Assembly: GCA_039794845.1 (NCBI GenBank) | Contig: JAUQVK010000060.1 | Coordinates: forward strand, 1 to 21,601 | Reading direction: 5' to 3' | DNA: 21,601 nucleotides | Origin: Thermostichus sp. DRC_bins_24 | Lineage (GTDB): Bacteria > Cyanobacteriota > Cyanobacteriia > Thermostichales > Thermostichaceae | Shown: positions 1 through 21,601 of the stretch, piece after piece | Layout of the letters: each line of letters opens with the position of its first letter | Numbering within the stretch: the first letter of the stretch is position 1 | The notes under the pieces: generated by a model | Told to the model about the DNA's origin: nothing | Seen by the model: the letters and a program-made list of their open reading frames with translations, nothing else | Database searches by the model: none | Made by a program: the position numbers and the translations under genes

Positions 1-588
1 GTGCTACTTGCCGGCCAAGGCTTCTACATTCGCTTCCGTGAAATAGGGATCCCCGCCACCGACGATGATCAAATCTCCGGTGAGGCGACGCCCGAGCAAG
101 TGACCTGTGGTGTAAAACCTTGTCTCGAAGCGATGCTCATAGCCCCAGGTCTCAAGAGCCATGAGACTGATGGCCAGCTGATCCAGTGCCCCCACTGGCA
201 AGGGCCGATCCAACAGATGCTCCGCCAACAAATCTCCCTCCGGAGTCCAGAGCAGGATCCCCTGTTGCGAGAGGGCTCCCCCTTGGGCTGCCAACCCTTG
301 TAAAAAGCCCGACAAAGCCAAAGCGTAGGGGGAATAGTCCCACACTTGCGACTGCCCACGGGGCCACCAGGGGGGAGTGCCGGGAGTTCCCGTTGGAGAA
401 GGCAGCGGTGGCGGTGGTGTGGGAATGGGGGGAAACGGATTTTGGGCCGTAGCTTGCCTTTCGGAGGAGAGGTCGGTCTGGCCAGCAAGATTTGTCCAAC
501 AGGCCCCTAAGGTGAGGGAAAAAGCCAACGGGATCCCGGCCCAGAGGGAATGACGACGGGGGCGCAACCACTGCAGAATCGGCGGCAT
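1..588 (-). CDS. dacB: D-alanyl-D-alanine carboxypeptidase/endopeptidase-like protein (peptidase S13, PBP4/DacB family); 5' part only, runs off the left edge; catalytic motif appears degenerate
   Basis: N-terminal signal/lipoprotein-like segment (LAFSLTLGAC) and a Pro-rich linker, then the S13-like sequence ALETWGYEHRFETRFYTTG...LTGDLIIVGGGDPYF. The expected SxxK position reads ALDQ. Confidence 0.8.
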
Positions 589-780
589 GATAACCTCGCA
601 AAAGACGGCAGTCCGGCAAGACTTGACGCTACTCTAGTGCCATCCGAATGGCCTTGGCAAATCCCTGTCATGATCCGCCGGTAGCCCTGGTTCCGGCGGT
701 ATTTTCCAGGGGGGAGAGATGGCTTATTGTTGTAACGGACTGTGAACCGCTTTTCTTTGTAAAAGGTAGAATGAAACAAT

Positions 781-791
781 TTAGGCTCTAA
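781..791. promoter_or_regulatory. Candidate MarR operator palindrome TTAG-N3-CTAA
   Basis: ttagGCTctaa lies just upstream of marR in the divergent dacB/marR intergenic region. MarR proteins commonly bind palindromes in their own promoter. It is short and could be chance. Confidence 0.25.
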
Positions 792-807
792 GCATTCCAG
801 GCCGCCC

Positions 808-1338
808 ATGGGGAACAGTCAAACTAGGATGATGGTGAAATCCGAGAAACAGGCTTTCCTGGAGCGGTGGCACGATATTCTCGCTCCCAATTCCTTGGGC
901 TATCGCATTCGCCTGTTGTCTCAGTTGGTGCGGCGGCAATTTCAGTCTTATCTGGAGCCTTTCGGCCTAACCACCTCCCATTGGGTGGTGCTCTGCTGCC
1001 TCTGGGAAGAAGACGGGATCCCCACCTCCACCATTTGTGAGCGCCTGCAGCAGTTGGGGGGCACCATGACCGGCGTGTTGGATGGCATGGAAAAGCGGAA
1101 TCTGATTCGACGGCAACGGGATCCCCAGGATCGGCGGATTTGGCGGGTTTACCTCACTCCAGCCGGAGAAAAGCTGAAGGAGATCTTGCCTCCGCTCATT
1201 TCTGAGCTGCGGGAGCACACCTACGGTTGTTTCAGCCTGGAAGAACGGGCAACCCTGTCACAGTTGGTGGATCGGTTGATCGCCCATTTGTCGGATGAGA
1301 CTGTCATGACAGAGTCCGTGGCGGAATCGAATCGGTAA
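808..1338 (+). CDS. MarR family transcriptional regulator (true start may be 829 or 832)
   Basis: Winged-helix MarR pattern: LEPFGLTTSHWVVLCCLWEEDG...GTMTGVLDGMEKRNLIRRQRDPQDRRIWRVYLTPAG. Confidence 0.92.
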   Translation: MGNSQTRMMVKSEKQAFLERWHDILAPNSLGYRIRLLSQLVRRQFQSYLEPFGLTTSHWVVLCCLWEEDGIPTSTICERLQQLGGTMTGVLDGMEKRNLIRRQRDPQDRRIWRVYLTPAGEKLKEILPPLISELREHTYGCFSLEERATLSQLVDRLIAHLSDETVMTESVAESNR

Positions 1339-1404
1339 CCCGTCCTCCCCTCCACCAAGCGCTAATCTGTCATGATTCTGTGATGGTTATGGCCCTGAAC
1401 TGCG

Positions 1405-2025
1405 ATGATCGGTACCCTAGCGCCGGTGGATCTGGTCGAGCTGACCCAGTTGGATCCAACGTTGAAACTGGATATTCGCTATGCCCGTTGCGATAACTTT
1501 CTCGGCTATCCGGTCTACTCCCAGGCACGGGCTTTTCTACAGCGTCCGGCGGCTGAAGCCTTGGTGCGGGTGCATCGGCACCTAAAACCGGAAGGGCTGG
1601 GGTTGCTGATCTTCGATGGCTATCGTCCTTGGTCGGTGACGCGCATCTTTTGGCAGGCGGTCGCCCCTCATCAACGGGTTTTTGTGGCCGATCCCGCCAG
1701 GGGATCCCGGCACAACCGCGGCTGTGCGGTGGATTTGTCGCTGTTTGATCTGGCCACCGGCCAAGCGCTGGAGATGCCGAGTGACTTTGACGAAATGACG
1801 GAGCGCTCCCACATCCATTACCCAGGGGGCTCAGAAGCGGCCCGCCAAAACCGCGATCGCTTGCGAGCGGCCATGGCAACGGAGGGGTTTACCGTTTATG
1901 CAGCGGAGTGGTGGCACTATGATCATCCCCTCTGGACTCGATACCCGATTTTGGATCTGAGCTTTGAGCAGCTGGCCCTGGAACAAGGGTTGCCTGCCCC
2001 AGCGCCTGCCGAGCCCTGTGGGTGA
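1405..2025 (+). CDS. ddpX: D-alanyl-D-alanine dipeptidase (peptidase M15D, VanX/DdpX family)
   Basis: LDIRYA..NFLG, IFDGYRP, SRHNRGCAVD (SxHxxGxAxD zinc motif) and EWWHY are all present. Confidence 0.92.
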   Translation: MIGTLAPVDLVELTQLDPTLKLDIRYARCDNFLGYPVYSQARAFLQRPAAEALVRVHRHLKPEGLGLLIFDGYRPWSVTRIFWQAVAPHQRVFVADPARGSRHNRGCAVDLSLFDLATGQALEMPSDFDEMTERSHIHYPGGSEAARQNRDRLRAAMATEGFTVYAAEWWHYDHPLWTRYPILDLSFEQLALEQGLPAPAPAEPCG

Positions 2026-2048
2026 GGGGATTTGCAAAGCTACAAAGC

Positions 2049-2594
2049 TCAGGAGTCAGTGGCCTCAGGCTGGGTTGGCTGAGAAGCGGGAGTGGATCCC
2101 TCTGACACCGTTCCACCCGAACGCGGGCGAAGGTCTCCCAAGGGAATCGTTTGGGGGACAACCGGAAAGGAACGGCCAGCTTCGCCGGATCCCAGTCGAG
2201 AATTGCGGGTCGAGTCGGCAGGCGGGGGAGCCTCGCCGGAAAACGTTCGCCAAGCAGCCCTTACCCCGGCCCACACGCTACGGGCATTCACTTGGGCTCC
2301 ACGGGCTTGAGTACGTGCCCCTTCGATGGAGCGGTTCACTTGCTTCACCACCTGCCCGGCCCCCTTCACCCCTTCATCAAGGCTATCGGCGATCTCGCTC
2401 ACCTCTAGACTGGTCAGGCGCAGGGCTTCCAGGGTTGGGGGCAATTCCCGCAGCAGCGTATCGAAAAAGCGCTCTACACTTTGGGCGGCTCGACCCAGTT
2501 GAATGACGGCGGGTAGCAGAGTGATCACCACCGCCAAAATCCCCACCGCCACCAGACCCACCGAGAGGCCCAGCCAAAACACCGGATCGGTCAT
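2049..2594 (-). CDS. DUF948 (YoxC/YtxG-like) membrane-anchored protein
   Basis: N-terminal TM helix (FWLGLSVGLVAVGILAVVITLLPA), then the helical segment ERFFDTLLRELPPTLEALRLT. Its start overlaps the stop of the YtxH gene (ATGA at 2591-2594). Confidence 0.75.
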   Translation of the reverse strand: MTDPVFWLGLSVGLVAVGILAVVITLLPAVIQLGRAAQSVERFFDTLLRELPPTLEALRLTSLEVSEIADSLDEGVKGAGQVVKQVNRSIEGARTQARGAQVNARSVWAGVRAAWRTFSGEAPPPADSTRNSRLGSGEAGRSFPVVPQTIPLGDLRPRSGGTVSEGSTPASQPTQPEATDS

Positions 2595-2977
2595 CGTGCC
2601 TCTTCCTCCCGTTCGCCATTGCTGCGCTCCCGGGCTTCCAAGTCTGCTTCATCCAGAGCTAGGGCGCGCAGATTTTGGGCTTGGCTCAATTCTTGCCGTT
2701 TTTGCACCATCGCTTCTTTGCCCACCGCTATTGCCTGTTGCAGTCGCAGCAGGGCTTCGTCCAAACTTCTTTGGGCGGAATCGAGCAGCTTTTCCGATTG
2801 GTACTGCAGGCTGCTGGTCACGTCTTCTGCCACCTCCGGTAGGGCTTCTGCCGACTTCTTGAGCAGTCGCCGCGTTTCCCGTCCGCTGCGGGGGGCCAGA
2901 AGCAAGCCGATGGCAGTCCCCACAGCAGTTCCCAGCAACAGCCCACCAATAAATGCACCAGTCCGGTTTTCAGCCAT
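2591..2977 (-). CDS. YtxH domain-containing protein
   Basis: MAENRTGAFIGGLLLGTAVGTAIGLLLAPRSGRETR is the YtxH signature. Start placed at ATG 2977 because the ORF-track start (3142) overlaps priA. Confidence 0.85.
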   Translation of the reverse strand: MAENRTGAFIGGLLLGTAVGTAIGLLLAPRSGRETRRLLKKSAEALPEVAEDVTSSLQYQSEKLLDSAQRSLDEALLRLQQAIAVGKEAMVQKRQELSQAQNLRALALDEADLEARERSNGEREEEAR

Positions 2978-3059
2978 GCCTTGCCAGAGTTGAGTTGGAT
3001 ACGGGTAGCCCCGAAACCAGACTACCTCAAGATCCCTTGAAATCTTCTGCCCCCCGCCC

Positions 3060-5495
3060 CTAGAGAATCCGCAGCGGATCCACATCCAGACTGACTCGGA
3101 TCCCCCGCGGAGGATGGCCAATCGCTTGGTGAAGCTGGGCATCGATGCGTTGGCGATCCCAACTTTGATCGGGAGCCTGCTTTAACAGAATCTGCCAGCG
3201 ATAGCGCCCACTGACCCGTTCCACCTGGGCTGGCCCTGGCCCCAACACCTCCGCTGGGATCCCCTGCAGGCGCTCCGCCACTTGGGTAGAGTAGCGTTCC
3301 AGCGCCTCCAGGCGAGTGCTGCTCAAGCGGATCAAAATCAGAGCTCGATAGGGAGGATAGCCCCCCTCTTGCCGTTGCCGCAATTCGGCCCGCAAAAAGC
3401 CCTCATAATCCTGGGCCAGCACTGCCGCCAAGATCGGGTGCTCCGGAAGATAGGTCTGGATGATCGCCTGTCCGGGCAGGGAGCCCCGGCCTGCCCGCCC
3501 CGCCACCTGAGTGAGCAGTTGAAAGCTGCGCTCGCCAGCCCGGTAGTCCGCCTGATGCAACAGCCCATCGGCGGCCATCACCCCCACCAAGGTCACCTGG
3601 GGAATGTCCAAGCCTTTGGTGAGCATTTGCGTGCCCACCAGCACCTGGGCCTCGCCGCACCGAAACTGCTCCAACAAATCCCGGTGGGATCCCTTGCGAC
3701 GGGTGGCATCGCTGTCGTAGCGCAAGACCTTGAGCTCCGGCCAACGCTGCTGCAGCACTTCCACCACTTTTTGGGTGCCGCTGCCGAAGTGCTTCAAGTA
3801 GGGGGAGCCGCACTCGGGGCACTGCTGGGGGTGGGGGCGACGATCTCCACAATAGTGGCAGCGCAAATCTTGGCCGAGCTGGTGAAAGGTCAGGGAAACA
3901 TCGCAATGCCGGCAGGTGAGAGCCACCCCACAACTGCGGCACAACACAAAGGTACTGTGGCCCCGCCGCGGCACGAACAGGATCGCCTGCTCCCCTTTGC
4001 TCAGGGTTTGCTCTAGGGCTTGCTGGAGACGACGACTCAAAACGGTGCGGTTGCCGGCTCGTAGCTCCTGTCGCATATCCACCAGCTCTATTTGGGGCAA
4101 GGCCGCTGGGATCCCTGCTTGAGGAATGCGCTCCGGCAGCGCCAGGCGGATCCACTGCTGTGGGTTGTGCAGATGGGCGGCATAGGTTTCTACAGCAGGG
4201 GTAGCACTGCCCAACAGCAGGGGGCAACGCGCCAGGTCCGCTCGCCATTCGGCCACCTGACGGGCATGGTAACAGGGTTGGGGTTGATCCTGCTTAAAGC
4301 TGTCGTCGTGCTCCTCATCCAAAACGATCAGGCCCAGCTTCGACAAGGGGGCAAACACCGCCGAGCGGGTGCCGATTACCACCTGGGGGGTGGGGGCCAG
4401 CATCTGGCGCCAGGTATCGTAGCGCTCCCCCTCCGAGAGCCCGCTGTGATACACCCATACCTGGGATCCCAGCCGCGCCCGGAACCGATCCGTCAGTTGG
4501 GGGGTAAGGCCGATCTCGGGCACCAACACCAGCGCCGACAAACCTTTTTGCAGTACCTGGGCGATCACCTGCAGATAGACTTCCGTCTTGCCCGAACCCG
4601 TGACCCCATGCAAAAGAAACCGTTGGGTTTGTCCCAGCGCCGCCAGGATCGCTTCCACCGCCTTGGCCTGTTCTGGAGTCAGGGGGTTCGCAGCATCCGG
4701 TGGGGAGCTACAGGGATCCCCCAGCCGCAGCAGCGGGCGCTCATGGATGTGGATGCGGCCTTTGCGGGCTAGCCCCTGCAATACGGCTCGACTCACCCCC
4801 GCTGCCGCCCCCCATTCCGTCAGCAGCAGTTCACCCCCCTCCTGTTTGAGCACCTGCAACGCCCTTTGTTGGGGGAGGCTCAACCCCTCCAAAGACTCAT
4901 TCGCCAGACTGGCCGCCTGCTGGGTTTTGACTTTCCCACCCCGCTGCTCCTGCCAGAGGCTCTCCACCCAGCCCTGCTGCTGCAATTCCCGCAAGGCGGC
5001 AGTGGCACCGGGCACCTGCTGCTGCAGATAGCGCCAAGATAGCTCCCCCCCTTTGGCTCGGAGCACCTGCAACAAGGTCTGGGCTGCCCCGGAACATTCT
5101 GAACCTTCGGTCCCATCAACAGATGACCTCAGCAAGCGGATGCGCCGCTGCGACCGGCTCAACAAGCCAGGGGGTAAAACCGTGCGCACCACTTGGGCCA
5201 GGGGGGTGAGGTAATGGTCGGCCACCTGTTGCAGCAGCGGCCAAAACTCCCTCGGCAGGATCCCTTTGGCCACCACCGCCTCGATCTCTCGAACTGATTG
5301 CGGATCCACCCCCTCCGGCAGATCGGAGCGCCAGCCCAAAGCCACCGCCCCAGCCCTTTGTTGGCCAAAGGGCACGCTGAGCAAATCCCCTGCCTCCGGG
5401 TCAGATCCCTCCGGCACTCGATAGATGAAACAACCTCCCAGATGGGGGTGATCCACCCACACCTCCAACCAGCGGGGAGGAACCTGTTCCAGCAT
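3060..5495 (-). CDS. priA: Primosomal protein N' (replication restart helicase)
   Basis: Walker A LLHGVTGSGKTEVY, LVPEIGLTPQ, DEEH box, GSATP, four CxxC zinc pairs, GTQMLTKGLD, QVAGRAGR, and C-terminal LDVDP. Confidence 0.98.
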   Translation of the reverse strand: MLEQVPPRWLEVWVDHPHLGGCFIYRVPEGSDPEAGDLLSVPFGQQRAGAVALGWRSDLPEGVDPQSVREIEAVVAKGILPREFWPLLQQVADHYLTPLAQVVRTVLPPGLLSRSQRRIRLLRSSVDGTEGSECSGAAQTLLQVLRAKGGELSWRYLQQQVPGATAALRELQQQGWVESLWQEQRGGKVKTQQAASLANESLEGLSLPQQRALQVLKQEGGELLLTEWGAAAGVSRAVLQGLARKGRIHIHERPLLRLGDPCSSPPDAANPLTPEQAKAVEAILAALGQTQRFLLHGVTGSGKTEVYLQVIAQVLQKGLSALVLVPEIGLTPQLTDRFRARLGSQVWVYHSGLSEGERYDTWRQMLAPTPQVVIGTRSAVFAPLSKLGLIVLDEEHDDSFKQDQPQPCYHARQVAEWRADLARCPLLLGSATPAVETYAAHLHNPQQWIRLALPERIPQAGIPAALPQIELVDMRQELRAGNRTVLSRRLQQALEQTLSKGEQAILFVPRRGHSTFVLCRSCGVALTCRHCDVSLTFHQLGQDLRCHYCGDRRPHPQQCPECGSPYLKHFGSGTQKVVEVLQQRWPELKVLRYDSDATRRKGSHRDLLEQFRCGEAQVLVGTQMLTKGLDIPQVTLVGVMAADGLLHQADYRAGERSFQLLTQVAGRAGRGSLPGQAIIQTYLPEHPILAAVLAQDYEGFLRAELRQRQEGGYPPYRALILIRLSSTRLEALERYSTQVAERLQGIPAEVLGPGPAQVERVSGRYRWQILLKQAPDQSWDRQRIDAQLHQAIGHPPRGIRVSLDVDPLRIL

Positions 5496-5507
5496 GTTGA
5501 GGATCCC

Positions 5508-7313
5508 TCACTGGCGAGGCAAAAACCTCGGCAAATCCACGGCTCGCTTGGTTACCCGTGCTGGCAGGGGCCGGGGCAGAGGCTGAATCGCAGGCTTTGG
5601 GGTCTGGGCAGGTGCTGGGGCTTTTTTATCGGGTGACTCGGGAAGAAGACTATCCTGCCCTTTGCGCTCCAGGGCCGCTTTGAGGCTCAGCACATGCATC
5701 TGCTGCTGCTCGTACTTCTCTTTTAGGGAGCGATTTTCTTCGTAGAGGGCAGCTCGTTCCGCTTGCAACGCCTTTATCTGCTCCACCTGTTTTCCCAGTT
5801 GTGCTTTGAGGGCTTCCATTTGTTCCTGCAGGTGGGCGATGGTGGTCTGGGCCGAGCGCAATTCTGGCTGCCAGTCCGGTTGGGCGGAAAGTTGGGCCAA
5901 AGCACTGTGCAACTGCTGCTCCAGTTCAGTCAAGTGCTGCTGGGTCTGGTTGTACTGCTCTTGCAGATGGCGGTTCTCCTGCTGCCAATGGGCAGCTTCC
6001 GCTTGAGCTTGGGATAGGGCTGACTGCAGCTTTTCAGCCTGAGCTTGCCATTGCTGCTGAAGCCGTTGCTGTTCTCGGGATCCCTGGCGCAGGTGTTCCT
6101 GCTCGGCCTGCAAAGCCGCCAGCTGGGCCTGGGCTTCAGCCAGAGCAGCTTCTAACTCTTGCCGCTGCTCTTGCCAGCGTTGCTCAGCTTCTGCCTCTGT
6201 TTCGGCGTAGCCCGCCAGCCGTGCCTCCAGGTGTTCCCGTTGTTCTTGCCATGCGGCCTGTTGGTCGCTGTGTAAAGCCCGTAAGCTGCTTAGCTCCGTC
6301 TGAGTTTCCGCAATCTGGGTACGGGCCAAACACAGCTCCGCCTTGAAGCGTTGCAACATTTCCACCCGTTTTTCCGCCAGATCCTGAGCTTCTAGGAGAG
6401 AAGCCTGCAGCTCCTGTTGGCGATGTTCCCATTGACGGCGCTCCTGAGCTTGGGCCAGTCGCATCTGCTCGAGCTGCCCCTGTAGGGCCTCAATATCCTG
6501 CCGCTGCCGGTCGTTGAGTCGTTGTCGGGCAGCAATCTGGGCATCTCGCTCGGCAAGCTGCACTGCTTGGTCGGCCAAAGACTGCTGCAACTGCTTCAGG
6601 GTGTGCTCCCGTTCCTGCAAAAGCTGTTGCTGTTCGGCCAACTTCTGCTGTAAGGCTTGGCGCTCGGCCTCGAGAGTGGCCTCTGCCGGGGACTGAGCCT
6701 TCAACTGCAGCAGTTCCAACTGCTGTTGCTGCTTGCGCGACTGCAATTCCGTCTGGGCCAATTGGCTGCGCAGGGCCTGAACTTGAGCCTGCAAGTGCTC
6801 CTGAAGGGTCTGCCGTTCTTGCAGCTCGGCTTCGGCCTTGAGCAGGCGGGCCTCCAACTGCTGTCGTTGCCTCAGGGCCAAATAACGCTCTGCCTCATCT
6901 GCAGAACCCTGGTGCTCCACATCGGGAGCCCGTTCCAAGGCTGACCAACCTGCTGGAACCTCTGGAAGGGTGGGATCCGAATCATCTGAGGAGGGGACAT
7001 GCATAGGATGAAGGGAAGATAAAGATGAGGGAGTGCTCAATAAAGTTCCTTGCAGTATAGAGAGATTTTTCGGTGGGCTCAAGCCAGGGGAAGGATCTTG
7101 TAAAGTCTCTTTCTGGTGGTGCTCCGCACCCCGCTCAGCGGGATAGTGCTGTTTTGGCCCCACGTCCACTTCTACAGCGTCCAAATCCGGGAGTGGAGCC
7201 TCATTGGAAGCCGCAGCTTTGCTTTTGCGTCGTGGAGCACGAGTGCGACGGGAAGAGGCTTCCCCACGCTTCGACGTGAACTCCGACCCGTTGTTGCCCT
7301 GAGAACCTGCCAC
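5508..7313 (-). CDS. Long Gln/Glu/Ala-rich coiled-coil protein of unknown function
   Basis: 601 aa: a disordered Pro/Ser-rich N-terminus, about 400 aa of heptad-like Q/E/L/A sequence and a Pro-rich C-tail. It ends 12 bp upstream of priA on the same strand. Confidence 0.8.
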   Translation of the reverse strand: MAGSQGNNGSEFTSKRGEASSRRTRAPRRKSKAAASNEAPLPDLDAVEVDVGPKQHYPAERGAEHHQKETLQDPSPGLSPPKNLSILQGTLLSTPSSLSSLHPMHVPSSDDSDPTLPEVPAGWSALERAPDVEHQGSADEAERYLALRQRQQLEARLLKAEAELQERQTLQEHLQAQVQALRSQLAQTELQSRKQQQQLELLQLKAQSPAEATLEAERQALQQKLAEQQQLLQEREHTLKQLQQSLADQAVQLAERDAQIAARQRLNDRQRQDIEALQGQLEQMRLAQAQERRQWEHRQQELQASLLEAQDLAEKRVEMLQRFKAELCLARTQIAETQTELSSLRALHSDQQAAWQEQREHLEARLAGYAETEAEAEQRWQEQRQELEAALAEAQAQLAALQAEQEHLRQGSREQQRLQQQWQAQAEKLQSALSQAQAEAAHWQQENRHLQEQYNQTQQHLTELEQQLHSALAQLSAQPDWQPELRSAQTTIAHLQEQMEALKAQLGKQVEQIKALQAERAALYEENRSLKEKYEQQQMHVLSLKAALERKGQDSLLPESPDKKAPAPAQTPKPAIQPLPRPLPARVTKRAVDLPRFLPRQ

Positions 7314-7722
7314 AATTGCCCCCTTTCATCACCAAACCACACACACCATCACTCTAGTTTGCACCGTCTTACAGCCCTTTCGCCGGCCACGTGTAACAAC
7401 CGTAAAAGCTGAGATCCACTCTCTAGAGGGCCAGTGCTCCGCACCTCGCAGAGGGAGAACAGGAAGCACAACCCCTGGCCGTAGAAAACCCGCACAAGGA
7501 CTGTAGTTTTAAGCCGTAGTCTTAATCGGTTGTGTTCCAGAGCGTCTTTGCTCAATTGTAGGAGGTGCCTTGACGGTGTTTGGAGATCTTGAGCAGGAGT
7601 CTGTCCAGATCATCACCGCAGTGACAGCCGTGCAGAGCAGAGATGGGGCCTGTGGAAAACCGTCTTATCTTTGCCCCTCACTTTGCGATACTGCTAAAGG
7701 TGATGTTGAGAACTACAACATT

Positions 7723-9267
7723 ATGGCGATGCAGGATGTGGCCGGCGGTCAGCTTCGCTCTCTTCAACAGCTGACGAGCCCACCGGGATCTTGGTTGTGT
7801 CGAACCTGTTCTGCTCCCTACGGTCTCCTTTTGGGTTTGCTCTGGGCCGCTCCTGCCTTTGCTCAACCGGAACCGCCGGATCCTGCTGCCTTCGCCCTGC
7901 CCGATAGTCGCGAGATCCTCACCCCCGCTCTACCCCCCACCTTATCCGTACCTCCTGACGCTGCCCCCGCCCCTGCGCCGGTGTTGGAGGGATCCCTGAC
8001 GGCAGAAGAACTGGTGGTGCCCCAATCTCCCCTGGAGGTACGCATCGAGCGCAGGGAGGGTTTATCTCTACAGGAGGCCCTGGATCTCGCCGTTGCCCGA
8101 AACCCTGCTGTTCAACAGGCAGAACTGGCGGTACAACGAGCCGAAGCAGGCATTGCCCTGGCGCAGGCCGCCTATGCCCCCACCCTCTCCAGCACTGCCA
8201 ACTACCAATACAGCGATGCGCCCTCCCCAGGCGGTGGGCCCAGCCGCGAATCCCACTCCCTCTCGGCCAGCGTGGTGCGGGTGGAGTATACCGCCTTTGA
8301 CAGTGGCCTGCGGGAGCAGAACCTGAACGTAGCCCAAGAAGCTCTGCGCATCGCCCAGTTGCAACTGCAGCAAACCCTGCAAACCGTGAAGCAAGCTGTG
8401 GCCAACGCCTACTACGATCTGCAAAGCTCAGATGCCAGCGTTGCCATTAACCAAGCTGCCATCGAAAGCTCTGAAGCCACCCTTCGGGATGCCCAGGCCC
8501 GAGAGCGAGCCGGGCTGGGTACCCGTTTCGAGATTCTGCAGGCGGAAACGGAGTTGGCCAACAATCGACAAGCCCTGTTGGCGGCCCAAAACACCCAGCA
8601 ACTGAATCGTCGTCGCTTAGCCGAACTGCTCAACTTCCCCAGCCCCACCGATGTGCTGGCCAGTGATCCCATTCAACCGACAGGGGAATGGGATCTCAGC
8701 TTGGAAGAGACCATCATCGCTGCTTTTGCCCAACGGCAGGAACTGGAGATTCAGCGGCAACAACTGGAGCAAGCCCAGAGCCGTGTTCGCCTGGCGGAAG
8801 CCAGCAACGGCCCACGCATCGGCCTATTCGCCACCCTCGACATCGCCAACGATTTCAAGGCCAGCCGCGACAGTTTCGATGTGGGCTATTCGGCGGGGGC
8901 CAATTTCAGCTTCACCTGGTTTGACGGGGGAGAGGCAGAAGCCCAAGCCCGCCAAGCTCAGATCGATGGACAAGTGGCCGTGAGCAATTTCGTCGAAGCC
9001 CGCAATGAGATTCAACGGGGGGTCGAAGAAGCTTTCCTCACCCTCAGCTCCAGCCGCGAGCAGATCGATTCGGCCAAGGTGGCCATTGCCTCGGCAGAAG
9101 AAAGCCTGCGCCTAGCTCGGTTGCGGGTGCAAGCGGGGGTGGGCACCCAAACGGAGGTGATCAACGCCGAGACCGCCCTCACCACCGCCCGTGGCAACCT
9201 TTCCAATGCCGTCATCGCCTACAACCGTGCCCTTATTCAGCTGCAACGGGCCATCGGCACCCTTTAA
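7723..9267 (+). CDS. TolC family outer membrane efflux protein (start uncertain; ORF open from 7570)
   Basis: Signal-like segment LLLGLLWAAPAFA, LSLQEALDLAVARNP, and two OEP repeats (ANAYYDLQ...GLGTRFEILQAE; AEESLRLARLRVQAGVGTQTEVINAE). Confidence 0.9.
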   Translation: MAMQDVAGGQLRSLQQLTSPPGSWLCRTCSAPYGLLLGLLWAAPAFAQPEPPDPAAFALPDSREILTPALPPTLSVPPDAAPAPAPVLEGSLTAEELVVPQSPLEVRIERREGLSLQEALDLAVARNPAVQQAELAVQRAEAGIALAQAAYAPTLSSTANYQYSDAPSPGGGPSRESHSLSASVVRVEYTAFDSGLREQNLNVAQEALRIAQLQLQQTLQTVKQAVANAYYDLQSSDASVAINQAAIESSEATLRDAQARERAGLGTRFEILQAETELANNRQALLAAQNTQQLNRRRLAELLNFPSPTDVLASDPIQPTGEWDLSLEETIIAAFAQRQELEIQRQQLEQAQSRVRLAEASNGPRIGLFATLDIANDFKASRDSFDVGYSAGANFSFTWFDGGEAEAQARQAQIDGQVAVSNFVEARNEIQRGVEEAFLTLSSSREQIDSAKVAIASAEESLRLARLRVQAGVGTQTEVINAETALTTARGNLSNAVIAYNRALIQLQRAIGTL

Positions 9268-9403
9268 CTCCCATCCCTTTTCCTTTTTCCTTTTGGGAGC
9301 CTCTTTTATTCGTCCTCCACTGTACCTGCAGAGTCAGCGTCGGCAGGGCGTCACTCCAGTTCAAGTCAAGACAAAAGCCCGTTTTCACTTCTACAACACA
9401 GAA

Positions 9404-9568
9404 CGAGCTGGCAGAGTCATCCCCCACAGGTTCTGCAGCACCTCCGATTGGCGGGGGCCGATCTGGATCTGGATGCCGATCAACTCCCTGCCGGTGCTGG
9501 CTTTGGTGAAGCGGTACGGTGATGGAGCAGAGCTCGACACCGGTTCACTGCCCAGTTGCTGGGGATAA
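9404..9568 (+). pseudogene. Probable degraded fragment of an (alpha/alpha)6 glycoside hydrolase (GH63/MGH1-like)
   Basis: The frame reads STSDWRGPIWIWMPINSLPVLALVKRYG, resembling the family motif WRGP[IV]WxPxN. There is no credible start, the frame is short, and ATCTGG is duplicated. Boundaries are approximate. Confidence 0.4.
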
Positions 9569-9636
9569 AACTGAGACAACCGACGGTCTACCGAAGAACT
9601 TAACCTCCCCAGGTGCAGTTCAGTGCCTTTTTCGGG

Positions 9637-9642
9637 TATAGT
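9637..9642 (+). promoter_or_regulatory. Candidate -10 element (TATAGT) for the leader/DAHP synthase transcript
   Basis: 5/6 match to TATAAT about 60 bp upstream of the leader ATG; no clear -35. An alternative is TAGCAT at 9681-9686. Confidence 0.3.
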
Positions 9643-9702
9643 CATCTCATGTAGGTTCTGAACGAACTTGCTTGGTTTCCTAGCATTACCTTGTTCTTCG
9701 CT

Positions 9703-9777
9703 ATGTCTTTGCGCGCCGCCTTTTTTGGCTACTTTACCTTCCCCTGGCATCGACCAGGGCAGATGGGTGACGCGTAA
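9703..9777 (+). CDS. Aromatic amino acid-rich attenuator leader peptide (24 aa, MSLRAAFFGYFTFPWHRPGQMGDA)
   Basis: Manual translation from ATG 9703 to TAA 9775-9777. Codons 7-15 are TTT TTT GGC TAC TTT ACC TTC CCC TGG (4 Phe, 1 Tyr, 1 Trp), directly upstream of a terminator and the DAHP synthase. No obvious Shine-Dalgarno. Confidence 0.8.
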   Translation: MSLRAAFFGYFTFPWHRPGQMGDA

Positions 9778-9817
9778 ACGATAACCAAAGTTTACTTAAG
9801 TCAGTCCTGAAGCCCTG
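9742..9817 (+). promoter_or_regulatory. Alternative leader RNA structures: 1:2 hairpin and 2:3 antiterminator
   Basis: CCCTGG 9742-9747 pairs with CCAGGG 9754-9759. Alternatively CAGGGC 9755-9760 pairs with GCCCTG 9812-9817 (the terminator 5' arm), with nested TGAC 9768-9771/GTCA 9800-9803 and GTAAAC 9774-9779/GTTTAC 9790-9795. Confidence 0.7.
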
Positions 9818-9839
9818 AGCCCAGTGCCAGGGCTTTTTT
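9810..9839 (+). terminator. Intrinsic terminator (attenuator) upstream of the DAHP synthase
   Basis: AAGCCCTG 9810-9817 pairs with CAGGGCTT 9828-9835, with 2 extra GC pairs inside and a T6 run at 9834-9839. It lies between the leader ORF and the structural gene on the same strand. Confidence 0.8.
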
Positions 9840-9893
9840 AATGGCCTGATGCTGCCCAGTCAACCCTACTTGCTCTCCATGAAGGACCTTTCC

Positions 9894-10964
9894 ATGCCCC
9901 CCCAAACCGACAACTGCAACATCCAGGAGGTGACTCCCCTGATCGCCCCTAGCTCGGTCAAAGCCGAATTGCCCCTGACGGAAACCGCCGCCAAAGGGGT
10001 GCTCTCAACTCGGCAGGCCATCCGCAACATCATCCACGGACGGGATCCCCATCGTCTGGTGGTGATCGTCGGCCCTTGTTCCATTCACGACCCGGAAGCG
10101 GCCCTAGAGTATGCCCACCGTCTGAAGCGGGTGGCGGATCAAACCCAGGAGCACCTGGTGATCGTCATGCGCACCTACTTCGAGAAGCCCCGTACCACCG
10201 TGGGGTGGAAGGGCTTGATCAACGATCCCCACCTGGATGGCTCCTGTGACATCGCAACGGGTTTGAAGCTAGCCCGTTCGATCCTGTTGCGGGTTAACGA
10301 GATCGGGCTAGCTTGTGCTACCGAAATGCTGGATCCGGTTACCCCTCAATACACGGCAGACTTGGTCAGTTGGGCGGCAATCGGGGCCAGAACCATCGAA
10401 AGCCAAACCCACCGCGAGATGGCCAGTGGCCTTTCAATGCCCGTTGGCTTCAAAAACGGCACCGATGGTCGGCTGCAAATTGCCCTTAACGCCATTCTCT
10501 CCGCCAGCCATCCCCACAGTTTTCTGGGCATTGGGCAGGATGGCATGACCGCCCTGATCAAAACCACCGGCAACCCGGATCGACACATCGTCCTGCGGGG
10601 TGGGGGCGGCAAAACCAACTATGGCCCCGAAGATGTGGAGCGGGCGGCGCTGTTGATGGAGGAGCAAGGGATCCCCCGCTCGGTGATGGTGGACTGTTCC
10701 CACGACAACTCCAACAAAGACTACCGCAACCAGGGAGCCGTCTGTCGGGAGGTGCTGCGGCAATATCGCGCCGGTCAACGGGCCTTGATGGGGGTGATGC
10801 TGGAGAGCAACCTCAACCCTGGCAAACAAACCTGGTGTGAAGGGGCCCCCCTCAAACACGGTGTCTCCATTACCGATGGCTGCATTGGCTGGTCAGAGAC
10901 CGAAGATCTGTTGCAGGAGATGGCGGCCACCGTCGCTGGAGAAAGCTTGGCCCTGAGCCATTGA
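9894..10964 (+). CDS. aroG: 3-deoxy-7-phosphoheptulonate (DAHP) synthase, class I-alpha (AroF/G/H-like)
   Basis: Motifs VGPCSIHD, MRTYFEKPRTTVGWKGLINDP, IGARTIESQTHREMASGLS, GFKNGTDG, VDCSHDNS, GVMLES and SITDGCIGW. Start placed at ATG 9894 (AAGGA upstream; MPPQTDNCNIQEV resembles class I-alpha N-termini); the ORF is open from 9849. The specific isozyme cannot be assigned. Confidence 0.95.
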   Translation: MPPQTDNCNIQEVTPLIAPSSVKAELPLTETAAKGVLSTRQAIRNIIHGRDPHRLVVIVGPCSIHDPEAALEYAHRLKRVADQTQEHLVIVMRTYFEKPRTTVGWKGLINDPHLDGSCDIATGLKLARSILLRVNEIGLACATEMLDPVTPQYTADLVSWAAIGARTIESQTHREMASGLSMPVGFKNGTDGRLQIALNAILSASHPHSFLGIGQDGMTALIKTTGNPDRHIVLRGGGGKTNYGPEDVERAALLMEEQGIPRSVMVDCSHDNSNKDYRNQGAVCREVLRQYRAGQRALMGVMLESNLNPGKQTWCEGAPLKHGVSITDGCIGWSETEDLLQEMAATVAGESLALSH

Positions 10965-11138
10965 GGGATGGGGATGCCGGTTCCTTAAAGAATCCAAAAG
11001 GGAATGGGGATGTAGGGTAGCTAGCTTCTATGGTCGAGTCATTGTTTCGTCATGTCCTGTGGAATCAGGCTTTGGGGATCCTTGTGCAAGATCCCGCTCG
11101 TCGGCTAGACAATTCTCAATCAGGGTGCGGAGGATGTA

Positions 11139-11585
11139 ATGGATTTGCAAATCCCAACCAGCGTAGACAGCAACGGTCACCAGCCCTACCCGGATCCCAG
11201 CCAGGTTTCTTCCCGAGCACCGGAGCAGTTGCGGGATCGCTTGATCGTGTCCGGCCTGCGCTACTACGGCTACACCGGCTTTAATGAAGCGGAACGAGCC
11301 TTGGGACAATGGTTTGAGGTGGACTTTGAGCTATGGGCGGATCTGCGTCCGGCGGCTTTTAGCGGCCAACTGTGCGACACCCTCGACTACCGCTCTGCCG
11401 TGGCCGGGATCGCGGAATTGGTGAAAAGCAATCAGTTTGTCTTGATCGAGAGTTTGGCGGAGGCGATTGCCGAGATGGTGCTGCGCGAGACGGGGGCCAG
11501 CAAAGCTAAGATCCGATTGACCAAGTGCAATCCGCCGATCCCAGATTTAACGGGGCGGGTGACGCTGGAACTCGTTCGTCCCTGA
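11139..11585 (+). CDS. folB: Dihydroneopterin aldolase
   Basis: DRLIVSGLRYYGYTG..EAERALGQWFEVD, DTLDY, LIESLAE, KCNPP. About 30 aa N-terminal extension; GAGGA precedes the ATG. Confidence 0.93.
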   Translation: MDLQIPTSVDSNGHQPYPDPSQVSSRAPEQLRDRLIVSGLRYYGYTGFNEAERALGQWFEVDFELWADLRPAAFSGQLCDTLDYRSAVAGIAELVKSNQFVLIESLAEAIAEMVLRETGASKAKIRLTKCNPPIPDLTGRVTLELVRP

Positions 11586-11593
11586 GGACCCCA

Positions 11594-12178
11594 TTGGTGG
11601 CTACCCTACAACTGGCTTCTCGCACCTCTGAGGCTTGGATCCAACAGGCCACCCAGTACATCGACCTGATTTTGCTAGACCACGCCAACTGCGAGAAAAA
11701 AGCGGCAGGCAATGCCCTCAGTCTGTTGTTTCGCTACCCCTGCAACGGGCAACTGGTGGAAACCCTCTCCCCTCTGGCCCGAGAGGAATTGCAGCATTTT
11801 GAGCGTGTGCATCGTCACCTGCAGCGGCTCGGGATCCCGGTGAAACCCCTATCTGCCGCCCCCTATGCCAGCCGCCTCAACCAACACCTGCGCCGCCAGG
11901 AACCGGATCATTTGCTGGATGCTCTGCTGTTGGCAGCGATCATCGAAGCGCGCAGCCATGAACGGTTGGGCTTACTGGGGATCCATGCCCCAGACCCGGA
12001 ACTGCGGCAGTTTTACCTGTGGTTGACGGCTGCCGAAGAGCGACACTTGCACCTGTACCTGAACTTGGCACTGGCCCATTTTCCTGCTGAGCCGGTGCAG
12101 CAACGTTTAGACGCACTCTTGCAGATAGAAGCCGAGATTTTGTCCACGCTTCACCCCGAGCCTCGTGTTCACAGCTAA
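11594..12178 (+). CDS. miaE: tRNA-(ms2io6A37) hydroxylase, ferritin-like di-iron enzyme
   Basis: LLDHANCEKKAA, LAREELQHF, IIEARSHERL, EERH and C-terminal RVHS. Start is probably TTG 11594 or GTG 11597, after GAGGA at the folB stop. Confidence 0.92.
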   Translation: MVATLQLASRTSEAWIQQATQYIDLILLDHANCEKKAAGNALSLLFRYPCNGQLVETLSPLAREELQHFERVHRHLQRLGIPVKPLSAAPYASRLNQHLRRQEPDHLLDALLLAAIIEARSHERLGLLGIHAPDPELRQFYLWLTAAEERHLHLYLNLALAHFPAEPVQQRLDALLQIEAEILSTLHPEPRVHS

Positions 12179-12215
12179 GTCGCCCCCGGTCCGCAGCTTC
12201 AGTGCAACCCCAAAA

Positions 12216-13550
12216 ATGTTCCAATCGACCCGGCAACGGTTGGCCCTTTGGTACACAGCGATCACCGCAGTCTTTTTGTTGCTGTTCGCGGGCAGCTTTT
12301 ACTGGTATGTACAGGCAACTCTGATCGAGCGGGTGGATGATACCCTCGGCCATGTGGTGGAAGTTGTCGAGCGGTCTTTGGTGGTGGATGAGGGCCTTTT
12401 GGATCCGCAGCAGGCCCGCCACAGCCTAGAAGCCAGTTTTCGAGATGATCCCAGCACCCTAGAAGATGATCACATCGACTTGGAGTGGTTTGGCCCCCAA
12501 GGGGATCTGATCTGGTCCACGGTTCCGGGGGGGATCCCTGCCCCTTTGCTCACGGAGGGATCCCTACACACTGCCCGCATCAACCCCGGCTATTGGCTGC
12601 GGCAATTTACCGAACCGCTGCTGGCCGGAGATACGGTGCTGGGCTATTTGCGGGTGAGTCATCCCTGGTTTGAGGTGAGCAAGCCCACCCGACAGCTGAT
12701 TCGGGATCTCTCCCTGTGGGTGGTGGCCAGTTTGGCCTGCGTCGGGTCGATCGGGTGGGTGCTGTCGGGTTTGGCCATGCAGCCGGTGCGCCACTCCTAT
12801 CAACAGCTGAAGCAATTTACCGCCGATGCCTCCCATGAACTGCGTAGCCCCCTGGCCAGCATTCAAACCACGGTGCAGGTGGCTTTGGCCGATCCGCAGC
12901 TGGATGGGGCCACTCAACAGCGTTGGCAGGTGGTAGAACGGCTGAGCTTGCGGTTGGGCCGCTTGGTGGATGATCTGCTGTTTTTGGCTCGTCAGGACAG
13001 CGGCATGGCGCCCTTTCAACCCCGGTGTTGTGCGGTGGATGCTTTGCTGCTACAGGTGGTGGAAGAGCTCCAGGGCTTGGCCCATCAAAAAGGGATCCGC
13101 CTAAGCCTGGAGATTGCCGATCCGCCGCAGTCAGCGCCTGGGGATCCCTTCGGCCTGTGGGGAGATGAAGACCAACTGGCCCGCCTCCTGACCAATTTGC
13201 TGGAAAATGCCCTGCTCCACACCCCCGTCGATGGACAGGTGCAGGTGACGCTAGAGCAACGGCTGAAATCCGGATCCCCAGAACTGTCGATTCGGGTGCG
13301 AGATACTGGTGCTGGGATCCCGCCACAGGCGTTGCCCCATGTGTTTGATCGTTTTTATCGGGTTGATCCGGCTCGCGGCGGGGATCCCGAGCGGGTTGCC
13401 GGTTCGGGGCTGGGGCTGGCGATCGTGAAAAGCATTGCCGAGCAACACCAAGGTAAAGTGCAGGTGGAGAGCGAAATCGGGCGGGGATCGACATTCGAGG
13501 TGATTTTGCCGCAGCGGCAGTTGGACATTTGCACCCCGGAGAAGGTCTGA
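12216..13550 (+). CDS. Membrane-bound sensor histidine kinase (cyanobacterial ManS/Hik27-like by recollection)
   Basis: Two TM helices flank a periplasmic domain; H-box FTADASHELRSPL, N-box NLLENA, DTGAGI, FDRFYR, GSGLGLAI. No cognate response regulator lies in the window. Confidence 0.9.
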   Translation: MFQSTRQRLALWYTAITAVFLLLFAGSFYWYVQATLIERVDDTLGHVVEVVERSLVVDEGLLDPQQARHSLEASFRDDPSTLEDDHIDLEWFGPQGDLIWSTVPGGIPAPLLTEGSLHTARINPGYWLRQFTEPLLAGDTVLGYLRVSHPWFEVSKPTRQLIRDLSLWVVASLACVGSIGWVLSGLAMQPVRHSYQQLKQFTADASHELRSPLASIQTTVQVALADPQLDGATQQRWQVVERLSLRLGRLVDDLLFLARQDSGMAPFQPRCCAVDALLLQVVEELQGLAHQKGIRLSLEIADPPQSAPGDPFGLWGDEDQLARLLTNLLENALLHTPVDGQVQVTLEQRLKSGSPELSIRVRDTGAGIPPQALPHVFDRFYRVDPARGGDPERVAGSGLGLAIVKSIAEQHQGKVQVESEIGRGSTFEVILPQRQLDICTPEKV

Positions 13551-13910
13551 AGGTGCTCTGGAAAACAGACAATCCTGAGTCGGTATGCTAGCTTCGAGCC
13601 AAAGTTAAATTCACACTTTAGTCAGACCTTATTTAGAACGGTATTGACGTGACTGTCTTGATTGGAATGGGTTGGTTTTATGCCTTGCGGGTGTAGAGCC
13701 GTTTTCTTAGTTTCTGGCTTCTCAATTTAAGAATTTCTCTTTTTGCCGAAATAGATCCGTAGAGATGGGATGTGACCAATCGCTGCTAGTGCGAAGGGAT
13801 CCCAGGCTCTGGTTTTTTAATGAGCCAGTCACTCGTGAAATAAATTCATCAGAGCATCCCCAAAAACAGTTCAGAAGGCCCCACTTTACCCTCCTCTCCA
13901 GAGAAACCTT

Positions 13911-16169
13911 ATGTATCGGTTCCAGGTTCATGCCACCACGCAGCCGGGTGAACGGATCGCACTGGTGGGATCCAGCGCCCAGTTGGGCTCGTGGGATCCC
14001 CGGCGTTGTGTTTGGCTCAAAACGGATCCCGGTCGCTACCCGCTCTGGTGGGTGGAGCTGCCCTTGAGTGGGGCAGATTTGCCATCGGGAGCTTCCCGAA
14101 TCGAGTATCAATATCTGCGCATCCAAGCCGATGGCCAAGTGGCCTGGGAATCGATCGGGGTGAATCGTTGGGTGCCGCTTGAGCCGGAGCCTTTACCGGC
14201 AGTTTTGATCGTCGAAGATGGGGAGTTGGGGCGGATCCCTGCCTGTCCCTACGGCTATTTTGCGGATCCCGTACCCGAACCCAAACCTCAAAACCCACAG
14301 GGGCTGAAGGTGGTCGTTTTGGGTAGCTCGGTGGCCTTGGGGTGCAGTGCCTGGTTGTTGCGGGGTTGGGCCTGGCAGTTGGGAAAAGCCCTTCAGGAAC
14401 AGTACGGTTATCAGCTGCGCAACTGCTCAGAATTGGGGGCCAATGTCAGCCGAACGCTAACCCGATTGGCCCAGGTGGTCATTCCTGCACAGCCGGATAT
14501 TGTTATTGTTGCCCTGTCTTTGGGAAATGAAGGCTTAGCCTTTGCGTTGCCCCAACATCGTCGAGCCCTACAAAGGCGATTTGAAAACGGACTACAGCAG
14601 CTAATCCAGCGCATCCAAGACAGTGGAGCCTTGCCGATTTTGGGGGGAGTCTATCCCCATGCAGACTACGGCCCAGAGCAGTATCTTCTCCTTCAGGAAA
14701 CCCAACAGAGAATGTTGGAGTGGGGCTGTCCTGTGTTGAATTGGTTGCCCGCTTTGGAAGATGGACAAGGCCGTTGGAAACCGGGCCTCTCTTTTGATGC
14801 CACCCATCCCAATAGCAAAGGGCACCAAGTGATGTTTGAGGCGATCGATCTCGCTGTGTTTGATCCCCATCAGGTCATGTCAGCTCGTCAAAAGCTTTCT
14901 CCCTTGACCGTTAAACGGCCTATTTTTCAAGAGGATCACGGCTTTTGGGTAACTGTGGAGACAACAAAGAACCAATTTCGGATCGTTAATGTCTCTGCTT
15001 ATCCTTACACCCTCAGCCCCACTTGGCAGGCTTTGCAAACGGCTTTCCAAAATGCCCAGGTACAGGCTGGCCCGTACATGGCCAAAGACACTGAAAGTGA
15101 AACCTTGTACTTCCTTTTTGTAGGGGAAGATGGAACCCTCAAGACCTCCCTCTCTATTCCTGCGGATGCCGACCTCTGCTTTTATCCGACAGCCCAGTTC
15201 TTTTCCCAAGAAGCGCCAGAAACACTCTTCGATGATGGTTCTTTGGCCATTCTCAAGCTCAACGGCCTATCCCACGGCTCCAACTCTATGCCGCGTCTGT
15301 GTGTAATCAACCGTACGGATCATGAGTACAACATTCACCCCATGTGGAAGGAGGTGCGGGCCGCCCTAAAAGCAATGCCAGCCGGCGTCTATGAGGATCC
15401 CAACCGGCGGGATGCGCCTTTCCGCACGATGATGATCGGAGAAGCGGGGCTCGAAAGCCGGGTCAAGGCGGCTCCTGGATCGGCAATGCTGTTGGAGTAT
15501 CAATGCAAATTGTCGGATATCACCCGTGTCGCCATCTTGCCTTTGGGGGATCGTTGTGCGGTGCGGATGCTCCTCTACAAGCTGGAATACGATGGGCCGG
15601 CCTTTCCTTTTGATCTGACCCGAAGCAGCAATTTAGCCGATGTGGCCGACCTGATCCAAAACGATTTTCAGGGGATGTGGGATCCCAGCTATTTGCACTA
15701 TAACCCTGAAGAAAAACGCATTTATCACAGCAAATGGACGGGCTTATCCTTTGGCCACGAGGTGGAAGATAGCGACGATCCCCTCCACAATATGGATCCC
15801 ATCCACGAACGCATGCGTACTCGCTATACGGCCCGTGCTAAGCGCTTTGGCTACGTATTACAAAAGGCGGACAAGCTCTTGTTTGTGCGGACAGGGGGCT
15901 GTCAACGAGCCGTGGTGCTCGACTTAATGGCCAAACTGGAGGCCAAATGTCAGGGTAAGCCTTTCCTCCTGTTGATTATTTCTCTGCAATCTTCCGATGA
16001 ATTTGCAGGGATCCCCAATGTGCTGCATTACAACATGGAGTTCAATCCCGATCGCATGTATGCGGATCACGGCCACTGGCAACAATGCACAGAAATTATG
16101 GGGAATATCCTCCGTTCTCTGGGAATCTCCAGCAAAAATCTCTTCTGGTGCCCTCCCCATCTATCCTGA
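13911..16169 (+). CDS. Multidomain protein: CBM20 starch-binding domain, SGNH/GDSL hydrolase, duplicated central unit and DUF1796 putative papain-like cysteine peptidase
   Basis: CBM20: TQPGERIALVGSSAQLGSWD...IEYQY...WE..NR. SGNH: LGSSV, LGNEG, DATHPN. DUF1796-like: ILPLGDRCAV...FPFD, RYTARAKRF, LLFVR. Confidence 0.8.
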   Translation: MYRFQVHATTQPGERIALVGSSAQLGSWDPRRCVWLKTDPGRYPLWWVELPLSGADLPSGASRIEYQYLRIQADGQVAWESIGVNRWVPLEPEPLPAVLIVEDGELGRIPACPYGYFADPVPEPKPQNPQGLKVVVLGSSVALGCSAWLLRGWAWQLGKALQEQYGYQLRNCSELGANVSRTLTRLAQVVIPAQPDIVIVALSLGNEGLAFALPQHRRALQRRFENGLQQLIQRIQDSGALPILGGVYPHADYGPEQYLLLQETQQRMLEWGCPVLNWLPALEDGQGRWKPGLSFDATHPNSKGHQVMFEAIDLAVFDPHQVMSARQKLSPLTVKRPIFQEDHGFWVTVETTKNQFRIVNVSAYPYTLSPTWQALQTAFQNAQVQAGPYMAKDTESETLYFLFVGEDGTLKTSLSIPADADLCFYPTAQFFSQEAPETLFDDGSLAILKLNGLSHGSNSMPRLCVINRTDHEYNIHPMWKEVRAALKAMPAGVYEDPNRRDAPFRTMMIGEAGLESRVKAAPGSAMLLEYQCKLSDITRVAILPLGDRCAVRMLLYKLEYDGPAFPFDLTRSSNLADVADLIQNDFQGMWDPSYLHYNPEEKRIYHSKWTGLSFGHEVEDSDDPLHNMDPIHERMRTRYTARAKRFGYVLQKADKLLFVRTGGCQRAVVLDLMAKLEAKCQGKPFLLLIISLQSSDEFAGIPNVLHYNMEFNPDRMYADHGHWQQCTEIMGNILRSLGISSKNLFWCPPHLS

Positions 16170-16182
16170 TCCGGGAATAAAC

Positions 16183-17307
16183 TCAGCGACGCTTTGTTAT
16201 CCTCTGGCTGGGCTTAGCCCAGAGGGCGAGCTGTTGTTGCAGGTTCAGCCAAATGGCATCGTTCATGCGCAGCAAAAAGACCCCATACAAGCCCAGTACC
16301 ACCCCAACACAGACATTGCCCAGCCAACTGTAGGTTTGAATAATGTCATCGGCGCTCCAGCCGAAGTCGTAGTTGAGGCGGTTCATATCTCCCCCGGCAT
16401 CCCCTTGACCGCCAAACAAAGTCCCCCAGGGGATCTGGGCCAAACCCAGTTGAATGGTGTGCCATTGCCAGAAACTTCTCCACAGGCTGCTGGCTGCGAT
16501 CCCCAACACCACAAAGCGCCAAAAATCCCAGCGCCAGCGATCCGGCAAACGGAAATAAAAACAGGTGATTAAAAAGGTGCTCAAGTAAAACTCACCCCCA
16601 ACTCCCCCAAAGGCAAACAGCATCTCTTTGGTGCGGTTAGACATGATCCAGGTCATGTAAAACTGCAACAGAGCTAGGCTCACAGCCAACACCTTTGGCC
16701 AGAGAATGCGCTCCTTCCACCCTGACCAAAAAAGCAAACCGAGCAAGAACAAAATACCGAAATAAACGAAGGGATCCTCCTGCAAACTGATGCCTGTCCA
16801 ACCGAAGGGCAAAGGCAAGGCGCGATGCCCACTCCACCAGGCGACGGTGGCATGGCCAAACTCGTGAATCCAGATGTGTAAGGGCAAGTGTAACAACTGC
16901 AACAGGCCGATGTTGTTCACCATCAGGGCCACCCCAAAAGCAATCGGATAAGCCCAAACGTTGACCTTTAAGCTGTCGAAGGCAAAGCGGTCTAACCGAC
17001 GCTGGGATCCCAGTCGCAACTGCCGCCGCCAAAGCTGTTGGGATCCCTGAAAAGCCTGTACATCTACCGCATCCAATCGCGGGATCTGCAGTTGTTTAAG
17101 CAGGTGAAACAGTTGGGCCACCGTGGCTTGGGGGGAAAGCTTCTGCGAGGGTGGGGATCCCATCAGGTGAATGTGCAACACCTCATCCCGAAAGCTCACC
17201 TCAGCTCGCCAGCGGTGTCGCAGCAGTTCTGCCCGTACCACCTGTACGATGAACCTGGCATGTCCAGCCCGTGCCAGCGCAAGAAAATCGGGTTGGCCTT
17301 GCACCAT
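16183..17307 (-). CDS. Integral membrane protein with HExxH motif (M50B-like zinc metallopeptidase)
   Basis: About 100 aa soluble N-terminal domain, then multiple TM helices with WIHEFGHA and a downstream GGDMNRL. Confidence 0.65.
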   Translation of the reverse strand: MVQGQPDFLALARAGHARFIVQVVRAELLRHRWRAEVSFRDEVLHIHLMGSPPSQKLSPQATVAQLFHLLKQLQIPRLDAVDVQAFQGSQQLWRRQLRLGSQRRLDRFAFDSLKVNVWAYPIAFGVALMVNNIGLLQLLHLPLHIWIHEFGHATVAWWSGHRALPLPFGWTGISLQEDPFVYFGILFLLGLLFWSGWKERILWPKVLAVSLALLQFYMTWIMSNRTKEMLFAFGGVGGEFYLSTFLITCFYFRLPDRWRWDFWRFVVLGIAASSLWRSFWQWHTIQLGLAQIPWGTLFGGQGDAGGDMNRLNYDFGWSADDIIQTYSWLGNVCVGVVLGLYGVFLLRMNDAIWLNLQQQLALWAKPSQRITKRR

Positions 17308-17420
17308 ATGGAGCGCCCTACCTTACGCTACGAAAATACGAAAATAGAAAGGTTATCCCGTGAGCGTCTTGTCCTTGTCATGCACCCGACGCCCTGCCTA
17401 CGGCAGGCTCAGCCACCAGG

Positions 17421-18236
17421 CTAGCTGAACAACCGACGGGCTAACTGCCAATGAGCCAAAGCCCCCACCCCCATCACCAGAAGGATCATCCAAACCAGCT
17501 CCAGCAACCACAGGTTAGGCAACCCCAGTGGCCAACGCACCAGATCCACTAGACTGGAGAGGGGCAGAAAACTGGCCACCCAGTTCAGGGCAACCGGCAA
17601 GTTATCCCGCGGGAAATAGGTGCCACAGAGCACAAACATCGGCACCACCAAGGTGAAGATCGGCACGTTCACCTGGTCTACTGTCGTTACAAGACCCGCC
17701 GTTAACAACCCCATGGCCGCGAACACCAAACTGCCCAGAGCCAAAATGGGCAGGGATCCCAGCAACCCCTGTAGGGGATAAAGGCCGAGCCCCACCGTCA
17801 CCAACCCCGTGACCATCCCGGAAACCAACCCACGGGTGGCCGCCCAAAACCAATCCCCCAAGAAAACTTGCGTGTAGCTGAGGGGAGCCGTGAGAAGCGC
17901 ATGCCAGGTGCGCTGGTAGTTGAGACGAATAAAGCTGCCGTAAGCCCCTTCGAAAAAGGCTTGGAAAAGGATGGCCACCGCAATCATTCCCGGCGCAATA
18001 AACTGCAGATAGGTGGCCGGCCGCCCCAAATACACCAGTTCCCCCACCAACGGGGTAAGGCCAAACCCGAAGGCCAACAGGTACACCAGCGGCTCCGTAA
18101 CCGGCGGCAGAAAGTTTACCAGCCAAGTTTTGCGATAAACCTCAGCGTGACGACGCCAGACGGAGTAAATGCCCCAGGGATCCGGCAAAGTGAAAAATTT
18201 CATGGGCTGAGCCAAAAAGGAAGGAGACGATAGCAT
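17421..18236 (-). CDS. ABC-2 type transporter permease (NodJ-like); start uncertain (18203-18266)
   Basis: EPLVYLLAFGFGL, YLQFIAPG, ALLTAPLS, LCGTYFP...LP...LPLSSLVDLVR; about six TM segments. Confidence 0.9.
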   Translation of the reverse strand: MLSSPSFLAQPMKFFTLPDPWGIYSVWRRHAEVYRKTWLVNFLPPVTEPLVYLLAFGFGLTPLVGELVYLGRPATYLQFIAPGMIAVAILFQAFFEGAYGSFIRLNYQRTWHALLTAPLSYTQVFLGDWFWAATRGLVSGMVTGLVTVGLGLYPLQGLLGSLPILALGSLVFAAMGLLTAGLVTTVDQVNVPIFTLVVPMFVLCGTYFPRDNLPVALNWVASFLPLSSLVDLVRWPLGLPNLWLLELVWMILLVMGVGALAHWQLARRLFS

Positions 18237-18367
18237 CACTGCCTCAGTTGTACAGCAGTCTCCCACACCCTCTGCGGTCGGATCCCACCATTTTGACCGT
18301 TGTTAGACTGCCAGATCGTCAGATTCATCAGATGTGGATATGAAGTCGGACAAAGGCTCTAACTGGG

Positions 18368-18586
18368 CTAGGCAGATTTGCCCATCGGAACCAAACTATC
18401 TGAGCCGAAAACAATGTGGCCCTCCGCCAGCGCTTGGCGCAATTGCCGTAACCCCTGCAGTTCAGCACTGCTGTACTGCTGATGCATTAACAGTACATCC
18501 AGATGCTGCTGTTGCCGATGAGTCAGCACCCGTGTTCGAAAGGCTTCGTCGATGATGGCCTGTACACTTCTCATGTAGAAACTCAC
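18368..18586 (-). CDS. Small hypothetical protein resembling a family of short helical cyanobacterial proteins
   Basis: 72 aa (IIDEAFRTRVLTHRQQQHLDVLL...ELQGLRQLRQALAEGHI) filling the gap between same-strand genes. It may start at 18574. Confidence 0.6.
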   Translation of the reverse strand: MSFYMRSVQAIIDEAFRTRVLTHRQQQHLDVLLMHQQYSSAELQGLRQLRQALAEGHIVFGSDSLVPMGKSA

Positions 18587-18715
18587 CCCAGCCGGGAACG
18601 CTATCTTCAGTATGGAATCCAGGGGATCCTCTAGCCTTGGCGGTTGTACGGATTTTAGAGGATCCTGATCTAAGCGATTTGGCGTATTTGTGGTGAAAAC
18701 TCTCCAGCTGGGTTT

Positions 18716-19318
18716 TTACAGGGTGTCTTTTATACGTACCCGCGATTCAATGATCATCTCCGGGATAGAGCCTAGCTCTGCAGCTTCCAAATCGTACTGC
18801 TCACACACCAGGCTAAGGCGGGATCCAGAACTTTCTAACGGCTGTACCGCATGGGTGAGATCCCCTTGAAAATAGAGCAGCGTATTCCGTTTGGGACGAA
18901 TCTGGCCCACCTGTCGCTTGCCTTGGCTGAGCACCAAAGACCCTCCCCGTAAGGGATCCGGCACCTCCACATAGAGCACGCTCACCCAAGCGGGGGGTTG
19001 AATTGTTTTGCAATAGGAGCGCAGGCTGCGATCGATGTGGGGATCCACACGGGATCCCTCGGTGAGCAGCAGGGGGTTCAAATAAAAAGCATTGCACTCC
19101 GGCAACAAGGCCCGCTTCAGGTAGGGGGCAAAAAAAGGAAACTGCTGCACCACCTGCTCCAGGCCAGAGCGACGGAAGGCCACCGAAAAGCCACGGGTAC
19201 CGACAAAATCTCGGTTCAGGTTGTTCACCCCCAAATAGGGGCAGGCGAGAATGTGCCCGCGCAAGGCTTTCAACTCATCGCCGGCCAAAACGTTGGGATG
19301 CTGGTGAAAGTAGGGCAA
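18716..19318 (-). CDS. 2OG-Fe(II) oxygenase superfamily protein
   Basis: HxD motif (PHIDRS), SVLYV, GGSL, distal His (THAV) and RxS (RLSLV). Confidence 0.88.
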   Translation of the reverse strand: MPYFHQHPNVLAGDELKALRGHILACPYLGVNNLNRDFVGTRGFSVAFRRSGLEQVVQQFPFFAPYLKRALLPECNAFYLNPLLLTEGSRVDPHIDRSLRSYCKTIQPPAWVSVLYVEVPDPLRGGSLVLSQGKRQVGQIRPKRNTLLYFQGDLTHAVQPLESSGSRLSLVCEQYDLEAAELGSIPEMIIESRVRIKDTL

Positions 19319-19445
19319 AGTGGCGTGCCAAGCAGCTTTCCCATCCTAGGCATCCGCCGCCAGAAAATCCACCCCAGGTTGAGCCAAGAACAGACAAAGC
19401 TGACGGACGTTATCTTAAAAATGGCCCCAAGTCCGGGATCCCTGT

Positions 19446-20285
19446 ATGACCACAACTTTCCCCACCCCCCCTTTGACGGTTAGCGGCGACGAGCTGGCAG
19501 AACGAGGCTGGAAAACTGAGCGCTGGGTTGATGCCGATGGGAATGAACGGTTGATTCAAGTGCCCCTGACCCCAGAGGAATTTCTGCATCCTGAGGAGGG
19601 TTACCACTTGCCCAGCAATACCTTTCACGACCGTGTCAGCAGCGATTTGAAAGACATGCTCCGGCGGCGCTATGCGGCTCAACCCGATGTGGGCGTATTT
19701 GGCGATCTCTTGATTCAGTGGGGTATTGAAGGGTTGGGAAATCATTGCCCAGATGTGTTCGTGGTGTTTGGACTTCAAGACCGGGATCGGCAGCGAGAGA
19801 GCTTTCAAGTGCTTACAGAAGGAGTTAAGCCCAGCTTGATCCTGGAGGTGGTGTCGCCCCGTTATCGAAAAGAAGACCGCCAAGACAAAGTTTGGGACTA
19901 TGCTCGGGCTGGGGTGGAAGAGTATATCATTTTCGATCGCCGCTGGCAGCGGGGGATTTGGATCGATGAAGTCTTGGGTTACCGCCTCAGACAGGGGCTC
20001 TACCTGCCGCTTACCCCAGATGAAGAGGGACTGATCCTAAGCGAACAAACCGGACTGAGAATGGGTTTACAAGAGGGCCGCGTGCTGCTGGTGGATGCGC
20101 AGACGGGGGAAAAGATACCCACCGCTCAGGAATGGGAGGCCATTGCTCTGCAGGAGCGCCAAAGAGCCGACCAGGAACGACAAAGAGCTGACCAAGAGCG
20201 CCAAAGAGCCGACCAAGAACGAGAGCGGGCGGAGCGACTGGCACAACGGCTGCAAGCCTTGGGTATTGACCCGGATAATCCCTAA
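19446..20285 (+). CDS. Uma2 (DUF820) family PD-(D/E)xK putative endonuclease
   Basis: CPDVFVVFG, ILEVVSP, K..DYARAGVEEYIIFD, then a C-terminal QERQRAD repeat tail ending RLQALGIDP. Confidence 0.92.
   Translation: MTTTFPTPPLTVSGDELAERGWKTERWVDADGNERLIQVPLTPEEFLHPEEGYHLPSNTFHDRVSSDLKDMLRRRYAAQPDVGVFGDLLIQWGIEGLGNHCPDVFVVFGLQDRDRQRESFQVLTEGVKPSLILEVVSPRYRKEDRQDKVWDYARAGVEEYIIFDRRWQRGIWIDEVLGYRLRQGLYLPLTPDEEGLILSEQTGLRMGLQEGRVLLVDAQTGEKIPTAQEWEAIALQERQRADQERQRADQERQRADQERERAERLAQRLQALGIDPDNP
20151..20234 (+). repeat. In-frame 21-bp tandem repeat (QERQRAD x3 plus one degenerate copy)
   Basis: caggagcgccaaagagccgac / caggaacgacaaagagctgac / caagagcgccaaagagccgac / caagaacgagagcgggcggag. Confidence 0.9.
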
Positions 20286-20301
20286 CAATCCCCTAACAAT
20301 C
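20280..20301 (+). repeat. Perfect 11-bp tandem duplication spanning the Uma2 stop codon
   Basis: CCCTAACAATC at 20280-20290 and again at 20291-20301. Confidence 0.85.
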
Positions 20302-20302
20302 A

Positions 20303-20884
20303 ATGACGCAACTGCACCTGCATTTGATGGAACGAAATCCCCAACGGCTGCGGATTGCTCTGCGACCGCATACCTCTAAGCAGCTTGTGTTGCGGGCGGT
20401 GGTGGGCTTGCTGCTGTTGATTTTGGGATCCCGGTTCTGGGGGCGATCCCTTTTGTTTGGGCTGATCAGCGTTGCGGCAGGGTTAGGGATCGGGATCCCT
20501 TGGGGGTTGGGCTGTACCCTCAGCCTGGATCGAGTCAGCCAAAAGGTTTCGCTGATACGGCATCGGGGCCCTTGGGGAGTGTGGCGGCAGCCGGTTTTTT
20601 CCTACCCCTTGGCCCGGTTACAAACCGTGCGCCTGCATCGCATGGGTCAAGAAGTTCTGGACAATCAAGCTCAAGACAGCTTTCAAGTGCAAAGTCAGGT
20701 GCGACTGCGGTTTCGTGGGGGAGATTTTGAACAAAAAGCTGACCAGAATCGGGTCAACGAAGAAGTGATCGCTCACTTTACCAGCCAATCGGGCCTGAAA
20801 GGGGCGGAGCCGGAGGCATTTGTGTTGTCAGAGCGTCTGGTACGTTGGATCCAGCCCTACCTGCCCCCATCCAATGGGCTTTAA
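20303..20884 (+). CDS. Hypothetical membrane protein (two N-terminal TM helices plus a beta-rich soluble domain)
   Basis: 193 aa ORF 17 bp after the Uma2 gene, with hydrophobic segments AVVGLLLLILG and LLFGLISVAAGLGIGIPWGL. Confidence 0.7.
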   Translation: MTQLHLHLMERNPQRLRIALRPHTSKQLVLRAVVGLLLLILGSRFWGRSLLFGLISVAAGLGIGIPWGLGCTLSLDRVSQKVSLIRHRGPWGVWRQPVFSYPLARLQTVRLHRMGQEVLDNQAQDSFQVQSQVRLRFRGGDFEQKADQNRVNEEVIAHFTSQSGLKGAEPEAFVLSERLVRWIQPYLPPSNGL

Positions 20885-21051
20885 CCGTGAGCTACCTGGG
20901 GTTACCCGTTTCTGTGGGCGGTTTGTCAACCGCAGTTCCCCTGAAGCTTATTGATGAGAAATTGATAATGATCGTGAAGGTTGCTCGGCACCCTTAAAGG
21001 TGTGTTGAGAATGGATTCATCATGGATTGAGACCCTGTGCGAGCCGACTGG

Positions 21052-21601
21052 ATGGTTGATTTTAATGTGCTACCCGATTGGATTTTTGTCATCCTCTGGG
21101 GGCTTTCACTGGCGGCGGTGGCCTACTGGCAAAAACAGCAGCTAAAACGCACTCAGGAAGGGTTCCCCGACCTAATCACGTTGGCGCGGGCAGATACCAC
21201 GGTGCTGGAGTGCAACAGCGCCTACCAACAGCTACTGGGCGATTGGCGAGGCAGACGGTGGATCGAGGCGGTACCTCTTGCAGAGCGAGCCCAGGTACAA
21301 GAAAAGCTAGCCCAACTGACCCCAGAGCAGCCAACCTTCACCTCCGTCAATTCCTTGCCGGATGCTAAAGGGGAAATACGCTGGTTTGAATGGGTGAATC
21401 AGGGCATTTTCGACCGGCGTGGGCAGTTGCAGCGGATTCAAGCAGTTGGCCGGGATGTGACCCAACAAAAGCGGCTGGAACGAGAACTGAAAGAGCAAGA
21501 AGAACGGTTTCGTGCCCTGATCGAAAATAGCCACGACATCCTTCACTACGTGGATGCTGAAGGTCGGCTGTATTGCCTTAACCCGAAAGCACCAGAGGCG
21601 A
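21052..21601 (+). CDS. PAS/PAC domain sensor protein, 5' part only (absent from the ORF track because its stop lies outside the window)
   Basis: Manual translation: MVDFNVLPDWIFVILWGLSLAAVAYWQ (TM)...GEIRWFEWVNQGIFDRRGQLQRIQAVGRDVTQQKRLERELKEQEERFRALIENSHDILHYVDAEG. This is a PAC motif, a coiled linker and the start of a second PAS. Confidence 0.88.
   Translation, partial: MVDFNVLPDWIFVILWGLSLAAVAYWQKQQLKRTQEGFPDLITLARADTTVLECNSAYQQLLGDWRGRRWIEAVPLAERAQVQEKLAQLTPEQPTFTSVNSLPDAKGEIRWFEWVNQGIFDRRGQLQRIQAVGRDVTQQKRLERELKEQEERFRALIENSHDILHYVDAEGRLYCLNPKAPEA

Follow-up and report, generated by a model that had tools for sequence, protein, structure and literature searches.

Introduction

The best-described systems of this kind are the E. 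coli trpL-trpEDCBA and pheL-pheA attenuators. In these, the regulatory codons lie in a short leader ORF, four RNA segments can form 1:2, 2:3, and 3:4 helices, and the 3:4 helix is the intrinsic terminator. A ribosome that stalls on the regulatory codons frees segment 2, while a ribosome at the stop codon favors termination, as outlined in a review (PMC11802643). The whole aromatic pathway begins with DAHP synthase, and the sole described attenuator before such a gene that our literature search returned is Corynebacterium aroR-aroF. The primary paper on this Corynebacterium glutamicum leader is reportedly that of Neshat et al. 2014. The aroR leader, which carries Phe-Tyr-Phe codons, attenuates the aroF DAHP synthase operon (PMC4046766, PMC11802643). 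As these two reviews present it, the response is to Phe and not to Tyr, and their accounts of the leader describe no Trp codon (PMC4046766, PMC11802643). For cyanobacteria, a 2016 survey speaks of "no reliable data" for ribosome-mediated attenuation (PMC4833913).

In this study, we analyzed a 21,601-nt stretch of Thermostichus sp. DRC_bins_24 DNA (contig JAUQVK010000060.1), hereafter the window, in which a leader with four interlocking RNA segments lies in front of a DAHP synthase gene. Folding models and comparison with relatives lead us to propose that the element is a ribosome-mediated (leader-peptide) transcription attenuator of DAHP synthase, responding to charged tRNA-Phe, tRNA-Tyr, and tRNA-Trp. 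We put the probability of this reading at roughly 0.85.

The switch shares with trpL and pheL the short ORF with regulatory codons, the three alternative helices, and the terminator as the 3:4 helix. It differs from them in several respects. There is no sequence relation, as no Rfam leader family matched: searching the whole window against Rfam 15 at gathering scores gave no match, and within 9600-9900, with E values up to 10 allowed, only three chance-level matches to unrelated small RNAs appeared. The gene that would be regulated is the common-pathway DAHP synthase, and the leader combines Phe, Tyr, and Trp codons where the E. coli systems have a run of one. The stop codon sits in the antiterminator loop, 15 nt past segment 2, and not between segments 1 and 2, and segment 1 includes the Trp codon itself. 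The likeness to C. glutamicum aroR-aroF, namely an aromatic-codon leader peptide before a DAHP synthase gene, may be taken as a functional analogy only; that system belongs to the phylum Actinobacteria, and the leaders studied here represent all three aromatic amino acids.

Results

Anatomy of the leader and the downstream gene

The features of the locus, all on the + strand, are as follows.

9638..9643, +: putative -10 promoter element TATAGT, inside the conserved TTTTCGGGTATAnT, spotted by eye
9703..9777, +: leader ORF MSLRAAFFGYFTFPWHRPGQMGDA plus TAA, 24 codons, from the ORF list; stop TAA at 9775-9777
9721..9747, +: aromatic codon cluster F7 F8. Y10 F11. F13. W15; computed sensing window, codons 8-15
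9742..9747, +: segment 1, CCCUGG, the Pro14-Trp15 codons (repeat search)
9754..9760, +: segment 2, CCAGGGC, partner of segment 1 or segment 3 (repeat search, pairing across relatives)
9765..9807, +: inner antiterminator, GGGUGAC 9765-9771 with GUCA.UCC 9800-9807 and GUAAAC 9774-9779 with GUUUAC 9790-9795 (MFE fold)
9809..9836, +: terminator hairpin, 11 pairs with one bulged A (folding, terminator scan, repeat search)
9812..9817 and 9828..9833, +: segment 3, GCCCUG, and segment 4, CAGGGC, within the terminator hairpin
9834..9839, +: U6 tract of the intrinsic terminator
9894..10964, +: class I DAHP synthase (PF00793, E 5.6e-88); likely true start, ATG 9894

The leader ORF is a short frame, predicted to be translated, in the 5′ leader of a gene for amino-acid biosynthesis. 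Six of its 24 codons are aromatic, and five of these fall within the eight codons F8-W15. No clear Shine-Dalgarno sequence lies 5′ of ATG 9703. Scanning 9200-10100 for a sigma-70-type consensus promoter, we obtained no site; comparing by eye, we find the TATAGT motif kept 5′ of the leader in loci of the own genus. In other genera, TTGACn-N16-18-TAnnnT sites occur upstream of the leader, scoring at least 8/12 in 13 of 35 cases.

The first-pass annotation of this DNA, made from the letters alone, had described most of these segments, and its pairings are borne out. An independent repeat search agrees on CCCTGG (9742-9747) with CCAGGG (9754-9759) and on CAGGGC (9755-9760) with GCCCTG (9812-9817); CCC-TGG encodes Pro14 and Trp15 of the ORF from ATG 9703, as had been said of segment 1. 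The GTAAAC/GTTTAC helix (9774-9779 with 9790-9795), which was said to hold the leader stop codon, is there with the stop inside GTAAAC. The same repeat search found the terminator arms AAGCCCTG (9810-9817) and CAGGGCTT (9828-9835) to be complementary. The 11-pair stem and U6 tract (9809-9839) form an intrinsic terminator that separates the leader ORF from the structural gene.

The gap from the U tract to the DAHP synthase gene is 54 nt. The listed ORF of this gene starts earlier, at 9849; AAGGA (9882-9886) precedes ATG 9894, and the proteins of relatives align with the product of this start from its residue 1 onward. In the genome, which is 99.9% complete, PF00793 matches this DAHP synthase only and PF01474 has no match. 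The switch thus sits before the only DAHP synthase detected in the genome.

Conservation of the three helices

The covariance model R1, which defines one sequence family tied to one DAHP synthase clade, matches 23 of 23 DAHP synthase loci of the own family, Thermostichaceae. The element also precedes closely related DAHP synthases of Planctomycetota, Binatia, Myxococcota, and one acidobacterial MAG. A short ORF runs in the same frame through CCC-UGG in 35/35 non-redundant relatives, and Phe, Tyr, and Trp are all represented in the leaders examined. The upstream neighbor gene differs even within the genus.

We counted pairs over 52 distinct rows. In the alignment used (A4), which was built on the 1:2 + 3:4 model and so leans toward those helices, 1:2 + 3:4 had 93.8% of cells paired, with eight pairs changed on both sides and 0/500 shuffles as high; the rows share kinship, so such shuffle counts are not probabilities. 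The 2:3 helix with its GGG/CCC extension lay outside the model and reached 92.3%, with five pairs changed on both sides and, under the same reading of the counts, 0/500 shuffles as high. This antiterminator uses the 5′ arm of the terminator. Its core shows a standard pair in 210 of 210 cells of the 35-sequence set, and the extension survives in roughly 80% of cells, both of its sides showing changes. For the terminator hairpin, 94.9% of cells are paired, and the RNAalifold consensus structure recovered 1:2 and 3:4 independently. The comparative data thus support all three helices.

Covariation is modest, as most columns are invariant or changed only to wobble partners. One interlocked position reads, in the order of segments 1-2-3-4, U-A-U-A in 31 rows, U-A-U-G in 7, U-G-U-G in 6, and U-G-C-G in 6. 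One member of the own family (L023) shows U-G-C-G, as do Binatia. There is one exception (L256), and L259 reads A-U-U-A. Segment 3 has C at this position only if both partner bases are G, and its base covaries with both.

Folding with and without a ribosome

Folding 9690-9845, we obtained helix 1:2 together with the terminator (-53 kcal/mol, z -2.95, 1/200 shuffles as good). The fold of 9736-9840 (-41.6 kcal/mol, z -4.31, 0/200 shuffles as good) returned exactly the long 2:3 hairpin with nested helices that the annotation had drawn, including GGGUGAC with GUCA.UCC.

As a check, the annotation had proposed folding under ribosome-footprint constraints. We scanned the leader codon by codon on the nascent RNA 9650-9822, using a shorter (+9) and a longer (+12) footprint edge. 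On this RNA without a ribosome, P(1:2) was 0.99 and P(2:3) was 0.00. For A sites at codons 1-7, helix 1:2 persisted (0.64-0.96), and positions F8-Y10 were transitional between the helices. With the A site on F11-P14, and also on W15 with the +9 edge, P(2:3) rose to 0.95-0.97; from H16 to the stop codon, it was 0. The antiterminator therefore formed only with the A site at about F8-W15, the aromatic cluster, which is the predicted pattern. The proposed model, in which a stall in the aromatic cluster would favor the antiterminator and a ribosome at the stop the terminator, draws support from these scans and from the comparative data.

The same annotation took the antiterminator to be competitive once segment 1 is masked, and this holds in part. 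When all upstream RNA was masked, the antiterminator won narrowly, at -32.0 against -31.1 kcal/mol, a margin of only 0.9 kcal/mol. At full-length equilibrium with the footprint alone masked, however, stalls at T12-W15 (and at F11 with the +12 edge) favored the terminator, with P(3:4) of 0.78-0.97. Since the antiterminator loses if the RNA upstream of the ribosome stays unmasked, the switch has to be kinetic, which is likewise the case for the E. coli trp leader.

With all upstream RNA masked in the relatives, the MFE structure was the antiterminator in 19 of 35 and the terminator in 16, and with a ribosome at the stop codon it was the terminator in all 35. When the nascent RNA was folded without the 5′ UTR, 2:3 was preferred even without a ribosome in 15/35 relatives, so that 1:2 must be a kinetic trap in these. 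In 33 of 35 non-redundant relatives, the last codon of the sensing block is Trp or one of the three codons before it. Aromatic codons number 194 among the 467 in the sensing windows and 42 among the 406 outside them. The footprint scans thus put the anti-antiterminator in the place expected of it, with an equilibrium margin that is small and context-dependent.

A further pairing had been suggested as a second functional route to antitermination, in which segment 1 captures segment 4 through the 8-nt complement CCCTGGCA (9742-9749) and TGCCAGGG (9825-9832). The complement is present, the repeat search also found it, and in the MFE structure of 9736-9840 it is nested with 2:3. At full-length equilibrium, 1:4 + 2:3 even dominates (P 0.68-0.98) when the ribosome masks codons 1-10 and segment 1 is free. 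As a separate route, however, it is unsupported, and we consider it quite unlikely. Once the helices 1:2, 2:3, and 3:4 exist, segment 1 is bound to be complementary to segment 4; the 6-nt core of 1:4 adds no information beyond these helices, and the two extra pairs are found in only 11/35 and 19/35 sequences. Moreover, when read-through is needed, segment 1 is enclosed by the ribosome, and in the nascent RNA, segment 4 is not yet made when the choice between 1:2 and 2:3 falls. Most likely, the 1:4 pairing is a by-product of the other three.

Selection on the segments at the RNA level

Leaders from different phyla share the peptide core Y-F-[TS]-[FY]-P-W-x-x-[PS]-G, and the locus has its own promoter-like element and its own strong terminator. 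These features would also fit a short ORF that encodes a functional micro-protein, or an RNA of about 190 nt that acts as a stand-alone small RNA, with read-through into DAHP synthase being incidental. The pattern of change in the leader makes this very improbable. The synonymous sites of the conserved codons are frozen: in segment 1, CCC is found in 34/35 sequences and UGG in 35/35, and the leader Gly codon is GGG in 35/35. The adjacent DAHP synthase, by comparison, has 118 invariant non-Met/Trp columns (29 rows), and not one of them has an invariant third codon base. At the same time, amino-acid replacements that keep the pairing are tolerated. Pro changes to Ser or Leu in segment 2 and to Thr in segment 1, with pairing kept or only an end pair touched, and the N- and C-terminal parts of the peptide as well as the two codons in the 1:2 loop vary freely. 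Selection on leader segments 1 and 2 thus acts, by these comparisons, on the RNA and not on the peptide. The location of the element also speaks against an independent product. Of the 35 non-redundant members, 34 have it directly before DAHP synthase, the contig of the 35th ending too soon, and it occurs nowhere else in the five genomes checked, each of which has a single copy.

The stretch UAC-UUU-A is nearly invariant (UUU in 34/35, never UUC; UAC in 28/35), and no conserved pairing partner could be assigned to it, which leaves room for an extra constraint. We tried a longer 1:2 helix, UUUACC 9733-9738 with GGGUGA 9765-9770, as an explanation; its extension pairs hold in only about 45-90% of rows, the whole helix does not rise above shuffles, and we rejected it. 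The near-invariance could suit a switch in which the same helices are driven otherwise, either by TnaC-like nascent-peptide arrest in response to a free aromatic amino acid or by a protein or ligand bound to the conserved unpaired bases. We regard such a drive as having a very small chance. Members in which Thr, Ser, Gly, or Ala stands in for the Pro of Pro-Trp (L021, L170, L156/L247, L244, and L245) still have the helix, so an exact arrest motif is unlikely, and arrest induced by an amino acid would have the wrong sign for a biosynthetic gene. For a ligand, no Rfam riboswitch, T-box, or other family matched. Chance complementarity beside an ordinary terminator, with no regulatory role, is negligible: although G+C-rich hexamers recur easily and a plain terminator behind a gene (L154, 28 bits, set aside as an element) can mimic part of R1, the arrangement is more than chance because, above all, the four segments and the ORF are kept in 52 distinct sequences from several phyla, and the fold z-scores of -2.95 and -4.31 agree with this.

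Discussion

Proposed mechanism of attenuation

Returning to attenuation of DAHP synthase by the leader peptide, we take the anatomy, folding behavior, conservation, and RNA-level selection described above as the observed basis; a promoter, translation of the leader, ribosome-polymerase coupling, and a response to starvation are what we infer. Transcription would start upstream of 9703, and a ribosome would translate the 24-codon leader while RNA polymerase moves on. When aromatic tRNAs are plentiful, the ribosome would pass Trp15 and reach the stop at 9775, covering segment 2 and the inner antiterminator stems; 3:4 would then pair, and transcription would end at the U6 tract (9834-9839). If the leader is not translated, 1:2 would pair, and the terminator would form again.

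When an aromatic tRNA is scarce, the ribosome would stall with its A site at about F8-W15, so that segment 1 is covered and segment 2 is free. Segment 2 would take segment 3 as this emerges, reinforced by the GGGUGAC/GUCA.UCC and GUAAAC/GUUUAC helices. Segment 4 would be left without a partner, and the polymerase would read through into the DAHP synthase gene. With Phe, Tyr, and Trp codons mixed in such a leader, a genome that has only one isoenzyme could sense each of the three end products through charged tRNA. To our knowledge, ribosome-polymerase coupling is not established in cyanobacteria, and the switch makes transcription-translation coupling testable in one.

Spread and evolution of the element

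The four segments are almost letter-identical across at least four or five phyla. It is conceivable, at somewhat under even odds, that the switch and the DAHP synthase gene form one cassette that passed from phylum to phylum and entered this hot-spring cyanobacterial family in its ancestor; that the gene and its regulator were transferred together is probable. Under the cassette reading, the near-identity would arise because segment 1 is built on the lone Trp codon UGG and each of the other segments is locked through two partners. A segment change would be possible only along a wobble path, from A-U through G.U to G-C. If this reading is true, ribosome-mediated attenuation works in this cyanobacterial lineage, which would in turn imply tight ribosome-RNA polymerase coupling there, and the invariance of UAC-UUU-A would indicate that ribosomal reading of the sensing codons is under an additional constraint. 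The switch offers a clean natural example of three mutually exclusive helices constraining each other's evolution, and R1 is a ready tool for annotating an unannotated regulator in several phyla.

Outside the own family, R1 matched 0 of 7 DAHP synthase loci of other cyanobacterial families and gave no true match in a sample of 150 other cyanobacterial genomes, a search that tests for the R1 sequence family only. In the pattern scans, the filter accepted 23 of 71 and 25 of 50 stretches as true leaders, the remainder being chance matches in coding DNA. Three further candidates were discarded. L157 (34 bits) matches R1 only in its terminator half, L216 (20.9 bits) lies on the opposite strand, and L119, which had passed the leader filter, was dropped as no hairpin and U run could be seen after it by eye. 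When 16 further DAHP synthase loci of cyanobacteria were crudely screened for short frames rich in aromatic codons, 10 had none and 6 had such frames (L029, L187, L202, L225, L229, and the L235/L236 set). L229 and L236 are the sole pair with a similar frame near the gene, and this frame looks like a candidate leader.

Leader anatomy and relation to known attenuators

Within the window lies a gene for class I DAHP synthase (PF00793, E 5.6e-88), with a short leader ORF and overlapping complementary repeats ahead of it. The first-pass annotation had read these repeats as a ribosome-dependent switch, in which segments 1 to 4 would form an anti-antiterminator (1:2), an antiterminator (2:3) or a terminator (3:4), with 1:4 pairing as a possible second route to antitermination. 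Searching for repeats independently, we recovered each one that it had listed, in place.

Leader features (repeats from the repeat search)
9703-9777 (+): leader ORF from the ORF list, 24 codons, ATG at 9703, TAA at 9775-9777, encoding MSLRAAFFGYFTFPWHRPGQMGDA
9742-9747 and 9754-9759: segment 1 CCCTGG and segment 2 CCAGGG
9755-9760 and 9812-9817: segment 2 CAGGGC and segment 3 GCCCTG
9810-9817 and 9828-9835: terminator arms AAGCCCTG and CAGGGCTT
9742-9749 and 9825-9832: 1:4 complement CCCTGGCA and TGCCAGGG
9774-9779 and 9790-9795: GTAAAC and GTTTAC
9809-9836: terminator, an 11-pair stem with one bulged A, then T6 at 9834-9839

The T6 tract lies 54 nt ahead of the DAHP synthase start; the ORF is listed from 9849, but the alignment of relatives begins at the ATG at 9894. 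When 9690-9845 was folded, helix 1:2 formed together with the terminator (-53 kcal/mol, z -2.95; 1 of 200 shuffles did as well). The long nested hairpin that had also been proposed was returned on folding 9736-9840 (-41.6 kcal/mol, z -4.31, 0 of 200 shuffles).

Footprint folding on nascent RNA and the conserved helices support the main switch reading, except for 1:4. From sequence comparison and folding models, we predict with a probability of about 0.85 that the element is a real, conserved leader-peptide attenuator. Its predicted mechanism is of the same type as in the trpL and pheL attenuators, and no family in Rfam 15 matches the leader. PMC4046766 and PMC11802643 describe aroR-aroF of Corynebacterium glutamicum as a DAHP synthase attenuator. 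In a literature search with most subscription journals outside it, this was the sole attenuator described for a DAHP synthase, and no description of the element in the window was found. The kind of device is already known and the member is new; the way in which its sequence constraints interlock is instructive.

Ribosome position and the choice of helix

Performing footprint-constrained folding codon by codon on the nascent RNA 9650-9822, in which segment 4 is not yet made, we find P(1:2) = 0.99 and P(2:3) = 0.00 without a ribosome. With the A site at codons 1-7, 1:2 was retained (0.64-0.96), and F8, G9 and Y10 were transitional. With the A site at F11, T12, F13 or P14, P(2:3) rose to 0.95-0.97, and W15 behaved likewise with the shorter (+9) footprint edge. 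From H16 through the stop codon, 2:3 was impossible. The predictions that a stalled ribosome favors 2:3 and that one at the stop prevents it were therefore borne out on nascent RNA. Because 2:3 forms only with the ribosome at those codons, the computed sensing window coincides with the aromatic cluster.

The claim that the antiterminator competes once segment 1 is masked held in part. Masking all upstream RNA, we found the antiterminator ahead of the terminator by just 0.9 kcal/mol (-32.0 versus -31.1). In full-length equilibrium folds with the footprint alone masked, however, stalls at T12-W15 favored the terminator (P(3:4) 0.78-0.97), as did F11 with the longer (+12) edge, because free 5' RNA stabilizes that state. 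These equilibrium results speak against a purely thermodynamic switch, and the decision must therefore be kinetic, as it is in the classical trp leader: segment 3 would go to whichever partner exists first.

Distribution of the leader

The window's genome belongs to a cyanobacterial lineage of hot springs that appears in public records under the titles Thermostichus, Thermostichales or 'Synechococcus sp.'. A protein query found the DAHP synthase in 39 of 40 relatives (40 of 41 genomes with the window's own), and the leader was seen upstream in all loci of the family. Two pattern scans over genomes of 185,579 species returned 71 and 50 stretches, of which 23 and 25 passed the filter as true leaders. 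Outside cyanobacteria, they located the same leader in Planctomycetota, Candidatus Binatia and Myxococcota, and also in a single acidobacterial MAG, there on a 3-kb contig of uncertain binning. Removal of duplicates left 35 leaders. A DAHP synthase lies downstream of 34, and the contig of the 35th ends too soon; in the other phyla the enzyme is 63-71% identical over its full length.

Matches to R1, the covariance model of the leader element
Family DAHP synthase loci: 23 of 23
Loci from cyanobacterial families other than this one: 0 of 7
Sample of the phylum's other genomes: 0 true matches in 150
A single planctomycete family: 12 of 17
Other Planctomycetota, sampled across the phylum: 2 of 150, one of them doubtful
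A single Binatia order: 13 of 52
Other members sampled from the Polyangiaceae family: 0 of 40
Other members of the acidobacterial MAG's family: 1 of 40, a single weak match from an unpublished genome (G464)

The five genomes checked each had one copy. In one Planctomycetota MAG (L139), the DAHP synthase match lies about 650 nt past segment 1, versus about 120-210 nt in other members, and an insertion may separate attenuator and gene. In four planctomycete-type members (L127, L140, L145, L077), a -10-like box ends 6-9 nt ahead of the leader start codon; to judge from this spacing, their leader mRNA may be leaderless or nearly so.

Conservation of the three helices

Across the 35 aligned rows, pairing holds in 93% of cells for 1:2, in 92% for 3:4 and in 210 of 210 for the 2:3 core, and the RNAalifold consensus consists of 1:2 and 3:4. 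Covariation is weak at this depth since the changes are almost all wobble-compatible transitions. Adding divergent Binatia and planctomycete members gave 59 matches in 52 distinct rows. Here, 1:2 plus 3:4 were 93.8% paired with 8 pairs changed on both sides, and the antiterminator, which lies outside the model, was 92.3% paired with 5 such pairs. Neither was equaled in 500 shuffles. Since the rows share ancestry and 1:2 and 3:4 guided the alignment, these counts serve as indications, not as probabilities.

At one interlocked position, the bases in segments 1-2-3-4 read U-A-U-A in 31 rows, U-A-U-G in 7, U-G-U-G in 6 and U-G-C-G in 6, the last in one family member (L023) and Binatia. L256 is the one exception, and L259 additionally reads A-U-U-A. 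Segment 3 has C solely where both alternative partners are already G. As read from the alignment, this path is the one expected if every helix is kept at each step, and the position is the most telling single fact for the three helices.

Selection on RNA and a probable by-product pairing

The peptide has a conserved-looking core, Y-F-[TS]-[FY]-P-W-x-x-[PS]-G. However, the leader's synonymous sites are frozen (Pro14 CCC in 34 of 35, Gly19 GGG and Trp UGG in 35 of 35), the segment 2 Pro changes to Ser or Leu (CCA, UCA, CCG, CUG) with pairing always kept, and the two loop codons between segments 1 and 2 vary freely. The DAHP synthase next to the leader, compared over 29 rows from the same genomes, has 118 invariant amino-acid columns; none of them has an invariant third codon base, with a median of 4 codons used per column. 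In divergent members, Thr, Ser, Gly or Ala stands in place of the Pro, and the helix is still kept. These patterns argue against a specific arrest peptide and indicate that selection on the leader acts on the RNA. The near-identity across phyla arises because the sole Trp codon lies in segment 1 and all other segments are tied to it.

Pairing 1:4 holds in 85% of cells of the 35-row alignment. A function of its own is very improbable: 1:2, 2:3 and 3:4 entail its 6-nt core arithmetically, the two extra pairs of the exact 8-mer occur in only 11 and 19 of 35 sequences, and it dominates solely when full-length RNA is folded at equilibrium, its 5' part being masked and segment 1 left free. We treat it as a by-product.

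Just before segment 1, the Tyr-Phe codons UAC UUU A (9730-9736) also have synonymous sites frozen across phyla (UUU in 34 of 35 leaders, UUC never; UAC in 28 of 35). The single candidate pairing partner tried was not conserved.

Origin of gene and switch

A FastTree phylogeny of 117 DAHP synthases groups the 22 sequences of the family in one clade (support 95). This is nested within a clade of 44 (support 96), in which leader-bearing Planctomycetota, Binatia and Myxococcota occur along with 11 leader-free Nitrospirota. Other cyanobacterial enzymes are placed elsewhere. A quick IQ-TREE tree of 59 rows agrees, and the AU test rejected a single cyanobacterial clade, a group named after the first tree was seen (delta lnL 153.5, p 1.3e-65). 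Most simply, the attenuator would move with its gene, and the family would have acquired the pair or been alone in retaining it; the trees, being unrooted, give no direction. Joint transfer between phyla is probable.

In the sister group, L171 and L172 have aromatic leaders of the same layout with differing segment sequences. Together with L183, they carry aromatic-rich leader ORFs with terminators upstream of DAHP synthase genes, with segments unlike those of R1 (e.g. MSPSFFSYSFFMDAQGWFALGAVKGCAEV from a MAG of Spirochaetaceae and MASRRFFWFGYWRAETAATGSSL from one of Polyangiaceae); they probably represent sister families of this attenuator. The closest leader-free DAHP synthases, from Nitrospirota (L158-L160, L162), have other conserved motifs upstream in common, among them TTGTCAAAC and GTGGATATTTCC, which may represent a different, protein-based control replacing the attenuator.

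Neighboring genes

The genome of the window (99.9% complete) has a single PF00793 match and none to the class II enzyme (PF01474). Ahead of the leader, the sequence shows no conservation among genus relatives.

5508-7313 (-): 601-aa Gln/Glu/Ala-rich protein, apparently coiled-coil; Pfam matches weak, below curated cut-offs
9391-9750 (-): 119-aa ORF antisense over the leader region, no Pfam family; probably not a gene
11139-11585: FolB, listed alongside the MiaE-family gene
11525-12178 (+): gene for a tRNA hydroxylase of the MiaE family (PF06175, E 9e-63), some 560 nt downstream from the DAHP synthase

In 9 of 11 genus relatives the MiaE-family gene comes after the DAHP synthase, both misses being loci cut short; in the family's other genera it does not. 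MiaE modifies A37 of tRNAs reading UNN codons, Phe, Tyr and Trp among them, and a functional tie between this gene and the attenuator is conceivable.

Follow-up and report, generated by a model that had tools for sequence, protein, structure and literature searches.

The locus examined here raises the question of whether a short open reading frame (ORF) and a hairpin located upstream of a DAHP synthase gene in Thermostichus sp. DRC_bins_24 form a leader-peptide attenuator, a mode of regulation for which we found no published cyanobacterial case. The window, i.e. the whole stretch of DNA analysed, comprises 21,601 nucleotides. An earlier sequence-only reading of it had proposed ribosome-mediated transcription attenuation of the DAHP synthase gene, here termed aroF, in response to scarcity of any of the three aromatic amino acids. 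The computational results presented below make it very probable that such an attenuator controls aroF, with some doubt attached to the sensing of Trp.

The leader, the terminator and the DAHP synthase gene

The features of the locus are as follows:

9637-9642, forward strand: putative -10 hexamer TATAGT, with transcription presumably starting near 9649, upstream of the leader
9703-9777, forward strand: leader ORF of 24 codons (ATG at 9703, TAA at 9775-9777), with homologues in 23/23 genomes of the family
9721-9747, forward strand: candidate sensing codons F7 F8 (G9) Y10 F11 (T12) F13 (P14) W15, assigned from conservation in 23 leaders
9742-9747, forward strand: segment 1, CCCUGG, comprising the Pro and Trp codons and forming the 5' side of the protector helix 1:2, which is extendable to 9734-9770
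9754-9760, forward strand: segment 2, CCAGGGC, partner of either segment 1 or segment 3
9755-9817, forward strand: antiterminator 2:3 (9755-9760 with 9812-9817, plus inner helices), -24.2 kcal/mol
9811-9839, forward strand: intrinsic terminator 3:4 (9811-9817 with 9828-9834) followed by U6 at 9834-9839, -13.9 kcal/mol
9894-10964, forward strand: aroF, type I-alpha DAHP synthase of the aroF/G/H family (TIGR00034 and PRK12755 above cut-off)

The two components on which the proposal was built, a 24-codon ORF with six aromatic residues in nine positions and a GC-rich hairpin with a T6 run ahead of the DAHP synthase gene, are both present. Codons 7-15 of the leader encode four Phe, one Tyr and one Trp. 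At the aromatic codon rate of this genome (7.6%), six or more aromatic codons in nine are expected with a binomial probability of 1.3e-5 per nine-codon stretch, and among the 97 sites in the genome where a short ORF and a terminator precede a long ORF, only the leader at 9703 attains this density. No Shine-Dalgarno sequence precedes the leader ATG, as had been pointed out earlier. A TTG at 9691, in frame upstream of the ATG, would allow for an optional 28-codon form, which is not conserved. A TATAxT hexamer occurs 65-93 nt 5' of the Tyr codon in 12/12 genomes of the genus, the -35 element at the putative promoter of the window is weak, and a strict promoter scan of the window returned no site for a leader promoter. 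Between the putative -10 hexamer and the leader start an additional 8-bp hairpin (9651-9671) is found, carried on an insertion of ~28 nt that is missing in the closest relatives.

The aroF product scores 483 bits against TIGR00034 (cut-off 173). Its longest ORF begins at 9849, and translation probably starts at 9894, behind the motif AAGGA (9882-9886), a start suggested by the Met and the purine motif that the orthologues have in common. No other protein of the genome, which is 99.93% complete, matches PF00793, and neither TIGR01361 (type I-beta) nor PF01474 (type II) has a match there. The protein is identical to AroG at C61, R92, K97, R165, K186, R234, H268, E302 and D326, which we take to be the catalytic and metal positions of that enzyme. 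At P147, G211 and Q214 (AroG numbering), chosen by us as presumed allosteric-pocket positions, it is like the Tyr-sensitive AroF of Escherichia coli and unlike the Phe-sensitive AroG, and AroG position 211 presumably corresponds to G226 of yeast Aro4. The G226S substitution is described in an excerpt of PMC9733642 as turning Aro4 from Tyr to Phe sensitivity. The window enzyme thereby resembles DAHP synthases of the Tyr type with a single effector.

Downstream of aroF, a separate intergenic region precedes folB (TIGR00525) and, after it, a miaE-like gene (the two together at 11139-12178). Further along the window, an ORF at 19446-20285, which we assume to be of the Uma2-like endonuclease type, ends in a repeated QERQRAD heptad (20150-20250).

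Conservation of the leader in the family

Orthologues of the enzyme were retrieved by protein search from 40 of 41 genomes, and 30 of the returned loci were examined. All 23 loci of the window's family, which belongs to the hot-spring Thermostichales, have a leader and terminator ahead of the orthologue (68-100% identity). The pair is missing from the seven loci of other families among these 30, and no leader of the window's kind was found in ten further other-family loci. The genes flanking the element on its upstream side, and their orientations, vary widely among the 23 family loci.

The alignment of these upstream regions, which had been put forward as a check of the proposal, was performed and bears it out: the ORF, its aromatic core and its frame are conserved in 23/23 loci and, with the three alternative helices, recur in three other bacterial groups, and compensatory changes occur in the 2:3 and 3:4 helices. 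The leader starts with ATG in 21 loci and with GTG in the remaining two (L017 and L018). An open ATG or GTG situated 18-39 nt before the Tyr codon is found in the Tyr frame in 23/23 loci and in each of the other frames in 0/23, and the distance from start to Tyr differs among loci by whole codons only. Y10, F11 and W15 are invariant, codon 8 is Phe in 21/23 leaders, and codon 13 is occupied by Phe (16), Tyr (4) or Ser (3). The core codons TAC, TTT, TGG and GGG are identical at the nucleotide level in all 23 leaders, so that RNA structure could account for part of this conservation.

Alternative RNA structures

The region 9640-9850 folds with a z-score of -2.99, one of 200 shuffled sequences folding equally well, and none of 4227 Rfam families matches the window at its gathering score. 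The terminator arms are AGCCCTG (9811-9817) and CAGGGCT (9828-9834); the hairpin also contains a bulge and an inner helix of 2 bp, and the inner helices of the antiterminator include the pairing of 9774-9779 with 9790-9795. In the free RNA of the window the fold shows the 1:2 protector. Across an alignment of 34 rows, with which a 27-row alignment agrees, the 1:2 helix is paired in 99.5% of cells (one-sided G-U changes only), the 2:3 helix in 93.7% (seven cells with both partners changed, a value matched by 0/500 shuffles) and the 3:4 helix in 95.1% (three pairs changed on both sides), counts which are inflated since the rows from outside the family, in both alignments, were picked by a pattern containing helix letters.

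The effect of a ribosome was approximated in a masked-fold model, in which the transcript is cut before segment 4 and its 5' part is masked as by a ribosome. For the window, the probability of 2:3 rises from 0.04 in the free RNA to 0.96-1.00 with the ribosome at Y10, F11, F13 or W15; once the ribosome has moved beyond G20, it is 0. Stalling at Phe or Tyr codons switches 33-34 of the 34 rows to 2:3, and no row remains switched past codon 20. The result for Trp depends on the assumed footprint: 27-33 of the 34 rows switch, 33 of them with footprints of +11 to +13, and with a +16 footprint the probability for the window drops to 0.69 when folded at 37 °C and to 0.38 when folded at 55 °C. The earlier claim that stalling at any aromatic codon permits read-through thus holds up in this model for Phe and Tyr and is footprint-dependent for Trp. 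Eighteen of the 34 rows already prefer 2:3 at equilibrium with no ribosome present, so that default termination in these RNAs would depend on the order of folding.

Distribution outside the family

A scan of GTDB genomes with a leader pattern returned 35 matches, 22 of which precede a DAHP synthase gene: 16 in the window's family, three in Planctomycetota, two in Binatia and one in Myxococcales. In metagenomes, 25/32 matches precede the enzyme. The matches lacking it (13/35 in genomes, 7/32 in metagenomes) were treated as chance, except for one, which is a true leader cut by a contig end. Two metagenome contigs carry variant leaders; that of L077 lacks a stop codon and is continuous in frame with the DAHP synthase, and that of L067 has its stop two codons past the Trp codon, within the 1:2 loop.

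A covariance model (R1) was built from the leader-terminator RNA and searched on DNA only. It has a single match in the window's genome and none in 150 other Cyanobacteriota genomes; as other aromatic leaders do exist in this phylum, this null result means that the RNA family was not found there, rather than that attenuation is absent. With the seed genomes included, R1 matches occur in 16/101 Binatia, 4/151 Planctomycetota and 7/151 Myxococcota genomes. Twenty-four of the matches are new, and each of the 22 that precede a DAHP synthase gene has a leader holding Phe, Tyr and Trp codons. When the enzyme was used as the starting point instead, an aromatic leader and terminator were found in 12/30 Binatia loci (three more being partial) and in 11/29 Myxococcota loci. 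All 23 of these leaders likewise contain the three aromatic residues, the Trp occurring in varying contexts (PW, TW, FW, GW, RW, YW), and seven of them had been missed by the TGG-bearing model. Many close Binatia enzymes, including L143 at 71% identity, have no detectable leader. The RNA preceding related DAHP synthases in Planctomycetota, Binatia and Myxococcota belongs to the same family as that of the window.

Related arrangements were also observed upstream of other genes. At one of the two remaining new R1 matches, in a planctomycete (G307; L125:1501-1640), a leader with a run of Phe codons, lacking Tyr and Trp, and a similar terminator precede a chorismate-mutase/pheA-like gene. The R1 match at L126 precedes a tRNA array: here (L126:1508-1648; G301:C1:3007250-3007396) a Tyr/Leu-rich short ORF and a strong U-tailed terminator are located before a tRNA-Leu/tRNA-Tyr array of eight tRNAs, and a similar Tyr/Leu ORF and terminator occur before tRNA-Leu/tRNA-Tyr genes at L262 (G644:C1 near 1945277, minus strand). 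This arrangement, which is kept in 2/21 genomes searched and has SD-like purines 5' of the ATG, looks like a leader-peptide attenuator of tRNA genes; simple folds of it contained no antiterminator.

Origin of the enzyme and its leader

The relationships of the DAHP synthases were inferred from a quick tree of 81 rows and a careful tree of 32 rows. The approximately unbiased (AU) test was performed on 32 of the 81 rows under LG+G4, leaving out the long branches L128, L130, L142 and L026, the partial L115 and the near-copies L006 and L008. The enzymes of the window's family form one group in both trees, and the 21 attenuator-bearing enzymes fall on one side of a branch with 100/99 support. Across this branch, the I-alpha enzymes of the sister family in the same order group with those of other cyanobacteria, and joining all cyanobacterial I-alpha rows is rejected (AU p=6.8e-6). 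The grouping of the family's enzyme with non-cyanobacterial proteins suggests co-transfer of leader and gene. Most likely, the two entered the ancestor of the family together by horizontal transfer, which is the simplest reading. A type I-beta enzyme is present in 144/151 Cyanobacteriota but in only 7/23 members of the window's family, and none of these seven I-beta loci has a leader of the window's type. We lean slightly towards a wider scenario, in which a trivalent attenuator-enzyme cassette crossed phyla, replaced the original enzyme of a thermophilic cyanobacterial family that branches off early and now acts as the main transcriptional control of its shikimate pathway.

Proposed mechanism and alternative explanations

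The window element has the leader, terminator, alternative helices and stall geometry of the trpL/pheL class, and the proposal of ribosome-mediated attenuation is well supported by the conserved ORF, frame and helices and by the flip to the antiterminator in the masked-fold model. With aromatic amino acids plentiful, the ribosome would reach the stop codon at 9775 and cover segment 2, allowing the 3:4 helix to form and transcription to terminate near 9838. In untranslated RNA, the 1:2 helix would form, and termination would ensue as well. A ribosome stalled at codons 7-15 would hide segment 1, leaving segment 2 to pair with segment 3, so that no terminator forms and aroF is transcribed. The attenuator would hence report the charging of tRNA-Phe and tRNA-Tyr, and probably of tRNA-Trp, to the only DAHP synthase of the genome.

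The least certain part of this model is the role of Trp. In most local folds the UGG codon is paired at least in part; it lies six nucleotides before segment 2 and pairs with it in 34/34 rows; because it doubles as an arm of the protector, its conservation alone is no proof that Trp is sensed. The same attenuator could therefore respond to Phe and/or Tyr only, with the Trp codon kept for the protector arm and the open frame, as is also suggested by the weakened switch with a +16 footprint at Trp and by the C. glutamicum leader aroR, which has both Phe and Tyr codons and responds to Phe alone according to an excerpt of PMC11802643. Against this, Trp is retained in changing contexts in all 23 leaders found from the protein side, seven of them outside the reach of the TGG-bearing model, the Phe-only leader before the chorismate-mutase-like gene (L125) dispenses with Trp, and footprints of +11 to +13 let nearly every row switch at this codon. 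We regard restriction to Phe and/or Tyr as a realistic but clearly less likely variant; given that the attenuator operates, Trp is probably sensed too, with less certainty than Phe and Tyr.

Other explanations receive far less credit. That a nascent aromatic peptide arrests the ribosome together with a small molecule, as in TnaC, or that control is partly translational, would fit the strongly fixed Y-F-x-x-P-W spacing in the family and the weak U tracts of the family loci L019-L021, but is improbable, as peptide order is free outside the family while aromatic content is kept, and ~55 nt separate the terminator of the window from the probable ribosome-binding site of aroF further downstream. 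Marginally less credit still is given to a switch thrown by a ligand or an RNA-binding protein (riboswitch- or TRAP-like) with an incidental ORF: several codons are nucleotide-invariant and the cyanobacterial copies have no SD sequence, but this explanation would leave unaccounted for the confinement of start codons to the Tyr frame, the exchange of Phe and Tyr at codon 13, the way in which leader composition follows the downstream gene (L125), the SD-like motifs seen by eye ahead of the leader ORF in several copies from outside the cyanobacteria and the lack of any Rfam match. The TolC-family gene on the same strand upstream (7570-9267) could finally suggest that the ORF has arisen by chance and that the hairpin merely ends tolC-like transcription, which is extremely improbable for an element that is kept while its upstream neighbours and their orientations vary widely, recurs in three other bacterial groups and is the sole site of its aromatic density among 97. 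A leader-peptide attenuator sensing aminoacyl-tRNA scarcity thus remains the favoured explanation.

Other putative attenuators in cyanobacteria

Uniqueness of the aromatic attenuator within the cyanobacteria was considered and dropped. In other cyanobacteria, 12/12 second, lower-scoring copies of the type I-beta enzyme picked for inspection (L239-L250) are preceded by an aromatic leader and terminator, 11 of them by two. These tandem leaders contain Phe, Tyr and Trp codons, and the I-beta enzymes that follow them are short; only 1/37 of the main I-beta copies has an aromatic leader and terminator. With R1 scores of 12-21 bits, the tandem leaders are regarded as a parallel to the window element and not as established members of its RNA family. 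They resemble the window in combining an F/Y/W leader and a terminator before a DAHP synthase, and differ in being tandem and before a second copy, where the window has a single attenuator before its sole, I-alpha enzyme. A leader with all three aromatic residues, initially thought unusual, is the rule both in the RNA family and before these I-beta copies.

Within the window's genome, no cognate leader with a terminator precedes trpE, ilvB, leuA, hisG or pheA, so that the mechanism appears to be confined to the presumably imported aroF. An ORF ending in five Leu codons before leuA was rejected as a leader, as it recurs there in only 2/24 family loci. As a crude proxy for runaway transcription, 6/55 terminator-like stems lie within 12 nt of a stop codon (median distance 41 nt), and this rough count gives no sign of uncoupling. 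The one sequencing run searched yielded DAHP synthase fragments of other organisms and no leader sequence, a result that speaks neither for nor against the proposal.

Comparison with known systems and biological significance

Like trpL and pheL of E. coli, which excerpts of PMC11802643 describe in these terms, the window element combines 1:2 / 2:3 / 3:4 logic with sensing codons inside segment 1 and a U-tailed terminator. Unlike it, the E. coli leaders each respond to a single amino acid and regulate branch enzymes, and pheL (locus L099) scores only 11.6 bits with R1. The DAHP synthases of E. coli are controlled by TyrR and TrpR and divided among three isozymes, as opposed to one leader on the sole enzyme in the window; since this enzyme looks single-effector, the role that falls to three isozymes in E. 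coli may here be taken by the multivalent leader.

The sequence-only reading had regarded leader-peptide attenuation as not established in cyanobacteria and a leader with all three aromatic residues as unusual, and of these only the former agrees with the literature searched. An attenuator of a DAHP synthase gene has been published for the aroR-aroF locus of C. glutamicum (Neshat et al. 2014; PMC11802643, PMC4046766, both excerpted), where, as in the window, an aromatic leader peptide precedes the enzyme and transcription attenuation is ribosome-mediated. That leader, from a different phylum and compared here by description only, contains Phe-Tyr-Phe and responds to Phe and not to Tyr according to the portions available, whereas the window leader has its four Phe, one Tyr and one Trp. 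A uORF with a terminator (uORFC-13-1) is predicted exclusively upstream of aroF in Acholeplasma (Tenericutes; 24 representatives), with a U run coding for at least one Phe in the excerpted description (PMC8632094) by which it is set beside the window. Attenuators of DAHP synthase genes are further predicted for Vibrio, Thermus and Shewanella in excerpts of PMC1173090 and PMC2659441. For cyanobacteria, the part of a 2016 paper available to us (PMC4833913) calls reliable data on attenuation absent, and our search found no published leader-peptide attenuator; Lopatovskaya et al. 2010, the Merino attenuator database and supplementary files might hold a prediction. A family of leaders and DAHP synthases spanning phyla was likewise not found described in the literature searched, supplements lying outside that search. 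What appears to be new here is a trivalent leader on the sole DAHP synthase of a genome, in a phylum for which no report was found, and apparently imported together with its gene.

The window leader makes it testable whether one leader sums three aromatic tRNA signals, and, being compact, conserved and present in a genus from which isolates have been sequenced, it does the same for the coupling of ribosome and RNA polymerase in cyanobacteria. It is also a probable case of a cis-regulator moving between phyla with its enzyme, and is relevant to raising shikimate flux in these thermophiles. If the proposed mechanism is correct, the window leader and the I-beta leaders would together imply that transcription and translation are coupled tightly enough in cyanobacteria for leader-peptide attenuation, and that this phylum has recruited such attenuation at the DAHP synthase step at least twice.
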